Shown here: positions 1 through 64,000 of the stretch, in pieces
How positions within the stretch are numbered: position 1 is the first letter of the stretch
Layout of the letters: every line of letters starts with the position of its first letter
Source of the DNA: Mytilus californianus
Taxonomy: Eukaryota
Assembly: GCF_021869535.1 (NCBI RefSeq)
Contig: NW_026262581.1
Coordinates: 112,654,001-112,718,000, forward strand
Length of the DNA stretch: 64,000 bases
Direction: 5' to 3'
Made by a program: the position numbers and the translations under genes
Notes under the pieces: generated by a model
Databases searched by the model: none
Seen by the model: the letters and a program-made list of their open reading frames with translations, nothing else
What the model was told of the DNA's origin: nothing

Positions 1-205
1 AGAATTTTCAATATGTATATTTTTTGGTTTGTCATAAGAAAGTTAAAAATCATTTAAAGAACATTCTTACATGTATATAACTTTACATTTAATTTTCTTT
101 TTAATTTATATTCTTATCAATTAACATTATTTTAAGGAGTAGAGTTTGATTCCCCCTGGAAGAATCAATTATGTATGTACATGTAACACAATACCATAAA
201 CAAAC

Positions 206-280
206 CTCTATGTGTTTGGCTTTAAGGACAATGCCATGAGCACCTTCACCTATCCTTCCTAATATTGTGTACTGTTCCAT
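206..280 (-). CDS. CDK20: Cyclin-dependent kinase 20 (CCRK), first coding exon; gene continues off the left edge
   Basis: ATG at 280 gives MEQYTILGRIGEGAHGIVLKAKHIE followed by GT donor (GAG|GTTTG at 206/205). Contains the kinase Gly-rich loop GEGAHG and closely matches the CDK20 N-terminus as recalled (MDQYCILGRIGEGAHGIVFKAKHVE). An acceptor TCTTCGTAG| at 288/287 implies upstream non-coding exon(s). Confidence 0.93.
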
Positions 281-836
281 TATCAATCTACGAAGATAAT
301 TTTATGTACAGAATGTTAAATTTAACATGGTCTAATAATTTGATTATGCTTACATGGCTGAGCCTCCCCCCCCCCCCCCCCCCCCCCTCAAGAAAAATCT
401 GTAATATGCCATTTAAATATACATTATGGGCATTTCTTTTACAAATTTCAATATATTTAATGTCAACATATTTCTGATATGTTTCTCAATAGCTATCAAC
501 AAACAAATCTCATGTTAAACAGATTATGCATGTCATGACTTAGTTGATGGTTTAAAGAGAATTGCCATTAATGCTCTATCCTATTTGAGCCAAGTACAAA
601 TAACTGCATTACCAATTATGGATACTGAATCTTGAACATGAATTACAGAGCTGACTGTGTTATAAGTATTATTGTTCAACAAAAGGAATTGAAAAATATG
701 GCCGTGTTTACGCCACAAAATCTACTACATGTATGAGTACAGACAAACTGATGCATCTAGGAAAGTTTTAAGGCATGGCAGGACCTAGATATATAAAAGT
801 TATATGTAGTCTATGTTTCAGAAAATTAAAACTTAC

Positions 837-864
837 CTGGATTTAGATGTGAATTTTTTCCAGT
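837..864 (-). other. CDK20: Putative 28-nt 5'UTR mini-exon of CDK20
   Basis: Minus strand reads TTTTATTTTGCTATCTTCTGCAG|ACTGGAAAAAATTCACATCTAAATCCAG|GTAAGT: a pyrimidine tract, acceptor and consensus donor lying upstream of the CDK20 ATG exon. Confidence 0.55.
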
Positions 865-885
865 CTGCAGAAGATAGCAAAATAA

Positions 886-2590
886 AACTAGAGGCTCTCA
901 AGAGCCTGTGTCGCTCACCTGACTCTACTTTGGTTTTAGAAATCATGTAAAGATAGATAAAAATCATAACAGATACCCAAATAATGATTGAGGCCAAATT
1001 TTGATTAATATTGGTCCCGTTATTTAATAAAATATCCTGGTGGCCATCTTGAACAGTAAATCGGCAACAAAGTAGCAACACTTGGTCAGCACTTCATAAG
1101 GAACATTCATGCCATGTTTGGATTCATTCCATTCAGTGGTACTCTAAAAGAAGACATTTGTATGTATTTCCCATAGGGTCCTATGTTAAACTAAGCCCCC
1201 CCCCCCCCCTAGCGGCCATCTTGGATGATGGATCGACTGCAAAGTAACAACACTTGGTCAGCAACTCATAAGGAACATTCATGCCATGTTTGGTTCAATT
1301 CCATTCAGTGGTTCTCTAAAAGAAGACAATTGTATGTATTTCCCATAGGGTCCTATGTTAAACTAAGTCCCCCGCTGTCGGCCATCTTGGATGATGGATC
1401 GGCTGCAAAGTAACAACACTTGGTCAACATCTCATAAGGAACATTCATGCCATGTTTGGTTCCATTCCATTTATTGGTTCTCTAAAAGAAGACATTTGTA
1501 TGTATTTTCCATAGGGTCCTATGTTCAACTAAGTCCCCCGCTGGCGGCCATCTTGGATGATGGATCGGCTACAAAGTAACAACACTTGGTCAGAACCTCA
1601 TAAGGAACATTCATGCCATGTTTGGTTTCATTCCATTCAGTGGTTCTCTAAAAGAAGACATTTGTATGTATTTCCCATGGGGTCCTATGTTAAACTAAGT
1701 CCCCCGCTGGCGGCCATCTTGGATGATGGACCGACTGCAAAGTAACAACACATGGTCAACACCTCATAAGGAACATTCATGCCATGTTTGGTTTTATTCC
1801 ATTCAGTGGTTCTCTAAAAGAAGACATTTTTATGTATTTCCCATAGGGTCCTATGTTAAACTAAGCCCCCCGCTGGCGGCCATCTTGGATGATGGATCGG
1901 CTACAAAGTAACAACACTTGGTCAGCACCTCATAAGGAACATTCATGCCATGTTTGGTTTCATTCCATTCAGTGGTTCTCTAAAAGAAGACATTTGTATG
2001 CATTTCCCATAGGGTCCTATGTTAAACTAAGTCCCACGCTGGCGGCCATCTTGGATGATGGATCGGCTACAAAGTAACAACACTTGGTCAACACCTCATA
2101 AGGAACATTCATGCCATGTTTGGTTTTATTCCATTCAGTGGTTCTCTAAAAGAAGTCATTTGTATGCATTTCCCATAGGGTCCTATGTTAAACTAAGTCC
2201 CACGCTGGCGGCCATCTTGGATGATGGATCGGCTACAAAGTAACAACACTTGGTGAGCACCTCATAAGGAACATTCATGCCATGTTTGGTTTTATTCCAT
2301 TCAGTGGTTCTCTAAAAGAAGTCATTTGTATGCATTTCCCATAGGGTCCTATGTTAAACTAAGTCCCTCGCTGGCGGCCATCTTGGATGATGGATCGGCT
2401 ACAAAGTAACAACACTTGGTCAGCACCTCATAAGGAACATTCATGCCATGTTTGGTTTCATTCCATTCAGTGGTTCTCTAGAAGAAGTTCAAAATGTAAA
2501 AAGTTAACGCCGACGACGGACGACGCCGGACGACGGACGCCAAGTGATGAGAAAAGCTCACTTGGCCCTTCGGGCCAGGTGAGCTAAAAA
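886..2590 (-). mobile_element. Non-autonomous Helentron-type element (HINE-like) with internal 166-bp tandem array
   Basis: Subterminal inverted motif GCTCACCTG (913-921) / CAGGTGAGC (near 2576-2584). Hairpin AGCTCACTTGGCCC-TTCG-GGCCAGGTGAGCT and GACG-type microsatellite at the right end; hairpin GAGGCTCT-CA-AGAGCCT at the left end; A/T-run flanks. Confidence 0.8.
1059..2480. repeat. 166-bp tandem repeat, about 8.5 units
   Basis: Near-identical units; equivalent positions at 1225, 1391, 1557, 1723, 1889, 2055, 2221 and 2387 (period exactly 166). Confidence 0.97.
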
Positions 2591-4639
2591 CACATGATTT
2601 TTTGTCATTTGATACGATTCACTCAGTTACAGAGTTGAAACCACCTATTGTTTGCAGATGTCTATTGTCCATTTAAATCAATACTACTCACAACATTTAT
2701 TTTATGAGGGGAGCTTCTCAAACCTCTTTCCCAACTTAGTTTATATTGATACCTTCTGCAGGAATGAAAAAAAATGAATAGCAAAATCCAGAAAAGTTTA
2801 TAATTTTCTGAAACATTAAATGCATTTGAAATTTAATTATCTAATTGCTGCCATGCCTTAAACTTTTCCAGGTGCACAGGTTTGTCTGTACTCAGAGAAA
2901 AAATTGTGGTGTAAATACAGCCATATTAGGGAGCAACTATTTAACCTCAAGGAGGGGGGAGGGTTATGGTTTTTTGTCTGAGTCAGAAAATTGTTTTCGT
3001 GCAAAGCGCGAACATTTTGTTTTGTTTTTTGATGCTATCAATCAAATTACTTTTTCAAAATTTAATACTATATCATCGATGATTGCAAGTTTGTTATGCT
3101 TGCAAGTTCAAGACATTTGGGGATTTCCACTTTATTCATGACGTCATGCAAAAGTATTTATCATCGGCAATGTGCTACTTTAAAAAAACTTAACCGAATA
3201 TTTTTCATTGCATTTTCACTAATATCGGCTAGAAAAAGAGAAGTTGTGTATATTCTAGCATATTATTTGTTTAAACGTCTATTTCCACTACTACTGTTCT
3301 ATTCCACCTAGAATTTCATTGAATTCTTGGGAAATCCTTTCAGCAATGTTATTGACATCGCAACAGTGAGTCATCATCTATTTTTAGGTTATGTGGCCTC
3401 TTTTTCCTTTTTTTCAAGGCCAAGAGTATTATTTTTTAAAGTCCGTATGTGAGCGGATTTTTTAAGATCAGAAAATGATTTGATATATTTTTATAAAATA
3501 AAACCTGCCGAATATTGGCTCGTAAAAGTAATTTAATCCTATGCCAATGAATACAAATTGAATGCAAAAATACTTTGATGCATTAATGACATTGTGACAT
3601 CGTTATAGTTATCTTAAACATGTTTAAAGTGTTTAAATCTGGACTTTCCAATTGACCATTGAAAGTCGCATGTAAAAATTTGAATAATTTTTGTAGGGAG
3701 AATAAAAAGTATGTCCCAATTTCTCTTTTTTTCTCTCGAGATATTCATTTGTTATTTGATCTCAAATTTATTCTGTAATGTTCAAAAATATAATACAATA
3801 GGCCTAACCTATATATTGTTGCACATGCGCAAAAGCCACCGTCCCAGACAATGGACACGAACTTACAAGCATGTCTACTTATTTTATGGAATCGGGCCAC
3901 AATACGAAACATAGACAGATTGACCATGTTTCTGAAACTATCCATCAATTAAATGTATCAGACTGTTTGCAAATAAGTAAAGAATAATTAAACCAAAGTG
4001 GATAATATTTGCCCCAAGGTTGTGATCTGGATTCAGAATATTTTTGTTTGTCATCTGCTTGATCACAATATTTTTTTTCGTCAAATTGGGGATCAGAATA
4101 TTTATTTTAGGAAAAAACCACAACCCTCCCCCCCCCCCCCCCCAACCCCTTGAAGTTAAATGATCGTTCTCTTAGCCAAAAGGTTATGATGAACCTAATA
4201 TGTATGTGACTGTGAGGAAATATGTAAATAGAATCTACCAGTATATGACCCCTTGACTGTGGCAGTGGTATGAAAATGCTGCTAAAATGTTTAACAACAA
4301 TAAGATTCAATCTTTCAGGAAATTTTAGGTACACTCCTGCTTTATGGCATGCCTTTTAGGTCGAATAATTTATAAAAAATACTTTGTTGTTGTCAGGAAA
4401 GCATTTTTGGTCTAAATATGTTTTCTTTCGAGAAGAACGGAGACAAAGGGACATAACTAACAAGGTATATTATTGTTTAGTGTTCGTTCGTCCCAGACCA
4501 TTTCGCACCTTCGATATTATTAAACAAACAATAAGAAAAAAAATCTTCTTGTGGTCAATAAACCTATATCATATTAGAAAACAAAATTATGACATTGAAA
4601 GGAAAATTTTCAAGATGATAAACAAACTAGATAGGAACG

Positions 4640-5290
4640 ATTAAGTGGATAAACATTAAACAATAAACTATTAGTGAAACATTAAACATATTTTATTTCC
4701 CGAAATCGGAGCCCTTGTGGGGCATACAGATAGATACATGTTATGAGAATAGAATGATCCAAATAGAGATAGCAATAATATAAACTATTTTCTGACATAT
4801 GCTATTTTAGTAGTTATATTAAAAGATAGGACAGTTTAAATCTTTTGTATGATGTTATAATACAAAATGTTTACAGAAATAATATGTAAACATATATTTA
4901 AAGAATGTCCTTGTTTCTTATTTCATAATTAGTTTGCAGAAATTTGCAAGTATACATAAAATGGTTTTGTCTTCATTATTTAAAAGCTAATAAAATGTTT
5001 GCCAATTGTTTAACAATAAATAGTATGACATAATTGAACAATTTTATTTGTCATTTGTTGACGTTCATTGGCATCATAGAGTGGACATTCGAGCATAACA
5101 TGTTGTTCATTCTCAACTTCCGATAATGTACAATGAGTGCATAATCTATCTCCCCTTTTTAGCGGCACTGATTGTTCATTTATTTTCTTTTTTTCGTATC
5201 GCCCAGTTTCTATACGAAGTTGGTGGGCACTTGGTGTTGCTGGATACATTGAGATTTATACTACATGATCCTACAGACCTACTTGTACAG
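4640..5290 (-). mobile_element. 3' fragment of a non-LTR retrotransposon (L2/CR1-group ORF2 C-terminus)
   Basis: SAHQLRIETGRY...RLCTHC...VENEQHVMLECPLY matches the Cys/His C-terminal motif of L2/Crack/Daphne-type ORF2 and is followed by an AT-rich tail. Confidence 0.75.
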
Positions 5291-5295
5291 ATTAA

Positions 5296-5326
<31 letters not shown>

Positions 5327-6169
5327 CTCTATATACTCATTGTTGTACAGAGTAACAGAAAAAAATTAGAGAATTGTGAATCTGTAATACCGGATATTTT
5401 CTAAAACAGGGATAAGACAAGGTTTAGAACATCAATCACAACTTATCACCATTAATTGCTTAATTACAGAATTGCTTTATAAAATTTACAACTGGCAATA
5501 CGACAAAAAATTATCTCTTGCACTGGTATTCCGTTCATAAGGTTTGTATCTGGACGATAGTCCTCTCGTCTATGGGTAGGCACCGATTCTCCATGCTTTT
5601 CCTTTTACACCTTACTGGGCTGGAAAAAAAGTTACGACCTGATTTATGACAAAACAATAAACGAAAAACGAATACCGGATAGACAAAACCAACGCCAACC
5701 ACTTAATGGCTTGGAAAAGGCACATATAGCACGTGGCGGAGTTTACATAATTGAGAGCACCCAATCCTCCCCTAACCTTGGACAGTGGTTAAGAACATAC
5801 TGTTAAATCAGTTGAAAATAGACGATAACTCATCAGATTGGTACAGAGCACAAATGACAACTAACATAAAGACAAAAGACAAAAGACACACACTTCCTAT
5901 CTAAGAGTACCCACAGTTGTTGAAAGCTAGTTAGAAGCTAATAACAAGCTTACTACTAAATAAATCATGTTTCTTAGACTAAAGTATTAATCAATACACG
6001 ACGGATTTATTGTAAAGACCGTCATTAACAGTCTGGGTAAGGTATGACTTTTGCACCAAATATATACGTACATAATATCGCCAGGATGTAGTACCACAAG
6101 TTCTTATGCTTATATACATGTATATAAATGTAAAAGGTGCACATTTAGTTATGTTTTAATGTATAAAAA

Positions 6170-6480
6170 GCTATATCAAATGAATGTTAGTATACCGATA
6201 AAAACAATATTCAAAGATCTAACTAACTGCGGTGTTAAATTTGTATCCTTTAAAAATGGGTTTATTCAAAGACTCTGTGATGAGTTTACATGGATCGTTT
6301 CTATATTTATGGGCTTTATAAACAACAATACCGTAAAAATTAGGACAAACTATCCTGTTTGTAATAATAATTCTACAGGTAGAGCCAAACTTTCAAACAA
6401 AATCTTTGTATGACTATCTATGAAATAATATGGTAAACATTTTTTAAAAGTAATTTATGGTAACGAAATCCCTGACTTAA
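6170..6480 (-). pseudogene. Degenerate Penelope-like RT C-terminal remnant
   Basis: Minus frame ...PNFYGIVVYKAHKYRNDPCKL...KGYKFNTAV resembles the FYGDLVYK...GY motif I recall from mollusc Penelope-like elements; interrupted by stops. Confidence 0.35.
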
Positions 6481-7377
6481 TAATTTATCATTAAAACATA
6501 TTGAATTCTAAAACGTTTCTACAGACACGGGCATAGAGAACGAGTTGGAAAATATATTCACCGCTAGATGAGGCCAACATTTGATTTGAAGTTATCGTAG
6601 TCAGCGGAATCATTTAGGGTTGGTGCAATTAATTATTACGGTGAATCAAGGGCAAACAATATTTTATTCAGAAAATACAGATAAATAACACAATTCGTTT
6701 CACGGTAAGTAAAACAAATGGATAACCATTTAAACAAATGTCTTTCCCATTAAAGAATCTGATTTTTATAACATCAGCTGTGGATCCGCAGTATTGCATC
6801 TACCAACATCCAACTAAGGTACGTAAGCTATTATGACGTTACGTTACCATTCGATATCGGCGTCTCTTGAAAATGGATTGAGAAAGAGCTTTCCCCTGTT
6901 ATAATGACAACCATATCATTAATAGAATGCAGGTCAGACAAAGATCGATCCCGCCATTCATCAACTTCTACATCTAAAGGTTTAGACAAAACAAAAGTTG
7001 CTAAGGTAGATATGAATGATTTCTTCAAATATATTTTGAATATCTAGAAAGATATTTACGGAGTAAAATCACATCGATTAGGATTAGATTATAAAAATGA
7101 TCTTCAAAGATGATTCAAATTATCAGAGAATTCAAGGTAGTGGTAATTCACCACATGTTATAAACTGGGTTTTATTTTGCAATCATACCACTTCTCCTTA
7201 TTTTTATATTTAGCATATAAAAGAAATAGTTCAATGTTTGACATTATTGTTTTCTTTAATATGTAAATAGTAATATAGATTTTAAAACAATTGCGGAGTA
7301 TATATCTCCCAGTTGATACGATATTCCAGGGCTTGTATTTCCTATCATGATTTCCTTGATAGAGCATTGTTGTTCAC

Positions 7378-7792
7378 AAGGAAGATATTAAAACATCCCT
7401 TCGTAAATTTTACGGACGCCATCACGAGTTGGTTGACCGTTACGGAATATCCGTTTCACAGACCCTGATGTCGTAACTACAATCCCGTCCCCTTTTCATG
7501 AATGTGACCTACCGAATTAGACTTATTACGGTAACCGGGTTTGTACTAACACGACAACACGACGGGTGCCTCATGTGGAGCAGGATCTGCAGACCCTTCC
7601 TGAGCACCTGAGATCATCCCAAGTTTTTGGTAGGGTTCGTGTTGCTCAGTCTTTAGTTTTCTATGTTGTGTTTTGTGTACTATTGTTTGTCTGTTGGTCT
7701 TTTTCTTTTTTAGCCATGGCGTTGTCAGTTTATTTTCGACTTATGAGTTTGAATGTCCCTTTGGTATCTTTCGCCCCTCTTTTGCATTTTTT
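7378..7792 (+). mobile_element. Penelope-like element 3' remnant (common bivalve repeat)
   Basis: Encodes KTSLRKFYGRHHELVDRYGISVSQ followed by the characteristic non-coding tail ending TTCGCCCCTCTTTT; a related scrap lies at about 38090-38160. Confidence 0.55.
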
Positions 7793-8230
7793 ACATGGAA
7801 TTACAGGGGCGGATTCATGCGGGGGCGTGGTGGGCGTGCTTCCCCTAAAATTTGCATAGCATGGGTTGTCCTCAGCTTAATAAAGAATATTTCGATAATT
7901 TTACCTAAAAAAAAATTTCGCTCAATTTTTGCTTGAATTTTAATCTTGCTATTTTGACACAATTTGTTCTCGCCGCATCATTGTCCGTGGTTACTGACGC
8001 AGCGTAAACCTGCTATCCACCAATGACTAATCGTAAGTTATAACACAAACAACAATAAACAAACGAATTCACAAATATATAAGTAAATAATAAGAATAAG
8101 ACATGCACATCTTTTTTTTATTATAAAACTCCATTGTCGACGTACCAGATGAATTTTCCTGTAGATCCTGTCATTTATTTGTTTTTACTTCCCTTTTTAG
8201 ATAGGAAGTTTGACAGCGGGCAACAGAAGC

Positions 8231-11200
8231 ATGGAAGGTAGCTGTATTGTCAAGGAAATAAAAGGACTATCACTTTTAAATACAGAGACACACAAGCTTG
8301 AAAATCGAACAGGAAAACCGAGAAAACCAAGAGAGGTACGTGCATTATCTAAAGAGACGAATGTATTATAAATACACGCATTTCACAACATTCGAATGAT
8401 GTGGACATATTGACTCCATTACGTAATGTGTTTCCATCAGATACGGTTGAAATCAAAATTTTGAAATGAAATATTTTGAAGAAAAATAAACAGTTAGATA
8501 AACAAGCAAATATAGCTTCCAAGAAAATCAGCACCTGGTTTATGTTTGGCAAGGTATTTTCCGATATTGTATCAAATATGTCTTCAATTAATAACAATGT
8601 AAAGCTATGAAGAACATTTTCATTTTAATTTTAATGATTATTTGTATATTGATAGTCAAATCTTTAATTTGTAACGTTGAGACTTTGCAATATACACATT
8701 CCAGTAGAATTTAACCATTTTCTAATTTTAACTCTGTGAGTGAAAGAAATTCAGAAATACCTCTTACTTATATGATTTTTGATACCACGTATATTTTTAT
8801 ATATCTATTCCTTAATTAATTAACATAAATATTAGGTATACACTGTGCCAGTAGAGAAATGCTGGCACTGGGTGGGTGATTCATTTATTTTTTCCCCATA
8901 GGAATGGAAAAAGAAAATACATTAAAGATTTTTGTATGTTTAGATTGATCTTTTAACCCAAAGACCTTCAACTACACAATATTATCAACACACGTTTTAT
9001 GATTCTGAATGCGTCGATTATGATGTACAGACAGGACCACTGAGTGTCACTGGAGAAAGATTGGACGCTATATCCAACCTGCAGTTTTGTCTGGTAATTT
9101 TTAAAAAATGCAATCAAATAACAAATGGTCAAAAAAATATATATATATATATATAACACGTCTAGATGTAAGTTAACGATCTTTCTTACGAGGGCGTTGG
9201 GTCGTTAGTACTGTACACAATAATAAATTATAGATTTTGGATTGTATATCAATAAAATCTTTGACTTTGACTTTAAATTATATATACACCTCGAAAGTGT
9301 ACAAAACAACACAAAAAATTAAAAAAAGGAAACAGTAAATATAAGTATCAACAAATATTTCGGATAACAGATATATCCTTCATCAGTATGACGTGAATTG
9401 AATCTTATCAATTTATTCTAATTTTCCCAAAACAAACTTGAACGTAATACAAATTAAAAATCGAACCATGTTTGTACAATTAAAAAATCTCCAAGTTCAC
9501 GCAAATTTAGTTTAACTCCGTTTTTTATATGCACAATCTCACAATTACTCATGAAACTATAAGACAACTTGGCTTGTTGTTAATTATACCCCCAATCTAT
9601 GAATGGGGGAAATATAACAATCCTCTTGTCTGTTCGTTCGTCAAACTTTTCACATATACTGCTAAATGTATAGACTTCATATTTGGTCAGCAGCTTGGCA
9701 GTGACCAAATGAAAAGTCACAGTGTAAGCACTTTTTGGATCTGTCCGATGCCTTCTCCCTGTTTTCCGATACTTTAAAATTTTCCTACACTATATGTCGG
9801 TCTGCATTGTAGCCAAGTACACCACTACACAGACGACAGTATTATATCAGTGAATCATCTAACAGTAGCAATTGTAGTGAATGCAGCCAATGCTGCGGAA
9901 GATCATCTCCCGATAACCCACCGTCATCTCCTATTCAAGAAGCGTCTGATTTAAAGCTGGATGGTAAAAAAATGTCATGTCCTGATTTTAGATCTAAATC
10001 TGAGGTAAATTATTTTAATGTTAAAAAAAACACCACACACACACAAAATTTTATACGAGAAACATCACAGAGAATTTGAAAAGTTTGACTATATCACATA
10101 ACGAGATTATCATATATGCTTGACTTTCATTAGAAATATAAAGATTCATGTAGAGTAATATTGCTTGTTGGTGTTTAAAGTCACTTTCAGCACTATTGTC
10201 TAAACGTCGCGGTTAGTTTTTATTGGTGGAAGAAGCCAGAGTAGCCGGAGAGAACCACCGACCTTCGACAGGAAAGCCAATAAAGGTTGAGGTCGAACGC
10301 ACCGCACCTGCTACGTGCGGGGATCGAAATCACAACCTTAATGTTGACAGGCAAGCGATACAGTAGATGAATTGCTTAGACCACACGACTACCGAGGCCC
10401 ATTTTAAAAACGAAGTTTCCAATTATATACAAAAATATCGACAAATAATGACTATCTTACAAATATTAGCCAAAACAAAACTTCTTTATAAATCTTCTGG
10501 AGCGATTATAGCTGGTATATTTTGTAAGCAATTTGTATTGTTTAACCTTTTAGACGCCTTACCGTTCACCTTTAATAATTTGTCTTATTCACGTATCGTC
10601 CCCTTGATTTCAAATGTGTATTACCACTTTTTCCACACTAGGTTTATTATATTCTATCTTTTACAAAAAATCTAAAAAATAGGCAGTTGAAATAACGATA
10701 TAAAAGTACACTTGATCGCCTTTAGGGAGCTACCATTTGATTTTTATGGGGGGCGGGGCTAGGATCTAAAACTGTGTCCTGCATTTTTTTTAGTTGTAAT
10801 CTCTGTCCTGCCTTTTTAATGTTCACTCTATTTGGTCCTGCCTTTGTTTATTAGTTTATCCGGACTTTTTTTACATAAATTGTCATCCTGCCTTTTTTTT
10901 TGACAAGTTGTTCATTCTGCCTTTTTTTTACTCAAAACTCCTGTCCTGCTTTTCTTCAAATTTCATCCTAGCCCCCAATAAAAATCAATGTTAGCTCCCT
11001 TACAATTATTCATTATAAGTACATGTAGTTTGTAGTAAAGTGTGGATACAGGTAGAATGTGAAGTTTAAATATTGTTCTTAATAAACCGCTCCATGTGAT
11101 AAGCTAGCATTAAACTATGAAACTTCAGTTTATAAAAGTTTCGTTTCTTATCAAAATGAATAAGTACAAACTAATGCTTACGTCATGCATTTAATTCTAG

Positions 11201-14200
11201 TATCAAACCTATGATAGCAAAACACCGCATCGTTCCTAGAAGTTAGATGTTCAGCTTGGAATTTATGACAAGGGTCTCAGATGACATTGAAAATTATTCA
11301 TCAAATATTTCTTTCTATGGCAAAGTACAGATGGCCTCTTTACGCGTTATTATATAACAAATGTCTTCCTTCATATTAAGATAGCTTCGTAGGTGTCCAT
11401 GATGTAGCATCACCACAAAATGAATGTGTTGTTCGACTTTGTAGTTGAAAGATTTCAAACCCGGACTTTTAAAGAAAAAGTCGTATTGCTGTGCCAAGTG
11501 TGAGGGTAGAATGATAAGCCACGACTCGCTGATGTTAGAATCGGGCAGCCCATTCCCGTCTTATTTCCGCCAGTGTAGTTCAACTTATGCAGAAACCCAG
11601 TCATATAACAACATACCACCACTACATTCAGACAGGAGCTTGGAAACTCGTGAAGAACTGATTATTGACCAGCCTCTAAAAGACGATATGTTAACTTTAC
11701 CAGAATTACCACACGCTATTGCCATTGAAAAAGAAAAGTCTGGAGCTGTCTTTGAACGTTCCAAGAGCGTTCAAAAACCAAGGCTCTTCCCGAGATATCT
11801 TCATTATAATCATAATAGAAAGAAGTCCGATGAAAATGAAGAACTGTTAAATTCAACTTCCATTGCATCTAAACAGAAATTTCACAGTTCTCACAAAACA
11901 GGTATCTTTTTACATTTTTAGGTAGATGTTCAAACTAAAATACAAACCCCTAAGAATTAAACCATGAAATATATATCTGACGAAACATTGTGAAAATCTG
12001 TTTTCGTATAGTAATTTTTATGCTTTTTCGGATTGAATGTTTTACAAACTATAGCTTAATATATATAACGAAGATGTTATGATGCTTTTTCTAAAAAATG
12101 GAACGTAGCTCGCAAAATATAATACATGGTTGAAACAGAAACCTTGTAAAACCACCCAACAGTTGATAAGGTTAAACCGTTCAAATTCAACATTTTTACC
12201 CAAACAGCAACATTTCATTATTAGTACGTTTGAATTCTATAAATCTTCAAAAATAGTTTATCAGAAAAGAGTGATTTCATATCCCATTTTTTTTATATTA
12301 GATTTATATCTCTTACAATTTTTGATCGAATTTTCGATCAATTATTTTAAAAAATTGCCAGTTAGGTCTCTATAGTAGATGATATGTTTATTTCCCAATC
12401 CACTCTATACAGAGGGAGGTATTTTTATGATTACAATTGACATTTAATTATTACCAGAACCATTCATTGTAATGCAATTGATAATGATGAACTCCTTTGA
12501 TATTTATCTTAAAATTTAAAGAATTTGAACAGAACACTTGACCAGTTCATGTCATTATCTGTTCATTCACTCCATTTATACCCGTTATTTATTGTAAATA
12601 TTTTTTCGCTATTGGACCTATTAGGGATTTTTTTTTAATTACTTGAGCACAAATTTTGAAATTGATTGTCATAGTTTGTGTGCTTTATGGATAAAGATAC
12701 ACCGCAAAATAAGCTGTAAAATTGACAGAAAACTGGATTTTCCGTATTTTAATTTAACGACGCTTCCATGTTTGTGTCACCTGCCACGTTCTGTGCATAT
12801 TTTCCAATCTATGAAGGACCATAACTCTGAACAACAAAGGTGAAAATCATCATTAAAAATTGACCTCCAATTTGCCATCAGAAAAAAACTTACATCAAAA
12901 ATATAAAAACGCATTGGTTGAACGGTTCATAAGTAATTGCACGGAAACGACATAAAGTGCCATTTTCCAAATTAACATGGACCAGACTAGTAACTCCTAA
13001 ACAGTAAAAGTGAAAATCCTCAATATCGAACATGATCTCAGTTTTGTCATCAGTAAAACATATCAAAGATTTGAAATGCATCAGTTGAATGGTTCATAAG
13101 TTATTGCACGGTATTACACAAAGAACCATTTTCCAATCTACCAAGGAACATAACTCATGAACGGTTAAAGTGAAAATCGTCAATATCAAATTTGACTTCC
13201 ATTTTGTCATCACTAACAACAAATTAAAATTAGAAAAAAAACATTGGTTGAACGGTTCCTAAGTTATTGCACGGAAAATGTTGGCAACAGCCGGCCCTTC
13301 AAGATATAAATTTTAATGATTTAATTTTGAAGATTCATAGAACTCAAAAGGACTTATACATTAAATAATAATTAAAGAATTTGGTAAAAGTTGAATAATG
13401 ATATGATTGCTTATTCAATGTATAAACAACTTAACATCATGTTGTTGCCAATAGATCTTTTTGAACTTTGTAAACAAATCTGTTATTTGTAAAACATGTA
13501 GAGATTTTCTTGTAAAGAAATATAAATATTACTTGTGGTTCTTAGAAATATTTAATGGAGAAACAACGAGCCAACAAATTAGAGTTCCTAGCAACGAAAA
13601 TAATGAAATCCACCAACCCTACAGAAAAAGTCAACAAAAAGATTCAGAGAAACGTGGTGTTGATGAGGTTATTAACATATTTTGGTCAAATCACCAACCA
13701 TGTGAAAACTACGCATATTTACATGTCCCTTTGCGGGAGCGGCCAAATTACCAACCATGTGAAAAGTACTCACATTCACCCGTCCCTTTGCTGGAGAAAG
13801 CAACATCGATGTCAAACAGTGATCTGATACAAAGTAAGGTAGCAAAAACACCACCACTTGCTGATTTAGTACAACGTGAAGTAGTAGAAACTCCACTACT
13901 TGCTGATTTAGTACAACGTGAAGTAGCAGAAACACCACCACTTACTAATTTAGTACAACGTGAAGTAGCTGAAACACCACCACTAGCTGATTTAGTACAA
14001 AGTGGAGTAGTAGAAACACCATCACCTTCAGATTTAGGTACTCCATATAATTCGAATACGGATCTACTGATTGGAATACATTCAGTAAATCCTAGTATTT
14101 CTGTTAGCATACACAATCTTCCAAGTATTTCTTCATCAAAGAATAATGACATTAGAATAGAGGCCGAAAATTTCAAAACAGAAGCTGTCAATCAAACATC

Positions 14201-17200
14201 ACCCAAACCAGTATATTCAAAAGAAGAGTTCCTAGGAAGAGTTAAGGGCATGGAATCAAGGTTAGCGTTTTTACTTTACTTTTTTTCCGAACGTATGTTT
14301 AAATTAGGACTTTTGCACTAATATTTTAGTCCTATATGTTTGATACTGTTTTGGTGCATCAACACTAAACCAAATTAAATTCATGTTCTATTTCATTCTA
14401 TAAAACTAATATCCTCTATAGCACTTAACTAAGAAATTTAAATTCCTTAGTTTTTTTGTGTGTCAATATTTAGCTTCTTTATCACTTTATTTAGCACAGC
14501 ACTCTGAACCTATCTTGGAACGACGTTTATTCTATCTAAGGTCTACTCATGACTGTTTTTTTCTTTTGTCTCTCATTTTTATCCAGTTGTTCGATGATAT
14601 TAGAAATTACGTCGTCTGATATGTTTTTGTTTCCTGTGCCAATGTCATAGGTATTGTTGAATGGAAATGTTGTGATACTAGTGATTTATCTATTTTCCAG
14701 AGAGATGTTACAAGACATCATTCGCGAGTGTGCTCAAGGATTAAAAGAGATCTCTCACAGAGGATTTTTACCAGGTAAGGATATCAATCATACGCAAAAA
14801 AATTATAAATCAGAAAAAAAAATGTTAAAAGACTCTCAACTTATATAGCATTTAATACATAAAAGCAGATATTCCATATATCTTTTTGTGAAAACGTTAG
14901 GTTGTTTGGTAGCTGGAATTAAATTTTCAAATAGTGTCGTGCTTTGTTTTCAGACATTTCTGAAAGAAATGACTTTTATTTTGAACCAAATACCGACAAA
15001 CGGTACAACAGATGGAAAAGAAGACGAAGGAAGAAGAGAAAACAGGTTCGAGATGGAAAGCAGCAAGAGTTGATATCACCTGATGACAGCTCTGCAGAAG
15101 AAGGAGCCAATAATGAGGAAGACTCCATCCCTCCGGAAAGACCTGATTCACAAATCAAGTTTCGCCGTCGACGCCGAGAAACCTTAAAACAGCTTTTTGG
15201 TAGCGAACAAGCAATGTTATGCTATGATGCTAGTTCGGATCAAACATCTTCAGACAGAGATAATTACCTGTCAGTGGAGAATTACCTTCGTAATGGCGAT
15301 CGTGCCTCAATATCTGACGAGGGTTTAGAGGCGTTTAAGGATGAAAATAACGGTAGATATCTATTTGATAACTGGGTTTATACTTGTAGTGTTTATATAA
15401 GGTTTCTCATAATCACCAGAAACCGATCATTTTCTGAAATCGAATAGCATAAATTTGTTCTATAATATATCACTGTGATACCGAATGATTTAAGATCAGT
15501 AGAAAGAAGAACTTATTTATTAACAAGTTACATATTTGTTCTAAAAGTGATATTCTAATTCAAACATTTGATAAAATAATCGACTGATACATGCATAATC
15601 TATTTGAATTTTGAAAATGTGGCTTGTATTATTCCATGCAGTTTGGAGATATTGTTTGATTGATATTTATCCCTATGAAAAAAAAATGAAAACAACACGT
15701 TATAAATTTCATGCGTCCGAATTAAGGGCATTTCTGGATTTACCTTCATTAGGAACGCTCAAAGCCGAATATCAGTTTAAAAGTTATTTCAAACCCTGCC
15801 TCACTACAGTTTTTTTTGCATAAATAAAAGATGGCAAAATGTTTAAAATAATTTGTCATAAGAATACATAATGAAATATATTACACACACACTCTTGTTA
15901 ATTCAGATGGAATGCATCTTTCGTCACACTACATGCAACAAAAGAAATATACAAGTTCAACCTTTCTTCAACAACTGGGTGCTTACATAGAAAAATCAGA
16001 GGTGTCAACAAAGACTTTAAACGTTCCAGAAGATGGTATGCCACTAACAGAAGGTATCGAAGGGAATGCTAACGATATTATCACGAGAGTAAACAGCCGC
16101 TTTAAAATACTGGATAGGCAAACACACAATAAAATAGAAAGCAAGTTTTTAGACAGACATCAGAATAAAGTGAGTGATGGAACAATTTCAGAATTACCTC
16201 AAAATAGAAATGTTGAGGGATTAAATGTTGAAATAATTCATAGAGAAGAACCGAGTTTTGATCGGAAAGAAATCATTTCATGTGTAAATGGTGAGATGAA
16301 ACATAACATAATCTCAGAGTTGGAATCTCCGGAAAATCACCTTATCATATCTCAAGATTACTTGATTAAAAATGGATACTTATCAGCTCCTGATCAAGTG
16401 TTAGGTGCAAGTAGTTATCGACAAAATTCCTCAGCTGCCGGTCAAGTGTTGGATGCAAGTGGATGTCGACAGAATTTATCAGCACCCGACCAAGTGTTAG
16501 ATGCAAGTGGTTATCGACAAAATTCCTCAACTGCCGATCAAGTGTTTGGTGCAAGTAGTTATCGACGAAATTCATCAGCTATCGACCAAGTGTTGGATGC
16601 AAGTGGTTATCGACAAAATTCCTCAGCTGTCGATCAAGTTTTTGATGCAATTGAGTATCGAAAAAATTCTTCAACTTCCGATCAAGTGTTGGATGCTATT
16701 GATCATCGCCAAAATTCATCAGCTGCCGATCAATTGTTGGATGCAAGTGATAATCGTCAAAATTCCCCAACTGCCGGTCAAGTGTTGGATGCAAGTGATA
16801 ATCGACAAAATTCCCCAGCTGCCGATCAAGTGTTTAGTACAAGTAGTTATCGACGAAATGCATCAGCTGCCGATCAAGTGATGGATGCAAGTGATTATCG
16901 ACAAAATTCATCAGCTGCCGATCAAGTGTTGGATGCAAGTGGTTATCGACAACATTCCTCAACTGCCGATCAAGTGTTGGATACAAGCGCTTGTCGACAA
17001 AATTCATCAGCTACCGATCAAATGTTGGATGCAAGTGTTTATCGACAAAATGCCTCTACTGCCGGTCAAGTGTTGGATGCAAGTGGTTGTCTACAAAATT
17101 ATTCAGCTTCTGACCAAGTGTTAGATGCAAGAGGTTATCAACAAAATAATGTAATAAATGACTATTCCGAACCAAGTCTGCAAAATGAACTTTATTCGTC

Positions 17201-20200
17201 AATGAATTCTACAAGTGAGTGCGATTCAGACCCATTTATACGAGTAGAAACTGTACTGCGGAAGAGTCAACAGTATGGAAATCTTAGCAATAAAACACTA
17301 ACAAAAGGTAGTAGCGAAAACATCGCAGATACCTACAAGCAACCACCTTGTCAACGCTTATACAGTAAAGACAGGAAAAGCGAATTTAACTCAATTTTAA
17401 ATTTAGAACGATCTGTTTTAAAGTTGGCCAAACAGCACCATCAGAAAAATCAGTCTTTGTCCAACAAGAAGTATTCTGAAGGTCAGCTTAAACCTAAACT
17501 TCCTAACATTCACGATGGCAAGGTATCAACTCGAAGTACAGGTAAAGGAAAACAGTCAAAGAATCATAGAAATATCTTGGATAGGTGAGTGGACGTTTAG
17601 AATTGTAATATAATAATATTCTATTTTGAGATTTCTATTTTCATCTTTGTAGGTTGATATTTCGAAAAAGATAAATGAGTATTTCTAGGTTAAGAAATAA
17701 ATTTCAAGTCCTCGGAATGCATTGTGTGTTCGTACTGGCCGACAAAGGAATACACAAATGTGGTAGTGGTATGACGTAAATACAGCACGGGAGTTCTTAA
17801 ACATGAAACTATAATTCTTGTACATTCAAGGTCGTGTGCTCCAGGGAAAGTCAAATAGTAGAAAATAATTCAGTTTTCAGTTTGAGGCCTCCATTATGTA
17901 TCTGAAGGTTCCTACATATATTTACGTTTGTTTGTTGGTGTTTAATACCACTTAGGTAGCACGCCACAGTTAGGTGTGTAGTTTCGCATTTTGGACCCTG
18001 TGGATTTTTCAAATATGATAGCTAGTGTAGAATAAAATTTCATTTTTGGATAGCTGAAGATTAAAATAGCCTTCATAGTGGGTTTATAGGAACATCAAGA
18101 TTATGTAATGTATTTAATATGGGCTGTTTTCTGTATGACAGTCCGTATTTTCATATCCATACCAAATATTGGTTCGGCAATTATTGTAATGTTTTTTTCC
18201 AACTTTATGTCGCACGAACTTTGCAATTAAATTTTACGAAAAAATGAGGCGAAAGACACCCATTTTTTATTTGATCATTTGGTAGATTAATATCAACAGT
18301 TTCTGAAAAGGTATCACTGAAAGGCATTGAAATTCTAGTTTGAACCAAATCGTGGGGGAATATGTGACTTTTTTACCCCCCTTTTTGTAATATTTTATGG
18401 TAAATAAATGCAGAATGTTGCCATGGATACACAAAAAAGGAATTATATTTCACCATTTTAACTTTTAAAAACCAAATCTATGGAAGATACTGATTACATA
18501 CATATGCACATGTATAACACAAACAGTTAGGTTAATGTATTAGAAAGCCAGGAATAGAAGATGATAAAACATTTTGTGGTTCAATTTTAATGTTTTTTTC
18601 TAACTGTGGAGTGCTACCTTAACGTTTATGTTACATTGGTTCAATCATGTCGGCCAGCTTTTGTTTGTGAAGAGAACCACTTTGGTATCCTTCGCCTCTC
18701 TTTATAGAACTGATATTAATCACAGTTTATTGCTAAACTCAGTAAAGATCCGCTTAAATTCCATGTAATAGAAAAATCTAATTTTAAGAATTAAAATTTA
18801 GTTTTGTAAATTAAATACTCACCTTCATAAATTTAGATATCAGTCCACTCGCTGCATTATTCAACCGGAAACCAGCCAGAAAAAAGAACCATACCACTGT
18901 GACCACTCCCACCTGACGCATACGCGTCATAAACCTTCATCATTTGTTTCTTGAACTGACAGACACTAAGGGGGATGGGGACGGGGGGTTTAGGGGGGGG
19001 TCGGGACCTCTGATTTATGAAGGTGAGTATTTAATTTACAAAACTACATCAAATACCTCACCTTCATAAATTTAGATAAACAGAATTTAACGAAGCGCTG
19101 AACCCCCCTCACTAGGAGGAGGAAAAACAACCTGTTGAGCAGCAACTAAGGGTCATAAAGAATAGAGGTTGTCACAATGATGAGGCATAGAGCGTAAATA
19201 CTGGTTATAAAAGGCACTATCTGACCTCCAAAAACCATCTGACATGATTTTCGATATAGAGGAGGAATTAAATATATTCCAAAGAGAGACTAAGGCTCTT
19301 AACTTGATGTTTAGCTAAAACTTCAGACAAGCAGACTTATAGGCCAACATGACAGTATTGCAAATCCAGGTAGAAATGGTTTTAGCAGAAATGTCAGAAA
19401 TTCCTTTTTTAATAGGAATGAACAACCTAGAAGAACCAACAGGTCTTAATTGTGCTGACGAGGCTAGGTACAAAAGCAAAGTTCTCATAGGACATTCGTA
19501 TGGAATGGGGGAAACGTCAATCTCCAAGTTGCAATTCAGACTGGTGGCAAAAAGATCTACTAGTATATGAGAACGATCCCAACGAAGAGTGATCTCCTGA
19601 AACACTGATTGATGAAGTTCCAAATTCGGTGTTCACTGGAACACGTGAACGAGGAAGAGCATCAGACAGAAGATTTTGACTGCCTGGAACATGTCTCACT
19701 GACAAGATTATATCGAGACTGTCACACAGAAGAAGAATTTCCTTCCACAGAAGATACAGAGAAAAGGAATGAGTCCCCCTTGATTCTGAAGCCACTGCTG
19801 TGGAGTTGTCCGTGGCAACCAGAAGTGACTGACCCTGAATCCCAGCCTGAAAATGAAGGAGAGAAAGTGACACAGCTCTCATCTCTAGAAGATTGATGTG
19901 TTCTTCAAACTGAGCACCTGACCAAAGACCTGAAGCTATTTTGCTCTCTAGATAAGCTCCCTAACCCATCAAGCTCGAATCTGTGAACAAAGATAGAATG
20001 GGGTCTTGAGGATACAACAAAACTCCCTTCAGAAGGTGTTTCTCCTGAAGCCACCACTGAAGATATGGTAACATTCGAGGAAGAATTAGAACAAGTGCCT
20101 CCCACAGATGAGAAATTGGGTGCCAAAACTCCGTCAGATACCACTGGATTGGACGAATGTGTAGACGTCCTAGTGGAATGACGCCTTTGATTGAAATCAA

Positions 20201-23200
20201 GAAACTCACCAGCTGAAGAAATTGACAAGCTGGGACAGTTGAAAACTGCATTAAAGCACTGACTAACTTATATACCTTGATTAACGATTACAACTCTGAA
20301 ATTTGGTTTATGGATAATTTTCAGTCAGCTTTTAGGGCATCTAATAGAGCTGCTGTAAATAATACTTTTTGTGATACTCTTGCATTAGCAGAAAAATATC
20401 CTTTAGAGAAGGTTCATTCTAAATTTTGTAAAGCAGTATTAGGACTGAAAAAGACAGCCACTAACATAGGTGCTAGATCAGAATTAGGTAGATTTTCTTT
20501 GGACTCTTATATAAAAACTCAAACACTCATGTATTTTTATAGAATAAACTGTAATTATATTAATCCCCTGGTTAAAGAATCTCTACAAACAAACATAAAT
20601 TTACATTCCGCAGGAATTTATTCTTGGTACTCATTTGCAGATACAATTTTTAAAGATATGAAAATAAACCCAGAAAATTAATCTAATATTAATGTACCTT
20701 TTAAACAATAAAAAAACGTGTTAAAATGTAATATTAAAAAGTGTGTTTCAGAGGAATATGAAAAAACTACTTTAAATAAACTTTCAAAATTGGATACCTC
20801 ATCCAAACTTTGTCTCTATGGGAAATTAAAAACTAATTGTCAGTCTGAGGAATATTTAAATTGCAATAATTTTATACATAGGCAGTTTCTCTCAAAATTT
20901 AGACTCAGTGATCATTCCCTAGGCATTGAATTGGGAAGGTACAGAAACATTCCAAGAGCACAAAGATTATGTAAAAAATGTGGAGTCCTAGATGACGAAT
21001 TTCATTTCTTTTTGTATTGTAACATTAACATATCATTGCGTTCCAATTTTGTTGCTTATCTAAAAGACTATGTACCATTATTTCAACATCTTGATGCATT
21101 TAATAAACTAAAACACATTCTAAACCCCATCCCTGAACTTATTTGTCATATTGGAGTCTTTATTAAGCAGTCTTTAGAACTGAGGGGGTCAGACCCATGT
21201 CAGACAAGCTTATGATTGTGTTTTTTACATAAATTTAAAATTGAAGTCTTAAAATATGTTCTATTATTGTCGAGCCTGCGACTTTTGTCGCAGAAAGCTC
21301 GACATAGGGATAGTGATCCGGCGGCGGCGGCTACGGCGGCGGCGGCGTTAGCTAACTTCTTAAAAGCTTTATATTTTAGAAGGTGGAAGGTCTGGATGCT
21401 TCATACTTTGTATATGGATGCCTCATGTTACGAAGTTTCCGTCAGTCACATGTCCAATGTCCTTGACCTCATTTTCATGGTTCAGTGACTACTTGAAAAA
21501 AAAGTTAAGATTTTTTGTAATGTTAGATTCTCTCTTATTATAAGTAATAGGATAACTATATTTGGTATGTGCGTACCTTGCAAGGTCCTCATGCCCGTCA
21601 GACAGTTTTCACTTGACCTCGACCTCATTTCATGGATCAGTGAACAAGGTTAAGTTTTGGTGGTCAAGTCCATATCTCAGATACTATAAGCAATAGGTCT
21701 AGTATATTCGGTGTGTGGAAGGACAGTAAGGTGTACATGTCCAACTGGCAGGTGTCATCTGACCTTGACCTCATTTTCATGGTTCAGTGGTTATAGTTAA
21801 GTTTTTGTGTTTTGGTCTGTTTTTCTTATACTGTATGCCATAGGTCTACTATATTTGGTGTATGGAATGATTGTAAGGTGTACATGTCTAGCGGGCAGGT
21901 GTCATCTGACCTTGACCTCAGTTTCAAGGTTCAGTGGTCAAAGTTAAGTTTTTGAGTTTTGGTCTTTTATTCTAATACTATATGCAATAGTTCAACTATA
22001 TTTGGTATGTGCGTACCTTGCAAGGTCCTCATGCCCGTCAGACAGTTTTCACTTTACCTTGACCTCATTTCATGGATCAGTGAACAAGGTTAAGTTTTGG
22101 TGGTCAAGTCCATATCTCATATACTATAAGCAATAGGTCTAGTATATTTGGTGTATGGAAGGACTGTAAGGTGTACATGTCCAACTGGCAGGTGTCATCT
22201 GACCTTGACCTCATTTTCATGGTTCAGTGGTTATAGTTAAGTTTTTGTGTTTTGGTCTGTTTTTCTTATACTGTATGCCATAGGTCTACTATATTTGGTG
22301 TATGGAATGATTGTAAGGTGTACATGTCTAGCGGACAGGTGTCATCTGACCTTGACCTCATTTTCATGGTTCAGTGGTCAAAGTTAAGTTTTTTGAGTTT
22401 TGGTCTTTTTTTCTAATACTATATGCAATAGTTCAACTATATTTGGTGTATGGAAATATTTTATGATCTATTTGGCAGTCACGCAGGTTTTATTTGACCT
22501 TGACCTCATTTTCAAGGTTCATTGCTCAGTGTTAAGTTTTTGTGTTTTGGTCTGTTTTTCTTAAACTATAAGCAATAGGTCAACTATATTTGTTGTATGG
22601 AAGAATTGTTAGCTGTACATGCCTGCCTAGCATGGTTCACCTGACCTTGACCTCATTTTCATGGTTCATTGGTCAATGTTAAGGTTACTTGGTTAATGTT
22701 AAGTTTATGTGACAGTTGTAATAAAGCTTTATATTTAGGACTATCAACATAATATCAATGATTAGTAAAGAAGGCGAGACATTTCAGCGTGTGCACTCTT
22801 GTATTGTATTGTATTACATTGTATTGCATTGTATTTTAAATGTATAATTGTTTGTATTGCTTGACCCTTATGGGTGTAATTTTGCAATAAAGATTATTAT
22901 TATCTTCTCTTCTGGAGGAAGAACTAGACCCATATCCGTCTGAAAATGTTCTCCCAGGAAAATAAAATTCTGACTGGGAATTATATCTGATTTTCCCCAT
23001 GAAATAAAAAACCCAGTTTCAGGAGTAATTGGATAGCCAAATTGCTGTGTTCCTCCAGAAGAGAATCGTCTAGGTAGGAGTGAATGAGTACCGCCTGGAT
23101 TGAAGATAAGACACCACAGTCTGAAAAATCCTGGTAAAAACTAGGGGAGCAGTAGAAAGGCCAAAGGTAGCAATACACAGTAAGAAGTTTAGTTTCGCAT

Positions 23201-26200
23201 TATGGCCATGGTGAATTTTTTAAATATGAAAGTTTTTGTACAATAAAATTAATTTTTAGATAGTTGAAGAATAATATAGCCTTCGAAGTGGGTTTATATG
23301 AACATTTAGATTGTTTTAGCATGTTTTATAGGCCATTTTTCTGTTTGACAATCCGTATTTTCCTATCCGTACCGCCCATAGGTCCAGAAATTATTGTAGT
23401 GTTTATCAACAAAGATTTTACGCTCGATCTTTTCAATTCAATTTTATGGAAAAACGAGCAGAAAGGCATATGAATATTTTTGGACCTCTTGATAGATAAA
23501 TGTCTATGGTTTCAGGAAAGGTATCACTCTAATTGATAGAAATTTTACTTTGGATCAAGTTTTGGAGACTTTTGTGACATTTTCACCCCCCTTTTTGCAA
23601 TATTTTGTATCAAATAAATGCAGATTGTTGCCATGGTTACACCAAAAAGAGATTATATTTCACCTTTTTAACTAATGAAAATAAAATCTATGGAAGATGC
23701 TCTTTCCAGAAATATACACATACATAACACAAATAGTAAGCCTTATTTATTAGATAGGAAGGAAAAGAGGGTGGTTAAAAATTATGAGTGTCAATTTTAA
23801 GATTTTTTCCTAACTGTGTATTGCTACCAAAAAGCATAGCCTTGAAATTGTACAATTTGTCTGCCCAAACCAGTCTCAGGAAATGACGAAACTTGGGAGA
23901 AATCGGGATGTGAAAATAAGCATCCATCAAATCTAGAGAGGTCGTCCAAATTCCTTAATGAAGTGTCGACTTGATTGATCTGTTGGTTTCCATTTTGAAA
24001 TGTAGGACCACCAGATACTGATTCAGAACAGAAAGGTCTAGAACCGGTCTCATTTTCCCGTTCTTCTTGGATAATAAAACCCTAGATGAAAAGGAGGATT
24101 TACCTCCTCCAACACACCCTTCTGAACTAGAATGTTCACTTCATCTTCCTGTACCAAGTCCGGAATATGACAGTTGTTGTCCATTCGTTTGATGTGTTTG
24201 TGCTTTTGATTTTGCCATTTAATTAGGGACTTTCCGTTTTGAATTTTCCTCGGAGTTCAGTATTTTTGTGATTTAACTTTTTGCAACAACTGATTCTTTT
24301 GAGAATCCTTTGTCACTGACAGATTGATTGAAATATGAGACTGTTCCAAAAACGGAAGCTCCAATCCCCCCGTAAAATCGAAAGCACCACTTGTCTGAAG
24401 TTATCAGAGACCAATGATATAGAAAGTGGGAAAGCCTGCTTCCAACTGGAAGATGAGAAAGAGGAGTTGTATAATGTTCCTCTTCCAGTGGGGATGGATT
24501 TAACGGCGGGGACAACACATCACTTACCCTGCTTCTTACCCTTTACAACTTTGGCTTTCTTGCCACCTGAAAGGTTAGGACAAGAGACAGCCGATCTCTT
24601 CATAGACTGTGAAGAAGAAGAGGAAGAAGAAGCCCTGGGCTGATGAGAGGAAGAAGGCTTGGGCTGATGAGAGGAAGAAGGTTTGTTAATCTTAGTTGTC
24701 TTGACAATTCATTTTCCATCCGTGACCTTAACATCCACCTTGACAACAGGAGGAGCCTTATTCACCTCCTCCTGTAGCTGATCAAAGGAAACAGAGAACA
24801 ACTTGTCCTAAGACAGAGAAGACCTTAGAAGACTCTCCTGGAAAGCTTCAGAGACAGTCGATGTAGCAAGAATCTCCTGTCTCTTAGCAAGAATAAAATT
24901 GGCCAAGGTGTCAAGAATAAGGAATTGAGAAATTCCAAGACTCTTGTCTACCTGTAGAAGCAAAGACTTCAAGTCTGAAAATTCCACCCCTGTGTCCTTT
25001 AAAAGAGACCAAGCTGCCGCCAAATAGTGTTCAGCTGTCTCAAGAACATAAGTTAGAAACCTCAGATTATTCTCTGATTTTACATATGAATACTGAGAAA
25101 GTCTGAGGCCGTTCACAGGTTTCGAACCCAGTAATCTAGAAAAAAAACCTTTTCAAAAATTGGAGCAGACATACCCAAGAAAAATCCATGAATCTTGGAT
25201 CTGGTTTTCCCTGAATAATAGGCAGGTCCGAAACCAGAGAACTTACTATCACCAGGTGTTAGCATGGTTCTCAGCCAAAGACGAGTTAACAAAAGCCAAA
25301 GCTGTTGTGAAATGACCCGACTCTGGAAAAGAATGATACCCTTTAAATCTGGCTTGACTAAACAAGAGCAAGCCAAAAAACCTGAATGGACATTAGAAAC
25401 CCTTGGTGGAGTATACATGGGCATATCCGACAAATCCCTACGAATGGAACAAATTAGACTCCTAAGACATTCTGAGGAGTTGCCTGAAGAAGGCTCCTTA
25501 GTATCCATAGCATCTTTCTCTGTGCTCCCAACACTGTCATTATCAGATGAAGCACATTGGTCTTCAAGAAAGTTAAGTTCTTGTCTTCTTGGAGCTGAGG
25601 AAACAGAATCATCTTCCACCAGATGTCTAGAAAGTGTGGGAGGATCCTATGGAGGATCCTGAGACAGACCCTTAAACTCCATAAGGGCAAGCCTGTTACC
25701 AAACTCAATGAATTTTGCATTAACAGATGCTTGCATGTTATGGATAGAAGTGGTTAGAGTCTTTATCTCATACTTAAAAGATGATGATTCTGGACTGCTT
25801 TCCACGGGATCCCTGACCAGACCAGACTGACTGAGCCGAATACGGATCGAAGGGCTGAGGATAAGGAGGCAAGGTGGGCATACCCATAGCCATGGGAGGG
25901 TAGGCAAAATTTATAGGCCACCTAGTCCTGGAAAAGGGGTCACTCCTGATACCAACTGGAAGCGTCTCCTGCATACTTGTGCAAGAAACAGGAAACATTG
26001 GTATCTCTTTAGGCCTGGTTACGTTATGAGATACCCTACTAGGCCTAGATAACCTCAACTGACTAGCACCAGAAGTGAAGGGCAAAGTTCTAACAGGGCC
26101 TGGGTCCTGTTCCAGACTCACACTAGAAACACCAGGGATAAACTGAGATCCCATACCTCTATCCCAAAACTTATCCGAATGAGTGACCGAACGCCAAGAG

Positions 26201-29200
26201 GACAACAAACCACTTGTGTGTGTGTTTCACTTACCTCTTGCGTTGACTATATTGGTGTTTTATCAACCATTTATATTCAGATAAATTAAATTAAAATATA
26301 TAACCTGAATAATACCAATAATAATACAAATTAATATTACAAAATAATTAAAAGCTATAATTTTCTATCAAGAAAAACATGGTTTTGAAAAAAAACTTTA
26401 TTCCTTCTCAGACAAAGCGTGCAGCATACACCATGGAACCGGACAAAATGATAAAAGGTTTATGGCGCGCATGCGTTAGGTGGGAGAGGTTGTCACAGGG
26501 GTATGGTTCTTTTTTTCTGGCTGGTTTCCGGCTGAAAAATGCAGCGAGTGAACTGATATCTAAATTTATGAAGGTTAGGTATTTAATGTAATAAAAATTT
26601 AATAACATTGTTAATTTGAAATTTTTACTTTAGATTATCAAGTGTTCTCTAGTTATACTGCGAAAATGTACAAAGTTAACGGATATGAAATACAATAATT
26701 GTCCTTTTTCTTGATTTGGATATTTCAGTTTCACACAGGAAACTCTTTACAAAATGTCTGCTGTTGAACTGATAGTCCCCGAGGATATGATCAGCTATGT
26801 ACAAATGCTGCGGTACCGACATGATTTATAACAACTTTCTTAAAATCCAGATGTCTATTGTCCATATATTGTGAACTTCTCAAACCTCTTTTCCAACTTA
26901 GTTTATTTGGCATCTTCTGCAGGAACGAACAAAAATGAATAGCAAAATCCAGTTAAGTTTTTAATATTCTGAAACTTAAAATGCATTTAAATTTCATATA
27001 TATAAGTCCTGCCATGCTCCGAAACTTTTCCAGGTGCACAGGTTTGTCTGTACTCAGAGTGAAATTTGTGGTGTACGGCCTTATTTGCTAAAAGGTTATG
27101 ATGAACCTTAAGTAACTAATGTTCCAACTACCACAGGTAAAGTTTACTGTAGGTGGATTTGTATAACTCCTTTTCATGTCCCTTATGTCATATATAACTC
27201 CTCGACTCTCAATTGTTTGGGTTTAAGCGTTGTAAGTGTACAAAAAAATGATTCAATTTTAGGTTTGTAAATCCTTTGAACGTCCAGAACGTTGAGGGAA
27301 GCAATAGTCCTTACCATAAGGATAACAATGCAGTCCTGGTTACAACGATCCATCGACAGAGGAAGGAGAATTCTGTTTTAAAGAATGATAAAATGAAAAT
27401 GGAAAAACGTTCACAAAGTCGACCCATTTCAAAGAAGCTGAATAATTCACAAGGTAACTTGAGAAATTGGTACTTTTCACATACAATAAAAACGTAAAAG
27501 ATACAAAAGCAGATAACTAAATTAAGGCGACAGTAGTTTATCGATGTTCAAATCTCGTAAATCGATAAGGAAGAGACAAATCAAGGTAACAAACATAAAC
27601 GGAGGGAATCGCATTATGTTCCAAAGGAGCGAGACCGGGTGCGTCGACAGAGTAAGTGTCTCCCGATATGCATACAAAATCCGCCATACGAGTTCACACT
27701 AGGTACAAATGTCACAATCGGAAACAAATGGTAAAATTACAGTTCAGACTTTTATACTGGTATCTAAAAATCTAACACCACGAAAACATGTCGCTAGTTA
27801 ATGCATTTACAATCAGCAATGGAAAATGGCTCTTCCGTATACCAGATAGAAAATCTGAACTCAAACAACTATGTACCTGATTAAGTCCAGTACTTCAGTA
27901 TAAGTAATGTATCCTGTTCAGACATCCACCAGTAAACCAGTTTTGATCAAAAACAGTAATTTTGATCTGAACGTTCTTAAATGACTAAACAATAAACTAT
28001 TAAGTCATTATCTGTCTTTCAGTCTATTTTCAAACTTATCCGTTGCGGTAAATTCCGTACTGTTCAGACAATTCGCTTGCAACTAAGATATGTTCTGTCT
28101 ATGATCATGCTGTTCAGTAGTTGTTATCTACCTGTGCACATCAACATCATACTGAATTGTCTAAAAGTCACTGAACAGTTCTGAATTGACTGCAAGCGTA
28201 TTATCTGAGCAGTATTTAATTTACCGCAGCGGATAAGTCTGAACATTGACTGAAAACTGAACAATTATTGCTTTGGGCGTTTCCGATGAAGGTATATGCA
28301 AAAAGAAAACGCTTCAAACGCATGTAATTTGTAAAATTTTATTTTCATTTTTATAGCTAGTGTTTAGTAGTAACCACAATACTTTATGTCAATTATCAAG
28401 CAAGGTATTAAGTTAAACCCTAAAAAAAAAGACCACTAAAGAATAAAGTCGAATGATATAATGATATAATGTCTAAATATCAATTCTTTTTAATACTAAA
28501 CTTTGCGACGATACAAATCTAACGAAGCATAGTGAAATATCTGGGGGTTATAAGATTGATAAACTGTTAAATTGCCAATGCACTCACCAATAAAATCAGA
28601 CTTAACGCAAAACTTCCTTAATGAAACTCAAAGAAGTAATTACCATGCAGATCACTGGACATGATGATGAGGATGATGATGGATGGCTGCTTAACGTCCA
28701 GCGGCAAATTAATATGCATAATTCAGGACGAGAACATGTTAATGTAATATGAGTATTTACCTTACTTTGTACTAGACCGACACGCAGATTTTAACGTACT
28801 ATAGTTCACGAGGTAACAGTCCGCAGGAAGACATGTCACCTTTCCCGGACACATTATTCTGACTCCGAGACGACCAGTCTTTGCTCTTACTCCGTAATGC
28901 CACGTGCTTAGCAGAGAAGCAGCAAATACCCTTTTTAAAGTCTTTTGTTTGACGCGGCCGGGGTTCGAACCTACGACCTCCGCACTCGAGGCGAACACGC
29001 TACCACGAGACCACCGAGGCGGTCACTGGACATGATATCGAGGTTACGTTATCACCTTGAGTTATTCTTTGGATACTAGTAGTTGATATCTAAAAATTAA
29101 CATGTTTATATAAAGTGACATTGTAATACTAGTATTACATAACCTTAACATTAAAAACATTGACCTGAAATTTAACCATGGCATTCAAATGAAACTATCC

Positions 29201-32200
29201 TCTGGACATTTGGATAATATCTTAATGTATTCCGCCGAGAAGTTAAATTTTTATATCACGTCAGTTGTACGCAAATCTTCTATAACTTGGCAAATGAAAT
29301 TTTAACCATGATCAATGAAGCATAGAATTTTTATAAGAAATATTAAATGGTGAAAATATAGTGTGATATTAAAAAGTTGATTGATAGCGTTTGATTTCGT
29401 CAGTTTATAAACTTCCCCTTTTTGAATTTGCCTTGGAGTTCGGTATTATTGTTATATTTTTTACCTATCTTAAAATTGACCACCGCCTACTTTTTGTTAA
29501 GAATTCAATGGAACACTCACTTCAAATACAAATATAGTTAAAAAGAAATGTTTAGTTTCTCGTAACATTTCTGAAAACCTCTTTAGTCAGTATTTTGACT
29601 GGCATGAAATTACGGATATTGTTTGTTTGAAATTTGCTTTTGCTAAATTTTTAAAATAATATGACTTAAAATATATAGATCAATCATGCACATCTCTGAC
29701 TTCATTTATAGTTTTGTGATTCATTATTCTATTGTAGTGAAACTTCTCCATTGATTTCAAAGAAGGATATATGTACCTACGTTCTATTCTACATAGCTAT
29801 ATAACTATCTTGTGTTCCATATCAATGCTAAAATTAAATGACATTTTTAAAGAGGCAGCCAGCGATAGCAAGTCTCGAAAAATTAGTTCCATTGGTTCAT
29901 AAACTGAGAACATGTTTGCCAAATAATGAGTATGTATTTGCTTCACGAACACGTAGCAGTAAATCGAAGTAAAACGTGTCAATTTGCTGCGTTTTAAATT
30001 GGTTTCATCTGGAAATCCCATCGCCAAAAATTTAAACTATTAACCCCTTAAAAGGACCTTAAATGTAATTTTTCTTTATTTGATAACAAACGATCTAGCA
30101 GGACAAACAGTACGATATATGATACTTCAATTGCGCTCATCCTTGTTTTATTACGTTACATGTTATCCTTTTAGAAAAATCTATACAAGAAAGCAAACCT
30201 GCTGAAACAGATCTATCAATGTTGACACTAAATGAACTTTTGCAAACAATGCCTGGAAACAAAATGAAAAATTTCATCCAAAAAGTGACGAAGAAAATAA
30301 CTTGTAATCAATCGGATCAAGATCTAGGAAAAGAATTACCTGCATTAGACGTGAAGGTATGCAAAGCGTTCAAATAAAATGTATTAGATTTAAAGTTACA
30401 GGTGATCTTTGACAGACGTAATTAGATTTAAATTGGATGTCATATGGGTGAATTTGGGCGATTTTGAACCGTAGGCTGAATTGTCCATAGCAGTTATAAA
30501 GCTACAGGTGAAGTTTCAAAGAATTATTGTATAACATGTAAGGCAACATGTGATCTTAAGACAGATTTGCCAGTTTTAGATATAAAGCCTCAGGTGACCT
30601 TGGACCGAATGACCTGCTTTCAGGTGACAATTGACAACCTTACCGGTTTTTGAGGTAGAGCTACATGAGATATAAGACAGAATAACCTATTGCAGGTGTA
30701 AAAATACGGATGACCTTGGACAGAACCAACCATAATTACCTGTATAATATGTAAAGCTACAATTGACCTTGGAAAGCATTATTGTGTTAGATATAAATCT
30801 ATAGTTGACCTTAGGGAGCATTATTACATAAGATGTAAAGCTACAGGTAACATTAGACACACTCACCTGTATTAGATGTAAAAAGGTTAGCATTAGACGG
30901 TTACTTTTATTAGATGTAAAGCTACTATAATCAGGAGTCGGTAATTCAGTGTTTGTTGTTATATATCATTTTTTTTCCTTTATTATTTTGTACAGAAATC
31001 AGTCAATTAGTTTTCGCGTTTGAATTGTATTATATTGTCATTTCGGGGCCATTTATCGCTTGATATGGGATATGGATTTTGCTGATCGTTGAGGGCCGTA
31101 CGGTGACCTATAATTGTTAACTTCTCAGTCATTTTGTCTTTTGTGGAGAGTTGTCTCATTTGCAATCAAACGACATCCTTTTTAGTTTTATATTAGACGG
31201 AATGTCCTGTATTAGATGAAGCTACAGGTGACCTTAGAAAGTACTATTAACTTATATGTAAAGCTACAGGTGAATTTAGACAGAACAAGAAAGTATGTAG
31301 TTTTTCCCACTCGTAATTCAAAGTAGTACCAGTTAACAAAAAGTAGGTGTCTTTAGGATTGTAAAGTGTCAACACGTTATTACTCATCACCGTAAAGCTG
31401 CCTGACAAAATATGAGTCAATTTGCTCAGTAATACTCGAGAAATATGTAATGCAAATTTTCAGTACATTTACACCCCAGTTCTATTGTTATACTTCATAG
31501 TTTCTATTTCTGAAACAAGTGTAAATTGAATAGCTCTATTGTTACGATTAACAATGGATCTTGACCACAGGGTGTAACGAGCGGGGTTTCTGGAAACCCC
31601 TGCTTCTACATCCCGAAAACACATTCCATTGTTATTCATAACAATAGAAATTGATTATTCTTAAATAGCATGAACATAAGAAATTACTAAAAGTGTTCAC
31701 TACAAGTTGTTTCAAGAAATTAAAAAAAAAAACATATTTTAGGAAATTCTAATTGCGAAAAAAATATTGATCATCTGTTTTGAATAACAAAAAAAAAAAC
31801 CCTTCAAATACTCCTTTGCTTGAAGCTAAATTTTTTGATCCCAGTCATACAGCGGCGGATCCAAAAAGGAGGGGGGGGTTCAGTGGTTTAGAACCCCCCT
31901 TTTTTGGACGATCAATGCATTTGAATGGGGACATATATTTGGAACCCCCCTTTATTCTTGGTTGGGAACCCCTTTAAAATAAATTGCTTTGCTGGGGCGC
32001 AGCTTGATACAACCGCAGAGGTCGAACCTTGAACAGTTGGGGCAAGTATGGACACAACATTCAAGATTGATACAGCTCTGAATTTGGATTGTTATTAAAT
32101 ATTTGACACAGCATAGGTTTCTGACACAGAAAGAATGTGGTCTAAGAACTTGAATTTTTTTAATTTACCTATTATGGTCCAATGTCCAAAATCAAAATAC

Positions 32201-35200
32201 ATGGTTAGATTCAGCATATCAAAGAACCCCATATTTTCAATTTTTGTTGAAATCAAACAAAGTTTAATTTTGGACCCCAACTTGGACAAACTTGAAAACT
32301 GGGCCCATAATCAAAAATCTAAACACATGTTTAGATTCAGCATATCAAAGAACCCCAATAATTCAATTTTTGCTAAAATCAAACTAAGTTTAATTTTGGA
32401 CCCTTTGGACCTTAATGTAGACCAATTTAAAAAACGGGACTTAAAATTAAAAATCTAAATACACGGTTAGATTTGGAATATCAAAGAACCCCAATAATTA
32501 AATTTTTAATGAAATCAAACAAAGTTTAATTTTGGACCCTTTTGACCTCAATATGAACCAATTTTATAGCGGGGCCCACAAATAAAAAATCTAAATTCAT
32601 GGTTAGATTCAGCATATCAAAGAACCCCATATATTCAATTTTTGTTGAAATCAAAAAAAGTTTAATTTTGGACCCCAACTTGGACCAACTTGAAAACTGG
32701 GCCCATAATCAAAAATCTAAACACATGTTTAGATTTAGCATATCAAAGAACCCTAAGAATTCAATTTTTGTTAAAATCAAACTAAGTTTAATTTTGGACC
32801 CTTTGGACCTCAATGAAGACCAATTTTAAAAAATGGGACCCAAATTATAAATCTAAAAACACGGTTAGATTTGGCATATCAAAGAACCCCAATAATTCAA
32901 TTTTTGATGAAATCAAACAAAGTTTAATTTTAGACCCTTTTGACCTCAATATGAACCAATTTGATAGCGGGGCCCACAAATAAAAAATCTAAATACATGG
33001 TTAGATTCAGCATATCAAAGAACCTCATATATTCAATTTTTGTTGAAATCAAACAAAGTTTAATTTTGGACCCCAATTTGGACCAACTTGAAAACTGGGC
33101 CCATAATCAAAAATCTAAATACATGTTTAGATTCAGCATATCAAAGAACCCCATATATTCAATTTTTGTTGAAATCAAACAAAGTTTATATATTGGACCC
33201 TATCTTGGACCAACTTAAAAACTGGGCCCATAATCAAAAATCTAAACACATGTTTAGATTTAGCATATCAAAGAACCCCAAGAATTCAATTTTTGTTAAA
33301 ATCAAACTAAGTTTAATTTTGGACCCTTTGGACCTCAATGAAGACCAATTTTAAAAAATGGGACCCAAATTAAAAATCTAAAAACACGGTTAGATTTGGC
33401 ATATCAAAGAACCCCAATAATTCAATTTTTGATGAAATCAAACAAAGTTTAATTTTAGACCCTTTTGACCTCAATATGAACCAATTTGATAGCGGGGCCC
33501 ACAAATAAAAAATCTAAATACATGGTTAGATTCAGCATATCAAAGAACCTCATATATTCAATTTTTGTTGAAATCAAACAAAGTTTAATTTTGGACCCCA
33601 ATTTGGACCAACTTGAAAACTGGGCCCATAATCAAAAATCTAAATACATGTTTAGATTCAGCATATCAAAGAACCCCATATATTCAGTTTTGTTGAAATC
33701 AAACAAAGTTTAAATACTGGACCCTATCTTGGACCAACTTGAAAACTGGGCCCATAATCAAAAATCTAAACACATGTTTAGATTTAGCATATCAAAGAAC
33801 CCCAAGAAATCAATTTTTGTTAAAATCAAACTAAGTTTAATTTTGGACCCTTTGGACTTCAATGAAGACCAATTTTAAAAAATGGGACCCAAATTAAAAA
33901 TCTAAAAACACGGTTAGATTTGGCATATCAAAGAACCCCAATAATTCAATTTTTGATGAAATCAAACAAAGTTTAATTTTAGACCCTTTTGACCTCAATA
34001 TGAACCAATTTGATAGCAGGGCCCACAAATAAAAAATCTAAATACATGGTTAGATTCAGCATATCAAAGAACCTCATATATTCAATTTTTGTTGAAATCA
34101 AACAAAGTTTAATTTTGGACCCCAATTTGGACCAACTTGAAAACTGGGCCCATAATCAAAAATCTAAATACATGTTTAGATTCAGCATATCAAAGAACCC
34201 CATATATTCAATTTTTGTTGAAATCAAACAAAGTTTAAAAACTGGACCCTATCTTGGACCAACTTGAAAACTGGGCCCATAATCAAAAATCTAAACACAT
34301 GTTTAGATTCAGCATATCAAAGAACCCCAAGAATTCAATTTTTGTTAAAATCAAACAAAGTTTAATTTTGGACCCTTTGGACCTTAACGTAGACCAATTT
34401 GAAAACTGGACCCAAAATTAAAAATCTAAATACACTGTTAGATTCGGCATAACAAATAAATAAATGTGATCAAAGATTTTACAAATCTAATGCGCCATAC
34501 TGTGCAATTAAAGATTACTTCTTGATATTTTTCAATATTTGAAATTTGAAAAAAAAATAATATTTGAAGAATAATTCTTTTTAATTTCTGAAATCTGAAA
34601 TGAGAAAAAATTGACCCCCCACAATTTCTTTTTATCCCCCCCCCTTTTTTCCCCAAAAAAATTCTTTCCCTCAAGATATGGTCATAATCTCAATTCAAAT
34701 TTCCAATGGAGTTGGCAACCATAATTACCCATTTAAATTTACCATAGTGCTAACTTAATCTATTTTATAATAGAATTAAAAATATAGTGTCAAATCTTTC
34801 ATATGGATTTTTTTGTAAAAAAAAAAGATGCAACATTTGCAGATATTTTTACTGGTCTTCCTTTATAAATATGTATTTCTTTAAACATAATTTAAAAGCA
34901 GTGTAAGGGAAGTAACCAAAACGTTGTATTTGGATTACCTCCCTTACACTGTTTTAAATTATCTTTATTGTTCATTAACCATTACTTTATACATAATTTA
35001 AAAGCAGTGTAAGGGAGATAATTTCAATGATGTATTTGATTTATCTCCCTTACACTGCTTTAAATTATGTTTTGTACTAAAGTATTTGTCCATTAACCAG
35101 GACAACCTTGTTTTCCCCCCTTTTTTGCCCCTAATTCCTAAACGGTTTGAGCCATAACCCCCCAAAGCAAATCCTAACCATCCCTTTGTGGTATGGAAAC

Positions 35201-37948
35201 TTGTAGTATAATTTCAGAGAGATCCATACACCGTTCCACAGTTATTGTCTGGAAACTAGAAAATGCTTATTTTTGGCCCCTAATTCCTTAACTGTTGGTA
35301 CCATAACCCCCAAAATCAATCCCAACCTTCCTGTTGTGGTATTTAACCTTATGGTCAAATTTCAAAAAGATCCATTCACTTAAACTAAAGTTAGAGTGCA
35401 AAAACCAATGTGTCTTCGGACGACGACGCCGGACGACGACGACGCCAACGTCATACCAATATACGACCACCAAATTTTTTTGCGGTCGTATAAAAAACGA
35501 TTATTACTCCCGGACCCCCCCTAAATATTCAATCTGTATTTTTGTATGTTGAGCGTGTCCGGTCGTCGGGTTTCTAATCCAGACACACCTATCCATCAGT
35601 ATGTCCTGAATATGAATGATTGTTTATTCTTGAAGAAGTGGGGGGGGGGGGGGGGGGCTTTTTTTTTTATAAAACCGTAACACATGAAATATATTCATGA
35701 TTACCTTCATTAATCTGATACAAGTAAGTACTTTGAATTATAATATTGCCTTTATCTTTAGTCTCTTCTACCAAATACAACGCTTGACCCAAAATGTCGT
35801 CCGCCTTATACCCATCCATATTGACAACTGCATACAAGGAGCATGATGTTTTGATTTTTTGTGTAATAAGAATACACGAAACGGTCAACCTTGCCTTGCT
35901 GATTCATATTAGCACATTGATTTAACAGGAATATGCAAAGCAGCAATTTTGACATTTGTGAAATCTACTCACTTGTCAAAGTTTAAACGAAGATAGTCAA
36001 AGTAAGGTTACTAGAGGGTTTCATCTAAAAAAAAATCTTCTAAATCATGGTTTGATATTGTCAATAAATATGCTGTCCGTTCTTTTTCATTTAATAATCA
36101 ATGTAAACAAATATAGGGTTTAGCATCAGGTGTAAGTTAGTTATACACCTATCCCTCGGTGTATAACTATTACTTAACATTCGAAGTAACAGAGAACTGG
36201 AAGTTGGTAAATGAGAGATCTGAAAACTACTCACACTTTACAACTGGCTGTCAAGCTGTTGACTAAATATAAATTAATTCTGTTCAGTAGTACCTAATAA
36301 AAGTGTGACAGAAATATATTTTGAATGAAAGGACAAACGGAAGAATGCACAATACAATACAACCTTCACTCCTAGGGGAGTAGAAATATAATAACATGTA
36401 AAGCTACAGGTGACCATGTATAGAATAACCCATTTTAAGTTTGGAGGTTTAGGCAAACTTGGACAGAAGTACCTGTATTAAATGTAAAGCTACAGATGGC
36501 TTTAGAAATACCTGTTTTAGATGTAAAAGCTACAGCGACTTTAGATAGCATTACCTGTAATAGGTGTAAAGCTATGTGTGAACTTAGACAGAACAAGAAA
36601 CGATTGTATCAGGATGCTGTTACTAAGTCTCCCAAAAAAAGTCCCCATAAGTATAAACCCTTAAGGACTCCCCTGTTATTCATTCATTTCTCCGATTTTT
36701 TAAAAATGTTTTGTGTAAATGGAAAAAAAAAATTATCAAGGTCAAAGTTATGTGACCATTGACCTTTTGACCTAATGTAGGCCACATGTTCCCTTTGTCA
36801 TTACTGCAGACCCCATGTGGCTATCCATGTGGTTTCAAGTTATAATCATTTGAAAATAAAAAATATAAAAATCCCATAGGATACTATAGTAAACCCCTCC
36901 CTTCTTTTGGCCCCTCAAAGTACCCCTTTATAGACCCCAATGCACAAACAAAACCCTGATGGACCCACTAGACATATATGTCTAACATAATGTGGAACCC
37001 TCAGTAAATCTGACAAGTGGTTTTGGAAAACTGCTGTGGGCAAGTTCAAATTTGAAAAAGCTTTGTTTGGGAGACTTAATTACCTGTATTAGATGTAAAA
37101 CTACAGGTGACCTTAGACAGAATTACCTGTATTGGATGTTAAGCTACTTGCCTGCATCAGATATAAAGCTACATGTGTCCTTAGACAGAGCTGCCTGAAT
37201 TAGATGTTAAGCTACATGTGACCTTAGACAGAATAACATGTATTAGAAGAAAAGCTACAGGTGAACTTAGATAGAATAACCTGTATTAGATATAAAGCTA
37301 ATATGACCTAAGTCAAAATTACCTGTATTAAATGTAAAACTACAGGCGACTTCAGAAAGAAATAGCTGAAATTAATTGTGAAACTAGTTGACCTTATAGT
37401 ATCAATTAGTTCAAAGGTGACCTTTGATAGAATTACATATATAAGATAAAAAGCTAAGGTGACCTCAGACAAAATTACCTGCATTAGACAGAGTTTTATG
37501 ACTCTGAAAAGAGAATTCCTGATGTATTGTCATGCTACAATAAATAAATCTCAAGTGTTCAAAACTGGTAATCTGTTAAAGTTCTGCTACTACCCAAGTT
37601 CCTATACAGAAATGAAAGCGAATCTGACTTTGACAATACCATGAACTTATATTCAGTCAAGTGTAACAGGTTTATTTTCTTCTTCAGAAACTGAATATGA
37701 TAGTTAAATCCTACACAGATTCAGAGCAAGAAGAAGCCAGTCTGAAATGTTTGGGAGAACAAACCAAATCTGTACCCAACCAAATTCTACATGCTGAACC
37801 TAGCCAACCTCAATCTTATGAAAGAAGTTTATCTAATTTGTCTTTTTCAAGAGCTTTCACATTCTCAGTATTTGACCTACCAGATGAATATAGGGAAAAG
37901 AATAAACAACTACAAAGAAGAGCATATACTGCTATCAAGTCTCGTTAA
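8231..37948 (+). CDS. Uncharacterised, roughly 1495-aa low-complexity protein, 12 coding exons
   Basis: Phase-consistent GT-AG exons: 8231-8335, 8944-9093, 9813-10004, 11445-11901, 13546-14260, 14701-14774, 14954-15352, 15907-17584, 26729-26812 (weakest), 27263-27453, 30175-30356, 37688-37948. Total 4488 nt with no internal stop; ATG in AGCATGG context; probable 5'UTR exon at 6778-6818. No domain recognised. Confidence 0.8.
10166..10400 (-). mobile_element. tRNA-derived SINE (V-domain-like)
   Basis: Minus-strand head GGGCCTCGGTAGTCGTGTGGTCTAAG (A box-like) and GTTGTGATTTCGATCCC (B box-like); body GGTGGTTCTCTCCGGCTACTCTGGCTTCTTCCACC resembles the V-SINE central motif. Confidence 0.7.
10722..11002. 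mobile_element. MITE of about 280 bp with terminal inverted repeats
   Basis: TAGGGAGCTACCATTTGATTTTTA at the left end; TAAAAATCAATGTTAGCTCCCTTA at the right end; internal TCCTGCCTTTT motifs. Confidence 0.75.
12760..13300. repeat. Degenerate tandem array of about 165 bp (about 3 units), HINE-like
   Basis: GGTTGAACGGTTCATAAGTAATTGCACGG-like motif recurs at about 12916, 13083 and 13246. Confidence 0.6.
13837..14040 (+). repeat. Coding 42-bp (14-aa) repeat ETPPLADLVQREVA, about 5 copies
   Basis: In frame within exon 13546-14260; GATTTAGTAC at 13863 and 13905. Confidence 0.92.
16386..17145 (+). repeat. Coding 48-bp (16-aa) repeat AADQVLDASGYRQNSS, 16 copies
   Basis: In frame within exon 15907-17584; 16 units counted in the translation. 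Confidence 0.95.
17955..18618. mobile_element. 664-bp MITE, copy 1 (superfamily unassigned)
   Basis: TIRs GGTAGCACGCCACAGTTAG / CTAACTGTGGAGTGCTACC; internal sequence colinear with 23166-23828. Confidence 0.85.
19013..19078. other. DIRS internal complementary region (ICR)
   Basis: ATTTATGAAGGTGAGTATTTAATTTACAAAAC-TA-CATCAAATACCTCACCTTCATAAATTTAGATA equals the reverse complement of the left end joined at TA to the reverse complement of the right end. Confidence 0.9.
19150..19623 (-). pseudogene. DIRS methyltransferase-start / tyrosine recombinase C-terminal remnant
   Basis: WDRSHILVDLFATSLN joined to CPMRTLLLYL...RLFI...TISTWI, then frameshifted HQVRAL...FYNQYLR. Confidence 0.8.
20270..22903 (+). 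mobile_element. 5'-truncated L2/CR1-group LINE inserted in the DIRS RT
   Basis: ORF2 C-terminus LEKVHSKFCKAVLGLKKTATNIGARSELGR...FRLSDHSLGIELGRY...RLCKKC...DDEFHFFLYC with two in-frame stops near 20680-20711; 3' end AATAAAGATTATTATTAT; splits DIRS codons PPEEKI|KLVSALMQF. Confidence 0.88.
21264..22803 (+). mobile_element. HINE-like element with tandem array of about 147 bp, inserted in the LINE 3'UTR
   Basis: 5' hairpin TGTCGAGCCTGCGAC-TTTT-GTCGCAGAAAGCTCGACA, then (GGC)n microsatellite and about 9 units with GACCTTGACCTCATTTTCATGG; 3' GGCGAGACA...GTGTGCACTCTTGT. A reverse partial copy starts at 51716. Confidence 0.82.
23166..23828. mobile_element. 663-bp MITE, copy 2, inserted in the DIRS RT
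   Basis: TIRs GGTAGCAATACACAGT / ACTGTGTATTGCTACC; interrupts NFKAM-x-FGLSTAP. Confidence 0.85.
24808..26208 (-). pseudogene. DIRS gag-like ORF1 remnants
   Basis: Broken Pro/Ser-rich ORFs upstream of pol, including a helical segment ENNLRFLTYVLETAE...FILAKRQEIL, in the position expected for DIRS ORF1. Confidence 0.6.
28008..28265. repeat. Long imperfect palindrome (arms of about 80 bp)
   Basis: CAAACTTATCCGTTGCGGTAAATT..TACTGTTCAGACAATTCGCTTGCA versus TGCAAGCGTATTATCTGAGCAGTA..AATTTACCGCAGCGGATAAGTCTG. Confidence 0.8.
28666..29023 (-). mobile_element. Full-length tRNA-derived SINE (Meta-domain-like) with 13-bp TSD
   Basis: Head ACCGCCTCGGTGGTCTCGTGGTAGCG with GGTTCGAACCC B box; (ATC)n-like tail; direct repeat CACTGGACATGAT at 28653-28665 and 29024-29036. 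Confidence 0.88.
30400..31290 (+). repeat. Degenerate 42-43-bp repeat cluster, proximal block
   Basis: Variants of ACCTGTATTAGATGTAAAGCTACAGGTGACCTTAGACAGAATT directly downstream of exon 30175-30356. Confidence 0.8.
31983..35496 (-). mobile_element. Large HINE-like element with a 126/136-bp higher-order tandem array (may be composite)
   Basis: Right end has (GAC)n plus hairpin TATACGACC...GGTCGTATA; left end has a matching GATACAACCGC motif and terminal hairpin; 18 subunits at about 32150-34460. Confidence 0.72.
36390..37520 (+). repeat. 43-bp repeat cluster, distal block (interrupted by 36608-37080)
   Basis: Period 43 checked at 37082/37125 and 37201/37244/37287. Confidence 0.85.
36608..37080 (-). 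mobile_element. Short HINE-like element lacking a tandem array
   Basis: Inverted motif TAAGTCTCCC / GGGAGACTTA near the ends; ends shared with 54708-56030. Confidence 0.65.
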
Positions 37949-38759
37949 CAATGGATATTTCAACAACAAAAAATGGAGACAACATTTGAAAATTATTTAT
38001 TTGAAAATGATGTTTATACCATTAAAACATTATTCTAATATTAAAACCATTCCATACTAATTTTATATTTTTCATATCATTTTGCTTTTATGGAATATCC
38101 GTTTCACGGATGACAATAGATATGTTCCAATTGTCATAACTACCATCCTGATCCTGTTGCCTCTCTTTTACATAGTGTAAATTTAGAATTGAGTCAAAAA
38201 CACAATTTGTTTAAACATGGATTTTTTTAGCATGAATCTTCCAAATGTGTTGTGTGCTGCCAACATAGTACAGCAACACAATTAAATGTCTTTAATCATT
38301 CTCTATCTGCATAAAAAAATTTCAACTGTTTTGATTTGATTGGTATGATAAGTCCAATGATGACAAAAAATATGTCTGGCATACCAAATTATAAGCCTGG
38401 TATCTGTTATGAGTTAAATCACTGGGTTAATGCCACTACTGGTGCACTTTTGTGTTGACATGAAATATCATTGAGTAGTCAGCACGTTTGTGTTGACATG
38501 AAGTATCGTTGATATATTAATTTGATGTAAATTTATTGTTTTTAAATTGTTCAATTATTCAAAATACTAAGGTTTATCCAACACAAGGTATAGATTGCCG
38601 TAGCACAACTTTTTGGAATTGTTTGGTAGTAAATGCTCTTCCAAGTTTGTTTTTGATTTGCCCTTCTAACTGTTTTGATTTGAGCATCACTGATGAGCCT
38701 GGTATCTTTAAGTTTTCACAATCTGGATTATAAAAATCATCATTTTTTAGGATTTTCAA

Positions 38760-39422
38760 AACTATTCAATATAAATACCCAAATTTAAGTCAAGGTCAGA
38801 TTAACTCTTTCAGATCAACATAGACACCTTAGAATGAATTTGCTCCGTGTTTAAAACTTCATTATGACTGAGATGAAAAACAAAAATAAAAGCACTGCAC
38901 CTTTGCTTCAGGTTTTGTCAGTTAGATGTAGGAGTTATAATGTCCTTATACCAAATACCATTGACTTATTATAAGTCGTTCCATTTAAACAAACCTAAAC
39001 ACAAACATTAACTTGTAAACTTTGTAAAAGTTTCAAAGTCAATGAACCATTATGAGGGGGTGGGGCTATATTATCTCCATGGAAACGATACTTGCAAATG
39101 CCAATAAATTTGCATACCAAATATTGACTTCACATTATCAGTTCATCTTAAACTGATCTAATCACAAACTAACACATGTAAACTAAGCAAATGTTTCAAG
39201 GTCAATAGACCATGACTGAGGGGGCAGGGCCAAATAATCTCCATGGAAATGATATGTGCCAATGCTTATACAACTGTATACCAAATATCATTGACCTACC
39301 ACTTGTGGTTCACCATAAACTAGACCTAATCACAAACTAATACATTGTTGATGCCGCCACCACCGACACTGGAAACAGCATACCTATGTCTCGCTTTTTG
39401 ACTCTGTCAAGGCGAGACAAAA
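38760..39422. mobile_element. HINE-like element with degenerate units of about 165 bp
   Basis: Terminal hairpin TGTCTCGC...GGCGAGACAAAA preceded by GCC-rich microsatellite; CCAAATA(TC)ATTGAC recurs at about 38950, 39117 and 39281. Confidence 0.6.
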
Positions 39423-40051
39423 GTACACAATACCTCTTGTGTTCCATTGCATTTTTCCAAGATAGTATGTTTTAGCATTTTTCAGATTTTTTAGTTTAAA
39501 AGATTTGCAGTTTTGATTTATATAATTTAGAGATTTAGTTTTACAAAAAAAGTTGAAATCTTCTGCAAGTATCAAAATAGTCCAATAACTTAGCAAGTTG
39601 AGGTTACTGCAGAAATTAAGAAACTACCATTATCATCCATAGGTCCTTGAAAATGAGCACAAGACAAATTGACATATGCCAAAATGGAAATTTCAGATCT
39701 TTTATACAATATGTGAATAGTCTAGCTCTTCTAGCCTCTGAAATATTAAGCTTTATCAAATAAACTAACACTGTTACCTCACTGCCAAATTAGCATACTA
39801 ATATCTTGCCTATAGCAACATTTGTCACATTTCTTACAAAAAGCACCTACAACATCTCATCTACTGGTAAGGCAGAGAGTAGAACAGTTTATGTTTGTTT
39901 TTTTACATTGTCAAATTCAATGGTCAAGAATTCAAAAAAACCTGTAGCATAATTACTCTTTATATAACTAAATAGAATTCATCATCACAATTTCACGAAG
40001 AATGGCTGAAAACTACTCTATAGTGTGTATAATTACACCAAGCATATACAA

Positions 40052-43000
40052 TCACAACTGATTAAGTGGGGTGATTCCTAACAAGCTGAGTGCATGACAC
40101 ATAATTTGATGAGTGACCTTCAACAGATACAGTCTTGCATACATTGTAGGCAACAGGTGTTCTCTGTTTTCCTGAAATAAAAAGATAAGATTTTTTTAAT
40201 ATGTGTCAGCAACAGTTACATCTCTGATGACTTAGAATTTGTTTCACTGATGATATGGTGGATGAGACAGTCACTAACTATGTGTACCCAACAAAGGAAC
40301 AATTGAGACAATAAACACTAATTTTTCATAAATACCAAGCATATTCTTCATGATTTTGATAATATCATATCAATCATTTCTTTAATGTTAACAGATTTTC
40401 AGGGTTATTATCAGATAATGTTAAAATATATAACTATGATCAAATTTTAGTACAACTCTCTAATGGCTGTATTTTTGTTACAGTGTCTTGAGTACAGATT
40501 GGTTATTGGCAGTGTACTTTTAACATGCAATCTACTTCATTTTAACTTTGGTGGATAGTTGTCTCATTGGCAATCATACCACATCTCCTTATTTTTATAG
40601 AAGACTTGGGGACAAAATAAATCAAATAACAAATTCAGTTTTTTAGTGTCATTGTGTTGTTGTCTCAATGATCCAAATCCCACATCTCCTTCATATTGTA
40701 AACTTTATAAATCACAGACATGCAAGACATTATGATACAGTTAATATCTGTCAGGGACCATTCAGTGTTTGTACTTATCTAAAAATTGATGCATCAGGAG
40801 ATTAGCCTATGATTAAATTTCTCTTAATTTCATACTGATTTTGTCTTATCTATATTACATTAATCTATTGTGTTTGTGTTCTACAATGAGTTTTTAAAAA
40901 TTAAAATCTCCCTTCTTTTTTCAAGTTATTAAACAAGTCATCTTTGTGCATGTCTTTATTTCTTGACTAACATTCATACCTTTTTACTCTAGTGACTTAC
41001 CCCTAGAACATGTGTTCTGCTGTAGTATGAACTGAGATGCCTGCTTAAACTGACCAGAAAATTACACACCTACGAAGAATAAGTAAATTTAAAAGAATTT
41101 TTTTTTAAATGTAGTTATCTCCATTTTATAAATAGTGATTGTTTTTGAGCTCCTTAAAACAACATCTTCTCACACTCACTATCATTGTTGACATACAAAG
41201 TTCTTTGTGGTATATTTCTACAAGTGAATTTAAAAAGGATATAAGATGAAGTTGGCCAGGTAGTATTTACATTCCGGAATTTAGGTTGCTCTTTTGTGTA
41301 CCCTACTTAAGTCAATGTATCTGAACAGTGTGATTGGACGAAAAATACAGTATCTACTGAACATACTTTCCCAAACTCAGGGATGAATCAGGTGTAGAAA
41401 AATATGAAATAATTTTACCTACAGGTGAAAATGAATTTTTAAGAATTTTTTTTAATTTTGTATTCACTGTATAAAAGACCGAAAAGCACTAGTGGCCTTA
41501 GGTTTATAAAGATAGCAAAAAAAGTAATTGGTCATCATACATATTCAAATTAATTTCTGAATATTATAATGAAAGTACTTCAGTAAACTGTGTATGTAGA
41601 ATTTTGGGCAGTGTTCGAAAGTGGTGAAAATTCTAAAAAGGCCATCATTATCTCTATGGGCCAGGAAATACTACCGTGCCACCTGAAAGAGTTACATCAG
41701 AAAAAAAGAAGCAGTTACTTGAAAAATTGACAGAAAATACTCAACTTGCTGAACCAGGTTGTCTGTAAGAGATAAGGTATTTTTTCCAATTGACACAATA
41801 CCTCTTTTACGTATGAGTAAGAGTTGTTTTCAAATGAGAGAAAAAATTTTGTTTATTAATTATTGACAAACATGCACTATAATTCAGATCTTTTAAAGTA
41901 TCCTAATTATGAAACAATGAAACAAGCACAGCATGGAGTTACAGATTTAAACTGGAGCTTTGTCAATTGAATAGAGTATAATCAACAATAAGACTGCCTT
42001 AAAATTCTTTTTACAAGGAAAGTCAAGATAATGCAGTAATAAGTCTTTATCAACAAGAGACAGATGGGCCTGTTCCATCCTTGTTGTTACTGAACAAGCT
42101 GTTTGGTCTCCAAAAGAAGTTAGAAATTTAAAATCCATATACGTTAAGTGTAATTGTGTAATATAGAAGCTAACTTTATGAACCAAAGTTTATTTATTTA
42201 CTTTAAATTTTGTATTATCTTGTCTCAATCACTGGGGGCACTTTCAATTTTACTAACTTTCAATATTTCATGAGGTAACTCTTAAACTACAAGTTTTTTA
42301 AGGCTTTAAGTATTGTAACAAAAGTAGAAGGGTAATTGGTCAAAGCAAACTTTAATTATCATCTAAAATACATCTATTTAGATTGAACATATAACCAGAT
42401 GGAAAGAAAAATCAAAAACTTTTTGTTTTCATTTTTTTTTGCCACGAACCATAAAAAGATTAAATGCCTATCATTACCTTATGACAGTGAATTTTAGAAA
42501 TTATACTGTCTTCAGGTATGAACTGCTCTGTTGTTTCTGCTATCAGCTCTCCATAAATAAAGATGTAATTGTAAAGTAATTCCCATTCATCCTAAAATAC
42601 ATAACCATTTGATAAGTTGACAAACTTCAAAACTGAACCCCCCCACAAAAAAACAACAACATGAAAATGACTCTTAAATTCCAGCATAGTCAGGGGTAGG
42701 AGTTATCTCACCAACATTATCTTGATCATTTACAGGGTTGGTTAAGCAGCTCAAAACTAAAAATTCTTCAAAGTAATAAGGGAAACATTGTATTCAACAT
42801 AACATAAACTAATAGTTATTTTAATACAAACCTCCTCTCTAAGTGTTGAAAAGTCTAGACTATTAATCTCTGGTAGTGGTGGATATATACCTGGAACATT
42901 ACAAAACAAAATAATCAAATACTGATGGATACATTAAACAGCTGTAGTCTATTAATGATTTTATGTGCTTGTATTTCCTATAGAGCCATGGATAAAACAA

Positions 43001-46000
43001 TTTTCAAGATGATGAACATTATTAGCAACATATATATACATTTTCATGAAATCTATAGAGAACTGTGAGTGTGATATGCTTAAAAGGCAACTTTTAATAT
43101 AATTTATATCAGCAAGGGGATAACTCTATTTAAATTATCAATCAGTACTGGTTTTTGAACTAGGCCCAAATATTGTTATCAATCTCATACCAAGTCCACA
43201 AAAGTTGTAAATCTTTACTTAAGTGTGAGCTTTTACAAGGCTATTTTTTTATACATTTTGTATTTCCAAGGGCATAACTCTCAGAAGACAAAATTGACCA
43301 AAACTGGTTTTTGAACTGAAACAAAGTATTGTTGATATAAAACACTTTCAATATTTCAATTAAAATCCATCGGGAACTGTACAGATGAACGTACTTACAA
43401 GGTGGATGCATGCCCTGCACGTCCAAAGGGTTGGGCATGATAAAAATTTTCACTTAGGCTAGTCGTATTTCAACATTTGTGCACTTTTTTTATTAATGTT
43501 TAGATACTAAATCCCCACCAACAGAACAATTAACATGATTATATTATGTATGGAAAAAACAGTTGAGGAAGGTTTGATGAATATAAAAAAAGATGAACAT
43601 ACCTTTTGAAACATTTTCTTCAAAATGTTTAAATAATGTAGCCAATCTAGCACAGTTGTACATAACAAATGCCCCTGATCTGTTATCTATGCCTCCTCCA
43701 AATTCTTGGCCTTGTGATAAATCTAACTTCAACTGTGGAATATTTAATACATGTGAAACTAGACTCAGATTAAAGCATTGGTTCATAATTCTGCTTAAAT
43801 TATCAAGTTATAATATTCTCATAATTCTGTAATCAGTTTTGTGAACCAGATTGAAAATCAAGAGGTCTCAAGGAGATCTACTGGTATTGCAAAAGAATAA
43901 TCCTGGCTATACATGTCTTGGAAAGATAAAATTTTCCTTATCATTACCTTTATTTACCAATGACACAATGTTGCATCAATAAACAAAACACACAATCATG
44001 AAACGAAATTATGGAAGGATAACCTCATCACAATTTTATTAAAAACTGATCACTGACTTGATTTACATACTACATGTACTATTTGTTTAAGAGTTGTCAA
44101 ATATCCAATATACAATTTCAATGTAAAATCTTGTGAAAGTATAAAACTTTTGGCAACTAATAAAAATTGTAGCTAAAAGTAATCAAATAAACCTCAATTT
44201 TAAGGTAGTCAAATTTTTAACAATCAAAATGACAAATTTGCATATAGACCTCACCAGAAATTCCAGAAATTCATTTCCTGAAGAATTAATTTTACTCTAA
44301 ACTTATAATTTGAATCAGGTTATTTCCATTGTCGGGAAGTAGAACTGCTTCGAAACAATGAAGCTCAATGAGGAGTCAATGATTAGGGGTTTACAAACCA
44401 TATTGGTTTAAAGATAATCTTTGGTTTATATAAATATGAAAATAATTAATGTTTTTTTGCAATTCAACAAACGTCATTAAACTCAATCATAAAGCTTAAA
44501 ATGTTTGTAAATAAAAGAAACATTTAACTAATTTTAGTAACAGTGAAATCATGTAACACAGCTATGCTTATTTGAATATACATACATACCACATTTTTGT
44601 GACTAGACATAAGAAATTCAAATTTTAAACTGGCCATTGTCAATCTGAAAATAGTATTTTCCCATTTAGGTCCTATAAAATAAAAAACATTATAAACCAA
44701 ATTTAGCATCATAAGTAAAAAATTTATATGTAATACACAATTGCAATAAAATAGTGTTATTTTACTAGTCATACCTTGAGATTGATCAATTCTTTTTTAA
44801 ACAAATTACAAAGCCTAACAAATGTATTCTTTACCCCTTCAGTTTATAAGATATCAGGATGTAGTCATAAATCAGGATCTCCCTATGATAATACGATAAA
44901 CCAACTTCATGTACAGTATTTCAAAAGAAAAAGGTTACCGATCATATTAGAATAAAACTGTGAAATATCAATCTCCAAAAAAATTGAACCATGTGCAGCA
45001 GTAAAATGTCAGGTGATTTTATTGATGCCATAACTCACTTTGGTAATACATGTTTTTAAAACATACCTTTGACTTTGTCTCCGTACTTCATAACAGAAGC
45101 ATCTTTCATCTGTTCAAATCTTGTTCTAAAACGTATATTGAAATCATGCAATATAATTCTGTAATAAGTTTGGTTGTATCCTTTCTTATTAAGTTTTAAA
45201 GTTATTGTAACATATTTTCTTTAACTGTGTATTTTCACTAAAATGGTTTTGTAAACAGGATACCATGAATACATTACAATCCAGAGTTCAAAAGTATTGA
45301 CTTTTCCCAGCTGGCTATCTAGTACATTTACACAAAATAATTTCTCCATTTAATTAATCAAATTTGAATTTTCCACTTGAAAGTATTGGTAAACATGTGT
45401 ATGATTTCTTTTGTAACTGCTGGAAATAAATAAAACTATCAAATATACAACAAGGGATGTAAAACTCACTGTATAAATTCTTCTGCTGTCAAAGCTTTAT
45501 AATGACTGCTCCCTTGCCTACTGGAAACTAAACCATAGTTAATATGAATCTGTAAGTAACAATATATCACTGTTGGTTACTAGTATATACAAAAAGCTTT
45601 TTGTTTAAAAAATTTTTTTTTTTCTCATTTATGAATTTGGTGGTGACAATTAATCTATGATGGGCATTACTAAAATCATTCATGACCTCTCTGGACTTGG
45701 GGCAGTTTTGAGATTGACATATGGGATGAACTAACTGCAAACTTGTCTATCAATGAAACTCTTGTGCTGGTCCTGAAGATTAATACAATAAACAGAAATT
45801 TTTAATTCTAACAAATACATAGCATATTCATCAAATGCAAAAGCATTGATATACAATAATTCATAAAGTGTAAAATATAGCCCTCATGGGATGATCCTAA
45901 TGCGAGGGTAAAATAACATAATGAATAATGCAAGAAAATTCTCTCTCACAATCTTAATACCTGGCTAATATTTTGTTCTCCAAATAATGCTCTCCATAAC

Positions 46001-49000
46001 AGATCAACTTTCTGCTGGTGGTAAAATCTTCTCTCTGAATTTAAATGCACTACAATAACACTACCATTGGTCTATAAAATAAAATGCATTAACAATATTG
46101 CAATATACTGTGGATTCATTTATTTTCGTGGGTTGATGAAAACTTGTATTTTCGTGGATATTTAATTTAATGGTTTTGTCAAAGTTTGCATACAATCTTA
46201 TGGGAAATTTGTAATTCGTTGAACCTTTAAATACGTGATTCACCTGTACCCTTGAAATCCACTAAAATTAGTATCCAACCAAAAATGATGAACCTACAAT
46301 AGTTTGGAAATTAAAAAAAACTTATAAATAGGAGTTTAAATTTTATAAAAACAAATTACATTAACTTTTTCATGTGTCTTTTTCCCTTTATCTCCCATTT
46401 CATCCAGTTATAATTGTAGTACTCATTAATAAAGAAGATCACAATCTTGTAGTACTGACATTTCTGTTAAAATTGCGGCCGTAAGAATGGGCTGGCTATA
46501 AAATTTGAAAAGTGACCTTTAAATGGAAAGAAGAATTCTGTACAAGAGTTTTGCTTTCTGTGCAAGTAATTTGTAAGATAACCAACGAAGCAAATGACAC
46601 ATATTGCATGTTCCCAAGTCTAGGATAAAACTATTTGATCGACACTTCAGATGATTGAGTCTTTATTAATTCAAACTGATTTTTAAAAAGTTTAATTGAC
46701 TGGCTGATCCATAACCATGACAACACAGCTTGCTTGAGACATTATTTTAAGAATAGTAACAAATCATGTTTTTTATGTATAGTACCAACATTTATATAAT
46801 TGAGAAGTACTACATGTTTTTTTTATTAGCTGTTATTTTCTTCGAACTAGCTGTCAGCAACTGTGAGTACGCTAAGTGTCTTTTTTGTTGTGGGAATGTA
46901 TAACTACCCTGCCACATCTGGTCTGTGTTTTTGTTATACATGTATGTTTTCTGCTTTGAATCAATCTGATGAGTTAAGCCTTTTTCAACTGATTTTTATA
47001 GCTTGTTCTTATGTTGTACTTTTACACCACTGTCCTAGGTTAGGGGAGGGTTTGGCATTTTCAGACACATTGAATTATCTACTAACCCGTAAATGCTTTT
47101 ACTAAACACTAAACACTTAAAATCATATAAGCAAATACATGGAATTTAAACAGATAGCACAACTACTATGTGCCATGTAAAATATATATCCACCCATTTT
47201 GCCACTTACTACAAATCACAGGGGCAGCCACAAATTGAATTTAAAAATGCAGACATGGATGTTATATGAATATAAAAACTTCTCATCAAAATCAAACTAA
47301 AACTAAAGTGGCATGCATATACATGTATGATAATAAATCACACATGATAGCTCACTTGATAGATCAGTCTTGATCTAAAATAGCACTAAATTAAGATATA
47401 CAGTTGCAGAGGTAAATCAATGTACCCTTGTCTCAACAGCTGGGTATAGCTTTGGTAATTGGTGTAAAAGAAATCTTGATAAATTGATAATTTATGTTGT
47501 GCAGCATTATACCTGTGTTGTATTTTCCTGAAGATGAATAACTTCACTCATTATATCTGTACAAGTGTCATCTTTACCAGAAACTGAAATAAATAATGAC
47601 AGATGAATAAATCTAACAGCATATCAGTCACAGGTTACATTTGTTATAGATTATTATATGGCATTTATCTATATATAAGCCTTAGACTTCCTTGCCAACC
47701 CTAAGCAGACATCGATACCTGCTCCTCCTGGGACAAAGGTTGATACAAGGTACACAATAGATGATTACATATAATATAACTATCTGCAAACAATCCAAGA
47801 TTTTTATGCCTCAGTTCTTATGATTATTGTTGTTTTTTTTAGTGTTGTTGTGTTGCTGTCCCATTGACATATATGGTATACCTCAAATCTACTTTTATTC
47901 AGATGATCAATTAACTTTTACTACTTGTAGATTCACTTGAAGCTTAAAATTTTCTCTGTTTGTCTTTGCTGGATTTTGTCAGTACCATATCTGCTTGGAC
48001 CCAATTTCATTAAATTTCTGTTATTTCTAATACACACAATATGAGAAAAATCCTGGTATTTCATTGTTCACATCTAAATTAAAAGTGTATTTACAAAAGA
48101 TTAAACATTAACTAAACTCAAAGATGGAAAAAATATCTTTATTATATTCCGATATTAAATCTAAAATTATACCTGACGGAGTCATAACCTTTAAACTTTT
48201 CTCATATCTTCCTTTCCCTATTCCTAGGTTTAACTCCTTTATACATAAATCAAAATCAACAGAAATGTCATCATTCTCTGGACCATCAGATAAAACTCTC
48301 TTTTCTTCATTCCATCCTAAGCATCTACAAATGGAAGTATAACTGGATCTTGTTTCACTTTGATCAGACAATGAGTCACATGGCACAATTTCACTATCAA
48401 TTTGACCAGTCAGAGACTTACTTTCACTTTTGGTTTCTGGTGATTTACTGTTTTTAACTATTTCTTTATGTATCAGATAACGATTATTTTGAAAATGGTA
48501 TTTTTTTAAGACATCTGAAAATCTTCTTTCTGTAGATGGTTTGTCTGTAAACACTTTTTCTGTTTCTAGTCCAACATTCTCAAATATCATTTTTCTGTCT
48601 CCAGACACTAACTGAGGTATGAATGATACTTGATATCTGAAAAATAAAAGTAATTAAAAACTAAATATTAATCAATGACCAAATCAATTTGATAACTATA
48701 AGATAAGAAATGAGTGCATACATGTACAACTTTTGTTTTCAAAGGTCAAAAAGTATAAATCAAACCAGTATGGTTCAAAAGATTAACAGTTACAATGTTA
48801 ATTACCAGTATGGTTCAAAAGATTAACAGTTACAATGTTGATTACCAGTATGGTTCAAAAGATTAACAGTTACAATGTTAATTAACAGATAAATAAAAGC
48901 CCAAGGTTCCTAGGAGCCTGAATAGCTCATCTGAGTGCATTCAATTGAAATCAAGGCAAATAAATAGATGTACCAGTTAGTTTTTCTACAGTGTCAAAAT

Positions 49001-52000
49001 CACATTACGGATTTACCTAGAAATCTGAATGTAAAAAATTTATTTACAAAATCATCCAAACCCCCACTTCCCCAAAATAAAAAAGCACTCCTCTAGGCTG
49101 CCAACACAATAATTACAAGCGAAGAAATGATTTGAAAATATTATTTAAAAAAAAATATAAGGAGATGAGGTATGATTGCCAATGAGACAACTATCCACCA
49201 AAGTTCAAATAAAGTGGATGCAAGCTTGCAATTATAGACAACCGTACGGCCTTCAACAATGAGAACAACCCATACCGTACAGTCGGCTATATAACGCCCG
49301 ACATGAAAAATATGACACAATTCAATTGAGAAAACTAACGGCCTAATTTATAACAAAACAATTCACGAAAAACAAATATGACAGACATGAATCAATAACA
49401 ACCACTGAACTACAGGTTTTTGATTTGTTTATCATTTTTTCTGTATACAGTATCTTTCTATCCATTATTGTTCTCAAGATAATATCAAAACCAGTACAAT
49501 TTAAGAAAAAAACAACACAATTGCACAATAAAGTCAATAATTCCTATAAGGATTCAATTGATGATTTCAGTCATAATGTTTTTTGTGGATCTTGTTTTCA
49601 CTATTGCTGATCATTCTTCCTCCATGCATTTACAGTAAACATATATATTTGTCTATCTTTGATTGTTTTCAAGATAAAAACCTAAAATTTTAACTCTTGT
49701 CCTATTAGTAGTGCTTATGGGTGTAACCATTTCAGCATTGTTGTAGCATAAGTTACATATCAATAATTCAAGGGCAATAACTCCTGTAAGTTGTCATTTG
49801 ACGGTTCTAGTCATTTTTCATTTTATGTTTATTGAACACGGATATTGCAGATCTTTATTGTTATTTAAGTGTCTGTTTATCTATTATACATTTAAATTTG
49901 GGTAAAAGTTCATCAGTTAAAGGTAACAACTCCTATAGAGAGTTAATAGGTGGTTTGAGTGAAATTGGCATTTTTGTAATCTATCTTGTATAAAATATCT
50001 GTATTTCTTTTATAGATTTTCAAGATAATAGTCAAAAATGCAAAACATGGGTAAAATAGTCTTTTTAGGTGGTTTTGGTCAATTGAAAATAATTTCTGTA
50101 TCAGAAAATCTGTCAAATTATTAAAACTATTTCAACTTGAATACTAATCAATAAGTTCAAGCATCATACATGTATGTAACCATTAAAATCTATTCTAAAT
50201 CAGCAAAAGTCGTTTTCCTACATGTATGGTAAGTAAATCACTTTATAACACCAAATTTTTAATTTATAAATGCTACATGTACTCTACTTGTTTGGACTTC
50301 ATCTCTTTGCTTAAACTGAAAATGCAATTGTTTAAAATTGATAGTAAAAACTCATTTGCCAGGAAAGTCTTTTATATTAATTTCACAACTCCTGTAATAA
50401 CCTGTGATATTTAATATTATTTGGTTTTGCTCCATACCTGGGTTATAAATGAATAAAAGTTTTGTAAAATATTGACATCATTTGACATCTGAAGTATTCC
50501 TTGTTATTTATAACTAATATTGCTGATATTTGCCTACTGACAACAAATTATAAAATATGGTAAATTATAGATCAAACTTAAAATATATATGTGTCCCAAA
50601 GAAGAGTTAACTTCAAAGATGTTAACAAAGAATGGTTGTGAAATGTGAAGTTATGTGTGAAGAAAACAACACTTTAAAATATCATTATGTGATTAGAAAA
50701 AACACCAGGATAAAAATTACAAGTCAATTAATATGTTCACTCTATTAATAATAAACATCTTACCCACTGCAAAACAGTAAGTGACTAACATGTTGTAACA
50801 GTATTGCACATCTTAAATCATCTATTGTCTGTTTTTCATTAACTTGTAACCCAACATTTAATAAAACTTGTCTTTTATCATCACTTTCAGATCTTCTTGA
50901 CAAGAAATCACTATTCAATACTGCTGATAAAACATTTCTGTACAGTGTCTCTCGGTGATAATGGAATGCCAGAAAGCAATAGGTAGGGGAGGTCACTTTC
51001 GATACCTTCCATTTTTGTTCAGATAGTATCTGAAGAAGTTCATCTTTTATTGCCTGTTTTTCCTGAAAAAATAATGAAAATTATGGCATCAATACAAAGG
51101 TAAAGGGCATTCCACAAAAAAGTCTATTCAAATACACATAAAATTCATTCATATATCAAATAGCTGATTTAGCTATCAGATGAGAAGCACATGGTTATTA
51201 ACCTACAATTACTGTGGATTCATTATGTATTCGTTGGATACCAATTTATGTGGATTTCGTGGATAATGGTAAACCACAATTAAATGTTCAACGAAGTACA
51301 AATTTACTATAGGTTTGTATGCTGATTTTGCCAAAACCACAAAATCAAATATCTATGAAACTACAACTTTTCTTTATTCCACAAAAATTAATATTGGTAT
51401 CCATTAAAAAATAAATGAATCCATACTTTGCCCTTTTTTGCAGTATATTTTTAGTAGAAGAAATATTACATGTTATATTTGTGCAAAAAGAACCCTTGAA
51501 TCAACAACAGTTATTTTTCATGTTTTTGGGTTTATGAAATTTTGCATTATCAAATAAACCTAAAAAATTGCCTGAGAGTTTTTAAAGCTCACCTACTAGT
51601 CCATTAAGAACAGAAATGTACGTTATCTCTGTATTAATGACAGTGGTTCAGTGATTCCCTAAATTATCAACCCACAAATAATTTTTCCCACAAAATCCGC
51701 CTCTGAATGAATAAACAAGAGTGCACACGCTGAAATGTCTCACCTGCTTTACTTATCATGATTGAAGTTATGTTGACAGTCTCCTATATATGAAGGTTTT
51801 ACTACAAAAAATGAAAACAACACTTTCATGCGTCCGAAGTGCTTTTCTGGATTTACCTTCTTCTAACAGGAACGCTGAATGCCGAATATTTGAAAGCCAT
51901 GGATGTTTAAGAACTGAAGCAATTGTAGGTCTATATACAAGTATCATATACATTTTTTTTTGTACACTTAACATTATATCAATAATGCATAAACATGAGT

Positions 52001-55000
52001 TCAAGGTCAGATGAACCATGCAAGACATACATGTACACCTTATAATCAATCCATACACCAAATTTAATGGCCCTATTATTTACATGTTTAATATCTGTGA
52101 AACCACAAAAATTAATAAAATTTACAAGTTAATGCCATCCAGAACTAATAGGTAGATTTTCATCCAGATTGTTGAAAAATTAAGGGCGGGTTGGAGGATT
52201 TTATTTTTAATTTCCTCAGAAATCCTTTTGTAGTGTGTTCTTCATATGCAAGGGTAATAATAGCATATATCATGTATATACAAATGTATAAGGAATTCTA
52301 CATAATTTTTCAAATTCTTAAATAGACATTCTGATTTGCAACCACTGTTCTACATGAAACCTATTTTCAGTAAATAGAAAAAACATGGAGAATTGCTCTC
52401 TTTTAGACTACCTACATCAAATTTATTTTGCTTTCTAAGCTATGATTTATAGTGCCCATAAAATGAAGCATATGCATTGGTATGCAACACAAATATTATG
52501 AGTACAGAGTGAAATGAAAACTCAATCTGTGTTGAAAATACTAGGATTGATGCTTTAAAGATTCTTATGCAAGGTGCAAATATAATTACAATGTAAAACA
52601 TGAACTTAACTAAAAAAAATAAGTTGTTTAATGACTCTATTGAGTGGCTGAGGACAGATGGTGTTTGCTATATGTCAACAAAAAAAGACAGCCTTGGGGT
52701 AAATCTAAGGCTTTCATGTCGATCCAGCCCCCAAGTCGATCCTGCCCAAGAAGATTTGGCCCGCATTTAAAGACGATCTGGCCCCAATTTAAAAAATATT
52801 TAACAAAGAATAAAAATGATATATTTCTAACATGTAGTTCATAAATATTAATGAATTGTATGAACAATAACAAATATTGGGTATGTAAAATTATGATGAA
52901 ATAATTGGGGAATGTGTCCATGGGACACATATGATGCCCCCGCTTGCATATGTTATAAAGGGACATAACTCAAGAATGGGAAAAGTGACAATACCAAAAT
53001 TCATACTTGATCTGAGTTTTGTGGTAATAAGCATTTTGTATAAGTTTCATAACATTTGGTTGAGGCAAACTTAAGTAAGATAACGGAAATGAAAAAATTC
53101 AACAATTTTTCCATTTGTAAAGGGGCATAACTCTAGAACAGTAAAAGTGACGCCACCCAAATTCAAACTTGATCTGTGTTTTGTGGTAATAAGCATTGTG
53201 TATAATATTCATAACATTTGTTTGAGGCAAACTTAAGTAAGAGAACGGAAACAAAAAATTCAGCAATTTTTCCATTTGTAAAGGGGTATAACTCTAGAAA
53301 GGTGAAAGTGAAGCCACCCAAATTCAAACTTGATCTGTGATTTGTGGTAATAAGCATTGTGTATAACTTTCAAAATATTTGGTTGAGGCAAACTAAAGTT
53401 AGAGAATGGAAACCAATTTCGGGTAAAACTTAGTGCCCCCTCTGCTACAGTGGGGGCATAAAAACATATATTACAGAAGTAAGTGCAATCATTAGTCGAC
53501 ATTAATCTGCAATTTTTCTTATGACTTTGATTTGAATAATCTTTTCAACTGGTGTAATAACAATTGGTTAATAAATACAAGCTGATCCCCAAGCTAATGC
53601 ACAAAAACTTTTTCTTTAAAAGTCAAAACCAAATTACACGGTTTTCTTATAATTAACATTTGTGACATACCTTGACACCGCCTATTACTCGTAACCCAAA
53701 TATATTATGCCCTTCCAGTAATCAATCTCTTTTCTTGGAAGATAGTGCTGTCTTAATAGACATGATAAAGCAACAGAATATCGACTTGTGGTATTTTGGT
53801 TAAATTACTTGAGAATGTGAAAACTGAAATTTGCAACGGGCAGATTTGAATGAAACTAAATTATTAGCATGTTTCCAGTAACGGAAATGAACAAAATCAT
53901 ATATAAAATCATAAACGTTTAATCAAAGCTCTGTAAGCGCTATAGGCAGTTAACCAAAAACCAAGGCAAACGTAATTATGAAAACTGGCAGTGTTGCTTC
54001 ATTTTTTTAAAAAGATTTTAAAGAACAAACATTAAACATTCGTATATTGTACATGTATGTTTATTTAATGAACTGATTATTAAGGCAAATTAATTAATAT
54101 TTTATCAAGGTTTTCAAAAGCAATGCATATATCAATGTATATTTTTAATGATGAGTTTGCAGTGGTACAAGTTCGCAATGATTGCAGTTGTTCTAGTTGG
54201 TAGTTAACGTTGGTACCAGTTGACTTTTAGTGGTACAAGGTGATGTAGTACGAGTTTGTAATAGTATGAATGGACTTGCTTCCCTGGCGTTTGGGTTCTA
54301 CAGTACAAAAGTTATGAGACACAAATCAGCCAAGGGTTTACTACTAAAGGGATCAAAGGTGAGGTCTGATTGACCTGTCCATAGTAAATGTAAATGATCC
54401 TTACCTTCACCAAGTCCATGATGTCACTCCATCCCAAGTTTGGAGTAAAATGACAGGTGATTATAAAACAGTTGGTCAAACATTCTTGGGCTTTACACTG
54501 CTTTGTAAGTTTTATATGTTTTCTTTAAAATGAGCCATAAATGAAAATTTTTATAGATATAGGAAGATGTGGTATGAGTGCCAATGAGACAACTTTCCAT
54601 CCATCCATAGGCCCAGAAATAATTCAAAAAATAAGTAAAGTAAAATTCAATTAACCTAGACTTATTTTGGCATCAATTAAATTTTATAATAAACAAGAAA
54701 TAATTGTAACAGGATGCTGTTACGAAGTCTTCCAAACAGAGCTCCCATAATTCGTCATTCCCATGGTCGCCTGACATTGGGCAAAGTCCAGTACAAATTG
54801 GTTAGGTCTAGTAAAGTGATGTGCATATGTGATCCCTAGGGGATTGACCCTGCATGTCATTCAAATCTTCTTGAAATGACAAACAGGAATAAATATGGTT
54901 TAGGGTTGGGTATCTCAATGTTTACAAGTTCTCAAAAAGGGGGGGGGGGAGTGATCCCCAGGGCACTTACCCTTTATTTCATTTGATTTAGTTTATTGTC

Positions 55001-58000
55001 CCGTACAAGAATACATATGGTTTCGGGGTTGGGATCTCAACCGTTTATAAGTTTTAAAAAATAAGGGGGGTGGGGGTGACCCCCGTGGACTCCCCCTATA
55101 TTTCATTTGATTTGTTTTATTGTCCCATAAATGAATATATATGGTTTAGGGGTGGGGATCTCAACCGTTTACAAGTTTTCAAAAATAAGGGGGATGGGGG
55201 TGACCCCAGGGACTCCCCTATATTTCATTTGATTTGTTATCTTGTCCCAAACAAGAATATATATGGTTTCGGGGTGGGGATCTCAACCGTTTACAAGTTT
55301 TCAAAAATAAGGGGGGTGGGGGTGACCCCCGTGGACTCCCCCTATATTTCATTTGATTTGTTTTATTGTCCCATATATGAATATATATGATTTACGGGTG
55401 GGGATCTCGACCGTTTACAAGTTTTCAAAAATAAGGGGGATAGGGATTTCGACCGTTTACAAGTTTTCAAAAAGAAGGGGGTGGGGGTGACCCCTGTGGA
55501 CTCCCCTATCTTTCATTTGATTTGTTTTACTGTTCCATACAAGAATATATATGCAGTAGGGGTGGGGATTTTGACCGTTTACAAGTTTCACAAACAGAAG
55601 GGGATGGGGTGACGCTGGGGATTCCCCCAAATTTTCATTTGATTTGTTTTATTGTCCCATACAAGTATGTATATGGTTTAGGGGTGGGGATCGCGACCGT
55701 TTACAAGATAAAAGCACATTTTCAAATTCAAGGGGTGGGATGACCCCCCAGGGACTCACCCTATATTTTATTTGATTTGTTCTATTGTCCTGTTATTATT
55801 ACTGAACACCGTGTGTGTCGATCACTTACTGTTTTCAAGTAATAGTCATTTGAAAATTGAAAAAAAAAAAAAATCCCATAGGGTTCTATAGTAAACCCCT
55901 CCCTTCTTTAGGACCCTCAGAATACCCCTAAGTAGACCCCCAAGGCACAAAAACCAAAGATTGATGGCTCCGCTAGACATGTTAGTCTAACATTTAATGA
56001 AACCCTAAGTAAATCTGACAAGCGGTCCGAGTTGTCTTCTTAGATAGTCCAAGTGGACTCGGTCCGACTTGTCTCGGGGACGAGTTGTCCACATTTCTTA
56101 AAACATCCCATCTTTGTCATTCATAAAACAACAACAACTTAATTTGGCAAGTTCAGTGATGAATGGAATAATTTAATAAAAGAAAGGAATTTAAATGTGC
56201 ATACATTTAATTGAAATTAATTGATTAATCACAATCTTCTTAAACGAAAAGATCTTCTTAAACGAAAAGAAGATCATGATAAACAAAACTTACTTTATAA
56301 CATCAGAATACTTACTAGCTTACGTTTCGTGTAAGTTATTAGTTAAAATTACAGCCAACTTATACTATGTATAACTTTATGTCCTTTATCATAGAGATTT
56401 GGTGTACATGAACAATATTCCTGTGCTGTTTGCCATTTGGGAAATGTAAACGACTTGTAATTAGAAATGATGGCGATGAAATATTTCATACAATTGTTCT
56501 TTGACATCTTAGCCAAAAGCACATGGGATAATAAACTACGTACGGATTTCTATTAAGCACTACTTCCTATGTGCAACTTCAAAAATTTTGGGTGGTTCAA
56601 CGATCATATAAGGTTTTACTGGTCATATTTTTTGTATTCCAGAATTGAAAGTATGAAAAAAGTGCCCAATTAGTTATTAATAACATATTAGCCAGCTAGA
56701 TAATAACAATAGCACTTTTTACACCATTCAGTGGGAAGAACACAAATCTAGGGTGGTAGCATATGACAGCTTAACTGCCTAAAAATCAAGGCAGGACCAT
56801 TTTAAAGGGGCAGGGATGGAAATGTATCAATTAATTTTAATTGGCCTTACCATGACAATTAGTTTAGGGTCATAGGAACCCTGCCAGACAGAAGTGTACA
56901 CCTTACAATCATTCCATTCACCAAATATAGATCTACTGCTCATTGTATCTGATAAACTGAAAAAAACACAAATACTTGAAATTGACCAATGAACCATGAA
57001 AATGAGGTCAACGTCATTTGAGCCCTGTGAGACAGATATATACTTTCAAAAATGCAATCATTCCATACACTAAATATAGATGACCTATTGCTCATAATTA
57101 CATTTGTAATATCAGATAAACTGACAAAACCTCAAAAACTTAATATTGACCAATGAACCATGAAAATGAGGTCAAGGCCATATATGCAACCTGCATGACA
57201 GACATGTACACCTTACATTCATTCAATAGACCGAATAAAATGGCCCTATTGCTTATAGTATCTGAGAAATAAATCTTAACAACAAATACTAAACTAAACT
57301 TGTCCAATGAAAAATGAAAAAGAGGTCAAGGTCATATGAAACCTGTGAGTCCAACATGTTTAATTTGCCTTACAATCATTCATACACCGAATATAATAGT
57401 TGACCTACATTATTGCTTATAGTATCCAAGATACTTAGTGAGAAATTCATGACCAAAGTTTGTGCCCAACAGTCGCTGAACTATGAAAATGAGGTCAAGG
57501 ACAATTAAACACAATGTATTACAGATTGAAACTTTGTAACATAAGGTATCTGCGTACAAGGTTTGAAGCATTCAGATCTTTTACCCACTAAAATATCAAG
57601 CTTTATAAAAATACAAAATACGGCATTGTTGCCACCGGAAATTTATATATTTCCTATATCTCGCATTATTTTCATTGCAGGAAGACAAAAATCAGTGTTG
57701 GTTTGTACAGATTGTTTTCTTCAAAACCGAACAAATTAAGAAGTAAACCAGCCACGGTCTGTAGGACATTTAGAGTTATGTTTAAAGACGGTCCGAGTTG
57801 TATTCATAGACAGTCCTAGTTATTTTACGGGTTGTCTTCGGTCGAGTTACCAGAAGAAGAGTTGTCTATTTTCCAGAACCGTACCTCTACTGAAACAGCT
57901 TTTACAAGACCTATTGGCATGGAAATGTCACCATCTCTCAGATCCCTGTTTCTTTTACAAAGTACAAGCCGTTGTACACACATATTATGTCTTTTCATAC

Positions 58001-58061
58001 ATGATTCAACTAATTTTTCAATAGTTTTGATACTTTGTTGAGTCCACGTGAAACAATCCAT
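40052..58061 (-). CDS. DALRD3: DALR anticodon-binding domain-containing protein 3, 13 exons, 611 aa
   Basis: Exons 58061-57885, 51062-50764, 48636-48173, 47583-47513, 46071-45961, 45549-45470, 45125-45067, 44672-44590, 43732-43603, 42890-42832, 42591-42478, 41069-41001, 40171-40052; all GT-AG, phases consistent, 1836 nt. Motifs FYHQQKVDLLW, SLKFEFL, GAFVMYNCARLATLF, LDFSTLREEDEWELLYNYI, LSSYYSRTHVLGE and MYARLYLL...ALSLLGITPL match human DALRD3 as recalled. Confidence 0.95.
48764..48886. repeat. 40-bp tandem repeat, 3 copies
   Basis: ACCAGTATGGTTCAAAAGATTAACAGTTACAATGTTAATT at 48764, 48804 and 48844. Confidence 0.95.
49155..49415 (+). repeat. Interspersed repeat family (GTATGATTGCCAATGAGACAACT), with related copies at about 30935-31190 (reverse), 40530-40600 (reverse) and 54560-54600
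   Basis: The motif GGAGATG(T/A)GGTATGATTGCCAATGAGACAACT recurs in both orientations. Confidence 0.7.
52903..53464. mobile_element. HINE-like element with about 3 units of 161 bp
   Basis: ATGCCCCC / GGGGGCAT inverted motifs; terminal hairpin TGCCCCC-TCTGCTACAGT-GGGGGCA; AAGGG.CATAACTC at 52958, 53120 and 53281. Confidence 0.78.
54708..56030 (-). mobile_element. HINE-like element with about 6.5 units of 122-124 bp
   Basis: TTTCATTTGATTT at 54977, 55101, 55223, 55347, 55511 and 55633; termini homologous to 36608-37080. Confidence 0.7.
56830..57692. mobile_element. Degenerate HINE-like element with units of about 160 bp
   Basis: AATGAGGTCAA at about 57001, 57165, 57320 and 57488 (reverse of the 21264 array motif); decayed terminal hairpin ending GAAGACAAAA. 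Confidence 0.6.
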
Positions 58062-58269
58062 GTTTGTTTACATCGAGTCAGTATCATTCGTGCGTTTTGA
58101 ATATTTAGGCCGTACTAGATTTGTCTACCGCGGGTAATCCAATCACACTATGTACAAACGTTACATTTACCGAGCGGTTGATTGTTGTTGGGATAGTTGT
58201 TTTTGACATCAGATGATTTAGAAGAAATAGTTTATCTCTTTTACATATTCCCCATTTCCATTCTCAATT

Positions 58270-58350
58270 TTATCAACAAGTTGTAGGTATTCCTATGGGC
58301 ACCAATTGCCCCCCCTTTACTATCAGACTTGTTCCTGTACTGTAACAGTA
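58270..58350 (+). pseudogene. Penelope-like RT motif fragment
   Basis: QQVVGIPMGTNC...DLFLY corresponds to the GIPMGTNCAPLLADLFLY RT motif. Confidence 0.6.
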
Positions 58351-58397
58351 TGTTATAAATCAAGTTTATGGCAACAGTCAATAGAGATCCCTAAATT

Positions 58398-58865
58398 ACA
58401 TTTCCCATTCCCATTCCATTCCATTCCATTCCATTCCATTCCATTCCATTCCATTCCATTCCATTTCCCATTCCATTCCATTCCATTCCAATTCCATTCA
58501 ATTCTATTTCCCATTCCATTCCATTCCCATTTCCATCCCATTGCCATTCCATTCCTTATTCCATTTTATATTCCATTCTCCATTCCATATTCCATTTCAT
58601 TCAATCCTTCATTCTACATTCCATTCTATAACATTCCATTCCCATTTCAATTCCTAATCCCATATCCATTCCCATTCTTCATTCCATATTCCATTCTTCA
58701 TTCCATATTCCATTCTTCATTCCATATTCCATTCTTCATTCCATAATCCATTCTCCATTCCATATTCCATTGCATTCAATTCTACAATCCACATCCCTTT
58801 CTATTGCATTGAATTTCATTGAATTCTATTCCATTCCATTTTTCGTTCCATATTCCATTCCATTT
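58398..58865. repeat. (ATTCC)n microsatellite, perfect at the left and degenerate at the right
   Basis: Direct reading of the sequence. Confidence 0.97.
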
Positions 58866-59569
58866 TCAACCAAACAACATTCAATCAAGCACCTAAGGAG
58901 TGTTTCTATAAGCGGCCGGTTAAAATTTGTCCCCGACCAGAATCCATGTAAGATTAGTCAAGCTCAATCTTTATGAAGCATTTATCTGACCTCGATCAGC
59001 CTGAAAAAATTAGAAAGGGACATAACTCATCACTCTTGAATCGGAGGCGGGAATGAGAAAAAAGAAATATATTCGTAGTTTGAAATGACATTGTATCCCC
59101 TTACATGTTCAGAAAAATAGTAAATATTCTTTCCTTAATATATGAAAATTTAGGCTTTTGTTTACACGAATGAAAACAGTTTTTTTCTGATCCGAAAAAC
59201 AACCTCTTCAAGTTGTGTCGTTGTGAAAGTAGTATTACACATCCATGTAACAAGGTACCAAGTTTGCTTATGTACTGATTTCGTTCAGAATATTTGGTTT
59301 TCCCAAGAACTGATAAAACCAAGGGTACATGTATACTCAGTACAATCTAAACACTACTGCCTAGAAAAATGAACAGGGTTCAGGAAATCTACAAATATAG
59401 CTTTATTGAGCAACTGGATAGTGGGTTATTTTGCCCTGGTTCCTGTTCGCATTAGGTCTGGTTCAGTTTGCCCTGTACTGAAATAATTGTATATTGATAA
59501 TGTTAAAAAAATAAATCCCATTTATTCCATAATATGAATTGTTCGTCTAAATTAACTCGAATTATAGTT

Positions 59570-60535
59570 ATCTCGTACCACTGTAAACTCGTACCAATGT
59601 CAACTCGTACCACTAAGAAAAAACTCGTACCAATGCAAACTCGTACCACTGCTAACTCGTACCATGGTAAATTCATACCATTGTAAACTCGTACCAACTT
59701 ATTTAAACGCATTCAAATGGTGTTTAATGATGAATATATACTTTAATTTCACTCAATACCTCTTAAATCTGTAAAATGTATATAATTAGAAATTACAATG
59801 ACCAATTTGTTTTGATAATCAGGAATTTCATTTAATAATAAACATTATACATTTAATTCCAAGCTGTTAAATTATATAACAACAATCAAATTTTAATAAT
59901 ATGATTAAACAAGTTGATTAGTTTATAATCAACCAATTATCACACAATCAAAGGAATTTAATATATTAATTAGCATGGTGATTAAGAAATTACATTCGTA
60001 TATTTGTCTAAGTTTTCATTAAAATCTGGTATAAAATTCCAAGATATTTCAATTTTTTGTATGAATCTTAAAAAAAATAATCATAAAACATTCGTATTTT
60101 TGTCTAAGTTTTCATTAAAATCTAGTAAAAAAATTCAAGTAATTCAACTTTTTTTTATTAAGTTTACCAAAAAAAAAATCATAAAACATTCGTATTTTTG
60201 TCTAAGTTTTCATTAAAATCTAGTAAAAAAATTCAAGTAATTCAACTTTTTTTTATTAAGTTTACCAAAAAAAAATCAAAAAACATTCGTATTTTTGTCT
60301 AAGTTTTCATTAAAATCTAGTATAAAATTCAAGTAATTCAACTTTTTTTTATTAAGTTTACCAAAAAAAAAATCATTAAACATTCGTATTTTTGTCTAAG
60401 TTTTCATTAAAATCTAGTATAAAATTCTGATTGGTACGACTTTCCAGTGGTACGAGTTTACGTTCGTACGAGTTAACTTTTTTGGTACGAGTTTACGTGG
60501 TACGAGTTTACAATGGTACGAGTTAACTTGCTTCC
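59570..60535. mobile_element. Foldback-like element: inverted arrays of AACTCGTACCA modules enclosing a 97-bp tandem repeat
   Basis: Left arm (AACTCGTACCA)n at 59570-59700; right arm (TGGTACGAGTT)n at 60431-60535; CATTCGTAT units at 59993, 60089, 60187, 60284 and 60381. Confidence 0.65.
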
Positions 60536-63436
60536 AATTAACTCCCCATTACGCCACCTAATTTTTTCAATCGTAAAAAGGAAGGCCATTGTAGGGATGA
60601 TGGACGGCCGATTTAGCACTTGAAAACCGATATACTTATCCACATAGCATCATTACGACCCTTATATTCCAGTTGTATTTTAAAAGACAAATGTATCTTA
60701 CATTTGTACTAGCTATTAACATGATTAAGCATCGTTTAATGTACTTTTAGGCATTTAGTCATTTAATTAATATTGTCTTTTTGATTGTCAGCGGGAATTT
60801 TCAAAAGTTAAAAAAAAAAAATCTAATATATTTCGTGGAAGGGCACACTAAAAGTTTTCAGAGGTTGAAGAGGAATTACCCTAGATAATACGCACAAAAA
60901 ATGGATGTTTTCTGAAGTTTTGAATTTTTAAGATCCACTTGTAAAGTCTGTCGTCTACGGTTTTCAGTAAAAAAAAATTATTCAAACACACCTACTTTGT
61001 TGTTATGACTCGTTAGAAAGGTATTTCACTTAATCCATATATTTCAATTTTTAGTACTGTGAGTTTTCAATGTTATTATATCAACCTGTACAGTAGCTTA
61101 TATATGTGAAAATAATAGAATCTGAAGCAAGATGATGTATCAAATATTTTTTATTTATATGTTTTCAAGGCAAAATTGTCGTCTCATACACATGTGTACA
61201 TACAAAGGTATACTTGCCTTTCTCTTTTCGATGAAATACAGTTGTGTAATTGCCAATTTCTAGGATTTTTTCCAAAAAAAATGTCTCCGGGGGCAGAGAT
61301 GCAAGTTAATGCTTTATAAAGATCAATCTTTTAACTTTCTGTGGAATTTAAAAGTTTACAAATATCTTGAAGATCCATACTATAATTTAAGTAAAAACCG
61401 TGTATATAAGATGCATAAAATCCTAACTTATGCACCTACATTAAACTTTCAAAGCCCAGAGAAACAGAATTAAACAATTGAAATATACCAACTTGGCCAT
61501 TTTTACCTTCTCTAATAAAGAGTTCAATTTCTTTTGTTTAATTTCAACTGGATATCAGCCTGTGTTGAAGAATGTTTTGTTCATACATTTCTCAAGTTTG
61601 TTTGAGTTATTTTTAACACATAGAGCAAGTCACAAAAAACACACTTACCAGATGGTCATCAAAATGACACTCAAGATGTAACATTTCCTGTCTAAATACC
61701 CATAAAACACGTAAAAGGCTAAACAAATTAAAACAATACATATTCTTGCTCAACGATATTTATTTATGAAATCAGGGCAGAATGACTGGTTGCAAATGGG
61801 AATAGGGGCAAAACAACCCAGATTCACTTTGGGCTATTTTAACTTGATTGAGATATGAAATCCCCCCACCCACCTCGAAGAAAATTTAAGTTTCTGCTTA
61901 AATTTTTGGATGTGCAGTCTAAAACTCCACATGCTTAAAAAAAACATAGTCAAGATTGTTTCTGTGTACAAAATTTTTGGAACTTTTAGGGAATTATAGG
62001 AAGATTTAATTGGAAAATTTCATTCAACAGTACTTCCTTATTGTGTTTGTAAAGCTTCAAAATGCACTCCCAAATGCAAAGCAAGAAACAGGAATTTCAT
62101 TGAAAAATTGCCAAGGGAAATAATTTTGCATAGCCAGATCAAGCTATATTAACTCAAACTTAAGATAAACACATTTTGATTAACCCTTTTTGTCTTGTTA
62201 AAAGCTGGTAAAGATGGGAATTTAAAGAAAGGGCTGAAGAGATGGAGGAATCATTATTTCCCCCCTAAGTTGTGGAGGTTCAAGGATGTTCCCTTCAGGT
62301 CCATTCACCCACTAAAAAAAAGTCACATCACCCTGAATTAAATATGTTCAAGATTTAAAAAAAAATAATTTCTTTTTCATAAATAATTAAGATCATAATT
62401 AGGCCAATTAAAATTAATTGATAGATTTTCATCCCCGCCCGCCCCTCTGAAATTGTTCCGCCCCAATTTTTTTTATTTTTAAAAATTTACAATTTCTGGA
62501 TTTTGTTCATTTCCGTTACTGGTAACCGCCGATAATTTCGTTTCATTCAAAACTTCCTGTTTCAAATTTCGGTTTTTGTATTTCTTCGAGTAATATAAGT
62601 CGACATATTCTTCTGCTCAATGATGTCAGATGATAACATTATCTTCTGAGAATATAGATTGATTACTAGAAGGGCATGGAATATTCGGGTTACGAATAAT
62701 AGGCAATGTCCAAGAAAGCTAATCGTGGTATGTCACAAATTTCAGTGAATGAAAAACCGTGGATTTTTTGGAATATTTATACAATGACTTTATGTTAGGA
62801 AATTTGGACTGTGAATGATAACCAAAGCGTGAAAATCACAGAACACATTGGTACAAAAACATACCTGGAATAAAGTAATTGACACAAGCACGAATTTGTG
62901 CGATTTATGGGCGTTTATTGAGTACAAAGAGTCGGCCAACGTACAAAATGTATTATAGCAAGCCCTTAGATTTACCCCAGTGAAGGCTGTTGTTTTTGTT
63001 GACAAACAGCAAACACCCTTTGTCCCCAGCCCCTCAATAGAGTCATTAAACAACTTCTTCCTTTTGGTTCAGTTCATGTTTTACATTGTAATTATATTTG
63101 CACCTTGCATACACATGTAAGAATCTTAAAAGCATGAACCCTAGTATTTTCAACACAGTTTGAGTTTTCATTTCACTCTGTACTCATAATATTTGTGTTG
63201 CATACCAATGCATATGCTTCCTTTTATGGGCACTACAAATCATAACTTAGAGAGCAAAATAAATTTGATCTAGGTAAGTGTAAAAGAGAACATTTCTCCA
63301 CGATTTTGCTATTTACTAAAAATAGGTTTCTAAAGCGGCAATTACATGTAGAGCAGTGTTTGCCAATCAGAAATATTAGATTAAGAATTTGAAAAATAAT
63401 GTAGAATTCCTTATATATACATGATATAAGCTTGTT

Positions 63437-64000
63437 ATTACCCTTGTGTGTGACTTTTTATGCAATAATCATAAATAGTTTCTGACATTCTCTAAAATAA
63501 AATTTTGAATCAAAACCAAAAAGTATACAGATCCTTAGATTAATATAACTAAGAAGTGTGTAAAATTTTAAGCAATAATCATAAATCGTTTTTGAGATAC
63601 GGCGCGACATGTGAAAACCCCCCTTTTTAAAAAAAAAAACCAATATCTCAAAAATAAAATTTTGAATCAAAACCAAAATGTATACAGATCTTTAGATTAA
63701 TATAACTAAGAAGTGTGTAAAATTTTAAGCAATAATCATAAACTGTTTTCGAGATACAGGACGACATGTGAAAAACCCCTCCCCCTTTTTTAACAAAATA
63801 CTCAATATCTCTAAAATAAAATTTTGAATCATCACCAAAAAGTATACAGATCTTAAGATTAATATAACTAAGAAGTGTGTAAAGTTTTAAGCAATAATCA
63901 TAAATTGTTTTTGAGATACAGTGCGACATGTGAAAAAAAACACACACCTGTTTTAGTTACTAAGTCCCGTAACTCAAAAAGTTTTAATCTTATTTTCACC
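63437..64000. repeat. Tandem array of about 160 bp, HINE-like, running off the right edge
   Basis: TATACAGATC at about 63522, 63681 and 63843. Confidence 0.8.

What the first reader, a model, noticed from the sequence alone, without database searches (positions are those of the whole stretch)
18799..26590. DIRS1-type element whose ICR spells out the circle junction and predicts TSD-free insertion at TA
Seen in sequence: ITRs at 18799-18946 and 26444-26590, and an ICR whose halves match the two outer tips, joined at a shared TA (…ACAAAAC-TA-CATCAAATACC…). The element starts TAGTTTTG and ends …AATGTA, so the empty site reconstructs as TTAAAATT-TA-ATAAAAATTT with no duplication. Established knowledge: DIRS1 elements use the ICR to make a circular cDNA that the tyrosine recombinase integrates. 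Inference: the cis-architecture is retained although every ORF is dead, so an autonomous family with these termini may exist elsewhere in the genome.
Basis: partly seen in the sequence, partly recalled or inferred. Interest (0 to 1): 0.72.

Follow-up and report, generated by a model that had tools for sequence, protein, structure and literature searches.

The report
Dead DIRS1-like retrotransposon, ends misplaced

Summary
Inverted terminal repeats sit at about 18802-18946 and 26444-26596. An internal complementary region (ICR) at 19013-19078 has two halves that match the two tips. The element lies on the minus strand and is a DIRS1-like retrotransposon. In 24 other genomic copies, the 23 nt left of 18799 are conserved. 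The right end runs to 26596. The family's ICR reads (sense) ...GTAATA-AAA-ATCAAATTTTTAGAATTAAAATTTAGTTTTG..., that is left ICR, a 3-bp junction, then the right ICR including the complement of a 26-nt right extension. The window copy has lost 31 nt from the ICR centre, and that loss creates the false TA junction. Two uninterrupted paralogues of the target repeat read ...GATAA|ATTT.... This places the insertion at 18775|18776 and 26596|26597, with no duplication. Left flanks carry (T)AAA(A), while right flanks are random. This is the published DIRS1-like architecture (Piednoël et al. 2011). The copy also carries three nested insertions and a roughly 918-nt deletion of most of the recombinase. 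No intact member of the same family was found. A sister family, 56% identical in RT, has long open frames and identical ITRs. The finding is ordinary and of low interest.

The parts
18773..18775 (.). Target-side AAA next to the element's 3' end. It is the counterpart of the element's own AAA at 26594-26596 (the shared junction trinucleotide).
   Evidence: Left flanks of 24 copies: position -3 is A in 83%, -2 in 96%, -1 in 63%. Paralogous empty sites read GATAA|ATTT.
18776..18801 (-).
   Evidence: Conserved as ATCAAATTTTTAGAATTAAAATTTAG in 24 copies, with unrelated sequence beyond it. Its complement lies inside the family ICR.
18802..18946 (-). Right (3') inverted terminal repeat. The outer ~18 nt are the divergent part and the rest is the conserved part.
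   Evidence: Inverted-repeat pairs I1, I4 and I6; gapped alignment to 26446-26590.
19013..19078 (-). Truncated ICR. The right-ICR remnant is 19013-19046 and the left-ICR remnant is 19045-19078. A 31-nt deletion (TAATAAAAATCAAATTTTTAGAATTAAAATT in sense) lies at 19044/19047.
   Evidence: Pairs I2 and I3. A MAFFT alignment of 14 family ICRs shows the gap only in the window copy (raw view).
19315..19494 (-). C-terminal remnant of the tyrosine recombinase (CPMRTLLLYLASSA...). A ~918-nt deletion at 19494/19495 fuses it to the DLFA region.
   Evidence: ORF 19315-19623. Other copies carry about 918 extra nt here. Recombinase motifs are visible in family copies.
19495..20283 (-). RNase H / 'DLFATSLN' region of pol, in broken frames.
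   Evidence: Aligns to L061-L065 at 83-87%; ORF fragments.
20284..22898 (+). Nested insertions. A young 5'-truncated LINE-like repeat occupies 20289-21267, followed by a 147-bp tandem array at 21554-22683.
   Evidence: Absent from all five full copies. 98% identical copies with variable 5' starts and a common 3' end. TRF array.
22899..23165 (-). RT fragment (YLDD region).
   Evidence: ORF 22981-23178 contains SYLDD; aligns to family copies.
23166..23826 (.). Nested ~660-bp element with terminal inverted repeats (GGTAGCAATACACAGT...). It is 75% identical to a second copy at 17955-18620.
23827..24520 (-). RT N-terminal fragments (DAYFHIPI motif), interrupted by a 133-nt insert at 24148-24280.
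   Evidence: The RVT_1 Pfam hit is on the homologous stretch of family copy L063.
24808..26208 (-). gag-like ORF1 region, in broken frames.
   Evidence: ORF fragments; aligns to family copies at 83-86%; no Pfam family.
26444..26596 (-). Left (5') inverted terminal repeat. The element starts (sense) TTTTATTACATTAAATACC at 26596.
   Evidence: 23 independent right ends stop at ...AATGTAATAAAA and unrelated flanks follow.

Best explanation
The interval holds one old, immobile copy of a DIRS1-like (tyrosine-recombinase) retrotransposon family. It lies on the minus strand and spans 18776-26596. Its layout is left ITR, gag, RT/RNase H, recombinase, ICR, right ITR, then a 26-nt right extension. In intact family members the ICR carries the reverse complements of both termini, abutting at a 3-bp AAA junction. 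By the established model (Cappello 1985; Poulter & Goodwin 2005; Piednoël 2011; tested experimentally in Dictyostelium, PMC7192593), the ICR templates restoration of the cDNA ends into a junction-bearing intermediate. The recombinase then crosses that intermediate with a genomic site sharing the short junction motif, and no target-site duplication results. Shown here: the family's termini, its ICR, the one-sided (T)AAA(A) motif in the target, the paralogous empty site, and the damage to the window copy. Inferred from the literature: the circular or ICR-splinted intermediate and the recombinase step. After insertion the window copy lost the central 31 nt of its ICR (the junction plus the right-extension complement). 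It also lost about 918 nt of the recombinase gene and acquired three nested insertions.
For:: 24 copies share ATCAAATTTTTAGAATTAAAATT immediately left of TAGTTTTG, and the sequence beyond it is unrelated; right ends stop at ...AATGTAATAAAA (window 26596) in 23 copies; the family ICR contains ...CAAAACTAAATTTTAATTCTAAAAATTTGAT|TTTTATTACATT..., and the window lacks 31 of these nt; both flanks belong to one dispersed repeat. In the uninterrupted paralogue L067 the left-flank match ends at nt 130 and the right-flank match starts at nt 131; left-flank positions -5 to -1 are T 63%, A 63%, A 83%, A 96% (p=5e-11), A 63%, while right-flank positions are at background; the gag/RT/RH/YR order, an RVT_1 hit (1.6e-9), and the recombinase motifs RRRSEIHA, AHEVRA and FYNHYL. 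(PMC3266345): the published DIRS1-like scheme lITR-lICR-rICR-rITR-rE, with a 3-bp circular junction, the same trinucleotide at both ends, no TSD, right extensions of 9-75 bp, and junction AAA in AcDIRS2 and XtDIRS2/3; contigs from four runs (three studies) bridge 18594-18832, so the filled site is present in all of them.
Against: Pfam does not recognise the recombinase directly; the best hit is Phage_int_SAM_5 at E=0.25. No methyltransferase domain was detected. The ICR deletion could not be confirmed in independent individuals, because short-read contigs break at the palindrome. No true allelic empty site was available; the empty sites are paralogues 71-87% identical to the flanks. The copy census is capped by the tool at 40-140 scored hits.
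Confidence: 0.93

Rival explanations
1. One reading: the element ends at 18799 and 26590, its ICR gives a true TA circle junction, and it inserted at a TA without duplication.
For: Within this one copy the two ICR halves meet at TA, and each half matches a tip.
Against: The 23 nt outside 18799 and the 6 nt outside 26590 are conserved family sequence. The family ICR contains them. The window copy itself still carries the right extension at 18776-18801. The paralogous empty site joins 18775 to 26597.
Confidence: 0.02
2. The conserved 23 nt are not part of the element. They are a preferred, repeated target sequence into which this family inserts site-specifically.
For: Tyrosine recombinases can be site-specific, and DIRS-1 of Dictyostelium prefers its own copies as targets (PMC7192593).
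Against: The complement of the 23 nt lies inside the element's ICR, contiguous with the left-ICR half. Conservation stops abruptly after 23 nt plus the A-rich motif. The uninterrupted paralogues of the window's target lack the 23 nt.
Confidence: 0.02
3. The A-rich motif at both ends is a 3-4 bp target-site duplication made by staggered cleavage, not recombination at a shared motif.
For: The filled site reads ...GAAAA|element...TAAAA|ATTT and the empty paralogue has a single GATAA. On its face that looks like a duplication.
Against: The ICR itself carries one AAAA between the two termini, so that copy belongs to the element. The right-end AAAA is essentially invariant, with 3 deviations in 23 copies. 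The left-flank motif varies (32 mismatches in 120 positions), and it does not co-vary with the right end in paired copies: left aaat, gaat or agaa against right ATAAAA.
Confidence: 0.03

Closest known systems
DIRS1-like superfamily as annotated by Piednoël et al. 2011 (PMC3266345), e.g. mollusc LgDIRS2 (5036 bp, conserved ITR 141, rE 46, ICR 46-67), and AcDIRS2 / XtDIRS2-3 (junction AAA)
   Same: The scheme lITR-lICR-rICR-rITR-rE is the same. ITRs have a divergent outer part and a conserved inner part (about 18 + 127 nt here). There is a right extension only (26 nt, within the published 9-75 nt range). The ICR halves are about 40 + 60 nt, with a 3-bp junction (AAA, so TTT at both ends in sense). 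There is no TSD. Full copies are 4.5-4.9 kb (five fetched; other paired ends up to ~7 kb). ORF overlap is not obvious, as reported for mollusc elements.
   Different: The sequences could not be compared, because no Repbase or Dfam copy was at hand. The methyltransferase domain was not detected by Pfam. The target motif seems to extend to 5 nt (TAAAA) on one side only. The window copy is degraded.
DIRS-1 of Dictyostelium discoideum (Cappello et al. 1985; Malicki et al. 2020, PMC7192593)
   Same: ITRs with non-identical outer tips. An ICR next to the right repeat that is complementary to both termini (33 + 55 nt there). The ICR was shown experimentally to be essential for retrotransposition. The same replication model applies.
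   Different: DIRS-1 has ~330-bp repeats, overlapping YR and pol ORFs, junction TAA, and a preference for inserting into its own copies. Here the copies examined (24 left, 23 right ends) lie at different sites with unrelated flanking sequence, and the window copy sits in an unrelated dispersed repeat.
Sister DIRS1-like family in the same genome (example locus L068)
   Same: The same architecture. Its termini and ICR are alignable (ATTCAAATTTTAAAG... against ATCAAATTTTTAGAA...). RT is 56% identical at the protein level, and pol is about 67% identical at the nucleotide level.
   Different: In L068 the ITRs are 132 nt and 100% identical, and the ORFs are 580, 795 and 975 aa. About 20 loci carry an 803-aa open frame with near-identical scores, so this family is apparently young. 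The window's family is 10-25% diverged and broken in every copy examined.

Membership tests
DIRS1-like superfamily (order DIRS) | Reverse transcriptase / RNase H of the Ty3-gypsy-related type | tested here: met
   RVT_1 at E=1.6e-9 on family copy L063:2462-3286. RVT_1 at 9.5e-18 plus weak RNase H hits on sister copy L068. The window fragments (DAYFHIPI, YLDD) align to these at 82-88% nt but are too short for Pfam on their own.
DIRS1-like superfamily (order DIRS) | Encodes a tyrosine recombinase (R...HxxR...Y) instead of a DDE integrase | tested here: inconclusive
   Motifs are seen in translations: RRRSEIHA, AHEVRA / AHDVRG, FYNHYL / FISHYL. The nearest named Atlas cluster is 'Phage integrase family', PF00589, score 0.98. 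Pfam gives only Phage_int_SAM_5 at E=0.25, and PDB sequence search finds nothing. In the window copy most of the gene is deleted.
DIRS1-like superfamily (order DIRS) | Inverted terminal repeats | tested here: met
   (about 140 nt, about 91% in the window). 132 nt at 100% in sister copy L068.
DIRS1-like superfamily (order DIRS) | ICR just inside the 3' ITR, made of two halves complementary to the two termini, including a right extension | tested here: met
   Family copies. The window copy keeps both halves but lacks the central 31 nt.
DIRS1-like superfamily (order DIRS) | 3-bp circular junction, the same trinucleotide at both ends, no target-site duplication | tested here: met
   The ICR centre is GTAATA-AAA-ATCAAA. 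Flank statistics. The paralogous empty site is contiguous at 18775|26597.
DIRS1-like superfamily (order DIRS) | Methyltransferase-like domain after RNase H (distinguishes DIRS1/PAT from Ngaro/VIPER) | tested here: inconclusive
   No Pfam methyltransferase hit on family pieces or on the sister 795-aa ORF. A conserved 'IDLFATSLNHKLETYVSP...FPPF' region follows RNase H, but its identity was not established.
Ngaro / PAT-like YR retrotransposons | Split direct repeats (A1-B1 ... A2-B2) at the termini | tested here: not met
   The termini are inverted, not direct. No terminal direct-repeat family appears.

The most novel reading that the evidence does not exclude
In this family the homology between target and circle junction is one-sided and longer than the canonical trinucleotide: TAAAA on the right-extension side only, with nothing on the other side. 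If that holds on real filled/empty allele pairs of the young sister family, it would place the recombinase crossover at the edge of the junction motif rather than within a symmetric core, which would refine the DIRS integration model. Independent deletions at the palindromic ICR centre (window, L022, L006, L017) may also be a recurrent route by which copies lose mobility.
Probability: 0.3. Interest if true: 0.3.

Novelty: new member of a known kind. Interest (0 to 1): 0.12.

Why it matters
It matters little beyond annotation. The correct boundaries are 18776-26596. The element is a degraded member of a textbook DIRS1-like family, and the apparent TA junction is an artefact of reading one damaged copy. 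The case shows that a junction or target site should not be inferred from a single decayed copy's ICR. The genome also holds an apparently young sister family that would suit study of DIRS integration sites on real polymorphic insertions.

Tried and rejected
1. Pfam on nine minus-strand ORF fragments of the window gave nothing useful. Longer pieces from other copies were needed.
2. A fuzzy-regex anchor search timed out and was replaced by blastn-short.
Only five same-family copies, one sister copy and two short paralogues were fetched, so the ORF survey of the family rests on those five plus the open-frame column.
4. PDB sequence search and Pfam at E<=10 did not recognise the recombinase. One reference had the wrong frame and was corrected.
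5. I considered that L017, whose ICR stops exactly at the junction, marks an insertion into the ICR. Its downstream sequence is internal element sequence, so it is an internal deletion.
6. Read laying could not bridge the ICR palindrome, and it could not hold both ends within the 6,000-letter limit. It therefore gave no test of the ICR deletion or of an empty allele.
Only individual copies are described.
Full report
**Observation.** The repeat finder gives these inverted arms:
- 18818-18885 / 26511-26578 (68 nt, 94%)
- 18880-18906 / 26489-26515 (93%)
- 18902-18937 / 26455-26490 (89%)

A gapped alignment of the two ITRs runs about 140 nt at about 91% identity. The ICR is also real. 19013-19049 is complementary to 18796-18832 (37 nt, 97%), and 19045-19078 is complementary to 26557-26590 (34 nt, 94%). 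The two halves share TA at 19045-19046. All coding remnants lie on the minus strand. Reading the window from right to left gives 5' ITR, gag-like region, RT, RNase H, recombinase remnant, ICR, 3' ITR.

**The ends are wrong.** A search of the window's own 1.65-Gb genome with 18799-19100 returned 88 matches, a lower bound. When flanks were printed for the fetched loci, the 23 nt to the left of TAGTTTTG read ATCAAATTTTTAGAATTAAAATT in nearly every copy. Sequence further out was unrelated. The window has ATCTAATTTTAAGAATTAAAATT at 18776-18798. A search with the other end stopped at query position 217-220, which is window 26596-26599. In 23 independent copies the element ends ...AATGTAATAAAA and unrelated flanks follow. 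The element therefore spans 18776-26596.

**The TA junction is a deletion artefact.** In the other copies the ICR reads (window orientation) ...GGTGAGTATTTAATTTACAAAACTAAATTTTAATTCTAAAAATTTGAT|TTTTATTACATTAAATACC.... This is the reverse complement of the full left end, including the 23 nt, followed directly by the reverse complement of the full right end. A MAFFT alignment of 14 ICRs shows that the window copy alone lacks 31 nt (sense: TAATAAAAATCAAATTTTTAGAATTAAAATT). The deleted stretch is bounded by TA on both sides. The deletion removed the real junction and the complement of the terminal extension, and it fused the remaining stubs at TA. L022 and L006 carry different, independent deletions at the same palindromic centre. 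L017 has an internal deletion with one breakpoint exactly at the junction.

**Target site and the absence of a duplication.** Both flanks of the window copy belong to a dispersed repeat with 283 and 641 first-look candidates. Two uninterrupted paralogues were fetched.
- In L067 (reverse complement) the left-flank alignment, extrapolated to window 18775, ends at nt 130. The right-flank alignment starts at nt 131 with window 26597.
- The paralogues read ...AATGATAA|ATTTAAAAAC and ...ATAGATAA|ATTTTG. The window reads ...ATAGAAAA|[element]|ATTTAATAAC.

So nothing was duplicated or lost, and the empty site is not TTAAAATT-TA-ATAAAAATTT.

Across 24 left flanks, positions -5 to -1 are T 63%, A 63%, A 83%, A 96% and A 63%. 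The background A frequency is 31.5%, and p is 5e-11 at position -2. The 23 right flanks are at background. The motif matches the last bases of the other terminus (...GTAA-TAAAA).

The right-end AAAA is nearly invariant. The left-flank motif varies, and it does not co-vary with the right end in paired copies. [quoted passage not shown] That is what the literature model predicts, and it is not a TSD.

**What it is.** The family encodes the following:
- A gag-like ORF with no Pfam family.
- An RT: RVT_1 at E=1.6e-9 on L063.
- An RNase H region followed by a conserved 'IDLFATSLNHKLETYVSP...FPPF' stretch.
- A C-terminal tyrosine recombinase with RRRSEIHA, AHEVRA and FYNHYL motifs.

The recombinase of an intact sister copy has its nearest named Atlas cluster in 'Phage integrase family', PF00589, at score 0.98. 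The closest unnamed clusters are commonest in Mollusca and Chordata. Pfam and PDB sequence searches do not recognise it directly. The window copy carries the following damage:
- a ~918-nt deletion at 19494/19495 that removes most of the recombinase;
- a 661-nt TIR element at 23166-23826;
- a 133-nt insert at 24148-24280;
- a 2.6-kb composite insert at 20284-22898.

**Comparison with what is known.** Piednoël et al. 2011 (PMC3266345) describe DIRS1-like termini as lITR-lICR-rICR-rITR-rE. Their scheme includes a divergent and a conserved ITR part and a right extension of 9-75 bp that is complementary only to the right ICR. It also includes a 3-bp circular junction, the same trinucleotide at both ends, and integration by recombination with an identical trinucleotide without TSD. 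Junction AAA is listed for AcDIRS2 and XtDIRS2/3. Mollusc elements are 4.7-5.8 kb. The family here fits point by point:
- a right extension of 26 nt;
- a divergent ITR part of about 18 nt and a conserved part of about 127 nt;
- ICR halves of about 40 + 60 nt;
- junction AAA;
- full copies of 4.5-4.9 kb (the five fetched).

Malicki et al. 2020 (PMC7192593) showed in Dictyostelium that the ICR is essential for retrotransposition.

**Is there an autonomous relative?** All five fetched full-length copies of the same family are riddled with stops and frameshifts. In a six-frame protein search of the genome, every hit at 60% or higher RT identity had internal stops or an open frame of at most 477 aa. 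A sister family, 56% identical in RT, shows about 20 loci with an 803-aa open frame and near-identical scores. One example (L068) has ITRs of 132 nt at 100% identity, ORFs of 580, 795 and 975 aa, and a complete ICR with a right-extension complement. Its termini are homologous to those of the window's family but different in sequence. I describe it only.

**Population check.** Contigs from four runs of the same species label, from three studies, bridge the flank-to-element junction (18594-18832) with 0-2 differences. The insertion is therefore present in all of them, as expected for an old copy with about 9% ITR divergence. Contigs break at the ICR palindrome, so the deletion itself could not be confirmed independently.

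**Verdict.** This is an ordinary, degraded DIRS1-like copy of a family that fits the published architecture. Interest is low.

Noticed in passing
window 17955-18620 and 23166-23826: Two copies (75% identical) of a ~660-bp non-coding element with ~20-bp terminal inverted repeats (GGTAGCA..CACAGTTAGG). The first copy is flanked by TTA on both sides, which looks like a MITE with a 3-bp duplication. One copy sits beside the DIRS copy and the other inside its RT.
   Followed up: partly
window 20289-21267 (+): A young, abundant repeat nested in the DIRS copy. It has at least 2,842 first-look candidates in the genome, with top hits 97-98% identical. The 5' starts vary and the 3' end is common, at window ~21267. 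That is the pattern of a 5'-truncated non-LTR retrotransposon. Pfam finds nothing in its two ORF fragments.
   Followed up: partly
window 21554-22683; also 51715-52077 and 56849-57604: A 147-bp tandem repeat array (7.3 units, with higher-order periods of 293 and 440) lies inside the DIRS copy next to the LINE-like fragment. Related arrays occur elsewhere in the window.
   Followed up: no
L068 (G000:C1:121474400-121481400) and about 20 other loci listed: A sister DIRS1-like family with 100% identical 132-nt ITRs, a complete ICR, ORFs of 580, 795 and 975 aa, and many loci with an 803-aa open frame and near-identical scores. It is apparently young.
   Followed up: partly
window 18709-18775 plus 26597-26755; paralogues L066, L067: The DIRS copy inserted into a member of another dispersed repeat family (hundreds of candidates). 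Uninterrupted paralogues serve as empty-site proxies.
   Followed up: yes
L022, L006, L017, L014 (ICR region): Independent deletions (L022 about 30 nt, L006 about 10 nt, L017 about 900 nt starting exactly at the junction) and one foreign insertion (L014), all centred on the palindromic ICR. The ICR centre seems fragile.
   Followed up: partly
window 24148-24280: A 133-nt insert that is absent from all other family copies. It has a 76% relative at window 29387-29455.
   Followed up: no
runs X7-X18 (organisms B, C, D): Other species labels hold about 13-17% of the sampled 31-mers of 18560-19360. This probably comes from the abundant TIR element rather than from the DIRS copy.
   Followed up: no
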